DNA of 62,050 bases, counting the filler, from Sphacelaria rigidula (lineage: Eukaryota), in NCBI GenBank assembly GCA_964200075.2. It is 4 parts of 4 records of this genome, joined end to end, with 100 filler letters (N's around TTAATTAATTAA, not from the genome) between each part and the next. Parts side by side here need not be neighbours in the genome. Positions count along the whole stretch, not along the records: positions 46,623 to 62,050 come from CAXNAA020001747.1; 3 more parts are not named here. One strand, 5' to 3'. Below, in pieces: positions 1 through 62,050 of the stretch (positions are counted from its first letter, which is position 1; each line of letters begins with the position of its first letter). The notes beneath the pieces were generated by a model. The model made no database searches. It was given only the letters and a program-made list of their open reading frames with translations, and was not told where the DNA came from. The position numbers were made by a program, and so were the translations under genes.

Positions 1-1774
1 CTCTGTTTGTGTCTTCCCCTTCCCCCCCCCCGGTATCGATCGAAGGCACTTGCGGACGGTACTTCCGTCGGGTTTTTGTCGCATACTGGCTAGCTCCTCA
101 AACCTCATTTCATTGATCAACCTCACTTTATAGAATTCCCTGTTACTTGTTATCCCAAATACGCGACCCTCCCCGTCGATACCTCGAAAACAAAATAATG
201 TGGACGACCTTACGTCTGCCTCTACTCATGTCACTACCCCCCCTTATTAGCACCGAACATCCCCGCTTCTGCTACCACTGTAATTGTCCTTGTCTGCCAC
301 GTTGATAGTGACGTACGGAGTTTTTGGTGCTGGAACCTGACAGTACATGTGTGTGAATGTACTGCCAAGTGTGCGTGTGTGTGCGGACTACATACATGAT
401 TGTATGTATGTTGCTGAGGTGCGGCCGATAGACCTTGAGTCCACATGCCTATTCATTTGTTTTATATATATATATCCCTTTGTTTATGTCTTTGCCGTGC
501 TCAACGTGCGCCCTCTTATTCTTTTCTGCGCCCTCCTCCCTTTTCTGCCAGAATTCGGCCTATCCTGTTCGGAATATGCTGTATTTTGGTGCAAATATCC
601 TGTCTGAAATGTGATGAATGTTTCAAGGTGTTTTCTCAAGGCCGTTTTTCTGCAAAAACAAGACGGTATTCGGAAATTTGTCTCTTCCAAGACCGCAGAA
701 GGTGTCAAGGCATATGGATTTATTTATCGTCCTCCGAGGGTTTCCGTCATGAGCCGGGACGTAATAACAAATACGTGAGTAATTAATTCCCTGAATATCC
801 ATTCATGCTGCCTAAGTGGTGCATATGACTTCTGCTCGTGGTTCTTGACGATTGTCACGTCTGGCAGGGGATACGCGGAGAGCAAAAACAAGTTATGGCA
901 GTACTTGTTGAAGGGCAGTTCGTGGAATTTTTCCTGCCTCCCCTGACAGTCGGAGTAGGTGAGTCTCTCCTTCTCCCACGCGATGCGCACGCACAAACGG
1001 CATTCGTGAGCCAGACACTGTTAGAAAAGTGTCGCGATGACCGCTTTGACGTGATCGCTACAGTTGGCGCAACGGCACCTAAGCCAAGCAAGCAGACAAG
1101 CTGCTTTGGAGGGTAGACAGAAGATGATGTTCAAGGTGCCTCTTGCGAGCAAGACAGTCCAAACAACCCACCGTGTTGAACGGCCAACCGAGGAGAGTGC
1201 TTCATATATCACAGCTGATATCCCATATTATGCGCCCCCACATCAGACCAAACCTTCGTGACCGGTACCTGCGATCCCAACACTACATATATATATAAAG
1301 TCAATAGCACACGAAGCGTTGAAGAGCATGGCTCCACAGCCTCATTTTCTAACAGACACTGTCCGCGATGACTTGCGCACCGCGTAGGACCTAAGACACT
1401 CGGTTATCATGCTTTTTTATCCGAGCAATCTGCTCGGGTGGCTTTTTGGTATCCCAACCGAGAGTAACAGAGGAGTGTTACGGTATTTCTCGTAGCCAGC
1501 AATCCCCGAGAAAACTGAGATTCGCGACCCTGACGCCGTCGTTGCTCGCCGCTGTGCAGGGAGCAATCTTATTTGCACTTCAATTCACCTCGCGCTTACC
1601 CGATTATTCGACTTACACTGCACCGGCGATACACCAGCTTACATCGATGAGCTGTATCTGCAACTCGACAACTGTGTGGGGAGAACAAAAACCACATCGT
1701 GCCGGGATACCTCGGATGTCTGGTGGCGCGTGGGACAATCGGCCGCGTCGAGACTAATTTCATGATGGTGGGAC

Positions 1775-2130
1775 ATACCCACATCATGATAGACCAGGTT
1801 TTTTCGAGATGCGTCGGGATTATCTTTGCAGGCAGACTAATGCCGAGATAGCCCCCCCACAAAAAGTGCACCGGCACCATCCAACGAACCGGCTACGATC
1901 CCACTATTGGGCTCATTTGCAGCAACTTCGCCCACGTGAGAGGCGTGCAGCAGTCCGAAATCAGCTATATCGCCCAAATCAGTCGCGTCGTTCAGCACGA
2001 AACCAGCTTTAACGGAAGTTATGACCATCGCCTCCGTGCACATTTTTGGCCGGTTTTGGGGGGGGGCTACCTCGGCAGCAGTCCATATCGTACCTATATC
2101 AAGTCATTTCCATCTCATATCGCGGTGGAA
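1775..2130. mobile_element. MITE-like element with internal inverted repeats
   Basis: gactaatgccgagatagccccccc (~1836-1859) is the near reverse complement of gggggggctacctcggcagcagtc (~2060-2083); outer boundaries are approximate; no coding capacity. Confidence 0.5.
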
Positions 2131-2455
2131 TGAGGTACTCATCCATGCCAATTCGACGAGTTTCGTCGGCGTTGTTGATCCAAAGCTCCATCTTTCTTAT
2201 TTGCCGTTCCGTTGTAGAAAGAAATGAAACCGACGCTCATGGTGACCCGTTCAAAATCAAAATCGCGCCCAATTTTGGACGAAATGTGAATACAGTACAG
2301 TTGGTTCTACAGTTTAAAATTATGAGAACAGTCTTGTAAAGAAAAGCAGGAGCGGTATTGGAAAGAGGAGCGAACGTCTGTCACCATGGGTTCAAGAGAT
2401 CGGACCGATGTGCGAAAATAATAATAAAATAATGATCATAATAATTTATAAGAAG

Positions 2456-3135
2456 AATTCCAATTTTCAAATTGCTTGTTGTTATTCCAGATTCGGCATT
2501 GGATTTCTGTGACAGAAAACTGTCTCGTTTTTTTCGGAATACTTATCAAAAAGCAAGCAGAACTTGAAGAAAAACTGCTCAAAACGTGACCCCATTATAT
2601 GGAGTACAGTGTACTACACTAAACACAACACAGTGCTGTAGTGATGGGTGTGGGAAGCGCCTTGTTCGTTGCGACAAGAGAAGCTGATGCATACTGTATA
2701 CAGTCCGTGTTCAGGTTCTAAAAAACACTGCAGAAGCTGTGCTGTGTTGTGTTGTATTCAGTGTATTACTCTGTACTCCATTCCAATTTTCAAATTGGTT
2801 GTTGTCTCAGGCTATTCCAGATTCGGCATTGGATTTCTGCGACAGAAAACTGTCTCGTTTTTTCCGGAATACTTTTAAAAAAACAAGGAGAACTTTTCAC
2901 ACAACAAGCAGAACGTTTTGAAACACTGCTCAAAAGGTGACCGCATTATATGGAGTACAGGGTACTACACTGAACACAACACAATTCTGCAGTGGTTTAT
3001 GGAGTACAGGGTACTACACTGAATACAACACAACACAGCACAGCTTCTGCAGTGTTTTTTAGAACCTGAACACGGACTGTATACAGTATGCATCAGCTTC
3101 TCTTGTTGCAACGAACAAGGCGCTTCCCACAGCCA
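2456..3135. repeat. Composite foldback: direct duplication nested in a ~130-bp inverted repeat
   Basis: 2456-2640 is repeated directly at ~2780-2990 (ttccaattttcaaattg...ggagtacag); 2648-2779 is the near-perfect reverse complement of 3000-3131. Confidence 0.85.
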
Positions 3136-3604
3136 TGATTTCTATGCTGTAGTTGTTGCTGTGCTGTTGTGCATCTGAACACTCTACGACGAACATGGTG
3201 TGATGTGCGCTAGGTTTTTTGCCGAGTGCCGAGTAAACAAGCATGGACCCATCAGCAGGTAGTACGTACCAAGCGCTGTCCGGCACGGTGGCTATCACTC
3301 GCAAGGTGCGTGAGTGTTGTCGCACGGTCGAAACGCGGACCGTCTACGATCAAAAGCAGCATCAGCAGCAGCATCGGCACCAGTTGATTCAGACCCACCC
3401 CCAGCCACGCACATATATTGGCAGTAAATATGCTGCTGATACTGCTGCTGCTGCTTCTCGTGCGGGAGGCGGTCCGCGTTTCGTCGTCCGACATTACCCA
3501 TGCACCGGGCACGTTGCTGATACTGCTGCATGCTTACAGAAACAGTCAGGTGATCGGAATTTTCCCTGTGTTTTTTTCGCTCGACCGTTTTCCTCAGAGG
3601 TGTG

Positions 3605-4560
3605 CAAAACCGAAATGGTTCATTCGCAGCTACCTACTCGACCTTGCGGCACAGATCACGAACTGAGCGCGGGGATACATACACTGCAGTGATAAAAACC
3701 GACACCACCACTGTTTTGGCATGATGTGTTCCTTTTTGTTGGCGAAAACTTGGTCATCTAATTTTGTGGCAGGGTCCACCGACAAAGTTACGTGTTGGGG
3801 TGGGGGATCGAATTGCCAACGAGCTCATGGACAGTCGAGGCCGTGTAAAACTGCACATGGTTCAAATCTGCTTCGCATCCTCCAGTATGCAGAGAGTCAG
3901 AAAGCTGGGCTGTCTGCCAAATCTGCTGTATACCGCGTTGCCCGCTTCTTTTCCACATCGCGGCTACATGCTGCGCGAAACACACACACTATATACAAAA
4001 CACAGTAGTAGTACAGGGCGCCACTACTGTTGTACAGTAGTCTGTACTGTCTGTACTGCACTCTATATAAGTAAAGAAGTACCTATGTTGCAGACGACCC
4101 TGCCAGATACTACCCTTTCACAGAATTACGCAAAACCCAAATGATTCATTCGCCGCTACCCACCCAACCCTGCGGCATAGATCACGAACTCAGCACAGGG
4201 ATATACACTGCAGCAGTAATATGAAACCGACACCACTGTTTTGGCATGATGTGTTCCTATTTGTTGGCGAAAACTTAGGCATCTTGTTTTGTGGCAGGGT
4301 CCGCCGACGGAGTTGCGTGTCGGGGTGGGCGATCGAATTGCCAACGCGCTCATGTACAGTAAAGGCGATGAAAAACTGCACATGGTTCAAATCTGCTTCG
4401 CATCCTCCTGTATGCAGAGCCAGAAAGCTTTGTTGTCTGTCAAATCTACTGTGTGTCGCGTTGCCCGCTTCTTTTCCACATCGCGCCCGCATGCTGTGCG
4501 AAACACACACCATCTGGACAGTACAGGCCGCCCCTGTTGTACAGCAGTCTGTACTGTACT
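3605..4560 (+). repeat. Diverged tandem duplication of a ~440-bp unit
   Basis: 3605-4052 and 4131-4560 are collinear (ttcattcgc.gctacc ... catggttcaaatctgcttcgcatcctcc ... cgcgttgcccgcttcttttccacatcgcg ... gtctgtactgt). Confidence 0.85.
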
Positions 4561-4589
4561 GTGTAATTTTTGGCCAACAACAGAACTGT

Positions 4590-4784
4590 TGTAATGCGTG
4601 AGAGGACCGCGTCGGAAGTTGAACATCCCTATGGTTGGGGTTAGGGTTAGGGTCAGTGTTGGGGTTGGGATCAGGAGCGTGGTACCTGCAGGGACTGGCC
4701 CGATTGGTTTTGGAAAATGCCGATACTGAGGTGTTTCGAGCTACGGTGCGGTCCTCTAAGCACGCGGTCCTCTCACCCATTACA
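4590..4784. mobile_element. 195-bp MITE, TGT...ACA termini, 23-bp TIRs, 4-bp TSD (CTGT), internal TTAGGG-like repeats
   Basis: Left TIR tgtaatgcgtgagaggaccgcgt (4590-4612) and right TIR acgcggtcctctcacccattaca (4762-4784) have one mismatch; ctgt lies at 4586-4589 and 4785-4788; core ggttggggttagggttagggtc. Confidence 0.85.
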
Positions 4785-5964
4785 CTGTGACCTTCGGAAA
4801 ACGCAAAGGTGCTCTGGAACGGTCTCAGGTGTCAACATCCGCTGAGCCTTCTTTTCGGGGCAAAAACGAGGGAGAAGGGTCAAAACAGCACTTTTCAACA
4901 TGTCATATTTTTCGATACATAACAACGAGTAGCCTAACAAAGGAAAAGGAAGAAATAAAACTGGAAGCGCGATTGCATAGCAGAGCAATCTATAATGATA
5001 ATAATGAACGCCCCCACGAAGACCTCCTATTGGTCCCGTGAAATAGTTCAGTCGAGTGCTCGGCCGCTAGCATGGGCCTATCAACGTATTTTCAAAGTGT
5101 TAAAAAACCTCCTTCGTCCCAGGGCGATGTTCCCGGGACGAATGCCACAACTCCTCTTGGCCTAACTGGTGCCCCATCGCACACGCAGCTTCCATGTGCG
5201 TTACCAGCACAATTTACCATCGGACAAAGATTCGCTGGCCGGATCTATCGCTTGGTCTCAGACCCTCGGGGTTAAACATGCGATACCATCCGAACTTCTT
5301 CGTGCTGACAGCTCTTCGGGTCAGTTACGGCAACGTGGTATTTTCCGGTAACACAAAATCATCAGCGCTAGCTGTTCCTCACTCCCTCATACCGTACAAC
5401 TGGATCGGCCTGCGGAGAATCCAGTTGGCAATTCGCCGGACTCAAAGATGCGGAACATTGCTTTCTCGGGTGCATATGTGTCACATCTATGGCCAGAAAA
5501 CCACCGACCCATCAGCCCCACCCTGTACCAAGACCTGAAATCAGAAATCGGCATAAAACTTTCCTGCAGTCTGCATTACAACTTCGACTAGTATTTCAAT
5601 ACCCACGGTGCGACACTAGTCTTCTTCGTGGGGTATATGTACACAGGGAACCCCCGATTCAGGAACCAGAGACCAAAATACGCGACCATCGCCGAAACTT
5701 GTTCCCTTCGTGGTCTACAGTCTACCCTCCCGGTATCTACAAGCACAGAAACAAATGCTGACTTCGAGCGATCTGTGAAATTCGCCGGCAAATCAAATCT
5801 GAAGCCGACGAAGCCATGTGCGGATGCACCCTGATAATTTCGTCACTCACAAACATAACCATCGCAAAATCAAGGTCAAGATGCGCGTCGTCATAACCTT
5901 CCGGGATCGGGCTTGTCTACTTGTAGGTTCCAGGGTGGCACTACGGTGTTGTATCAATAATTCA

Positions 5965-6333
5965 TCACAAGGGTTTTTCAAAGTCTTTGGGTAGACCTCC
6001 ACCGCGACCACCGCTTGTATTCCCGTTCACCAGAAAATGACTGTGCTCAAACGGCTTGCTGCAGCCGTCGACACCACAGTCGTACCTGCTGGTACCTTCG
6101 TCATTTTCTACAGTATCTTGTCCGTCATCAGTCAGACCCTTGCTTTTCCGCAGCAGCAGGTTGTTTCCGCTCCTCGCACGATCATTGGCCATGTCTTGAA
6201 GGGCGCTCATGCTAGGGGGATCGAACTCAAGCGCACCTGAGGCGTCCAACCAGCGACCTATGGCACCTGGGTCGATCCCGTCCAGGTCTCCGAACTGGTG
6301 AATTTCTTCTGTGTAGGCCACGCGTACCCCTCC
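5965..6333 (-). CDS. Probable terminal coding exon of an uncharacterised protein with a C-x4-C-x5-H-x-H motif (CGVDGCSKPFEHSH)
   Basis: Natural-looking ORF (GGVRVAYTEEIHQFGDLDGIDPG...DFEKPL*), preceded on the minus strand by a polypyrimidine tract and acceptor (tttcttttctacctcttccctcccaaaaccag|GGA). Upstream exons not confidently found. Confidence 0.6.
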   Translation of the reverse strand, partial: GGVRVAYTEEIHQFGDLDGIDPGAIGRWLDASGALEFDPPSMSALQDMANDRARSGNNLLLRKSKGLTDDGQDTVENDEGTSRYDCGVDGCSKPFEHSHFLVNGNTSGGRGGGLPKDFEKPL

Positions 6334-8340
6334 CTGGTTTTGGGAGGGAAGAGGTAGAAAAGAAAGCGGCTTGTTCATCCGACACTACAACTCTCACTCC
6401 AGGTGCGGCAACCGTGCAACCTGGGCGTTGAAGAAGACAAGGAAGCAGCTTTAGGGAATTCAAGCTGATCACATCAACTTGCACGCCGGGTTCAATCGGC
6501 GTCAACGAAAAGCCTTGGCGTGTGATGACAGCAGTTGTCACGAATGGGTCACAGAACGACCATGTACAAATATTTCAAAGATCGGACTCCGTGCCGATAC
6601 GTCAGAGACAGCAGGCAACCCCCAAATCGAGGGGCAAACCCGTCCCCGAAGTCAGGTTCGGCGTACTGTATACGCCCACACATGATTTGCGTCCATTTCG
6701 GTATTTCATCTTGCGAGAGCACATTGCAAATTATCCACGACAAAATAAACTGGCAGAAACCTGGACGCACGGTATTTCAAATAGCCGCTGCTTCACAACG
6801 TTTGCCTCCTACAACATTTCCAGCACCCTGTAGCCACACTTCCCCCCGAGAGACTTTACTGGTTCCTGTGCAAAACGCTATTGACAGAGGGTCCGTACCG
6901 TATCCTGGCATCACGCCGCCGCTCCGTATTTGTGCTATTGTGCCATGGTGTACCGTACCGTGTTTCGGGGCAGAGCCAATATGCAAAATAGCGGAACCAA
7001 ACGAACCGTCGGCGGCGAAACCGCGATCTCCGACAAATGACACGCACAAGACGCAGAGAACGTTACGACTCACTTTGCCTGGAAACACCGACAAAACAAA
7101 CAGACCAGGTATGTGTCTAGGTTCGGGGGGCAGAATGCCGAGAGTTATTAAGCGCACGTGGTGTGCATGCGCGAAGATTCGGAAGTATGTTTCGGAATGC
7201 AGTCGGTGGTTGCGGTAGTCATTTTGCCTTCGTTTGGTCGGCCGTTGTGTGTGCGAACAGCAAATGAGCGGGTGAAGCTCCGGCGCTGCTTGTGTACATC
7301 ATCGCGGTTGGTGATTGTAGACGACCGCCGCCGTGACATTCTTGACGTACGAGCGTACCCCAGAGACGGTACCACCCAAGAGGAATGGTCGTGTTAGGGG
7401 TACCGTAAGCTCTTCTGGAGGAAGTACGGCACGCCGAGAGATGGGGCGAAAACACCTTTTCGCGCACGGAAGATCAAAGGGTAGAACAAGCGTTTTCTTC
7501 ATCTTCAAGCACGAGTGGTCCATACTTGGTATGTCCCCAATCGATAGAGTTGAACTCAATCCGGGTGAAGACAGTGTATGGGGCGTGTTCACCGCTTGTA
7601 CGTGTACGGTTTCCGTGAAAAATACCGAGGGATATGTCTCTTGTATAATAGATCAAACGTCTGACCCTCAAACCTACCAGCGCTATACCTTGAGCTTCCT
7701 CGGCAATATACTTGTGCGCGCAAGTATACGGAGAACCCGGGTTGAAGCGACAAAAATCCTGGGAGTGCGCGGCGTGTTTCAGATTCGTCACGCAGTCTTT
7801 CTCCCCCTCCTCCCTCCCCCCCCCCCCCCCCCCCCCCCCCCAGCCCCCACCCCCCGGCACCCACGGTGGTACCACAACCCCCACGCCTCCGCCCACANNN
7901 NNNNNNNCCCCCTCCTCCCTCCCCCCCCCCCAAGGCTCCAAGGACGAGCAGCAAGCTCGTGAATTCAATGGTATGACAAGCACCTGTACGTGCTCGCAAA
8001 AAGTGGGGGCGAACTCAACACGAGTAGCCCACCTTGTAGCACGCAAGTGACGGCACTCGGTTAACTCGCATTCTTGTTGCCAGTTCAGACTCCAGTCTGA
8101 TTCGCGACCGCACAAATCTGTTAAGAGATAGATCAATCCGATGGATGAGAGGGGGGGGGGGGGGGGGGGGGCTCATGGTTTTTTATGTTGTATTCTTTTG
8201 CCGGTTGTTTTTGCTTCCCTACAAAGCCGGGCCGAACCCCCCCGGGTTTTNNNNNNNNNNCCCCTTTTTTTTCCCAGGTCAACCCCCCTTTTTTTTCCCC
8301 GCCCACAAAATTTTTTAAAGAAAAAAAAAACCCAGGGGAG

Positions 8341-8845
8341 GGGGGGGGGGGGGGGGGGGGGGGGTGCTCATGATCTTGTATGCTGTATTCATATGACCGT
8401 TGATCTTGCATCTCTACAAAGCCGGGACAGAGCACGCCAGGTTTTTGCCGGACCAGGCTCGCAATCACCAAGCGCGAAGCGCCGTGATGTGATCGGCGAG
8501 TCGCATGAAGGGTGAGTTGCATCGCACCAAGATGATTCGGCCAGAAGCGTATTAAATATCCTACGTACGGATGACAGCCTCCAATGAGTTGCTTCATTTT
8601 CTGGTATCACCACTTCCGGATATAGCCACGGGTTACACAGTTGAACACTTGGTAGTACGAAGATACTTCTTCTTTGGGCAGAGGTAAGGTTCTTCCATTC
8701 CGCGAAATAGATTCAGCTTGATCACCATCATCATTACTGCAAAAAATAATGCAAGCGACAAAAAAATGGTAACCTGGCTGCCTAGCTTACGCAGTGAGTG
8801 GCGTGTGTTACAGCACCGTTACCCACCGACGCCAACCCACAAAGT
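8341..8845 (+). mobile_element. Copy of abundant polyG-terminated non-coding repeat family
   Basis: Head G(n)TGCTCATGATCTTG...CTACAAAGCCGGGAC...CAATCACCAAGCGCGAAGCGCCG, collinear over ~500 bp with 40523-41035; a degenerate head copy sits at 8150-8250. Confidence 0.85.
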
Positions 8846-9697
8846 GGGGTGCAGGAAGGGGGGAATGGGGGAATGCAGGGAGGCCGGCAGGGGGGGAGGG
8901 GGGGGAGGTATCATGGAACAAACAGTTCTGCATGCATGTTGATGTTTGGAACAAACGTCATGAAACTGAGCTAGACACTGACATTTTTCACACGAGTGCT
9001 CCGATATTTTCACACCGCCTCCTGGAACCCCGAATATCCGGCAAAAAAACATAAAACTGTAAATAAAAGGCCCCATTCATACAGCCTTTCTACATATATC
9101 AATACATCCGTGTGCAAACTTCCATGGTCTGCCTCGAATAAACGGCGCAAGTAATCGTCCGTATGTCCGTTGACGTATACAAATGTACGCAGAACCTCCC
9201 CCCAATCACTCTACTGCAGAATGCTACTACACACGTTTTCCTTGTGCGTTTGAATAAATCGACGGCTTGGGATCAGCTTTTCGAGTCACGCAACGAAAAT
9301 TTGTTCAAACGTTTCTTGTACTACCTCGGGAAGAGTCAAAGTTGAACTTTTGTTTTGAAGCAATCCCTACCGGTCTCTGGGGGGTCTTCACGCTGGGACC
9401 CCCGGAAACCGGTGAAGGGCGGATCAAGTTTGGAACGCTATACTCCCCCCCCGGTTCGCAGGACCTCTTTCTACCAAACTGCAAAGTTTGAGGATGATCG
9501 GAGCCTTACTACAAAAGCTACAAGGGAAAACGTCTAGAGGCTTTCTGGGTCTCCGATGAAAATGATCAGTGAAAATCCGATGACGCCAAAGCTCCACAGC
9601 ACCGAAATGCCACGTTGTGGGGTATAACTCGATCCCGTACAAAAAAATTTCAAATCTGTTCTTTACGCTAGGTTCCCTAGCTGATGCTGGTTACCAA

Positions 9698-10192
9698 GAC
9701 CACCTGTTGTGGGAACCAATCTGTATTTGTACAGCTATGAGGATTTCAGCCCGTCTACAGGCGATTTTCTTCCGCGGATTGATTTTTCGCACCCCAGTCC
9801 GTTGGGCAATGTCTTTTGGCTAGCTGTGAGGAAACCAGAAAGGTGATATACCAAAATTCAACCCTCAGATAATCGGAGAATTGGTCTGGTTTCCTCACAG
9901 CTAGCCAAAAAACGCCCAACGGACTGGGGTTCGAAAAATCAGTCCGCGGGAGAAAATCGCCTGTATCGGGTTCGGGGGAGATGCGGGAGTGTCCCGATTC
10001 GACCAGAAAAGTGATACACAAAGGTTAACCTTCAGAGAATCGGAAAATTGGTCTGATTTCCTCACAGTTAGCCAAAACAAATGCCCTAGAGACTGAGGTC
10101 CGAAAGATCAACCTGCGGGAGAAAATCGCCCGTAGACGGGCTGATATCCTCATTGTTGTACAAGTACATATTGGTTCCCATAAAAAGTGGTC
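9698..10192. mobile_element. MITE/foldback with ~140-bp TIRs and an internally duplicated right arm
   Basis: 9698-9838 (agaccacctgttgtgggaacc...gctgtgaggaaaccag) is the reverse complement of ~10049-10192; a second partial right arm at 9883-9965 also pairs with 9755-9838. Confidence 0.8.
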
Positions 10193-10559
10193 TAAGGTCT
10201 GATTCGTAATGAAATTGGGTACAAGTTGAGTGGGAATTCAAATATTAATTTCAGAACAATTTGAAGGCCTCTGGTTGGCCGAGAAACATTTTCACTATCA
10301 GCGCTACGGCAAAGGACGCAAGAGAAAATCTGGCCATGTCACACTGTTCGCTTGCTCGTGGGGGTGACTGTAATACCAAATATGAATCTATCGGGTGAGT
10401 TTTGCGTTCTTTATCCAGCGGGGAATGAATCTGACCCAGCCTGTATTAGTCTCGTGTCGGGCATGTTCGAACCGCACCAAAGACTAACGCGGTTAACGTC
10501 GACGTTTAATTGACGCGAAACATTACGGCGGGGATATTTCACTCGTAACTCGGAATTTG

Positions 10560-11000
10560 TGGAGTTCGGTTCCGCAGAATTAGTCCGACAGGTCGCCCCC
10601 ACGTGCCATCTTGTGACATTTCGCAACGCTACTAGATATATGAGTGACTCCCCGATTTTATAATTCTTGCGCGGGAAAGGCCGATGGCAATCCCGGAGTG
10701 AAACCTATACACGTCTCATTGATTTGAGACTGAGCTTTTCTGCGGCGGACCCGCGCTTCTGTTTCTTTGCCGTAATTGTCTGTGCTGAATTCCAGTGTTT
10801 TCACGAGGTTCAATACTATTCTGGCCCGGCGAAATCTATCGGAAGGCTTCACCTACTAGTCCCACAACGGGCATGAGGGCGCTGCCGTGTGCCACACCAG
10901 CGCATGCGATCTTACCCTGTAGAACTTTTTAAAACCAGCTCTGGGAGATGCAACATGTCCTCCCAGCGATGACACGGCTCCATCACATGCTACTCCCGAC
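10560..11000 (-). pseudogene. Degenerate Ty3/Gypsy integrase fragment
   Basis: Minus-strand pieces LGGHVASPR...RVRSHALVWH (HHCC zinc-binding-like), IGFTPGLP...RGVTHI/LVAL..KMAR and ATCRTNSAE resemble, in order, DFITGLP...ILVVVDRLTKMAHF..TxTAE; stops and frameshifts present. Confidence 0.45.
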
Positions 11001-12730
11001 CTCATGTACGATAAACGGAAGACTTCTTCGGACTTCGGCCGCCAAGGTAAAGCGGAGGGCAGGCGAGGGCGATGGGAGTCCTCCATCACATCGACAAGAT
11101 GCAGTGGATCAATCGCTGATTTCGTGTTACTGAACAACGGTTTTTCCAACACAAGGGAATGCGAAGTAGGGAAGTTGGGCCCTGTGTCGAATCAGAATGT
11201 ACGGATAGACGGAAAGTGCAGTTGAAACTTGTTGTATTCACCGAGGAATTACAATCCCATGACCCCAATATTGGGCACAAAAACGTTCTGCGAGTACCGG
11301 AACTGTTCGTTGGAGTGCCACCCGTCACTGTGTAGGCCCGAGATTAAAAATTCGGGAGGGAGGCGACCACTCCATACAGTACACAGCAACTTATTTCGCC
11401 TTTCGTCGATCCTTAGGCACACCCGAGGCGGGTACTCTTTAGGCACCTTGTGCCTCCCTCGCGCCTGTTTGAGTTAGGGTTTTTGGCTATTCGCCGAAAT
11501 TAGGCCTGAGCGACTAAACGAGCTGGCAGATGATTTTTCACGCCTAGATCTACGCGAACGATTCTGTTCAACCTAGCAGTAACCACCCGAGGATGAGAAA
11601 CATGCATATGCGAGGGACCCCTGACACCCTATCTAAGATACAATTTTTTCGCGACAATTTCGGAACTATCTCGACACTGCGCTTCATCACAACCGGGTTT
11701 CCGCATCCTGAGGGAAATGTACGCGAACTTGGTAGAGTAGAAAATATGCAAATTCCAGTGCAGCCGCAGAAAATGGGGGGCACTGTCCGATCTGTCTATG
11801 AAAACCATGAAACGTCAGGTGAAGTGAAATATACCGTAATCGTTTTCACAATTAGACACACTAGCTGCGTGACGTACTTTGGGCCGATGAATTGGGTGAC
11901 AACGGACAAGTGTGCAAGGTATACCCTCAAAATTCGAGACAGTCATCACCGACGAAAACACGGAGGCAGTGTGGAACTGTACTTACAACAAAGTGCTGGT
12001 CGAAACACTAAATTCCTGGACTAATTTTTTAGACTCCGATGCTTCGGTGGAGCATGACACTACGGTCCTCCTTTTCTTGTGCAGTTTCGTCCAACTTCAG
12101 CATTTTGTGCTACTGACCCAAGACAGCCGGACAAACTCCTGTCATGGATACCTGCTGAGAAAGCGTGTGTAACACACTCAGTATACATGCCAACGCTCTT
12201 CTTAGCACACGAAATACATGCACTGTTGTGCGCTTCACACATACTCTGTGGAATTCGACATGGGCTGCCAACATGGCTCATTTTGCCACACTTCCACCCC
12301 ATGGTGTGACGTCACATGTCGCTTCTTACTCATTCCTCCATGCATCAATCACATCGTGAATTTCTCCGACAATACAATCCTGCAACAGAAACAAGAGGCG
12401 CGGTTGTTGCATGCGCACACCTTTCAACCGAAGCACATGAAAGCAACCGCCGCGGATGCGTCTGTATCGAATATCCGCGCTTGAAAAGAGAGATATAGCA
12501 GGCCAAGCGTTGTGCTTACCTAGTTCCCATATACGACCCCGCCTTAGACTCCAGGAAAAGATCCAAGGACGCCCCTAGCATGGACTCAGCATCGTAAAAA
12601 TGTATGATCACCCCGGCACCATGGAAGTGACCGCCGACCGTTTCCCCAATAGCACTTTCGGCTACCTAGTGCTCCTCAAAACCGGAAGAACGGGCCGGGC
12701 CGATTGGACGGCGAAAGACGAAGATAAGGC

Positions 12731-12790
12731 AGGGGGGGGGGGGGTACTCATGATCATGCATGCCATAGTCATAAGACCATTGACCTCGCA
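12731..12790 (+). repeat. Terminal fragment of polyG-terminated repeat family
   Basis: G-run followed by tactcatgatcatgcatgccatagtcataagaccattgacctcgca. Confidence 0.8.
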
Positions 12791-13030
12791 GGGGGAAGGG
12801 TTGCAGATGGAGTCACGGATATGTTTGGGGCAGCAGTCTTACATCGATCAGCGCGGAGGGTGAGGGGTCTGGGCATATTGAGCTGGGGCAGGGAGAAACG
12901 CGTGTGTTTCCACACCATGACACGTTTTTGCTCCGCTTGTTTGCACTTTTTTGCCATTCCTTCGACCATTCCGTACAGGAACAAAAAATCCGCTATATAT
13001 ATATATATATATATACACATAAGCCACTGC

Positions 13031-13282
13031 GCCCCGGTCCCGTCCGTCTTCTCGAGGGTCTCGGTATTCTTGCCTTCCCAAGCCCTCGTGAGAATAGGTC
13101 CTCTCTCGAAATGTTCATCTTGCATGTAAAACAAAAACATACGTAAACTCCTCCAGGATTGCGGGTATGAACGACGAGCAAAAGTGGGTATCGAAGACAG
13201 TAGAGCGCCCCGGTCCCGCCCGTCTTCTTGGAGGGTCGCGGTATTCTTTCCTTGCCGAACTCTCGTCAGAAATGATTCTCGG
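13031..13282 (+). repeat. Short direct repeat (~75 bp, two copies)
   Basis: gccccggtcccg.ccgtcttct..gagggtc.cggtattctt at 13031 and 13207. Confidence 0.7.
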
Positions 13283-14281
13283 TTACAATTGCATTTTGTA
13301 TACGGAAGAAATAAGACGAGGAAGAGTACTGGATTGCGCGTGGAACGATGAGGAAAAGTGCATAGGCAAGAGATTGCAGCGCGACTGAAAAAGAAGACGA
13401 CGGTCGATATGTCGTAGCATTCCCTCTGCTCGCACCGATGTCTTCAAGGTTTTTGTGCTTGTTTACAGAGAACACGATGTTGGTTGATGGAAGCGGGAAG
13501 GGATAAGATGATGATGGGAACAAAATTTGCGAGACGATGAGGAATAGGACCGCGGGTATGAATGATGAGAGAAAGTGCGGAGATCGCAGCGGAAGACAAA
13601 ATCGACTCCCGGTGTAGAAAAACTGTGTTCTTTTACGGCACCGCCAGCAGAAAAAAAATACCCGACCCAAGACTCGAACTCGACTCCTGGTGTGAGGAAA
13701 CGGTGTTCTACTCACGCACTACGAGCAAAAAGAGCAGCCAACACGGGTTCAAACCCATGCCGACGTATTTCACGTGTACATTTCAACCTTTGAGCTACAG
13801 AGTAGATGCACATCTTCGAACCGGAGCGTCGAATTTCACCTTCTTTAGATGCTAAACTCTAGATATACTATTATTATGATTCCAATATATATATATATAC
13901 ATTATGGGAAGCTCGTGTGCGGGCGGGTGCGGGTATTATTATACACCCATTCCAGTATACATCGCGTGGACGGGTATGAACGATAGGTGAAGGTGAACAT
14001 GAAAAAGACCGGAGCGTTGAACGCCCAAGCAGCAGCTGTCCTCGTGCAGGATACAAATATGAGGAGAAGTTATCGTGGACGAGCTTACAGCAGTACATGA
14101 TCGCGAGTATGTGCTGGCTCAGTGGACGCGTTGTCAGACTTTGGTCACATTTTAGCTTGTTCCGTTCACAATTGGGGGCAAAAATAAAGTCTGCGTCCCG
14201 TTTTTTACTTTTGGCACACACGACATAGGCATGCCTTGCACCGGCAATTATCTGCGTCGGAAGCCTCCAGCTCCAGAATAA

Positions 14282-14645
14282 GACAACACAACGTCAGCAT
14301 TCAGCGCCGTATTGCACTAGAGTTCGTTTCACGTTCCTCCTTGTGTGCAAGAAGCTGTCGGTGCACCCACCCACCGGCAATTAGCGCCGCGAACTATCTG
14401 TTCTTGATGTAGTTATGCATTGTCTGTACTTCAGCATAAATTACTTGCGCGAAGCAATCCTTTGTTTCGGATACGTTCGCGCCAGGAATCGATGACACAA
14501 CGTCGGCATTCAGCACCGAACTGCGCTAGACTTCGTTTCACGTTCCTTCTCCTGTGCGAGAGGTTGTCAGTGCGCCCACCAGTAATAGGCGCCGTATACA
14601 GTTGCACTAGACTTCGCTGTTACATTCCTTGTTGTGCGCGAGAAC
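14282..14645 (+). repeat. Degenerate direct repeats (three partial copies)
   Basis: acacaacgtc.gcattcagc.ccg...tgc.ctaga.ttcgtttcacgttcct at ~14286 and ~14495; partial third copy at ~14590. Confidence 0.7.
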
Positions 14646-15240
14646 GTGTTCGTTCGTGCGCCGTATTTCCCGCCCTGGAAAGAAGGCCTGTGCAGTTGTT
14701 GTTAGAGGTGCATATCTCGAACTCGAGTTGCCTGATATATTTCACCGTCAATGACTGTGCAATTCACCGGGGATATCGAGCTTGAGATACATCTACAAAC
14801 CTCAAGAAAATCTACTCGAGAAAATCTACGTAGTGCCCGCCGGGAACATTGCGGGACCCGGCGCGTCGTCCGTTCGAACGGTCGCGAACGCATGTGTAAC
14901 CCCGCACAAAATGTAGCACGAATCCGCGTACCGCACCCCTGGCATTGATATTGGCCCGAACATTCATCTCTCGGGGCGGGTGCGGAGGAACTTTCACACT
15001 AAAATCAGCATAATCATATGGACGCCTCGTTACAAAGTATGGTTGACGCTCGTGAGTTCGAAATATTCTATATATTTTTACTATTTCTTCACGTGTTTTT
15101 TCTCGTGAGAAAAGAAAAGAGTACATCACTTTTCGGGTGCGCACGTGATGGGGACAGGGGACATCGTTTTAGTGGCCAGTGGAGTTATGTACGCCCGAGT
15201 GAAAACAACACGGCACGGCACAAAACGTGTGCAGGACGAT

Positions 15241-15443
15241 GGGGTGGGGGGGGGGGCGTACTCATGATCTTGCATGCCATCGTCATATGACCATTGAACT
15301 CGCATCCATACAAAGCCGGGACGTAGCACGCCGGGTTTGCACCGTACCAGGTTTGCAATTAATCACCAAGCGCGAAGCGCAGTGATGCAGGATGATGCGG
15401 GGGAGGGTGTACTCATGATCATGCATCCCATAGTCATCAGACC
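15241..15443 (+). repeat. Two tandem heads of polyG-terminated repeat family at contig end
   Basis: Heads gggggcgtactcatgatcttgcatgcc (~15253) and gggtgtactcatgatcatgcatcccatagtc (~15405). Confidence 0.85.
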
Positions 15444-15543
15444 NNNNNNNNNNNNNNNNNNNNNNNNNNNNNNNNNNNNNNNNNNNNTTAATTAATTAAN
15501 NNNNNNNNNNNNNNNNNNNNNNNNNNNNNNNNNNNNNNNNNNN
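15444..15543. other. Artificial contig linker (44N-TTAATTAATTAA-44N)
   Basis: Exactly 100 nt; palindromic all-frame stop linker at 15488-15499; identical at three places. Confidence 0.97.
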
Positions 15544-16277
15544 ACAATGAGTTGCTGTATTTTCTGGTATCGCCACTTCCAGAGACAGCCACGGCTTATG
15601 CACTGCCTCATGGTTGTCTCGCCATTTAAATACTACGTAGTACGGGCATCCCCTTTGTGCGGAGGTGAGGTTCTTCCACGCCGCAAAAGAAGATCTAGCT
15701 CGACTACCACGTTCGAGCTCATGGGAGAGGCGATACGGGGCGAGCCTACCGCGACTCGAGCTCCTGCGACATTTTGTGTGTCACCCCTTCCATCAGCTCG
15801 AGCGTTGGCGATGACTATACCAGACTTTCCTGGACAGGGGTGCGTGACACACGACCTTCGATCCGACCCGTAGGTGTCAAGTAAAAGCGATATTGAAATG
15901 TTTTCTGACCGCATTTTGAGATTGGGTATTCCTGAAGCTCAAAAGAACCTTGATAAACGACGTGAAACTATGCCGTCGTACCGCTCGTTGCGGGAAGGGG
16001 GCAACAATATCTGCCCGCCTCCGCAGTACGTGCCGAGTGCCCGTGAGCAAGTTCCATCACATGAACGGGGTTGATCCGACTGAATGTCGAGCGGCACGAA
16101 ATCTGAAATAGGCACAACTAGAGGACTACTCTTGGACCGTTTTTCGAGGATACCTTTCCAATTTCAATTACTGTGCCGTTTCCCAAGGCATAGTTGCACA
16201 CACCTACAGTGGTCACAGCACACACTCCCATCACCAGTTTGCCCCCCCCCCCCCCCCCTCCTCTCCCCTCCTCTAAC

Positions 16278-16368
16278 GAAAACCCGGCGTGCTCCGTCCC
16301 GGCTTTGTAGGGATGCGAGGTCAATGGTCTTACGACTACGGCATGCATGATCGTGAGGACACCCCCCC
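16278..16368 (-). repeat. Inverted terminal copy of polyG-terminated repeat family
   Basis: aaaacccggcgtgctccgtcccggctttgtagggatgcgaggtcaatggtc...catgatcgtgaggacacccccc is the reverse complement of the family head; an internal segment of the family lies at 15546-15710. Confidence 0.85.
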
Positions 16369-19300
16369 TCTACACGGTTAGGTTGTATGGATTATGACAT
16401 TCAGCCCACGGTAGGCGGAAGCGTTACAGCCACATCAAGAGCTTGAAATTACAACTTAATATCCCTTCACGGGGCTACCTAGACAGGCCTGACGAACATC
16501 ATACTATCCACGCCCTTTATCTCGGCCACAATAAACCCCTCTACATGCATGTGTGTGGTACACTTGGACACGTATCTATGCAAGCGGCGTGGGTGATGCA
16601 GAAAACACAAAGGAGCGGCGACGGCGAGGGGGAAGCACGGCTCGGCCTATTTGAGGGAGGGAAAACAATACATCACACAAAGAGGGCTCAAGAGCTCCGT
16701 GTTTCAGGAACTTGTTGCTCCCGCTCAATACCCGAGGCCGTAAAAACCAACCAGACAAAAACCGTAGTGATGAGTTGGAAACGTCTCACCTCTCGTGGAC
16801 GTTGGGTTCCTGTGGCAGCCCCGACACCGATGGTGACCACGCTAGGAATGGATGCTGTCATGGTCGCTACCACAGCTGCTCTCGTTGGAGGAAGCGGCAT
16901 CGGTAAGGCGCTTGACACGCGCGACTCCTCCACCCTCGCGACCTGGACCATCTCCCCGGCCTCGGCAATGACAGCGTCAGCCTCCGCCTCCTCCGCTTCC
17001 ATTGCGTGGCTCCACCCTCGTACTTGCTCCTATATTCCCCCAGAAATACACAGCCGATGGCGTTGTTGCCGAGGTGGGGGTAATCATAGAACGATAATCA
17101 GAGGTGCGCCTTGTGTATGCAACTCGACACTTGTCGCATGCATCTCGGGAGCATACATCGCTTCTTCTAGTATATACTCGTACACACCGATTTTTTAAAT
17201 CGAGAGACAGTGCCGGGGTAGTGCAGGGCCAACACATGCTGCTTACGCTTCTGGTATAGGCGATGAAGTGCCGACCGCTGGTACAACAAGCTGGTGTAGC
17301 ACATCGCTACGAAAAGCATACCCTCACTCTCCCAGGTCTACACACATGAACATATGCACGCATCATCAAGTCAACACCGAATACCTGTGGATACACTAGG
17401 CCCATCGCCATGGCTGACGCTAACGATTGTCGCTGCCATTAACATCACCACGCACCCCTTCACCACATGCAACCAGCGCAAACATCAACCAACGCCGCCT
17501 AGTACCAAACCAAGCAGCTTGCCGGCCGTCAACGCCGCAGCCCGCACTCTGTTTCCTTTACCCCATGACAAAGCACAATGCCGGAGTCACTCGCCTGGAA
17601 TCGCTCCACATCTGTAACCACAGTCCCCGTCCCCCTCGAGCTCAGGCGCAGAGCAAAAAACGAAGCCTCCGCGAACTGACATGGAATGCCGGACACGGGT
17701 GATTGCAAAATGGTGTTCATCACGGGGTGCGGACAGCGCTTGCGTGGCTAGACACGAGACGAGTAGAACGAGCGATATGAATTGGGTCAGGCAGAGAGCG
17801 AGTGTTCGAACCTCGCGGTACGCATGCACCGAATACACAAATCGTCAGGAAAACAACAACGAAGATGAGAACACCACACACACCAGACAGAAACGTTGTA
17901 CAGCATACAGTCACGAATATCCACACGAAGTCGAGTCTCAACTCCTCACTGCATGTGTGTTCTCCCTTTTTGACACCTCAGAGCCACCCCCAGGGTCAGG
18001 ACGGCGAGACGCCCATGCAGTTCATCAGCTCCTTCCCTCGACAAAAGTGGGGTGCGCATACGAAGCTCGGAGCATCAATAAATGATCAAGACAGGACTGT
18101 ACGAGCACACACACGCACACAGCCAACACGTCGTACTTACAGTCAGAGGCGGTGCTACCCACGGGACACGAACCGCTGACGGTGGCGAAAACACCATGTT
18201 CCTCCAGAAAAAACCCGCCCAGACCTCGACACGTTGTTGGAACGTACTCGCCAGATCGCTTCCACCCTGAGTACTAGACACCATAGCTTCTCCAGTGACC
18301 TGATGAGGATAAAAAGGAGCAGCAACCAGATCAATGTACTATTCGGGGGAAGATATTGCAATGAACTCAGTGTTGCAAATACAAGGGACGAGAGTGTCCG
18401 CGGATTTTTGCAACGAAGACGAACACCCAAGGCATCATCTCAAGGGCTGTACGATCCATTGCTTTCAGCCAAGAATTTTTTTCAGGCCAAAAAGGTAAAA
18501 GCAACACTTTAGCTACAGATACCGCTTCAAATAATCCAATTGTAGCAGAATACTACGGGGCCAACGTCAGTGGCCATACTCATCAAGATGTCAGCATACG
18601 TCACGAGCCAATAGCTGCGTTGCTAGCCCGTGGTACTAGCTTATTTCAAAGACAACTTGAGATACCCAGTATCGGAAAACTACACATGCCTAACGACTGC
18701 GACTCTGAGTCGAGGGGGTCGTAGTCGTCGAACAAGCCTTCGTCTTTTGTCGTATTTATCGTAGGAGTTGACTCCAAGTCGTGCCTCAGTTTTCAATTAT
18801 AGTCATAAGAGTGGACCCTGATTTTTCGCTCGTTTCCTTGAGAACGTATCACCATATCCAAGAGTTTTCACTTGCTCCTATTCTGCGATGCCGACCCATG
18901 AAAAGCATCCCCTTATGCGTGTGCTATTTCTTTTCCCTCAGTGTCGTATGGTAGCAGTCTGCTGCCTTGCGTCCGAAAGGCTCATGAGTGGAGGCTAATG
19001 CCCAAACGGTATTGTCCGAAATAGCTGAGCCACGACGTGCTCCCACGCCCTCTTCGTTTTTTTGTGTGTATGGGCGCATGTGCTTCTTTGGGTACGATCG
19101 GTTTCGATCTGAAGCCATGCTGCAGAAGCCGGCAGTTCCTACCGTAGGCTTGTTTTGTTGTTTTTCATTGTTGTGTTCTCTTCATTTTTCCCCTCGCCTC
19201 CGTTCATTTCGTTTGCTTTCCTGTTTGTTTTTGTACTTGTTTTGATTTTCGTTCGTTTTGGTTTCTCAGTTGATTCCTTGTTTCGCTCCATCTTCACGTC

Positions 19301-21399
19301 CTCACTCCTATTTAATTCCAGCGAGTATTTTAAAAAAAATTCCCTCATGTACGTATATCTCGTGACGACGGGTTGGGTCCCTTGGTGATCAGTCCATGTA
19401 CGACAATCAACCCACCCATTAATCGACCAAAATATTCCTCTGGGCATGTGAAAAACAACTCCTAGCTGTATTCGGAAGCATTATTATTCGGTCACTCACC
19501 GTCACTCGACAAGCCTTGAGTCATTGGTACTTGATGTATTCAAGTGTTTCCGCTGGTTCCAGTGCCGCAATGTCGGCCCATGCAAAAAGGCCTGCGACCA
19601 TTATTTTCAAAACACTCTAGTTCCATCAATATCCACTACTCGACTAGTCGTCAATTCTCAACACTGAACGAAGTCGAAGTGTTTTCACTCGTCCATCAAC
19701 TCCATTCAACGGCGGCCGACAGCTTGAAACCATGAGTCAGTTACAGAGGCATGCCACATAGTCGGGAATAAACCACAGGCGAGGCGCTGGCCTATTCTTC
19801 GTATTGACGTCGACAGTCAATCAACTGCGCCGTCCTGCCCGCGCGCACGTTGGTTTCGGAAATCTTCTCACACGGCAAAAGTATAATTGCCCTGTCCCAC
19901 TTGGAGTTGCGACAACAAATTCTTGGCAACAGCCCTGCCGACAACGGTGACGGTACCTCGGCGGAGCGCGGCAAAAACAACAGTGCCGACTCCTGTGTTC
20001 GCCGTGCATTCAGTGCACTGTGTGCGGTCCGTCATGCTGGTCAAGGTTTTCTACCTACTTGTAAGCTTCTTGTGGTGGAGTATCGCGACCGGGGCGGTGA
20101 GTGGTCAAATTTCACCGTGGCGCGATCCCAGGAAAGGGCGGTGACGACTACTCCGGGTCACTGAGTAAAAACACCCCCGAGTCACGCGTTATCGACCTTG
20201 ACAGGATTCCTCGAATATCAACACCGAGCACTTCCGCAGCATCGCGTTTATCGGAAGCATCCCCGACGAGGGCTTCCCCAGCGACGTGACTTTCAACGGC
20301 AAACTACGCGACGTGGGCGTAAAAAGTTTTTTTTAATGATGACGTGGAGATACACATCACATCATGAAAGTTATACTGCATCGCCTACAACACGTTGCCA
20401 TGGAGGAGGAATGGGTTGGGGTCCCACGAAGCAACACTTCTCTCTGCCACCTTCGTCTACATTCCACATTTCCCCCTCCGAAACGTCTGAAGGGGGCGGG
20501 GTGTACTCCGTTAGCAGCATGTGATGTGACCAACCATCCAGCACGTTACTCTCTTCAGCGAACGGTGTACGGCGTACGTACTTCCAAAGACCGGTCCAAC
20601 AAACTTGCCTCGCCCCCCTCTCGGTGGGCATTGCTTGCTATCACTCACTATCAACACCCGTCACATGCCGTCTGCAGCACTGCCACCACTCACGCGAGCT
20701 CTGTATTATATCGATATCCCGTACTGCAGCACGTTACACGCTTTCTCAGACTGGCTCTTGTGGAAAATACCAAGTGCCAGCAGTGCAACGGACAAGTACT
20801 TGGAAAGGCATGGCTATCGTGCTGCACCCGGACACAAGCGTTCATGGGTGGTCATAGAGAGTGCCAGAATCTCCGATGCGTCAAATGGCAATACCCAAGT
20901 TCATGTGCAAGCGACATTCCGATCACAGCAAACGCCAGCGTGTTATACTTGTGACAAGAAGCAACCCGGCATATCATGCGCAACATTACCTACCAGCAGC
21001 ACTCGTTACATGCCGACTGGACAACGGTGAGGGCGCATTGACCATTTTCTGGACACACGTTGACACGTTCAGCTGTACCGCACAGCACAAAAATACGCGG
21101 CGCAGACACAAGACTACACACGTGATGTATGTCAGCCAATAGCAGCTAAATGCAAAGTGCACCTACACACTAGCTTCAGGTGAGATTGTCCCAGTGTGTT
21201 CTCCGCACGGAAATATAAGGCCCTAAGTTGAATCTCTTCCCTGCACAACGTCTTACCACAATTTTCGCTCGGCTGTGCTCGAGCTAGACCACTGTGTTCC
21301 CAGGGATATCCACTGCACTATTTGATCTTGTATAATCAATTGTCACTCTAAGGTCTAAACGCAAGTGCTCATGCTCATGATTGGTATATGTTTTGTTTA

Positions 21400-21510
21400 C
21401 CAAAACGTTGGGAACTTGATCACAGGTGTTGGACGGGCATTATCTTCATTTGAAAAATGCATGATATACCTAGATGACACCCCCCCGTGCACTAAGGATT
21501 TCGCTACACT
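21400..21510 (+). pseudogene. Reverse transcriptase catalytic-motif fragment (Gypsy-like)
   Basis: RALSSFEKCMIYLDDT...TKDF resembles the LTR-retrotransposon RT motif C(l)iYLDD(i)i...kdf; very short. Confidence 0.45.
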
Positions 21511-21519
21511 GGCTTTGAT

Positions 21520-22091
21520 GTCATTGCTACTCCGTCGCCAAGTAGATGCAGCTGCAGATGAGCGCAGATCTGCTACAAGAGGAAGATGAGGAGCACGAAG
21601 GAATGCTGCGAATAGAGAACATTGCAGAGGATGGCGACTTGATCCCTCCACCAGGCAACGGACTCAGCGCGACGCAGACAGTGGCGATTGGTTGCCACGA
21701 CGCGCCTCTCGTCCTAGTGAAGACGGTGGCCTTTGGAGTCTTGCCGGGGGTAGGACGCGACTGGAGTAAGGCCAACGAAACAGCATGAGACCCAGTCGTT
21801 TCTCGCGAGATAGGGCTGTCATTGCCGGCCTGGCCCCAGCCGCGTCCTACACCCGGCAAGCCTCCAACGGCCACCTTCATCGCTCGAACAAGAGGTGTGT
21901 CGTGGCAACCAGTCGCCACTCTCTGCGTCGCGCTGATTTCGATGCCCGGTGGAGGGATCTAGCCACGCCTCCTCTGCAATGCTCTCCGCCTGCAATATCT
22001 CTTCGTGGTCCTCATCGCCCTTTTGTAGCAGATCGGCCTTCATATGCTCCTAATGCTGCCGGTGTACATTGTGCAGTCAGGTAGCAAAGAC
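21520..22091. repeat. ~570-bp imperfect hairpin (inverted duplication, ~265-bp arms, ~30-nt loop)
   Basis: 21520-21785 is the diverged reverse complement of 21815-22091; opposite-strand ORFs give paralogous peptides ADLLQEEDEEHEGMLRIENIAED and ADLLQKGDEDHEEILQAESIAEE. Confidence 0.9.
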
Positions 22092-23439
22092 CGTGAACCG
22101 GACATGCTCCCGCGGAATCACCGTATCACCGTCGGAGCGGATGAAATTATCCTCATCGTTACTGTTTGAATGTGCCTGGTACATACTTTTGCACCGCCAT
22201 CTGATCGCGCGACCTAAAGCTGCCGTTCGCTGGAATGAAATCCATTAGGGGGTGGGGACGGGAGCGGGATCTGCAAGAAGAGGGGAGGAGAACGGAAGTT
22301 GCTCTGCCCGCTGCGAGGCCTTTCCCTCGAAACAGACAGAGCCTCTTCGATTCCACGCCCGGCTGCTCACAAATACCGCCCCGTCCCCAACAGCCAATCA
22401 ACTTCGTCCAACAGCGTTCAACAACCAAAAACGTACCAACTTGTCACCCTAAGCACAACATTGTCTGCGCCACGTCCCCCCGCCACTCTGACTATTCACC
22501 GAAACCAGAGCGCCGCAGCTACCACGCGAAGCGGCGACATCGGCGGCGGGACGGTCCGGTGGTGCCGGCGCCTGCTTCACCACTCCCAGCGCTGCCGCAG
22601 TCTCACTCGCCTCCATCATTCCAACCTCGCTGCAAGCCGGGGGCGACGGGGGCAAGCGCAAGCAAGCAACACCAAGGTTCACGGGGGCACTTTGCACGCT
22701 GAGACCGGCCGGTGCGGTGCATCGGCGAGTTGCATTCACATTGAAAGGAAGACAAGGTATTCGGCCACATCTCAAGGAAGTATCGGAACCTAAACCCTCG
22801 TCTTCATGCCGCTGTGCTGTGATCCACATTCTCATAGTCCGCGACTTCTCACACATGCCGATGTTTCCGGTTGGCTCTCTTGTACCATGGCATACCGACA
22901 CACTGGTTGAAGGAGGCCCTGCCCAGTCTCATGACAAGGCATGAACCGTGGCCATCATGCTGCTACCCGTGATCAACGGTTTCCAGTGTTGCACATCATC
23001 AACTGCGCAAGAGTGAAGACAACACTTCCTATCCCTCAACATGGACAGCTGCGTGGCAGCTACGGACCACGTCATGCTCCAAGACATGCTAGATTACGCT
23101 TCAATGAAAATACATGTACGCTATGCAAAAACGCCGGCGCGAAATATCGGTATGTGTCATGAGTTGTGGATTCTCGGCATATCGACCATGGCCCAGCGGC
23201 ATGAAAACAAACAAACGTAATGCCGGCCACGAACTCATCTGCAAGAACTCGAATAGTGACGACACAGATCGAACGCCTCCACGCGGAGGCTCAACGACTG
23301 GGTGAGCATGCGGTTGACACGCCTGATGTGAGGGAACAATATTCACCTTCACCCTCTTTCCACGCAATGGTCACATCATATACCATCCCATACAGTACCA
23401 GCAACTCATCAATGTTGAACGCGGGGTATAGAACCTACT

Positions 23440-23980
23440 CTCATCAAATGAATCGGTTACACGGGGCTTTCGTGAGAATCGGATCCTCGGTACGGCGCGA
23501 ACACCAACTGGAGATTTCCAGCAGTTCGGCCGATGACTTCATTAGAGTTTAGACCACCCAGTCGGGTCGATGTAATCATCCTTCTGTGTGAGCTCATAGC
23601 ATTCAAGATATTAAACCCGGGAGTCCAATGCATCATGCATACTGGATGATGTGATGGAATTTGGGTACTTTTTCCCGGTATCCACGCGTCACAAGATTCA
23701 AAACTAACAACTTACGGTTTACCGAGCGTCTTTCAGGAAGTTTTGTCCACATTTCATTCCAACTTACGGAAATTGAAGTATGCGGTATAACACACGTTAA
23801 GGATTCAAGAACTGGGTCATGGGTAGGTAGGACACCCGACGTCCGGTATCCCATCAAGCCGTTTGAACGCTTGGCGTGGGGGCAACATCATCACTCCCGG
23901 GATATGTGGACTCCACAAACACCAATAACACCCGAAGATTCGGAATCAAACGTCGACTCTGGTCATTTATGGTAGCCCAA
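23440..23980 (+). pseudogene. Degenerate Ty3/Gypsy reverse transcriptase
   Basis: Ordered remnants MNRLHGA..HQLEISSSS, TTQSGR, AY(L)DDVMEFG (1-nt deletion at gcatac-tggatgat, ~23637), NLRFTERL, LGH and RLWSFM follow the Gypsy RT motif order. Confidence 0.55.
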
Positions 23981-26260
23981 GGAAGTCCAACCTACGGATT
24001 TGGACTTCTTGCAAGTGTTCCTACTACTCTAGAGGGGGTCGGCGCATCGTTCGTCCAGGAACGGGCGAAAAACCCTACACAGATCGCACATCTGCCGCGT
24101 CGGCGTACTACAAACGAGTCGCGATGCCTCTATCGGTGGCAAAACTACACAGGGCAAGGTGTCGATGTGCACGTGATATCTCTGGCGTGTTGAGGACATC
24201 ACAATACACCTTCGACTAGAAAATGCAGTGAATAGAACTCCTTTCCCAGGATTAGGAGTACCTTGAGCACGTACGAGAGCAGTATAACTAACCCGGATAA
24301 AGATACCTGTCTCGTGAGGGAGGAGAGTGATCAAGTCACAGCATGGCTTGCGCACGAAGCCAAAGGTTCGTCCATCTAATTGTTGTATCGTTCAAGTTTG
24401 AAACAGGAGGAAAACCAAGTTGAGAAAACAGCACCCGATTGTCTCGCTAAAAACGTCCCTGGCAAGGTCGCGCAGAGGAACAATAACGAGGCCATTGGAG
24501 CAATTTCTAAATTGTTAACGCTACCGATGCATTACCCTCGCTTGACCTCGGTCAGGTACAGGCAATAAAATCCCACCCCCTGAGACTTGTAAAATGAGTA
24601 GCAAACCAGCGCGGTAGGGTATAAAACTCCTAAGGGGGCACCTCACGCGCTCAGAGACACGGTAGTCTATCCGCAAATGAAGTAGACGACAATTCTCATC
24701 ACCCAGCGAGAATGTTTGGGCAGGCGATGAAAGCTAGTATCCCCAGCAGAGAGAGTGGAGGATATTCTATACTTATCGAGCAAGGTGTATGCTGTTCAGT
24801 GATGGTGCCTTACCAGGTTTGAAGTACTCGCAGCGCACACACCCGCCCACACTAAACCGATCTGTCGGCACCCACTAGGCGAATGAATTCTCGAGCCCGC
24901 GTCATCGCCCGCGCAACTGAACGACATATAGCCCGCTCAACACCCGGTCAAACCACAAGAGCTTTGAGAGAACCCAGTTGTTGGCACAGCTATTGGACTG
25001 TAAGGCTCATCGTTATCAACATTTTTTCCGGGAACTGTCTGAAATTTTCGACGTTTCCACACGTTATCAACTTATTGATATACTGATCCGAATGATGAGC
25101 TAGCTCATGTGACCCCTTTTTCCACATTTGCTTCCTACAGCGCTTGACCCCGTGCCCGTGGAGCAGCACAAAGGTAGCGCTTCGGCTTCTCGGACCCCGC
25201 TGTCACGTATTTTGTGTTCTTGAAAAACGGATCTGGGAGTCGTCCATCACGACACTAAAGTTGGTATCGTGGGAAAGATGAAACTGAGGGGAAGCCGATG
25301 GAAGCAAATATCCAACGCATATTTTTGGCCCAAGCTTCGGGTCAAAATTAACCCGATTTTGGCCCCTCGCGAAACCGAGCTTTGCTATTGTAAATTCGAT
25401 CGATTTTGGCCATTTTCGTGCTGGACAGGAGTGAAAACGCGACAGCATGGTTTCGGACGAGGCGTAACTAGCTTCTGTACAAGAAACAAGCTAGCTCGAA
25501 AACGTTTTGGCGTTCGTTTGCCGTTTTTCCATGTTTTCATTTGTTTACCCCCTTGGAAAGGGGCGAAATATGACCGTTTTCGGGTTGACTGATGTTTTCG
25601 GCCGTTCGGCGGCGTGGGGTAAGCAACATCTGTTGAAAAGCAAAATGATGGTTTCAACCAAACAAACACCAAGATATACAATTAAAAAATGTGAGAAAAG
25701 AGTCGGACATGAATAAGGGTCTGTGCAAACTTAACTCCGTCAACTTATGGGACAGAGGGAAAATGAGCTTAGTTTGTGATAGATTTATGAAGCTCGTGGC
25801 TCGAGTACAGCACAGCTCAGCACAGCATAGCACCCTACGGAGTATCCGACACCAATGCTCATCGTCCGATGAGCGAATGAGTTAACGAGAAGATAGACCC
25901 TCGTTCGTGTTCGCCAAGACTTGTCGCAGCGACTGACCTCCACGCCCGAATAATCAAAACCGCGAGGCAAGAGATTTTCGTGTACACAGTACAGTACTAC
26001 ACGTGGTATCACACCACCCTCGTCGGCGGCAAGTGCGCGGACGTGCCGCCACTCGGTGTGCGGACAGCAACCGTGCCTACACCCAACCTGCCCCTCCAAG
26101 CTGTGAAACCGGTAGCATGTGGTCATGGTTAACGTAACGACCATCTTGTGCAAGGTGAGTATCAGAACAATTGCCTGCATCTTGAGACTGAGCTTTGGAA
26201 ACAATGCCACGCTACTCATACAGGAATGCAGGCTACAACGGCTGGGGTGCCTTCAAGAAC

Positions 26261-26261
<1 letters not shown>

Positions 26262-26329
<68 letters not shown>
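26262..26329. repeat. (GATT)17 microsatellite
   Basis: Perfect tetranucleotide tandem array. Confidence 0.97.
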
Positions 26330-27839
26330 AAACGCCGAACATGAGTCAATCCACTAGGAACCTAGCCATGGTTGCAAGAAAGACGCATCTGATAAAGCTC
26401 CAGAGCGCGCACGCAACTGCCAACACCATGAGATGCGGTTCTGCCCATCGGGACATCTAGTGGGGATGATCTTGCAGCCAAGACCTTGACACCGTCGTTT
26501 GCGTTGCGTTCAGCTCGTGTGAGCTGTAGGAGGTTGCGGCCTTAACCCTTTTGTATTTAACACTTGATGTCTTGGTGTACTATTTGCGATCCACGAGAAC
26601 CCAAGCTGATGCTGTCGCTTCATGTACACTCAAACACGACGACAACTACGGGTACGTGACACTCCACACCGAACTCCAATCAAAAGCTATCGTAAGAGGG
26701 CGATTTCCAAGCTCGTATCTAGCATCTAGTCCACCCCGCTATTGTCGGACCATCTATTCTGCGTGGAGCGACAGCGAAATATACGGCAAGCAATCTCTTC
26801 GAGTCATAACCAGTGAGTGACGAACAAACAAAAACTGCCGCTAAGCCTATTTGCAGTCTTGAAAAACAAATACAAGAACCGCCAAAATTGCTACACCAGT
26901 CGCGACCAACCAGTCCTTCGGGAAAACGGCGATCTCCAAATCAAACGGATGTATAGTAGCCCGTCACCACACCTGTCCTACGAGAGCATTATTGTTGCAG
27001 TCGATTGCTTCATCTACGTTTGGCAATGCCCGAATGTGTCAGACGGGAAGCAGCGCGGGTTCGTTCTCAGTTATCGCGTGCGTATTGGTCTACCTAACAT
27101 GCAACTTCATGCGATTACATGTCACATTGCGTGTATATGTACGTGTGTGTGCATGACTACAGTCGTTGCTAGTACGTCCCTCTCGAGGGGAGTGCGCGCG
27201 CTTTACGCGGCATGAACAACACATTCTTACAACTGTAACTGTTTCCGAAGTGTGAGTCGCCACGTGAGACTAGGCATGGGAACGAGAAGGCAGTAGGAAC
27301 ACCCCGGCACATCCTGCAAGTGCGAATCGTGTGGGGGTAGATTAGAGAGGCAAAACGGAAGGTAGTCTTCGGCCCATTTGCATTTGCGGAATATGACGCG
27401 ACCAGGGCAACAAGGCAACAGCACAGCACCTCTTGGCGGTCACGGAATATGAAACGGTGGGGGTGAAGAGTCGACGAGAGTAATTCCTTGGATAGTTCTT
27501 CATCGGAAAACACGGGGAAACCTGAATGAGAATCCTTGTCCCCCCAGTTGCCATGGCAGGGGACGAGACAGGATTGGACAGCACAAAGAATTCAGAAATA
27601 CGTCGGACCAAGAAAGGATAGGAATTTTCACCCTTGAGAGAACAACGTGACGGAGCAGGGGTCCCCGCTCCGTGCTATCCCAACAACAATTGCAAGCGTA
27701 GTGCTATCCCGTCCTCACAGAAAGACGTGGGCAAACCCCCCAAACCTGAAGTTTTGATATCAGAATTTCATGCGCGCGGCGGTTCCACGCATTAACGGGC
27801 AAACAATCATCGGCTGCTAGGTACGACAGACGGCGAGAA

Positions 27840-28295
27840 TACTCAAATCGAACCACGAGAAGACCAATCACCGACACACAGAAGTACGCAGCGGGGTACC
27901 GAAGAAGCTGACACCCGATTAATAAGGCCATTCGGATACAAGAGCTGAGTATTAGCCAATCGAATACTCCGACATCCTGCGCAATCGCACCTGTGGATGC
28001 CACCTGTGGATGGGCCACAATTAGGATACTACGAGTGTCTATCGAGGACCCAACACCTCTTTACATTAGGGACACTATGTGGTGTAACTCTGATAACCAA
28101 ATGGCCAGAAGGTCTTTGATGGTCTTCCTGCGGAGAACTACGCCTTGGATGTCGAACATACGCAAACGACACGTAAAAAGAAGAGGTGCACGAAACATCC
28201 CGACCTCTAGCCAGCGACGAAGAATTTGCCTCTACACACCTTTCGTCACAAAAACGCAAAAAAGGCTAAAAACTGGGGGAAGTAATGTGGATACT
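27840..28295 (+). pseudogene. Degenerate Ty1/Copia RNase H followed by polypurine tract and probable 3' LTR start
   Basis: Ordered remnants TTRRPIT, IEDPTPLY, DNQMA, RRT and NIPTSSQ resemble Copia RNase H (TRRSxTG, PTxxYxDNqxA, RTKH, IPTxxQxAD); followed by ggggggaag and TGTGG at ~28275-28290. Confidence 0.5.
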
Positions 28296-30983
28296 GCCCT
28301 ACAGAAGGATACACTTGTCATAGGTGTGGAGGACTCATCCTTTTCACACGTACCTCGATCTCATGTTTCAAACTCGATGCGTCAACCCTGCCTGCCATGT
28401 CGAAGAAACAGGTCTGTCTACTGACATATCTCGACGAGCTCGTTGCAACGACACGGATGTCGGCACCGCGAGCGCCGTCGCTGCCGTAAAGAGTCAGGTT
28501 ACAGAACGGTATGTCCGAGAGTGCGGCAAGACGGCGTGTTATGATATCAATTGATCTCAAAAGCTACCGGGCGGAAACCTCAAACACAACAAAAGTAAAC
28601 GAGCAACACCCAAGGTAAGAATAAGAGAACATCCCACGGCATTTACGTTTCCAAACACATATTTGTGCTCATAGAGGTGTCAAATTTCCGGTGATAATGT
28701 ATCGGAGACCCATCCCGTTGACAGGAAGCAGCCAAAAACATTCCATAGGCACAGGCCGGGGGAAAACAGGACGGGATCGGAATGGGACAAAACCTGAGCC
28801 CCTGAGAAAACGGTGGGGGAGGACAGAAAGTTACTTTCCATCCCGCCCCATCCCGCGGAGATTGCCGTGCTACATTATATCCCCCGCGTGCAACGCTATG
28901 ATGGATTTGCACTCGTAACAATCAAAAGATCGGGTCCCAGGGCGCATTTCCGCTGCGGTCACGTGATATCCCGTAGCTGTCGGACACCACTTTGAGGTTG
29001 TTTCTCGTCATGTTCAGGTACTCACCAAGGTGCAGGTACATCTATCTGCAGGGTTTGCCGCCCACGTGCAGGTATCACGTCATCTCAGCCAATGTATGGC
29101 ATACTTCCTAGAGTTGTATTTCGAATGGTTCAAGAACTGCACGCGTATACCAGACTGTGATTAAGCTCTAGCTGTCTTCAGGAAAGTAAAGGAGCGGCCA
29201 TTTCGTCGCGAAACACCTGGATGACGAACGGAGCCTTGATTCTACCGTCCAACAAAAAAGTTGGCTTACGACACGGTATCGGATTGGACGTCACACCCTC
29301 ATTCCTGCAGTGTACTAGACAACGGACAATGCCATATCGTTATGGTTTGAACATTCAAAATCCAACATTCAAAATCCTGGGAAAAAACACACGGCGATAT
29401 TTGGCTAGTAGTCGTAACCTCGTCGTAGGCTGCCCATCTCACTTCAGGAGAATCCAACAAACTCCGGCCGTTTCAAATGCTAGTATTGTTCTGTCGTTAT
29501 CTCTTCGCCATATGCAGCTGCCGGCCCAGCGTCGTGAAATGGACCACCTTGTAGGCTATGCACGCGGATTCACAGTCCGAAAAATTCACATCCCATTGAT
29601 CGTGTTGCTTGATTGTCCCACATTCACTGATCGACGAGGAACCAAGGTGTGGTTTTCTACTCGCAAGAAGTCCGAATGGCCACCTGCGGCACCGGATCTT
29701 CTGAGGTTAGCCATATGTATTTTCTTTCTTCTTTATTATTTATCCCTGTTTTGCTTGTATCGCGTTTTGTGAGTTTAATCTAGGTCTATTTTGTGTTTTT
29801 GGTTTTTGCTAGCCTGTGACCACGGAAGGCGTCCGCATTAGGTGCCCAGTATGAATGTGCCGAGCATATATCGAAACGGTTTTAAATGTAAAGACAACAA
29901 CAACAACAACAACAACCACAACAGAAGACCAAAATCGGGCTGAGCCCCTTCTCTGGATTCTTGCCAGGAAGCCGATACTGTACACTCACTTCCATTTATG
30001 TGAAACAGTACCACAACATGGTATGAAAATATCAGCGAAAGTGATGGGCAAGAAAGGTCATCCCTTTTTTGGCCCCTTGATGAGTCGTCCCAGGCACCAA
30101 TCAAAATATTGCCGAACAACATCGGCAAGGCCCGCCTACAGCACGTGCACGCCCCATCAAATACGCGACACCGCTCAGCTTACCATCACCAGCAGTGTAT
30201 TGACGACATACGTGTATAAGTGACTGCGCGAGAACCACTGCCGCACTGTCGAAAATTATTTTACTCCGAGATGAAACATGGTTGTGACCGCCGACCACGC
30301 ACGAGGAATTTTGACACTCCCGCCGTGCGTGGCAAAGCGCAATCAACGACCTAACGGGCCCACACCTTCTTGCTTATATGAAGGCGGTGTCCCTTTCTCT
30401 CGGAACTACTCCGACCTCAAGCAGAAAAATACAAAAAAAATGGCCTGTAGGCACAAGGGCGCTCAAGGGTGGTTGAGCCTTGGCCGAGGTTCATGTGACT
30501 CAGTAGCCGGCCAGGTCTGTATCCATCACCTGTTCGTGCGCTGTGATGATCAGAACTGGGTGGTAAATGTTTCAAAGAGTAGCAGTGGATGCCGTTTTCA
30601 GCTGCACAACAGTCCTTGCGTGGCTTTCTGACGTATACACCCTGTAGACTCGACCGCGCGTTAATCCTCGGAGGTGGTGATGAGGTGACGCTAGCTAAAG
30701 CCTAACGTAGCTCTGTTGTACAGACGGGTTCACGTTCATGTCCAACACATTACTCACCCGCAAGTGTTCACGCCTATTCTAGGAGATAGAATCTGAAAAA
30801 ATGCAAACATATACTATGGGACATTAAGAAACTTGAAATCGGCGGGGTTTTACTCATACTTATTTTCCGACGGTCATCGGGGCCACAGGGTCCTGGGGAT
30901 TGACATGCGCTTCTGACACTTTCTACGATAGCCCTCCCCAAGAAAGTGCATGGTTTTGGGAGGCAAAATCTTGACGTAAATCG

Positions 30984-31083
30984 NNNNNNNNNNNNNNNNN
31001 NNNNNNNNNNNNNNNNNNNNNNNNNNNTTAATTAATTAANNNNNNNNNNNNNNNNNNNNNNNNNNNNNNNNNNNNNNNNNNNN
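30984..31083. other. Artificial contig linker (44N-TTAATTAATTAA-44N)
   Basis: Same 100-nt linker. Confidence 0.97.
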
Positions 31084-31600
31084 GAACAACCCGCATACTG
31101 CCCAAATCGCGTCGGTTCGCCAGCAAGGTCGCCCCGCCCCCGCCCCCGCCTCCGCCCCCCCCCCCGCCCCCGCCCCCCCTACCCCCCTGTTGTTGTGCCA
31201 CTTGCTCGCGATGCAAATGTTGCAAGTGTTGCTGATGTTGATGGTGGTGCCGTAAGTGTAGTGCGTTTTGATGCTCGCGCGCAGCGGCGGCAGCTGCGGC
31301 GGCGCCAGCCGCATCCGTGTCCTTTTGCTTTGCCCGCTGCTTCTTTTTGTTCTCGTTTTTGATGACTGCTTCCTTGTCGACCGCCGCGAACGCGTGCGGG
31401 TCGTCCGAGTATTCCGAGCGACAGGCCGGGCACCGGTTGGTGTAGTTTTCCTTGATGCGGTGCCAGCACCACATGCACAGGCGGTACCCGCACGGGCACG
31501 GCAGGAAGTTTCGGTCCGAGATGTCCATGGGCTCGCAGCAGAGCGGGCAAACTGCATCATCCCCATCGTCGGAGTCGTACAAGACGTTCTCGTTGGACAT
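31084..31600 (-). CDS. CNOT4: CCR4-NOT subunit 4 (NOT4/CNOT4) E3 ubiquitin ligase, first exon, truncated by contig end
   Basis: C4C4 RING CPLCCEPMDISDRNFLPCPCGYRLCMWCWHRIKENYTNRCPACRSEY, then a coiled coil, a His/Gln/Gly linker and NRRDLGSMRVV(Q), the start of the Not4 RRM. Confidence 0.95.
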
Positions 31601-33043
31601 GACTCTGATGCTGGTGGTATCGGAGTTATTGCTGCTGCTACGGGTGCGGGCGACGCCCTCCAGCCACGATAACTGTCACCCAATCCGGGATACAGAGAGC
31701 GAGAGGGTAGACGAGAGGCAAACAGGGTTTCAAGATGGTGCATACAGCCCGTCAAGTACACAGGATACTGTGTGCAATAGAGTGGAGACAGACGGAAAGG
31801 ATATAAACGATCCCAAACTGTCTCGCGCTTTACTGTATTGTACAACCATTCTGCACTATCGTGGAAAGCCTACAGTAACGTAGTTGAAAAGACGGTTCAC
31901 CCATACAGTACAGTATAGTCAGCGTATGTCAGTGAGGGATGTGACCTGGGTCGCAACTGACAAGCCATCCGAATGACATTTCGACCCAGTTTTCGCAGCG
32001 TGAAGAAGATGTGAAACGAGTGTACGTATATTCTGATAAAACTCGAGAGGTGGGTACAAAGCCTCAGGCGGCGGAAGCGCGATAAAAGACAGCTTCAAAT
32101 GCGAGAGGTCAAACTCGCTCCGAGCGACTAGAGATGACGAAAAAGAGCCAAGCACGCAACCTGCTTTTACGACCCGTCATCACGCACAGGCCAATACCGC
32201 CCCTGCGGAACACATTACATTTTTCATTTGATATTAAAAGGGCTGGGATAGACCGACGTGAGGCAATGTGTCTCTCTCCGTCTGTGTATGTCCTCGGGGC
32301 AAAAACCTCCCACATCAAAGCGCCCAAAGGAGAACTCTCCACCGCACGCAATCAGCACGGCAGACTACTCTAGATAAACCGGTGGGCCGCAAAGCCCCCA
32401 AGAAGTACAACGGAACAACCCTGAACGCGCCAAATTTACCAGAAAACAAGATGTCCAGAGTGATGAAGTGAAGGGCCTGTGGTCTGGCCAAGGTCCAGAG
32501 GGTGGCTCGGCCGGCAATTGTGAGCAACAGGAAGAGAATTCGGACGTGACTGAAAGTACAGTATTCGCACAACAGATGATACCCACCTGTTGCCGCGCGA
32601 CGTCGCGATGAATCCCAGGGCGTGCTGTTTGGCACACCGAACGGGTATCCTTGGGTTCAATCGATCTCTTCTTCTCCCCCTTCTTTCCAATACAGTATTT
32701 GGTGTGGGTGCAGCGTGCCTGCCACGAGGAGTTCCACATAACTCCACGTACGTCTGATGTACTTAATAATGACCGAATCTTTTGTGTACACAGTTACCCA
32801 CCACAGCGATGAAGGAGCTGAAGGGCTATATCAGCGACAGCTAGGTCAACTGCAGTCGAGGGCGGAGTACTAGTATTTCTATCTCGGTTTTCTGTCCGAG
32901 AGATTCGGTGCAGTCAGTTGTTCCCTTGTCTTCATTCAGCGTACTGAGAACAAAGGGTGGGTGTATACCGTCCAACGCAGGCACGAGAGGAAGCAAGAAC
33001 AAACCTGAGAACTCCTATCGCTGCAGCTAACGAGGGACTAATC

Positions 33044-33375
33044 ATGGCGACCACACCACTAGCAACGATCGAAACACAGCATGACGACATGATCCACGAC
33101 ACGCAGCTAGACTACTACGGAAAGCGCCTCGCCACAGCCTCCAGCGACCGCACGATCAGAGTGTTCGAGATTATCGGCGATAATCAGCCCGCACAGAGTC
33201 AAGTCATCCGAGGGCACGAGGGCCCGGTGTGGCAGGTGGCCTGGTCTCATCCAAAGTTCGGCGTGCTGCTGGCGTCTTGCTCCTACGACGGAACAGCGAT
33301 CATTCACCGAGAATCCCCACCCGGGACGTGGAGCACTGTGCATAAGCATGACCGTCACCAGTCAAGCATCAACAG
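33044..33375 (+). CDS. SEC13: SEC13 (COPII coat / nucleoporin WD40 protein) exon 1
   Basis: ATG at 33044; [33 protein letters not shown]...[26 protein letters not shown]; donor AACAG|gtggag, phase 2. Confidence 0.96.
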
Positions 33376-34044
33376 GTGGAGTTTTAGGTGTCTTGATTTC
33401 TGCCAAGTTGGACGATGGTCAAACGCGAAACCGGTCGCATTGACGCGCGATTTGCTCTACCCCGCACGAGTCGATGTTCCTGTAGCTGCGTTTAGTGGGC
33501 TTCAAGAGTCAAAAGTTGAGGAACGTCAATTTGGCGTTGGCTCTCATTCCTTACTTTGACGGTATGTTCCGACTGCATTGATTGAATGAAAGTCTCTTAT
33601 TCTTACTGTATGATCCGCCTGAGAACGAGCTCGGGTTTCCTCAGGCTCTCGCTTTTTATGCGTATTTTACCTGAAAACAAGTTGTGTCTCGTTCAAAAAG
33701 GGTCGTTTTGAAGCGGAAACCCCACCGAGGCGTTTCAATTACTCGGTTTCAGTCTAGAAAACCCGTAAGTCATGCAAATTATATGCGCCCATATGAAGCA
33801 AAAACCTAGATATCCTAACGAATTATTTCTCGACTACACGTCACGTGTACCAATAGATGTCTCTAAACAGCACTATCATCACTGTCAGACTCGAAACTCA
33901 AAATCTGAGTGTCGAGTGTTGTGGCCCGGGCGTTCATGAGGTATACCATGTAACTTGGCTGGACCTCGTCAATCATCACTGTACTTGGCATTATGAACCT
34001 CACTAGCACTTGTTGTCCAACGGTGAGATCTACCATAATTGCCG

Positions 34045-36355
34045 AGTAGGGGAGGGTCTTGGCACATCATTTTTCGATCGGAAAAATGCCGTGGAAATGC
34101 ATACCCCAGCAATCTTGTGGTATTTTATCACCCGCCGTGTTCACAGATCGAACCAGGCAAACCCACCCACAACACTTATTCCCAGCTATACCACCACAAC
34201 CCTGCAGGAAAGAGTACGGGTTGGGAAATTCCGATCTAAGGTCGTTTCTTCTGGTTCGTATTTTCCCCTCGTATTTCGCAAAAAACGGGGAGAAAATACA
34301 AGATAGCTACTTACGGTTCGTATTTTCACAAGATTCTCGGGGCGAAAATACGAGACGAGGAAATGTTCTACGAGACGAGACCGACTTGTATTTTTCTCTC
34401 GTATTTTTCATTCGCCGCGGCGGCGAGACTAGCAACGCCCCCCAGCCCTGAAGATGTTTGTGCCCTTCGTCATAGCGGGGTTCTCCTGGCAGCAATGTCG
34501 AACATCCTGAGCGCAATTTACACACTACACCAACTTTGCTTCGCCATCCCGGCACACACAAGATGTCGTCAGGGGTTGATGATATATTGGCATCGACCGT
34601 AATCTCGAGAACCTCGAGCGCGGGCAGTACCCTGCACAGAGATTACAGGATACTGTCTGTGCTGTCTCATGCAGTGAGTTGTAGGTGTCAGTTTGCACTC
34701 AACAGTCGCACGCACGGCTGTAGTAAAAATGGTGCGGACAACGTAAGATTTGTGGACAACACTAGGCAGTTCTGTACTGTCCACACTGCCCCAGTGAACA
34801 GTAGGATGCAGATGCCGTGTTGCACCCAACGGCTGCCGAAAATGATCTAGGCGACGTGCAGTGCAGACAGTACAATGCTTGTCTGCCGCATTCAAGAGGA
34901 GGTGCAGATGCCAGTTTGCCAGTAATGTACAACGGCTGCATTAAATATTATGTGAATAAGGTGCAGTACAGACAGAACTAAGCAGTACAACAGTACTGCC
35001 TGTACTGCCGCAGACGGTAGTATATAATATACCCCGGCTGCACTAAAATTCGTGTGGAGGAGTGGAGTACAGACAGTCCTAGACAGTAGCACTGTCATGG
35101 GGGTGGATGAAGGCCTTACCGACCAAAAATCCGTTGTCAACAAAAAAAGTATGAACGCGGAGGGGCATTGAAGACGTGGTGAAGACGTCATTGACTGGTC
35201 GGACCTGTGCCGAACCTATGCCCAACAGAACACACGCTACACCCGAAGTTACCTAGGTTTAGTATGTGACAGCTGTAATTTTTCATGGCATAGTTCTCGA
35301 GACAGAAAGCAAACCGGCCCGTGGCACTTGACAGGCCCCCGCACACACACTAGCTTTTTTCAGTGCTGCAGCGGATTTGCTCAATTCGCCACAGCGGATC
35401 CAAAAGCCGCCGAACGTCGAAGAAAACGCGCCTTCCAGTATATTTCAGCGGTTTGCAAGTGCTGCGGGCTCCGCGGTACGTTGTACGGAAAGCCGCCGCG
35501 CCACTGAATAGTTCTGGTGTGTCGGAAGCGCTTGCATCAAACCGTAGTCCAATCCTCTACTTCGTTGCCGAGATATATGCGTTGAAATATGGGCACAACA
35601 ACAACACGACCAGCAGCTCCTATCCTCCTGGTGTAACCCTGTGCACACTTGTACAGCAACGTCAGTCACAGGGTTTTTGTAAAATGTACTAATGCAATAA
35701 TACATTTTGTATGAGCGCCGTCGTCATGTCGAGTGGCGCGTGTACTTGTGATTGATACTGATTGGCTCATTTAGGTTTCATTTCTTCTGCATTCAACTGA
35801 CTGTAATTGATCGGTCCATTTTCCCTGTATTTAGTGCCCAAGATCGGGCACCATTCACCCCCATAACTGTCTGTACTGTCGCATACGGGATACGACAGTA
35901 TAGGATGAAGATGTCAGTTTGCGCACAGTCCGGGCTGGGCCAGCAGCGATCGGGGGGAGTCTATGTCCCGTCTTTTTACACCAACACAGGAAGCTTGGCA
36001 TGGCGAAGTATTTGAATCTTGGTACCTCGCCTTGGCCTGCACACCCCTATGGTTTTCGCTGATTGCACTTTCGGTGTCTCCCCGATTTTTTGGTACCCCC
36101 CAGCCCCTCCATAATGCATATGGAATCGTAAAGTAGGGTCAACATATCTCGTTGTATTCTCCTAGCGGTATTTTTCCTTGTATTTTTTTGCAGAAAACGA
36201 TGAGAAAATACGAACCGGGAGTAACGGCCTGATGGGTCATGATTTCAACTTTTACCGTAGTTTATGATGGTTGAAATCACGACTTATCAAATGAAAGTTT
36301 TGCTCTTCCACCACACACCTTGATCGAAAAGTAATGTGCTGAGACACGCCCTAAC
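34045..36355. mobile_element. ~2.3-kb non-autonomous DNA transposon-like element with long degenerate TIRs in SEC13 intron 1
   Basis: 34045-34100 is inverted at 36298-36355 (gatcgaaaa.t.atgtgc..agac); 34233-34302 is inverted at 36164-36232 (gaaaatacgaacc); local palindromes at 34255-34410. Confidence 0.6.
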
Positions 36356-39300
36356 GAACGAAATTTGTCTGGACAAGAAGTCTCAATCGCGTGTAGTTAC
36401 GCCGTATTTCACCCGAACGAAAAAAAACGCATGTGCAAGTGAAGTTGCCTTGTGATTGGTCGCGGCGACACCACCCCGCCCATCCAACAAAATAGATTCG
36501 AGTGTGAGGAGGCCTAAACCTGTTGAACGCCGTTCGCTTTCGTTCAAGGATAGTTTTTGTGGGCGTAGTGGGACGCCAGGAGGAAATGAGCACTTGGCAA
36601 CAATTACGCGAGAGCAGCGATTTTGGTCAATGGGCGTGTTACCCTGGTCGAGCTAGGCGGATGCGACTTCTTAACCCTTTTCCTATGACGCGTATATTAC
36701 ACCAGCTAATACTGCCAGGCTCGGTAGTGTTGGGGCGATGGGCACCCGCGCCACACCTATGCTCCCCACCACAGGGGCTCGTGAGGGCGACAAGCTCACT
36801 GCTGTAGTTTCATGCGCATCGCTCGTGTGTTAAAGTTGTGCTCGTCAATCGGCTGTCGAGGATAAGGGAGCGGGGAAATCGGCTTGGGCACAACATCAAG
36901 ACACCGCCCAACCACACCCGCAAAAGCCGCTCCCACAGCACCTTAATTTCCCAGCGAATGAGTACTCCACGCCGTTCAGCCGTTCAGCAAAACCTGGCTC
37001 TGTCAATCACATACATGTGCGCAATGGTTTTTCTCTCGTGTTGTCCTGAGATGGCAAAGGGTTCCCTGTCGTGACTTGTGGACAAATAACTACGACGCCC
37101 GGCATCTACATACAAGGAAACAGTCTTTTTTTCCAGGCGCTATCTCTTCTTTAACTAAGAACAACTATTCCGAAATCCACCCCAGCAAGAGTGTTCCTCT
37201 AGCGTCTCCCCAGAGGGCCGGACGTTCAGGCCCCCATGCACGAGTTGGCCGCAAATTTGCTTTTCGATCGGGGGTTAGGAATAGTTGTTATTGGTTGAGA
37301 AACAACGCCTACGTAATAAGGGCCGCTGCCACGCACATAACCCTCATCATGGACACTCGTGCACAAGCCACGGCCAGTGGCATTGCCGTCTCAGGAAGGC
37401 AATTTTTCAGCCCTGTTGCGCAAAGCAGTGAAATTTGAGCTCGCGTATGCCAATGCATCACATTGTGCATTAAGTGATGAAAACAACTGCACCTGTAACG
37501 ACCCCCAAAGCTCCGCGGTCAAAGGAGTGCACAGTACAGATACAAAATGTGTTATTGCGCAACAGAAGTAGTACGTGCATGTGGTGAACACACATGGCTA
37601 TTGCTGAGCATTGAACGCCGTAGGTTATTTGGTTGGGGGTGGGGGCGGGTGACATCATTTTTTTGTGCGAGGTGTGCGGCAAATTTCCCTCGACTCCTTC
37701 AACCAGTTGAGCAGGGCGAACACGGGTCGACGTACACGCGAGGAAACGCGCATGGAATCGTCTCAGGGAGCCTTTCCTCACCACAAGCTCTCGCCGCTCA
37801 AGCGAAAGCCCCTGCCGTTGAGAGATGCGACAGGGAAGGCGACGTCGGTCGGCTTTTGCGTTTTGAAACCCTTAGGAGCGGAAATGCCTCCCAGTCCCAC
37901 CCGCTGAACCGTGTCAGGCTGCCCCGATTCTACTGGTCAAGAATCCGAAGTCGATCATTTATTTCAGCGCCCACCCGGCCGCCTATTACAGCAGCCATCT
38001 ACGCCTACACTGTTGCCATCCTCCGAAATCTAGCGGGACCTGTTAAGGCCGAATTCTGGGAGCACATGGCCGCGGGCGCCTAAAGGTTAAAAAACAATCA
38101 CTGGAAATTCTAGAACGAGTTTAGAGTGAAAACGGGTCTGTGATTAGTTTCGGAGAGCTAGGAAATTCCCTGGGTTTGTCCGCATTCGAAAAGTTCAATA
38201 ATATTCACCAAAAGGCGTGAAAGGAGGCGGGTTCACGCGAAGCCGACGGCAAAACTCCGCAGTGGAACATATATATATATATATATTGTCATACTCTACC
38301 GCTAACGCTAACCCGAACCGTAACCAAAGGCATACCGTGAGCCCTCGAGCAAGGGGGTAAGCATAATGTCCGAGGCCAAGTCTGCGTTTTGAGAGCCCGA
38401 ATCGGCGCCACGGGCACCGATTTTGAGCGAAAATGCGTACTGCACACGCTTCGCGAGTGCTTGGGATTGTGAACTCTTCACAGATCCGAATATGATGGTG
38501 CACACTAGTATCAAGTCTCTTTTAAGAACAGAATTTTGTCGCAGAGTTCGCGTGAGAACTCTGCTCACCAGCACAGGTAACAGAGTGTGTGAGATGGGTT
38601 TGAGATTGCCCACGTGTTCCCGCCATTCGAGGGCGCGGCAGCATCGCGCACCCAGACACCCACAATATAAATAAAAAAAATCACGTGCGTTCACAGATGG
38701 CCCGATTGCCCACCAGAATACAAGGTGCTAAGGTCGAGTGAGTACAGATCAACAATATCGTGCGATTTTTCGGCCCCGAAGTGCGCAGTTGTGCGTGCGC
38801 GGTTTTTGCGAAAACAGTCGTTGCAATCTCACTTATTTACGGATGGAAGCAGTAGCGATGACCATCTGACAAACGAACACAAGATCCGGATCTGTCATAC
38901 AGGCTTATACTTGGCTTCCGCGACGCCTGGTTCCCTGGGAAGCAGGAGAAGCGTTTGCGCCGCGGCGTCGCACGCCGTGTCGCAACGCCCGTTTGTTCGT
39001 CGACGCAGGCACCGATTTGAGCAACAGCTACGCACATCCTACCTTGGGATCTGCGGCGCACTACAGTTGCCCGAGAGTTCATTGTGTGCCGTCGTTGGGG
39101 TTGATGTTGGTGTTATTGTGTAGTTGGGAGAAATGTCATGAAAATTCGTGTGGATCTGTCTTTTGTCAAGCCTGAGTATGGTAAACGGGTGATGGTAAAA
39201 AGGCCTCCCTTGAAGTCAACACAAGCACATCGTACACGGTTGGATAAGAGCTATATAGTGAGGGCTTTCGACTACTTCTGGCTGAGAGGTGCAGCTCTCT

Positions 39301-39439
39301 TGGCCAACTTGTGGAGCCCCTTGGATCGGCGGTGCTTCGTAAGCTGTTGTTGGTCTTTTTTGCCCTCAATGTCGTACATGCCTGAAGCATTTTCGATCCC
39401 GGTGAATGACGCAAACTGCAATATTGAAAAGTCGATCTA

Positions 39440-39600
39440 GATTGAGATTCAAAGTGAAGGTGAAATTTCCCGTCACGTACGCCTTTATGTTCGGTCTGGT
39501 ACAAGCGATCTTTGAAAAGCCCGGAAAGATTGTTCGAGAACGGTTCGGACTGCTGTTCAAGGTGGAGATGGCGCGGCTACCACGACCGTGCGCATGCCAA
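39440..39600 (+). pseudogene. Possible hAT transposase C-terminal dimerisation-domain remnant
   Basis: KFPVTYAFM followed ~20 codons later (frameshifted) by SPERLF; spacing resembles hAT FP...ERxFS. Confidence 0.3.
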
Positions 39601-39751
39601 CATCTGACAGATCGCACAGCACAACGCATAAGTGAAGCTTTGAGGTGCACTACCCTCGACTGAACAAACATGAGTCAACCGGTGGTTTTGGGGTGATTGA
39701 GCACGGTCCATCTGTGCGTCCCCGCGCCAACTACACCCAAAAACTTTCAAC

Positions 39752-40216
39752 CAAGACGAACTCTAATGGGAGCCGTTCAAAAATCCTGTTTAAAACTGCC
39801 TCTTGGGCCCTTCTCCGTCGTGTTACGCCTGAAAAGAGGAGGCGGATATTCACACCTTGGAATGACTTCCTCTACTCATTGAGACTGTTCCACGGCAACT
39901 TTGCATTTGCCGCTGGCTGCAATTTTATTTTTGGTCAAACACAGATTTTCAATAAAAAACCGTCAAGCGATAAAAAAACGGGGGGATTTCGATCATCTTA
40001 CCGTTTTTTACTGAAAATCCGTGTTTGACCTGGTTTGGCCAAACACAAAACTGCGGCCACCGAAAAACGGGAAGATGTCCTGGAACCGCCTCAACGAGTA
40101 GAGCAAGTCACTCCAGGGTGTCAACATCCACCTAGCCCTATTTTCAGGCGTAAATCGACGGAGAAAGGCAGTTTTCAACAGGAATTTTGAACTGCTCCCG
40201 TTAGAGTTCGCCTAGG
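39752..40216. mobile_element. ~460-bp MITE with ~135-bp TIRs
   Basis: cgaactctaatgggagccgttcaaaaatcctg...ctctactcattgag (39757-39890) is the reverse complement of 40080-40210. Confidence 0.85.
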
Positions 40217-40522
40217 TGCGCTTTACCGAAGTGAAATTGTGCACATACTGCCGTCCCCATTCGAATACGGAATGGATTGCCTTCCCATAAGTAAAGTCGG
40301 CTATGTATACACGGGCCCTCAACCATGTTCGATGCGTTAGACGCTAGTATATTGTTCAATGCTCGACCTTTCAGTTTACATCTCGTTTCCTTTTTTTTTC
40401 GCACTACTGCACCGGGGCGAACGGTCGAAGAAATACATTCGGCCTGAAAATGACCGTTATTGAACCCATGGTTACAGAGTGCAAGGAACATACCGCCCAT
40501 AACCGTATTTCGCCCCGATTCC

Positions 40523-41035
40523 GGGGGGGGGGGGTGTACTCATTATCTTGAATGACGTAGTCATCTGACCATTGGCCCTGTAACCCTACAAAAGCCGGGA
40601 TGGAGCATGTCGAGTTTTCGACGGACCAGGCTCGCAATCAATCACCAAGCGCGAAGCGCCGTGGTGTGTTCGGCGAGTCGCATGAAGGGTGCATCCTGCT
40701 GAGATTGTTCCGCCCGAAGCGTACCGATTATCTTGCACTTGGATGGCACCCTGCAATGAGTTTCTTCGGTTTCTGGTATCTCCACTCCCAGAGTGCCACG
40801 GCTTACACACTGCCTCATGGGTGTCACCATTTAAACACCCCGTAGTATTATCATCTCCTCTACGCGGAATCGAGGTTCTCCCACCCCGCACAACATGATC
40901 TAGCTGGACCACCATCATGGTTACCGCGAAAAAAAAACGCAAGCGCGCACAAAATCGGCAACCTGGTTGCCTAGCTTATGCAGTGAGTGGCGTGTTCTAC
41001 AGCATCATTGACAACCGCCGCCAACCCCATAAGAG
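40523..41035 (+). mobile_element. Long copy of polyG-terminated repeat family
   Basis: Collinear with 8341-8845 and 15546-15710. Confidence 0.85.
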
Positions 41036-42971
41036 GCTCGTCCCTACGAAGCCGGAACGAAGCCCCCCCTGGGGAGGGGGCACGTTCAAACAGAATTCGT
41101 CATCCTCGCCGTCATGCGAGCCAGGCACCGGGGTGCGATGGTTTTTTGGTGATTTCGTTCTTGTCTTTTTCGAACCCCCGGCGCAATAGCTCCGATGGGT
41201 GCGCTGATGAAAAACATTACAGTGGCTTCGGTGGTGAGTGCTGCGGTATTGCTGTGTACAGGACCCGCGTGAAGGAGCGATGAGCACACAACAACAGCAC
41301 CGAACTTAGGCCAGCGGTCACAGACCGGCGGGGAAGAAAGAAACGCGGCGAATATATAAGAAGAAATCCGCCAGACGCGGCTAAATACCATTCTCCAAAT
41401 CCCGCTGAGATGTGCGCATACACGCGCGCACTGTGCGATGTCAGAGGGTGCAGGCAAAAAGACCTGTGCCTCATAGGGGACGAACTACGAAAAGCCGATA
41501 GTTGGCTGTAGACTAGTAGGGAGCAGCTTGGTGGCGTGCCGCGAGCAGCTACCGTCAGGGCCGAGTGTGAGTTTGTACGTGGCAGTGTGCCAAGATCGAA
41601 GAATGATGTGTTGCCTTCTAGAACTAAATCGATTTGCTCTCCAGCTTCCTTCTTGGCTGATGTGTCTTGTCTCCTTTTGTTTTTATCTTGGCCAGCGAGT
41701 ACTGGCGCCGTTTCAGTCTTTGTTGGCCGCAGGTTGGTGCCCTAGGTTGTAGCTTGCGGCACGTATGCTTTCGTGCTTGGTTGAGTGGGTACCGCTCACT
41801 GATTCAATGGAATTACCTTGACTCAGTTTTTCACGTGCACCGCCGAGGTGCTATACATTGAACAGTGGATGCAAGCCCCGATGACAAGTATATACCGCAA
41901 TGTTAAAGCACTGCGAAATCTTTGCGGCTGAATACAACAAGTGTCCCGGAGCCACTCGCGGTAGCAGGCAGCCCCACGCTCGAAGTGGACTTTCCCGGAG
42001 TTACCGTACCCCTGTGCGTTGACTCCGATACCGGTGCAAAAACCGAATCAAATCATGTCGCTGTTGCTTTTTCATCGCAGTCGTTGCGATAACTCCGATG
42101 AGTGCCCTGGCTCGCCTAATTGTGGTAGTCCCAGGCCTCGGTGAAGGCCTCTCTATCGTATTTCACCACCCTTTCAACGTTCCCGCCCTCTGCCGCGTCG
42201 CAACCCTGGTGCGCTTAACCCTTGGACGGCGAAACTCCGGCAGCTTCACTGAGATTGACCTTGCCACATTTGGGGTGAAGAACAGCCCTTTTATCGCTAC
42301 ACCAGACACTTTTTTTCATCAAGATGCGGATGTTCGCCATCTACAGTATGTAGAAAATAGTCCCGGAGAACCCCTGATCGCTTCTGACCCTTGAGTCTAT
42401 CGCGTGCAGAGTCAGTATGCGTGCTGTATGTCTTCGCTGGACACAACGGCGAGAAATAGTCAGCGTGCCATTCGCTCTCCACTGAACACAGTCTACTGCA
42501 TGCTGCTGAGGTATCTGTTTAGTGTTCCGCAACAGCACTGCAGACAGCGTGAAGCTATGCTGGCAACACATGAGGGGTCAGGCAGTCGGCATATATCACA
42601 AGCAGATAAAAAAAGTGCTTTGTGTGTGCCCACGTAGTCTATAATTCAAGTGTCGTGGCCAAAATTAGAAATTCTGCTTGACAGCGAAGTAGTCTATCTG
42701 TAGTCCACCTGTAGGGGAACTAAGTCACCATTTTGGTAGCCGTGATTGGTCAGAGTGATCACTCCGCTCCTCTCGGGCCTCGTTCCTGGCTGCCATTATT
42801 TCCCGTAGGAAACGTTCAAGCACACGCTTGACTTGGTGAGCTTTTCGGCGAACAGACCCCCACATCCCTGTCAAAAGCAACCCCCCTGCCCTATGTAAGA
42901 GGTTCTTGGGTAATGTATAGAAGAAACGTAATGAGCTACAGAAGGAAAGTAATGAGCGCCAGCANNNNNNN

Positions 42972-43031
42972 NATGGGATGCGTGGTCAATGGTCAAATGA
43001 CTAAGGCAAGCAACAAATGAGTACGCCCCCC
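42972..43031 (-). repeat. Inverted head of polyG-terminated repeat family (variant shared with 61986-62050)
   Basis: gggatgcgtggtcaatggtcaaatgactaaggcaagcaacaaatgagtacgcccccc is the reverse complement of the window-end copy. Confidence 0.85.
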
Positions 43032-43204
43032 TGGAACCCCCGGATATTCCTAGCACAATCGATACGGCCGTCCAGGGACGAAGTGTGACGGACAAGAACT
43101 AATATTAACGATTTCGAGCCAACGCGGAATGGAAGTATGCCCTCTCAATCCCCCCCTCCCTCCCCCTAACCGTCCGCCCATCACGCTCCCCCGTCCCTCT
43201 ACAG

Positions 43205-43444
43205 CATAGCGTGGGCACCCCAAGAGCTTGGATTGATCCTCGCGTGTGCCTCCAGCGATGGGCGAGTGAGTATCTTGACGCACCAAGATAACGATGAATG
43301 GCATAGTACGTTCATTCAGCACACAAAGCTGGGTTGCAACGCCGTAAGCTGGGCGCCGCACGTGAGCGTGGGGTCCAGGGAGGGGGGGAAGGAGTACATG
43401 CGACTGGTCACGGGCAGCTGCGACCACCACGTCAGGTTCTGGCG
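43205..43444 (+). CDS. SEC13: SEC13 exon 2
   Basis: Acceptor ctctacag|C restores SINSIAWAPQELGLILACASSDG...GCNAVSWAP...RLVTGSCDHHVRFWR; donor CG|gtgaga. Confidence 0.95.
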
Positions 43445-44027
43445 GTGAGAGCTGACAGTTGAAAACGTTTGGATGCTTTTTGGCGCCCGAGTTTCTCTAC
43501 TGTGGTTTCGAGTCCTCTGCGACATGGCTACATGGCGGTACACGAGTTTCCTGATCGAAGGCGAACAGTCTCGGAATTTGTGTTCTATCGAGTCATAGTC
43601 TTGGAATCTTGCCAGACAGCACTGTCCGAATTCGACAGGGTAGACGATGTGAAATTTATGTGGACGATAATGCAGGTGGTGGTATGGGGGACAAGCTCAT
43701 GAGGTTCGCTGCCTCCGCTCCCTGGTTAGCAATTGGTTGGTCTAAAAAGGACCGGTGCCCCGGAATTGTGCCGTCAGATATTGATTTCACAGTCACTTTT
43801 TTAATGAGGCACGGCACCACACTCGATATTACCCTTTTTTTTTCACGACACGTATGTATGGGGTATAGAAAAGAAAAGAAAAAACGTCACCATTCACACT
43901 GAACCATGACCTAAGACTTGTGCAGTGTCTTGTATATGATTCGAGAGTTTGCGAGGCGGGAACACGCGTTCATCTGCATGTACCCACGCCATCCCACAAT
44001 GTTTTATCTAAAACGCCACGCGCACAG

Positions 44028-44400
44028 ATGCCCTGTCAAGGAAACTTGTTGGGAGGAGGAGGGCCGCACTCACGATTCCGCCCCCCAACACTCGAGCTGG
44101 GTGCGCGACGTGGCTTGGTGCCCTGGCACGGGCGTACCATGCAATATAGTGGCCAGCTGCTGCGAAGATAGGGGGGTGATGATATGGACACAAAAACAGG
44201 CCAACGGACCATGGGCAGCGACAGAAATGAAAACCTTTTCGACACCCGTGTGGCGCATCTCGTGGTCTGTTACCGGACACGTTTTGGCAGTTTCGTCGGG
44301 AGACGATGAGGTGACCCTCTGGAAGCAAAGTTTGGAGGGTGCTTGGGAATGTATCTCTTCTGTGCAAGACGGTGGGCCAGCGCCTAGCTCTCAGTATTAG
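44028..44400 (+). CDS. SEC13: SEC13 exon 3 (terminal)
   Basis: Acceptor cacag|A; HSSWVRDVAWCP...PVWRISWSVTGHVLAVSSGDDEVTLWKQSLEGAWECIS; stop TAG at 44398-44400. Confidence 0.95.
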
Positions 44401-46522
44401 ATGGTCCGTCGCGGTGAGGGGTGGGGGGGCGGGGAACCAGGAGGGTCGTTTGTAGTAACGGCGTTTTGTATATGCATACGTGCTGGAACATGCTACACGG
44501 AATGTTTGGACAAAGTGCCTATCTCGTAACCTTGGTACATGATGTAACATTTTGCCCTCGTGGTCATCACGGTGGCGGTGACGAAGTCGGGGGTGGGGAG
44601 TGATGGCTGAGGAAGACGATTTTCGTCGCTCCGCTAATGGCCCTGCTGCTTCGGAACGGGCATGTGCCTGATGTACCGCAGCACATGTGTGGCCAGCATT
44701 CGAAAAAATGAAAGTCCGCTACGAGCATGGAGAAAGTGGAAAAGTGTCTGGGTATTGTCATTTTATCCGTGCAAGGATGGGTATTACTTCTATTTCAAGG
44801 CGCGTCCTGATTCCATCTTTGGTAGGACTACGCTTTGAGCTTTGAAACGAGAACGTCCGTGGACTGGAATCTCGGATGTCATGCGCCTCCTGCCCCCCCA
44901 AAATGAATCACACAAGCTCTTGGGCGTGAAACATTTCCATTGAGTACGTCACGTTCGGCGTCTCAACTCATGTGTTTCTCCCGTTCGTCTCGTACACGTA
45001 CAACCAGTACGGTGTACCCTTATAGCAGATGCCGCGGCTTCAGTGGGTCGCAAGTCGTAAGCAACCGAAACACTTGCCAACGCTGCACTACTGTAGAGCA
45101 CAATACCCACCCCCAGGAATGCCACGACGTGGTACAGTCACATTTGAGTTGGGAGCCAGTCGGTGTGCCCGAGCGCGCCGTGCAGTTTCTCCTATGCGGA
45201 GGTACTACTGCAAGTAATGTACGATTCCGCTACAACCAGGTGCATACAAGAGCAGAGTACTCTCGATGCGCTCAGAAGCAGTGCCTTCTAGCCAAGGATA
45301 CCCGTTCTACCCACGACACAGTCGCTTTCCACTGTTGGTCAACCCAACAATAACCCGAACGTTAAAAGTCGGTGGTTGTGGGGGTTTGACGACTGGCGAA
45401 GGTCGTACTCCTCAGTTATTATCCAGCAAGTGTGGAGATAACACCCCCCTCCCCTCCAAAGGCTCTGGCTCATGGAGATGTAGAATCCCAAGCGTGGTGG
45501 TTCCTCGTGGGAAGCCGTACCACTGGTGGTCGGGGCAGCCCATCATGTAGCTTAGCCTCGCTGGTAAAAAAAAAAAAAGACCGCTTGTCGCACGTCTGGG
45601 GAAGCAGCTCAGCTGTATGACGGAAACGGAAGTGGAGGCTGCACAGCATCCCTCAAAGAGCGACGGAAAAAATGCAATTACCTGCTGCTCCTCTGTGAAT
45701 CTATTATGCTTTTAATCCTTACTGCTCTGTAGTGGCAATTGCCTACGTTCTCATGACATCGCGATGGTTGTATTAACTTATGAAATGATCCATTTTCCTC
45801 GAATCAATCCAGCAGTTGACAATGTTTTCGTGGGATTAAGCGTCGGTTTGATTGTACGCTGCAACCTGATCAATTTCTCATTCCGTGTGTGATTTTTTTG
45901 CCTGTAACACTGGCGTGTGCTTACAGATACAAGTCGATATCCTGCTCAGAGGTATCAAGGGCTTCAATGGCAAGAAAGTGCAAAAAACATAATATCAGGC
46001 CTCATGGAGGGGCATTTCGGAACTGAAAATACTTTTTCAGTGATTGACCGCTTTTCACTCTCCTCAATCTCTCACGAAAACGCTGTTATATGTAGTTGAT
46101 CCGGTCGGCCTAATCAATTGTCTCCGCGGTTCACACAGTTATGGGGGTGAATTAGGGCTATAACGACCAAAAAAACAAAAGCAACTCTTGAGATTAATAA
46201 ATATGTCCCCAGCTCTTCCGAGCNNNNNNNNNNAGCTGTTGTGAGTAGGACACATGCTTCGTCCCTTATGAACTTGGTTTTAGTATTCGGGAGCTGTAGC
46301 GCTTTCATCGCGTTTTCTCGACACGGGAAAGAAGCCGCCCCCTTGCACTTCACAGTCCCTCGCACACATGCGAAAGTTAGGGAATCATTGAAGCAGGCAT
46401 TTGCTCAGATCACTGCGGACCCAACAAGCTCTACACTGAAAAAAAATAGCATTTAACAACAAATTGTGAGAATTGAGGTTTAACTTCGAGATGAGGCTCA
46501 AGCCTAAAACAGTGCTTTCCCC

Positions 46523-46622
46523 NNNNNNNNNNNNNNNNNNNNNNNNNNNNNNNNNNNNNNNNNNNNTTAATTAATTAANNNNNNNNNNNNNNNNNNNNNN
46601 NNNNNNNNNNNNNNNNNNNNNN
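46523..46622. other. Artificial contig linker (44N-TTAATTAATTAA-44N)
   Basis: Same 100-nt linker. Confidence 0.97.
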
Positions 46623-48224
46623 CCTCCAGAAAAACTCAGAAAAAAGGACAACTACGAATTCTGAAAACTTCTGACGCTGAGTACTATATACTGAGTATAG
46701 CCGAGAGGGGGTGGTATACACCGTCACTGTACATGTGTCACGATCACAATCACACGGCAGCAATCATGTCTCGAAAGGTGGGTTTTAACCACAGTAGTGA
46801 GGGATAAGTATCGGTTTCTACCTTGAACCGGTGCGGTTTGGCATTATAGATAAAATCAACGACCTATTATGATGCATTGTACCAGCTGTCGCCGCAAATA
46901 CTGCACTATACTGTCCTGTTTGTGTTGCACGGGCAGCATCTGCTAAGAAGAACAAAGCTGCACGAGAAAGAACAAACTGCGAACCCCGACAACAACTGAC
47001 AGGACGACAACTGTTCTTGTTCCCAGGCACCTGCTGCTTCCATAATCACCGACACCCATCTGAGCGAAATGCAGAGCACAAACAAGATTCCTCACATGCA
47101 TCCCTCCCTGGAGAGCCCCATGTGTGTCGCTGCCGCTGGCCAGGCACCCAAATATGTACAGTTCCTTAGTTCCCCTCCTTGAAGTGCAAAGAGGACTACA
47201 ATAGCAGTGAAGAACAACACACTCAGTACAGCAAAGCACAGCACAGACAGTACTGTGCCGTGCAAACCGTACAGTACAATGTCACGATTTTGCACTGCAA
47301 CACGGTAGCGTTGGTTCTCTTAGAAAGTTGAAGTATTGCGTCCGAAAGCTGTACCGTGTCCCACTGGCACAGCTCAAGTAGGGCGTCATGCAGCAATAGT
47401 ACGATTCCGAACAATATGGTGCAGTATGAGATGACTATTACCGGTACATGTTGCGGGTGAAATTCAAAAATTGGGTGTCAGGAGTGACAGCCAAAGACCG
47501 CAGCAGAGGAGCTGGGAAGGGGGGAAGTGCTATGCTACGCGATTACATCGGATGAACTTCTACGCTGTTTCTCGCTGTGCTAGAAGGGGTGCAGATGATT
47601 TCAGCCAGCAGTCGTGAGTTGGCACGGTTGGCTAGTTTAAATTAGCAGTTACAATATCGAGCATGCACACCGGACGCAGTAGGCCCGCCTTATTCGGGTT
47701 TGGTCAGCGCCCGTGGCACGTACAGTACCGCACTGTACCTGGTCAAAAGACGGATACGTTCTAGGCATACTTGCTTCTGATCAGATGAGCCACGAGTGAG
47801 ATGGTTGCAGCAATATATTTCTACTGTCTGCTGTACTACCGTTGAAAACAGTACCTTAGAGTGTGTACTGTGTAGTGTCTTGTGACACTTATTAGTACAA
47901 TAGTGTCGCCAATTCGACGCAGGATTCACTTGGCTTTGCCTTGCCGTCTTAATGAGTTTCCCCCCTTCACTGCAGATACCATCTGTGACGCCTGTCCTGG
48001 CATATCGCAGTAGACCCTCGTTTGCGTGCTTTAGGCCTTGGTTTTGCTTCGTCTAGGCGTGTTTTCTGAAACAGTGCTGCACTCGTGCGCCCCTTCCCTC
48101 GCCAAACGTCCCGGTCAGGGCCGCCGAGACTGTCCGAACAGCCAAGGCATCCGCAGTCCTTGAGAGCACCTCTGGTACTGTCGCCGTTACTGTCCGCGAG
48201 TCGGCAGCTGGGGTCGCTGCTCTA

Positions 48225-48952
48225 ATGCAGAGCTGTCTTCCACATCACCAAGGAAAGGCCAACGCACATCCTCCGGGGGTGAACGGGTGGTGTACTTTCG
48301 ACGCTGGGCTGTCCGAAATCCAAGAGCAGCTCGCAACTCAAAGCGTCCCGACTCACGTTTTTCAAAGGCAGCTGCTCTTGACTTTGCGTAACGAGGACGC
48401 CGTTGTGCAGCAGGCACTGGAGATGAGTGGTTCGGCCACCGCGCAAAGAGGTGGTGATTCGGGGATCCGCTTGAGTGGTCGCATCGACGAATGGCCTTAT
48501 CGTCTCAACGTCATCTGGCGCTTGCACGAGTCTAGTATACTGCCGTTGTGCCGTCTTCTTGAGGCGAATGAGACCTTACCCGCACACTACTTTCTCGGCG
48601 GGGGAAGCTGGAAATCACCTTGCGAGGACTGCACGGATGGTCTAGTTCGTGACATGCGCGCGCTAGCGCTACAAGCTTCTCGGCAGAACCAAAGTGACGG
48701 AAATCAACGGAGCGAACTCAGGCATGATGCCATGGACAGAAAAAACCCCGGCGGGACGGCGGGGCGAGAAGAAGCAGCAACTCTTTTGGCGGATGTAGGA
48801 AGGTATCTTTTCGATCTTTCATATCGCAAGGCTCACGGAGGCAACCCGAACAGCGGCAGCTTGGTTGGTGGAGGATATATTGGGGAAACTCTTTCAAGCA
48901 CGGCCGCACGGAGGGTGCTTGATCGACTGTGTTGTGGCCGGGACATACTCGG
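48225..48952 (+). CDS. FANCA-like gene, 5' coding exon
   Basis: 243-aa ORF; donor GG|gtgaga joins in phase to tgtag|TTTCGGC at 49288. Confidence 0.7.
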
Positions 48953-51900
48953 GTGAGAATCCCTACCTTCGCGACGCCAACATCGATCCGGCCAAGGTTT
49001 TGGTCGTGGCTTCCTCGCTTTGCCTCCAGGCTAGTTTCATCCGTTGCAGGCGTAATTCTTCTTGTGCCACAGACGGGATGTTGTTGCTTAACGGGGCAAT
49101 CGCTGCAGTAGTGCTGACTAAAATACGCTGCACAAGGCTAACATTTCTTGCACCGAGGATAGGAGCGAGTTATTTGAACAGTAGCGACCAGTACGTATAC
49201 TCACGTACTGTTTCTACCTTTGCTCGTGAAGTTTTCGTGCTTTCACTTACGCCTCCTCTCCCTCACCCTTATCGTGCAATACTGTAGTTTCGGCGAGAGC
49301 AGGCTGCAAACCTGTCGTTTGGTTCTTGCTGCGGTACACCCAACGGATACGCCGGCATCCCCGTGCGGGGGGGAATCTCACTGCGAAATGACGAAAGACA
49401 TGCGGTCCTCGAGAGTAGATCCAGTAAATTTTGCCATACCTGGAGGAAAATGGGGGGAAGATGGCATGGGAAATAAATTGGCGACGGACGATCCTATCGA
49501 AGGTTTCCTAGTCCGGCAGCTGCGGCTGCTAATGGAGAGTGCCTCCGGGCGGCATGTCGAGGGCTCATATTTCAGCTACCCACAATGTAAGAAGCCCTTT
49601 CTATCAGGTGGAGTGGCACATGCTCCATCGTTGTCACTGTTGGACTGTTTGCCCCGCGACCCCTTTGTGCGCATCTGATGGTTTTTTGCACTTGCTTGTT
49701 TGAGAGGAGCCGGGCATTCGTCGGCGATGATGTCGTAATAATCTCGTGCTTGATCCTGCAAGATTGCTCCCGACAGGTCAATCATTGTATGCAAGTACCA
49801 CCACTAACAAAGAGGGTATCGCCCGTGAGTATTTTTCAGCTTCTGTTACTCTTTTCCCTTCATCACTGCTCTCGCTCGTCTTGGCGTATTGTGCCATGGC
49901 TGCTTCGTGTAGCTCTTGGCTGCGAAGACGGTCACTCACAAGACACACCAGCAGCTTCCCTCGACAGCTCTTTCAGCGCGCTGGTGGATATCATGCGCCA
50001 CTTTCCATCGCCGATGTTTATTGGAGCCCTACGATCCGTGTGTCTCCAGGCAGTTGCTTCAGCTGCCAATTCTACGGGTTCCTTGCTTTACAAGGTAAGA
50101 TTTTATGTGACCATTTAGTTGGGTGGTGTTTTATTGAGGGACTGGGTGTACAGCGATGGTCCCTTCGTTCTCTTGGCATGCCGTGGGCCGTATTCGACTG
50201 TATCCCAGCCTTTATGCTCGGGGGCTGCTGAATGTGTATGATCATGAGGCTAACGCGTCGTATACCCTTCATAGCCGCGTCCGCATACCCTTCATAGCCG
50301 CGTCCGCATATTTTACTTCTTTCGATTGCCGGTGCTACTGCGATATGTGTCCTCGGGGGCGTCGCGGGTTCCACGGCAATAATCTATCACCTACCCGCCC
50401 CACTCGCGTTACCGTGGGCGTGAACGCATCACTGTTCCTCAGCCTATTCTCCAATGGGAGACCCTTTCACCGATTGTACGTGCCGCAGCCACGGCGCATC
50501 CGCGCGACACGCCGCATGCGATAGCTCTCTTGGGTACAGAGCTCGTTGAAGCTGGATTGAATCTGGCCCCTCCAGAAGATTCCAGCAGAGATCGGGACAT
50601 GGTCTGTGATCGCCGTCAAGGGATACTGGTTCTTGGCTCAGCACTCAGACTTGTTGCTGCAGCAGACGTGTCTTCTCAAGACCCATGTGCTGACGAGCGC
50701 GGGTTCTACCATCAATGGTTTCGGAGCTGTTTTGGAGTTACTGCGCAGGAGACAGGGGAGGAGCAAGCGAGGCTTGGCCCTAAAGGACAGGAGGAGGAGG
50801 GTGTCAACGCGGAAGATGTTGCCCCCGAGGTTTGTCGGATGGAGGTAAGATGCGCATAATTTCTCGGGTTTGATATGTCGGCAAGAGAACTTGTTGGCGA
50901 AGGCAGACTACGTGTGTTGCCCCTCACCGGCGCGCCGGCTGTCGTAAGTATGGCACGAGGATTTTTTTTTTGCATTGGTCATGTTCTCACACTTGCTGAA
51001 TCTATGCCCCGTCGTCTTGAGACAGGTGCTGCGAAAAGCCATGGAGAAGGAGCGCTCATCAGAGATCTTGGTGGAGGCGTTGTGCTCGTCGGTACCGTAC
51101 GACCCAGCCTTCGTACTTGAAGTACACCGAGATGTGCTCAAAACGAGACTGAGGTATGTTCTTCACGTGGAATGGTGGCACACTTTTGTAATGTGTCGTG
51201 AAGCTTGGCTATATATATATATATTGTTTTTAGCCTGTCGGAACGGAAGGCCATATGCTCAGAGTGAATCACGACGCCGCTGCTTGCTCTGAGTTGACCT
51301 AAACTCAGCCGGTGTTGACTGGCCAACGCATCTGTCGTACGCAGTTCGCAAAAATAACGGCCTTCTTACCTTCGACCGTGTGCCACACCTCTTACTGTCC
51401 TTGCGTAGAAACGGTGGCTCATGGCCGTGAGTACGACGATTTTCCAACTTGCACGTATGTATCCTGCTCAGTCGGCCACTGCGCTCCATTCCACAACAGG
51501 GCTAAGTTTTCGGGCCGGGTGAGAGACTTGGTGGACCTCACCATCACCCGTCTCTCGGACCTCAAAGGCAAAGACGAAGCCGACCGACAAAAGGCTGCCG
51601 CAAAGGGGCACCGTGACGGGTCTCGAAACGGTGTCTCTGCAGCGCATCGTGGGAATGGGGATGAAGGCGACTCAACCAACCGAGAGGTAGATTTTGATGT
51701 TCGCTATGTGGTGTACTTGAACAGACTGCGGGCGCTGAGCCCTTCGGCGCTTGACTTATTTCAACACAGGCTGGTTTTGAAAGGTGACTTGGCGTGTCGG
51801 CGTGTCGCCAACGTGGACCTCATCACCAGGCACTACGTGATTGCGCGGTGGCACTGTTGTGACACCGGACTGGGAGCATGTTAGAATTCGTCTCTGCGCT

Positions 51901-54900
51901 CTCGCAGAAACCACTGTAGAAAAGTTTATGGGGTCGTGAATTGCTGCTAAAAACAGAGTTTTCAGTAGTGCTGAAGCTCGCCTACGATGCTCTTCAAAGA
52001 ACGCTTACAATTTATACGGGGTGGCTGGTCGCTTACCGCAGGTCGGATTTTTCTTACGATATTTTCAAAGATCTGGCGAGATACCCCCGGCGCTGAGGAC
52101 TGCTATCCTCTGGCAACCCAAGTCCTGGGCAAAGTTGCGCAAGATACTGCTAGCGCCACCAGGAGAGCGCATCGTCATGCCAGGTCCGTGTGGCCACGAG
52201 GTCCGACAGGCAGCTTTCTGCCGCTGTGAATCTTTCGCGAGGGAGCACGGCTGCGATGTAGGTGTGCCCCTCAATGTGCTTCTGACATCCTCGTTACCTA
52301 CAGACGACCACAAGAAGGTCATGTCTGGGGTGCACAGCTCCCACACAAGGGTTCCTCTCGATGTTTGTTATTCCCTCGTTGTTCACAGACGAAAACGGGA
52401 ACGTGATGCCTGGAACTGGTGACGTGGTGAGAGAGACAATAGGGCACGGCCAGGGCGGCTTGCGTGTGGAAGTATCGCTCAAGTATCGACGGCTGCTTGT
52501 ACAACAACTGGCGAAGGACTCACTTTTGTCGACGAAAGACTATGACGCCTTCAAGTGAGCTCTCGTCGACTACATGCCAAGGACCTGTAGCGCACACTGT
52601 TGCGGCAGACATGCATCTTTGACATTTTGAATGGTAGGTCGGTCGCGTGCGATACTTGTGGCAAAGGTTGTCGTAGCCTGCTCCTCACCGGACCCATGCC
52701 GTCAAGATTCAAGCAGCCTCTCCGCTCGGACATAATTAACCCTTTTTCCCAGGTGTTCTCCGCACCATGCTATATGTAAACGCGAACAAAATGACCGCTT
52801 TTGATCGAAAGCCCCTCCTTATGTGGACCTGATTTTCGTGTATCCTTGCGTCCTGACGTCTATCGTCTGGCAGAAAAGCCTTCACCGAATATCTCCGAGG
52901 TCAGCGGGAAAGAGACGCAGCTCAAAGGTGAGTGGGGAAACGCGACGTTTCGCGATCGACCACAGGAAATTTATCCGAACGGTGATCGTCATTCGTGCCG
53001 AAGAGTGCCAACCGCGTGCGGTGTAGGTTGTGTGTGCTTTCAGGGGAGTGTGCCGTACGCAGTCTTTTCTACGATTCGATCAACTGTGACGCTTCCTCAT
53101 CGTCACTACATCATTACTCCTTTATGTTTGGACAGCGAGGCGCGAGACGAAAGGGATGTCCCGACTGCCGTTCGACAACTTTGGGTGCTGGAGTCGCAGC
53201 TGAAAGGTCGTGACGTGGCAGGCAAGTGCCTGGGTGACCGGCGGGAAGGTGGCCTCTCCGTGCAAGAGCGGTTGGCGTTGGTGTTACAGGTACGGACTTT
53301 TGCTCGTTTTCCTGCCGAATCCTATATAGCAAGCAGCCTAGGACTTTCATGTGCGAGAGGCCTCGCCTCAACAGCTCAAACCCAAGTGGCATAAAATCGA
53401 GTGGGAGTTCAATATGTCGCCTTCATACGTTGCTCCGCATGCCCCACGTACTTTCTCGATTGTGGGTTGCAGGAGTACCTACCGCGGGCATTGATTCTCG
53501 AGCTGGGCATAGAGGATGGCAGCGATAGAAACTGCACACCGCCTACCGAGCAACGTGTTCCATCTTCAGGGAGCGCGGCCCGCAAGAATTCCGATAGCTT
53601 GTCGCCATATCAGGCGTGGTTCGCAAGGGCTGCCTACCTTCTCACGGCTGTTCTTCAAGAGTGGGAGCGGGCCTCGAGAGAGAGGTCAACTTTGTCCCCC
53701 AAAGGTTCTGAGGCACTCAATTCATACGATAAGCCCCCGTCGCCGGAGGAGGTGACAGAGACGATTCTCAATGGTGTCCACTGCTGTGTTGCAGCCATGG
53801 GTACATTATTAGGCGAGGATTGGCGCAATCCGATCGCTGCGTCACATCTAGCAGGTCAAAATAGCGCGACCACACCGTGCGATTCACGTGAAGAGCGAGA
53901 ACGACGTAGTGGCCGAGAAGGGAGCGATGAACAATTCTCGCCGGGAAACTCGTCGACGTCCGTTGTTCTTGATCGTGGTTTGCAGGCGTTTCGTTTGATT
54001 GGAGAAATTGTGTCGACCGTGGCCGGCGTGGAAACCATAGCCGAGGCGCTGGCTCGAAGAGCATTCTCCTTGCTAGGCAACCCGAGCAGGTATCAACAAA
54101 CTCTGTGTTTCGCAAGTGCCCATACTCGCGTGCTGATATGGCACGTGCTGAAAATTGACATCCAGTACGACACGTCACTACGTGGTGGGCCGCAGGAAGT
54201 CCCCCTATCTTTGCTCGACCCGCCTCGAGAGGATGGTCCTGTTCATGTGTAATTTTCACTCCCGAGAAGCGCAGACATCACCCATTCGATTCCATTGCTT
54301 ATGCCTGTCTCTGGTGTTGCCGCCCTGCCCGAGCAGACTGGACTCAAGGCAAATGTTGTCTCTGGCTCACATCGTCGCCAGCCTACCGCCCAGCTTTCAC
54401 TCAAGAGTGGAGTTACTTATGGAGAAGCTGGTGACGAAAGCTCTGGCGCACAGTCCTGGAGCAACATCACTGCAGAGCCCACGGCGGAGAGGAGACAACG
54501 ACAAGCTCCTGGCGACAGCTCACCTTGGAGCCCTGTACCTCAAATCCGTCCTTATCCTACATAGCCGTATCATCACTCGTGCGACGGACGAAACCTACCA
54601 TGCGACGTCGGAGGATGGTCAACGTGAAGCGATGAACAACGAAACTGGCGAATGTAGCTACACTCCAACGGTTCTGGGCCGGGAGACGACGGGCTGTACG
54701 CCCGCTGTCCTGCTGGATTTCTTGTGGTGGATGGAGCGGCGACTGCGTGTTGCGCAGGTGACATGTGTAGAACAGACATGCTCACCCGACGCGCATGCCC
54801 GGCCTGTCTATTTGTCGTTGCGGCAGCTTCTTGGAAGCGTGATGGAGCATCCGCTAGTTGAAGGGTCGTACAAAACTGCGGTTAGCGCGGCGAGGATCGC

Positions 54901-57289
54901 GATGCCCACCGTGGAACGCCTGCTCGCCATAGAGACCGCCGCCTCTGATGGGGGTTTATTTGAACCAGCCACAACGTTGGCTTTCCTGGAAAGCGTCACG
55001 CTCGGTCGGCTGTTAGAAGTGGCAGCCAAGGGCTGTGAAGATGGCGGCCGTGAAGATGTCGATGCTACGGCGATGCTCGGGTCAACAAGTACAAATTTGA
55101 CCACCTTGGGACGACCAGGCCCTGAAGCTGAAGCAAGCAGCCTTCTCGTGGAAGTGAGTAAAGTGTGGGGAGCATGTGTGAAGTGTTTATTTGAAGAGCC
55201 CCGCCTTCTTTGCGCTGCGTACAGGAGAGTTTTACGTCAGAGTTTTTGCCCTCATGCTTTCGGTGATCTCCGAAGTGGACAGAATCATGGAGGTGGGTAT
55301 GATGCCGATGGTCAAGGAGGGAAAGGAGCCGACTACCGTTGGGTGAATGATGTGCACCCTGCATGGAGGGAGGGTGGGGGGGACAGTACGCGACTTGGCG
55401 GCCAGGAGGAGCTGGGAAATCAACAGCTTCTCGACGCTATATTGCACGTTTTGAGGAAATTATGCGATTTGCAGGCGGTGTCCGACTTGACAGGACGAAG
55501 GAAGAAGGGATCCGCGTCTCTGAACGTAAAAGCCAACACGAGTGAAGCGGCGGCTGAGATTGGCAGAAGAAAGGCTGCAGTTTTCTTACAAGCTGCGCTG
55601 TCCTTGGCCAAAGAGACCCAAGCAATCAACACAGGTACAGAGGCGTCGGCACTTGTCCTAGTCGCTGAAATAGCGATACCAGCGATTGGCGCCACGGAAG
55701 GTCGGGAAGCAGCGACTACAGCTTTTCGACGTCTGTGGCAAGAATATTTTTGCCATTTTCGCCCCTTGGGGCCTGCGGCAGTTGCTAGCTTGTCGCGAAT
55801 AGCGTTCATGTGGTGCGAAGAGCCACACAACACTGAGGGTGGCGCTTGTGAGGGGAACAGTTATCCTGGAGTGGAATTACTTGAGGGTCTCCCGTTCTTG
55901 GCTGTTGAGATGGCTAGAGTATGGCCGAGACTCGCTGGTTTCCCATCTATGCTCTGCGTTCCTGGGAACGCGTTGGGCTGGTATGCCCCTCATGGCTGTG
56001 CTCTCTACCTCTCTTCTCTACATCGTGTAGGCAGAGAGTTTGTTCATAATATAGCAGACGGAAGTCTGCAACGTTCAGGGACCGGGAGCGGATCATGGAT
56101 CGGCGAGGTACTCTTGTCATCGACAGCCTCCGAACGAGCGACCGCCAGTAAGCCGTCGAACGGTAGCGCGAGTGTCAGGGGAGATGGTCGCATCCCTCTG
56201 GAGCCGTTGCAAAATGGAAGTTACGACACCAAAAAAAAGCAAGAGTCGAAGTCACAAGGTGGGCGCGACTGCCAAGCAGGAGAAAGTCAAGGGGATGACG
56301 AGCGAGTCACAGAAGGTGCAATGACAGCTCCTCATGATCGGCGTCGCGAAGCAGCTGCGGTAATGCCCCACGCCTGCGCAGAGCTTGCGCTTGATGTCAT
56401 CGATGCCGCGGCTACGATTTTGACCATCACGAGCAGGAAACGACCGCGCGAGGCACGGCATGCGAAGACAGTGCCAGATAAAAGAGCCAAATCGGAGGTA
56501 GACGCAAATCGGGCAGGTCTCGAATGCGCTGTCAAGTGTGGCAACAACACCCCCGGTGCCGTTTGTACGGGTACCAACAGCGGCATCTCCGCGTTGGAGC
56601 CATCTCGAGGCGACGCGATTTTCTGCCCGCCATCTTCTGCCGCCTGGACTAGTCAACTTCTCAAACCGCTGTATGGGTCAGTCGATGAGCAGGTACCTTT
56701 GGTGCGTTCTCCTCTTGGAATCCTTCTCGTTGCGCTCATCAAATCTCTGGGAAATCGAAATACTCGCAACGTTGACCCTGTTGGTGACGGTGAAGCAAGC
56801 AGTGTCGGGCTTCGCAACGACGACTGTGAGGAAACAGCCCACATGTGGGCAGTGTCACTTGTTGTGGCAATCCTCGGGTTTGTGCCGTCACTTTTTCTTC
56901 GCTTTCTAGAGGCTCCGTGCCTCCAACCGACGGCAGCTGCACCGCGTGCGGAGTGGAGTATGGGGCGTTCACTCGCCGTGTTGGAGTGCTTGAGGCTAGT
57001 TCACAAGGAGAAAGTGGTTTTTGCCTCGGTACGACGTAAAATTGGCACAGAAGCGTGGCTAACTGGCGTATTGTCTCACTACAGTGTCGTGTGGCACAGC
57101 ATATCTGACACACGCAGTGATGCTACGGAGGCAGACTTGGCGTTGAAGCCAAAAGTTCGACACGTTTGGGAGGAGGTCGTTGCGTTTGTCCACAAGCAAC
57201 TGGGGGACGTTCCTCCCAAGGAGGTTCGGCGAATTCCTGTCGCAATTATGCTTCAGGATGTTGATCCTTTGCTGAAGCAATATTTTTGA
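48225..57289 (+). CDS. FANCA: Multi-exon FANCA-like protein (Fanconi anaemia group A), ~11 exons, about 2000 aa
   Basis: Exons: 48225-48952 (start uncertain), 49288-49586, ~49840-50094 (frame/junctions uncertain), ~50488-50844, 51026-51153, 51500-51686, 52042-52183, 52389-52554, 53136-53289, 53473-54089, 54337-57289. GT-AG junctions from 50844 onward all keep phase. The spliced core has five collinear FANCA-like motifs (see findings). Confidence 0.75.
53473..54089 (+). CDS. FANCA-like gene, penultimate exon
   Basis: Acceptor ttgcag|GAGTAC in phase with the donor at 53289; donor AG|gtatca. Confidence 0.8.
54337..57289 (+). CDS. FANCA-like gene, ~2.95-kb terminal exon (helical, Leu/Ala-rich)
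   Basis: Part of the 1044-codon ORF 54155-57289; acceptor gagcag|ACTG is in phase 2 with the previous donor; TGA stop. Confidence 0.88.
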
Positions 57290-57576
57290 AGCCTACCCAT
57301 CTGCGCAGTATCCGAACATGTCTCTTGTCCAATTGTTGGCTGTCGGCACTGTGTTGTGAATGGCACCACACCTCAAAGCACGAGTCTTTATGCAGCAAAT
57401 TTCACTCAAATGCGAAGTGACCCCTCGTTGGTACTCACGCGGTCTTGGCGCACGAGTGAGACCATTCATTCTGTGGATATCACCTCAGATGGAGGGTAAA
57501 TCGCCACAAGTGTCCGTCGAGATCTCATCACCATTTTTTCACGTTGGCGACACCATTGAGATGACTGCATGCTTGA

Positions 57577-57910
57577 GCCGGTCGCCCCGGTGGCTCAGTT
57601 GGTCACCTCGAAACCCTCTGACTGTTGGGTCGTGGGTTCGAATCTCGGAGCGATCTGGGATTTTCTCTCACACCATGCCCAACAGTGAAGAGCGACTATG
57701 TCGTGGGTACACAAAAATCGTCTCAACGGTCGACGAGGGAAAGAGACCGATGTATCCCTTTCGCAATGAACAATAAAGGCAAGCCCCGCAAAAGGAAGGT
57801 GGAGTACTAGAAACAAACTCGAAAAAACTACTGTTAACTTTCCTCCTGTGTGACCCCGGCTGGTGCGCCCACATATATATACCGAAAGGTCTATACCGGC
57901 GTCCAGAGGA
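57577..57910 (+). mobile_element. tRNA-derived SINE-like element, family A
   Basis: Pol III A-box TGGCTCAGTTGG (57591) and B-box GGTTCGAATC (57635); head repeated at 61486-61623 (-) and body at 59290-59505 (-). Confidence 0.8.
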
Positions 57911-58039
57911 GATGGGACGACAACACACACACACGCTTGATGCGCGAAAGGTCCCGAGTTCGTATCTCAGCCCCGATTAATGCGACAAGAAGAAAATCCC
58001 TCAGGAAGATTCATGAGGCGGGGGTGATGATGTTGGTCA

Positions 58040-58360
58040 TGCTTTTTTGTCTTTTAACTCCATCCCGTCCCTTGTGACGAGTTCGTGGTCTCGAGGGATT
58101 TTCCCATCTCTCCCTCGGTACACGCCTTACACTGTAGTGTCGTAGATTAGATCAGCACTTCCGCACCTTGTCCACTTTCGCCAAACGAACTCTATGCCAA
58201 CTGAACTGTTTTTGCTACTCACGCCCTCAGGCTTCAACGACCGGAATCAGACTCTTGATCGAAAAGTCCGAAATAATTTCACGTGGCGAAAGTCGATCGA
58301 ACCCACATTTTCCCGATCTATAAAAATGGTGGCAATTGCACCATTAGACTACCGGGGGTG
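58040..58360 (-). mobile_element. tRNA-derived SINE-like element, family B
   Basis: Minus strand cccccggTAGTCTAATGG (A-box, 58341-58351) and GGTTCGATC (B-box, 58295-58303); no clean cloverleaf; 3' boundary approximate. Confidence 0.55.
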
Positions 58361-59289
58361 ATCTTGATACCATCACATAGTGGAAGATTCCCGCAACTGA
58401 CTGTTCGGGTCCCATCACCTTGGCACGATTGATCATATTGCTAACAGTACATCGAGGTGCACTTGGGTCATGATGAGCAATCTTACCCCAGGCGCAACCT
58501 ACCATAGGCACCAGGCCCTGAACGGCCGCGGAAATTCGTAGTACGAGCTAGGGTTCGTGTATAGAAAAAAAGTAAAGCGGATGATATTCATCGATGCTCC
58601 GGGAAGAAAGCACGATGGCGAGAAAAGGGTTCAGTCTGCTACACCGAACAACACATCGCGTTTGCTTTCTTTCTACTGATGATGAAGATTCCTCAAGAAA
58701 AGCGAAGAAAACAACCCGGACTGTTCTTCACACAGCTCCAAATTTAACAACCTCTTCGCTAGATTAAATGTTGAGCATTTGATTGATTGTGGGCTTGTAA
58801 TAGGAAGGCATTTTTACGTTTTGTATCAATCAATGAATGGGTGGGACAAAAACATGTCTGAATGTCAGTCGCAAATGATGTCGATTCAGGAGAGATCACC
58901 TACCCTAGCGGTCAAAGGGTTAATGTGAGTGACGTTGCGGGGCACTCTTGAATTTGGAATCATTGTCGGAGTACTAATATGGAACAATAATACGTTTTGT
59001 TGAACGGACATTGAAAAGAGAATGACGATATCACCCATCGGAATATTCCTTACACTACTGCGCCATCATAAGTTCAGCTGGTGCCGACTATACCTCGCAT
59101 ATAATAACATTCATTCTGAAAGTGTTTTCCCGATTGATACGTTTTATTGAACATTGCCGAGCGGAACACTAGTACGTGTGTACGTGGATGAATTCGGATA
59201 CATGCGGGGCAGATTGATGGTATATCATGGGTACCGGATATCGTGTGCGGTATCGGATCGTGCTATGACCGGATGTATGACATATATAT

Positions 59290-59505
59290 TCTGGACGCTA
59301 GTCTACACCTTCCTTTGGTATATGTGGGCGCATCAGCCGGAGTCACGCACAGGAGGAAGGTCAACACACGGGAGTGTTTTTTTCAATTATGTTTTACAAC
59401 CCCAGTTTCCTCCTTCGGTGCTTGTCTTTCTTTTATCGCGAGGAGGGTCCACCGGTTCCTTTCCATCGTCGACAGTAGTTAAAGCTCAATTTTTTGTAGA
59501 GCACA
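59290..59505 (-). mobile_element. 3' body fragment of SINE-like family A
   Basis: Reverse complement matches 57705-57907 (tcgacga.ggaaag...ttcctcctgtg.gtgac.ccggctg.tgcgcccacatata...gcgtccaga). Confidence 0.75.
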
Positions 59506-60896
59506 TTAATTATCCTCATCTATCTGTTGATGAGTTACCGAAAACGACAACCGCGAATAAGTATAACTTATGATCACTGCTTGAAGAGCGGTGGTTTATT
59601 TCTTCTCCTCAAAACGTGGCACAACTCATGATGGCCCCAGAGTCTTCTACACCAAATGATGAGTGATGCTCTCAACTGTTGCAAGTCTAGTGTCGCTTGG
59701 AACACTTGCACGACGGTACATTTCTACCGCGGGTCTGAAATCATACGAAAATGTAAGCAAGAAAAATGCGGCAATATCCCTGCTGCTGTTGTGGTGCGAC
59801 TCGGTGCATCAACGCACACCACGCTTCTTCACGACATCCAGACCGTTCCTTAGCAATGAAAAGTGTTCTAATCTATTTATGGGTATCCATTCCATGTGCT
59901 CATAGTTTTTCTGGTTGTTGTGGGTTGCCCTGTCTGACGAGATCAGGATCTCAAACTGCGCGTCGGGGCGAGGTCAGCTCATTGCCGTCTAGCGTCAGCT
60001 TGGTGCCATCTCGGCGTGGCTGGCAGCGTAGGGAGCGAATGAGGAGAGTACTGATGGGCAATGAGGAGGTGCGTGTACCTTCATCCGAGAAACTCACATA
60101 CTGTGTCACTGAATTGTGCTCAGCCGCAGCAGATCTAGTGGATTCATAACTTTTCATGTATATTATGGTGTCGTAGTTGATGTGGGGCTACGCTGGGTGC
60201 TGTATTGTGGTGTTGTACTGGTACAGCAGTATTGAGACCGCACTGTACTGTTTTGTTGTTCTCACGGCACACGATCTGATGTTCTTATCTGCGGCACTAT
60301 ACTGCCCCGCTGGTGCCGTCAGAAAACGAGCGCGGGGTAACATCTGTGGACTCATCCACTGTACTGCTGTTGCTCACACGTCTATGTCAGTGTTCAACAT
60401 TTTTTAGTGTCACGTTTTTTACCACCCCTCTGAAGGAGTCAGCAGACTCGATTAACCCTTTTGGGACCGACCCCTCACTAACACAGGGTTGACCTTGTGT
60501 TAGTGAAGTAATAAAAAATAAGTCTTCGAGCGACCTGCCCAATCACGGCCAGGCGAAATTTGTCGACCAGACCCGAACGACCAGTGCTTGGGTTGTTGGC
60601 GAGTATGATGCCACTGAAAAGATCGTGTGGGCTATCCCTGGCCCAGATAAGCCTTCGCAGGTTTCCAAGCGCAGGGCGGTCGGAACTTGGTTATATGATA
60701 TGACTTGCACTCAGTATACCGTTCACGAGTTTTCCGGTGGGTTTTTTGGGTCTCAATTCCCTAATAAAACCTAGTAATTTACACTCACACAGGGTCGACC
60801 GGAAAAGCCGGCAAGGAGTGTACATGCTACCATGTGGTCATTTTCACCACGCCCTAAAACCAGGTGGGCTGTGGAAAGACAAAAGGATCTACTGTC

Positions 60897-61063
60897 ATGA
60901 GTTCTGCTTATCCCTCTGGCGATGACTTGCAGGGTGCAGTGAACAACTACGTGGTGGATGGGGATCAAGAAGCTGTATATAGGCAGTTGATCACGGTAGC
61001 CGAAAATTGCCCAGAACATGCAAGGGTGAATGCAGCGGCAGCTCTGCTTCAGTCGGAGAGGGG
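60897..61063 (+). CDS. Possible coding exon or decayed ORF, unknown product
   Basis: MSSAYPSGDDLQGAVNNYVVDGDQEAVYRQLITVAENCPEHARVNAAAALLQSERG reads like natural protein; no family recognised and no partner exons found. Confidence 0.25.
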
Positions 61064-61485
61064 TACTACACTGTACTGTATACTATACTGCAACGTTGAT
61101 TCCCTTCGAAGAGAATTTGCCGCATGCAACAAGGGGGGAAATGGCGGCCCACCCCGACACCGAAGGGCTGTGTGGCAAGGTGATAGGGACAATAGTATCA
61201 TCCAAAGCCGCAAGTGGCGGGCGGCCCGCCGGTCGCCGCATCCTGTTGGAAACTAGCTCTTTACCACGACTCATACTGCTACATCAGATGTACACCACCG
61301 AATACGCACCCTAGCACCTGAAAATAGTTCGGGTGAAACTTTCGGTCTTCGTCATAACCCTGCGGTTACATACGCGGATTGTCGGCAACACGCCACTGTT
61401 TTGTGCGGACGCCAGACACGTCATTCTTGACCAGCCTACTTGGTCGTTCTGGAGGCCCAGTCCCGAAAGGTTCAAGTCAAATCTC

Positions 61486-61623
61486 TGTGTACCCACGACA
61501 TAGTCGCTCTCCACTGGTGGGAATCATGTGAGAAAAAATCTCAGATCGCTCCAAAATTTGAACCAACGATCCAACCATCAGAAGGCTTCGAGGTTACCAA
61601 CTGAGCCATCGGGGCGACCGGCC
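61486..61623 (-). mobile_element. tRNA-derived SINE-like family A, head copy
   Basis: Reverse complement gccggtcgccccgatggctcagttggtaacctcgaa...ggttcaaat...gagcgactatgtcgtgggtacaca matches 57577-57713. Confidence 0.8.
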
Positions 61624-61985
61624 TCACGATGAAAAAAGCGCGCAAGTAAGAATATGAGGGGCAACGGTTGCTATGGTATGCATGAATCACCGAGGTAAGG
61701 TGATCATGAAACAAAAAACACGCCGTACAAGTTCAAAATAATGAATGAAAGGTTTCACCGCCAAAGCCTGAACGAGAACAGTAGTCACGAGGGTGGCAAA
61801 GGAAAACGGGAACATCTCAACAGACTCTGATCCGTCCGTTCATGGACTTCGTGCAGAGGATTCCATCATGTCGAGGCGACGCTTTTCAAAACACGCTCGA
61901 ATGGCAGAACTTGACAGCACAAAGGGCGAGAATTTCTTCTTCAATTCAACACACTCGCTGTGGGGGTGGTGTAGCTGTTTCTGCA

Positions 61986-62050
61986 GGGGGGGGGGGGGCG
62001 TACTCATTTGTTGCTTGCCTTAGTCATTTGACCACTGACCACGCATCCCT
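61986..62050 (+). repeat. Head of polyG-terminated repeat family at window end
   Basis: G-run followed by cgtactcatttgttgcttgccttagtcatttgaccactgaccacgcatccct. Confidence 0.85.

What the first reader, a model, noticed from the sequence alone, without database searches (positions are those of the whole stretch)
48225..57289. A FANCA-like Fanconi anaemia core-complex gene in a probable brown alga
Seen in sequence: splicing five small exons in phase gives FYHQWFRSCFG ... ILVEALCSSVPYDPAFVLEVH ... KFSGRVRDLVDLTITRLSDLK ... EVGFFLRYFQRSGEIPPALRTAILWQPKSWAKLRKILLAP ... RRLLVQQLAKDSLLSTKDYDAF. Recalled from memory, human FANCA has in the same order SYADWFKASFG ... [21 protein letters not shown] ... 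[21 protein letters not shown] ... [41 protein letters not shown] ... [22 protein letters not shown]. FANCA is usually described as an animal (largely vertebrate-studied) core-complex subunit that yeast, fly, worm and Arabidopsis lack. Inference: an intron-rich stramenopile orthologue would point to a much older, fuller FA core complex for interstrand-crosslink repair with widespread loss. The motifs are split over exons, so ORF-level annotation would miss them. I cannot check whether databases already annotate such homologues.
Basis: partly seen in the sequence, partly recalled or inferred. Interest (0 to 1): 0.85.

Follow-up and report, generated by a model that had tools for sequence, protein, structure and literature searches.

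The report
Brown-alga helical gene, FANCA link unproven
A real, spliced brown-alga gene encodes a very large helical-repeat protein seen so far only in brown algae; its proposed kinship with the human DNA-repair protein FANCA could not be shown by any test available here and remains an open possibility.

Summary
Spliced contigs from three runs give 12 GT..AG introns. The 13 exons, window 47552-57289 (+), join into one open frame of 2059 codons.

The protein is collinear over its whole length with gene models from Ectocarpus and Ascophyllum, at 40-41% identity overall and 52-55% across exons 5-9. It is all-helical, and its last 324 residues fold as a HEAT-like repeat.

The FANCA reading found no support in any test I could run:
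- Pfam: 0 Fanconi families in 86 scans.
- Solved-structure sequences: 0 FANCA hits in 9 searches.
- A search of 1.84 billion proteins returned only brown-alga-type exon fragments.
- Two feature look-ups and four fold searches did not list FANCA.

These tests are weak against five short, gapped motifs. I could not fold the motif region or compare it profile-to-profile. The resemblance rests on recalled human sequence.

Verdict: a real, conserved solenoid gene. FANCA homology is open, at about 0.4.

The parts
47552..47613 (+). Exon 1, with the start codon ATG at 47552
   Evidence: Spliced contigs cover 47500-47613 and join to 48119. This is the first ATG of the open spliced frame. The Ectocarpus model P0010 starts at the homologous position.
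48119..48952 (+). Exon 2 (N-terminal region, residues 21-298)
   Evidence: GT..AG joints on both sides. Sixteen orthologous ORF fragments align with it in A7.
49288..49586 (+). Exon 3
   Evidence: Joints; frame.
49913..50094 (+). Exon 4
   Evidence: Joints; frame.
50443..50844 (+).
   Evidence: Joints. In A6 (15 orthologous fragments) the invariant columns include Y89, W92, C96 and G98, which lie in the peptide.
51026..51153 (+).
   Evidence: Joints. A14 invariant columns are S22 V23 P24 D26 V30 L31 H34 D36 V37 L38 R41 L42.
51500..51686 (+).
   Evidence: Joints. A4 invariant columns are F3 S4 R8 D9 L13 T16 R17 D20 E62.
52042..52183 (+).
   Evidence: Joints. A13 has 21 invariant columns among 6 sequences.
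52389..52554 (+).
   Evidence: Joints. A12 invariant columns include K31 Y32 R33 R34 L35 L36 V37 Q38.
52874..52927 (+). Exon 10 (18 codons)
   Evidence: Joints.
53136..53289 (+). Exon 11
   Evidence: Joints.
53473..54089 (+). Exon 12
   Evidence: The 5' joint is. The 3' joint comes from adjacent contig coordinates (table 8) and GT..AG at a shift of +9. Eighteen orthologous fragments align in A8.
54337..57289 (+). Exon 13 (983 codons plus the stop at 57287-57289). It holds helical blocks, long disordered linkers and a C-terminal HEAT-like domain. Contigs run on to at least 57379 as 3' UTR.
   Evidence: Twenty-two homologues align in A11. Models.
56438..56491 (+). Two basic clusters (KR, a 12-residue spacer, then KRAK) in a disordered linker. 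It resembles a bipartite nuclear-import signal; that reading is inference.
   Evidence: Sequence. The A1 consensus keeps RKR...KRAK, with R699 and K712 invariant. The stretch has low pLDDT in the model. The signal pattern itself is recalled textbook knowledge.

Best explanation
Window 47552-57289 (+) is one expressed gene of 13 exons. Its 2059-residue product is an all-helical, HEAT-like repeat (solenoid) protein with long disordered linkers and no recognisable enzymatic domain. It is conserved from end to end in brown algae. As far as sequence searches can see, it forms a family of its own.

It most likely works as a non-catalytic scaffold. The best-conserved middle block (residues 460-800, exons 5-9) and the C-terminal helical domain would serve as binding surfaces. 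A conserved pair of basic clusters in a disordered linker suggests import into the nucleus.

Shown: the gene, its splicing, its conservation and its helical-repeat nature. Inferred: the scaffold role and the nuclear location. On this reading the likeness to FANCA is the general likeness of helical repeats, or rests on imperfect recall, and is not descent.
For: - Gene and splicing: 12 GT..AG joints in contigs of 3 of 3 'RNA?' runs and in 0 of 1 DNA run, giving an open 2059-codon frame.
- Conservation: collinear with P0010, P0011 and P0143. Identity is 40.5, 40.8 and 39.6% overall, 52-55% for residues 460-800, and 34-36% for exon 13.
- Restricted range: phmmer of the Ectocarpus orthologue (residues 1-1195) against 1.84 billion representatives gave 133 hits at E <= 0.001. 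One is a near full-length model, 12 are exon-13-type ORFs of 825-1022 aa, and 120 are ORFs of 54-318 aa. All but three of those I mapped cover a single exon. The lowest identity is 33%, and there is no weak tail of distant proteins.
- No known family: 0 Fanconi families, and 0 families of any kind below E 0.04, in 86 Pfam scans.
Against: - A family confined to brown algae, yet with a 340-residue block at 52-55% identity between distant orders, is what a fast-evolving but ancient protein would also look like.
Chance resemblance would not favour those columns.
- Every negative test was weak for short gapped motifs. The motif region was never folded or compared profile-to-profile.
Confidence: 0.5

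Rival explanations
1. It is a very divergent orthologue of FANCA, the arc-shaped solenoid of the FANCA-FANCG-FAAP20 module of the Fanconi anaemia core complex. Exons 5-9 would correspond to the helical and arcN subdomains. Exons 10-13 would be an arcC expanded by disordered insertions. It would act as a nuclear scaffold for repair of DNA interstrand crosslinks.
For: - Architecture fits: a long all-helical HEAT-like protein. FANCA's C-terminal domain is described as an arc-shaped solenoid of 14 HEAT repeats, with arcN at residues 631-900 in Xenopus (PMC7102982, passages read).
Their algal halves sit on columns that are invariant or nearly invariant among brown algae.
Further collinear matches seem to exist in exons 5, 11, 12/13 and the C-terminal domain. 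This is a lead, not a test.
- A conserved basic pair resembling a nuclear-import signal fits a nuclear role.
Against: - 0 Fanconi families in 86 Pfam scans, including three full-length orthologues at E <= 10.
- 0 FANCA among the 6 hits of 9 searches of solved-structure sequences. These used one whole protein, seven exon profiles and one C-terminal profile.
- No FANCA-like protein among the 133 hits in 1.84 billion proteins.
Confidence: 0.4
2. It belongs to another known family of large solenoid proteins, such as a MEI1/PRD1-type meiotic protein or an Integrator, Mediator or Urb2-type subunit, diverged beyond sequence detection.
For: - The feature look-ups list MEI1_N/TPR_PRD1, INTS2, Med23, Urb2, Epg5 and others at 0.85-0.88.
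Against: - All feature scores are under 0.9, the range the tool says shuffled proteins often reach. In one search only 2 of the ten best hits share a family or clan.
- None of these Pfam families was hit in 86 scans.
Confidence: 0.08
3. It is a decaying or non-functional locus whose long frame persists by chance.
For: None beyond the low-complexity linkers in exon 13.
Against: - The 2059-codon frame stays open across 12 spliced junctions.
- Spliced contigs occur in three runs.
- It is conserved at the protein level across Ectocarpus and Ascophyllum, with invariant blocks.
Confidence: 0.02

Closest known systems
FANCA (Fanconi anaemia group A protein; Pfam Fanconi_A_N PF15865, Fanconi_A PF03511)
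   Same: - It is a long, all-helical, HEAT-like solenoid without a catalytic domain (PMC7102982 passages).
Their algal halves lie on columns conserved among brown algae.
   Different: - No Pfam, solved-structure-sequence, feature or fold search returned FANCA.
- It is about 600 residues longer than human FANCA, whose length of 1455 aa I give from recall. The excess sits mostly in disordered linkers of exon 13.
- No partner genes could be looked for.
HEAT/TOG-type helical repeats and the MED23 C-terminal domain
   Same: The model of the last 324 residues aligns with the following:
MEI1/PRD1, Integrator, Mediator and Urb2 solenoid subunits (protein-language-model neighbours)
   Same: They are the nearest named clusters by features, at 0.85-0.88. 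All are large helical-repeat scaffolds.
   Different: The scores are below the tool's 0.9 lead threshold, the families disagree with one another, and no Pfam model of any of them is hit.

Membership tests
FANCA | A match to the Pfam FANCA models (Fanconi_A_N PF15865, Fanconi_A PF03511, and any other FANCA model in the copy) | tested here: not met
   There were 0 Fanconi families in 86 scans:
- 9 window ORF pieces at E <= 1.
- 5 of the 9 first homologues at E <= 1.
- Full-length P0010, P0011 and P0143 at E <= 10.
- 17, 16 and 36 exon-level sequences at E <= 10.

HMMER's filters hide matches above about E 0.1-0.25, so a very weak match could go unseen.
FANCA | Significant sequence or profile similarity to solved FANCA chains | tested here: inconclusive
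   Nine searches returned 6 hits in all, every one at E >= 0.39 and none FANCA. I could not confirm that the file holds FANCA chains. The tool did find human SEC13 from a window exon, which served as a working control. By my estimate, short gapped motifs fall below HMMER's filters.
   No FANCA sequence could be obtained. The tool's MAFFT could not place exon fragments on the long orthologues, so no multi-exon profile could be built. Recall is the only basis.
FANCA | An arc-shaped HEAT-repeat solenoid C-terminal domain (PMC7102982) | tested here: inconclusive
- Whole exon 13: mean pLDDT 39.2, too poor to judge.
FANCA | Binding of FANCG and FAAP20, homodimerisation, and a role in FANCD2/FANCI monoubiquitination | not tested
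FANCA | Co-occurrence with other Fanconi core genes in the same genome | not testable with these tools
   No whole genome is held for this window. The scan has no earlier notes on this genome.
Alpha-solenoid (HEAT/ARM-like) repeat proteins | Stacked helix-turn-helix repeats with no other fold element | tested here: met

The most novel reading that the evidence does not exclude
The gene is a true, highly diverged FANCA orthologue. If so, the FANCA scaffold, and by implication the FANCA-FANCG-FAAP20 module of the Fanconi core complex, predates the split between opisthokonts and stramenopiles. It would then have been lost or diverged beyond recognition many times, rather than arising near the animals.
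Probability: 0.4. Interest if true: 0.65.

Novelty: new member of a known kind. Interest (0 to 1): 0.4.

Why it matters
If the FANCA reading is right, the origin of this core-complex subunit moves much deeper in eukaryote history. The papers I read place Fanconi_A_N at Choanozoa (PMC6792448) and FANCA in early-diverging fungi (PMC11061109). Brown algae, with Ectocarpus as a genetic model, would then become a non-opisthokont system for studying the Fanconi core complex.

If it is wrong, the locus is still a cleanly defined, expressed gene conserved across brown-alga orders. It encodes a 2000-residue scaffold of unknown role that public gene models leave unnamed.

It is also a worked example of a gene whose best-conserved part is split over five small exons, so that ORF-based catalogues hold it only as fragments.

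Tried and rejected
- **Whole-genome search for Fanconi families.** No genome is held.
- **Full-length models via exons 1-2.** A 'longer' search found none. Searching with exon 13 instead found P0010 and P0011.
- **Sequencing runs.** No RNA holder is listed on record. X1-X4 are RNA only by the tool's guess. I rely on their spliced contigs, which come from a single study.
- **Multi-exon profile or alignment for the motif region.**
  - The tool's MAFFT scattered exon fragments along the long orthologue.
  - In A5 it stacked the exon-7 motif on the similar exon-6 motif.
  - My own MAFFT runs failed for multi-exon sets too. They succeeded only for exons 6+7, and I could not hand that alignment to any tool.
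  - As a result the motif region was never folded, nor searched as one profile.
- **Structure of the whole of exon 13.** Mean pLDDT was 39.2, so its Foldseek and VIA lists mean nothing.
- **C-terminal model.** FANCA is not among the 50 rows shown by Foldseek or by the VIA wide search. This is no evidence that the folds differ.
- **Feature look-ups.** FANCA is not among the rows shown for the whole protein or for residues 400-800. All scores are under 0.9.
- **Profile libraries on the script machine.** None found.
- **Earlier scan notes.** None.
- **Neighbouring ORFs.** 10 of the 18 other long frames (of 24 frames of at least 170 aa in the window, 6 in this gene) gave 0 Pfam families at E <= 0.001.
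I did not send them to any tool, so they remain unchecked.
- **Complex prediction.** Not used, because no partner was in hand.
- **Supplementary files.** Closed. The FANCA alignment and subdomain tables of PMC7102982 (its Supplementary Figure S3) could have allowed a residue-level check.
Full report
**Observation.** The region runs at 53-56% G+C against 45-54% around it.

A search for public runs found eight that hold the stretch. Four small ones hold 63-65% of its words, and the tool only guesses that they are RNA. Three others hold 95-100%.

I laid X1, X2, X3 and the DNA-like X5 on 47500-58000.
- X5 covers the stretch with one unbroken contig.
- X1-X3 each give contigs that skip the same intervals.
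- Eleven joints are listed with GT..AG ends and are absent from X5.
- The twelfth (54089/54337) follows from adjacent record coordinates in table 8. It is GT..AG after a 9-base shift that a repeated 9-mer permits.
- All three runs belong to one study, so this is a single source.

**Gene model.** Joining the exons by coordinates gives a 6180-base coding sequence of 2059 codons. It runs from ATG 47552 to the stop at 57287-57289, through 13 exons and 12 introns of 181-505 bases. The five peptides are found letter for letter at residues 547, 607, 638, 698 and 779.

The coding region begins one exon upstream, and the Ectocarpus model P0010 starts at the matching position.

**Relatives.**
- Exon 13 found 9 proteins at E <= 0.001 among 7999 scored candidates of similar length. 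One is named, from Ectocarpus fasciculatus.
- Among longer proteins it found two near full-length models, from Ectocarpus sp. 6 (P0010, 1896 aa) and sp. 4 (P0011, 1887 aa).
- A cluster look-up of 10 of the 12 long exon-13-type hits added a 1961-aa model from Ascophyllum nodosum, P0143.
- The spliced window protein is collinear with all three. Overall identity is 40.5, 40.8 and 39.6%. It is 52-55% in residues 460-800 (exons 5-9) and 34-36% in exon 13.

**Range of the family.** I ran phmmer with residues 1-1195 of P0010 against 1.84 billion representatives. It gave 133 proteins at E <= 0.001:
- P0011, the near full-length model.
- 12 exon-13-type ORFs of 825-1022 aa.
- 120 ORFs of 54-318 aa.

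By my mapping, each short ORF covers one exon, except three that read through an intron. Identities run from 33 to 96%. There is no tail of weak, distant hits, and nothing of FANCA's size from other lineages.

**Tests of the FANCA reading by sequence.**
- Pfam gave no Fanconi family in 86 scans. These were 9 window pieces, 5 of the 9 first homologues, the three full-length orthologues at E <= 10, and 69 exon-level sequences.
- Nine searches of the sequences of solved structures used the following queries: P0010 whole, a profile of exon 13, and profiles of exon 2, exon 5, exon 6, exon 7, exon 8, exon 9 and exon 12.
- Together they returned six hits, all at E 0.39 or worse and none FANCA.
- The same tool found human SEC13 at E 6e-43 from another exon of the window, so it works on window exons and holds human chains. 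I could not confirm that it holds FANCA.

**Power of these tests.** This part is my estimate, not a measurement. The claimed likeness is five blocks of 11-40 residues at roughly one third identity, separated by linkers of unequal length. HMMER reports a target only if its Forward score passes P < 1e-5. One such block cannot reach that. Exon-level profiles see only one block each. In a whole-protein query the larger search space and the gap costs use up the gain.

A joint profile of exons 5-9 was the test I needed, and I could not build it.

**Tests by features and fold.**
- The protein-language-model look-up listed only assorted solenoid families at 0.85-0.88, both for the whole protein and for residues 400-800.
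- AlphaFold2 on exon 13 with 11 sequences gave helices only but a mean pLDDT of 39.2. The searches made with that model mean nothing.
- With 23 sequences the last 324 residues gave mean pLDDT 70.4 and pTM 0.69.
- For that model Foldseek found nothing at E <= 0.001.

**What speaks for FANCA.**
- The architecture fits. Passages of PMC7102982 describe FANCA's C-terminal domain as an arc-shaped solenoid of 14 HEAT repeats. In Xenopus it has a helical subdomain (530-619), arcN (631-900) and arcC (901-1402).
- The algal halves of the five matches sit on the most conserved columns of the brown-alga alignments.
- From my own recall of vertebrate FANCA, the matches look right and seem to continue, in order, in exons 5, 11, 12/13 and the C-terminal domain.

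**Mechanism.** The tool-supported part is a large, non-catalytic helical-repeat scaffold. Its conserved middle block and C-terminal HEAT-like domain are linked by disordered, charged stretches. One linker carries a conserved basic pair that fits the textbook bipartite nuclear-import pattern (the pattern is recalled). That it binds partners, and that it is nuclear, are inferences.

**Literature.**
- Searches for FANCA with stramenopiles (2 papers, neither on such a homologue) and for Fanconi with brown algae (11 papers, none relevant by title or abstract) found no report. Two broader searches also found none.
- Passages of PMC6792448 date Fanconi_A_N to Choanozoa.
- Passages of PMC11061109 report FANCA among genes predicted and expressed in Mucoromycotina.
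- Passages of PMC10085685 list the core subunits and deal with FANCC/E/F in plants.
- I read no whole paper and no supplements.

**Verdict.**
- The taxon and the splicing are supported.
- The FANCA homology is neither shown nor excluded. I put it at about 0.4, against about 0.5 for a solenoid family with no demonstrable kinship to FANCA.

Noticed in passing
window 33059-33376 (+), within the open frame 32948-33559: This is an exon of a SEC13 homologue (a WD40 protein of COPII coats and the nuclear pore). It matches solved SEC13 chains at E 2.6e-43 to 1e-37, over residues 5-108 of the human protein.
   Followed up: partly
window 57328-58000: Directly after the gene's 3' end, the summed contig depth jumps from about 30-70 to thousands and hundreds of thousands in all four runs. 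There are many loose ends and odd joints there. It looks like a high-copy repeat.
   Followed up: no
window 51026-51153 and 51500-51686 (exons 6 and 7): The tool's MAFFT stacked the conserved exon-7 motif on the conserved exon-6 motif. The two share an F-x-[VL]-x-V-[HR]-x-D-x-[LV]-x-x-R-L-like pattern. They may be successive repeats of one helical unit.
   Followed up: no
P0011 (Ectocarpus sp. 4 model), at the junction homologous to window exon 7/8: This model carries 11 extra residues between the exon-7 and exon-8 homologues. P0010 and the contig-supported window splice both lack them. The likely cause is a mis-called splice site in that gene model.
   Followed up: no
window 50254-50310 (intron 4): A 23-base tandem repeat of 2.5 copies with 94% matches.
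   Followed up: no
window 47614-48118: The longest intron of the gene (505 bases) separates a 62-base first coding exon from exon 2. ORF-based gene callers would miss the true start.
   Followed up: yes
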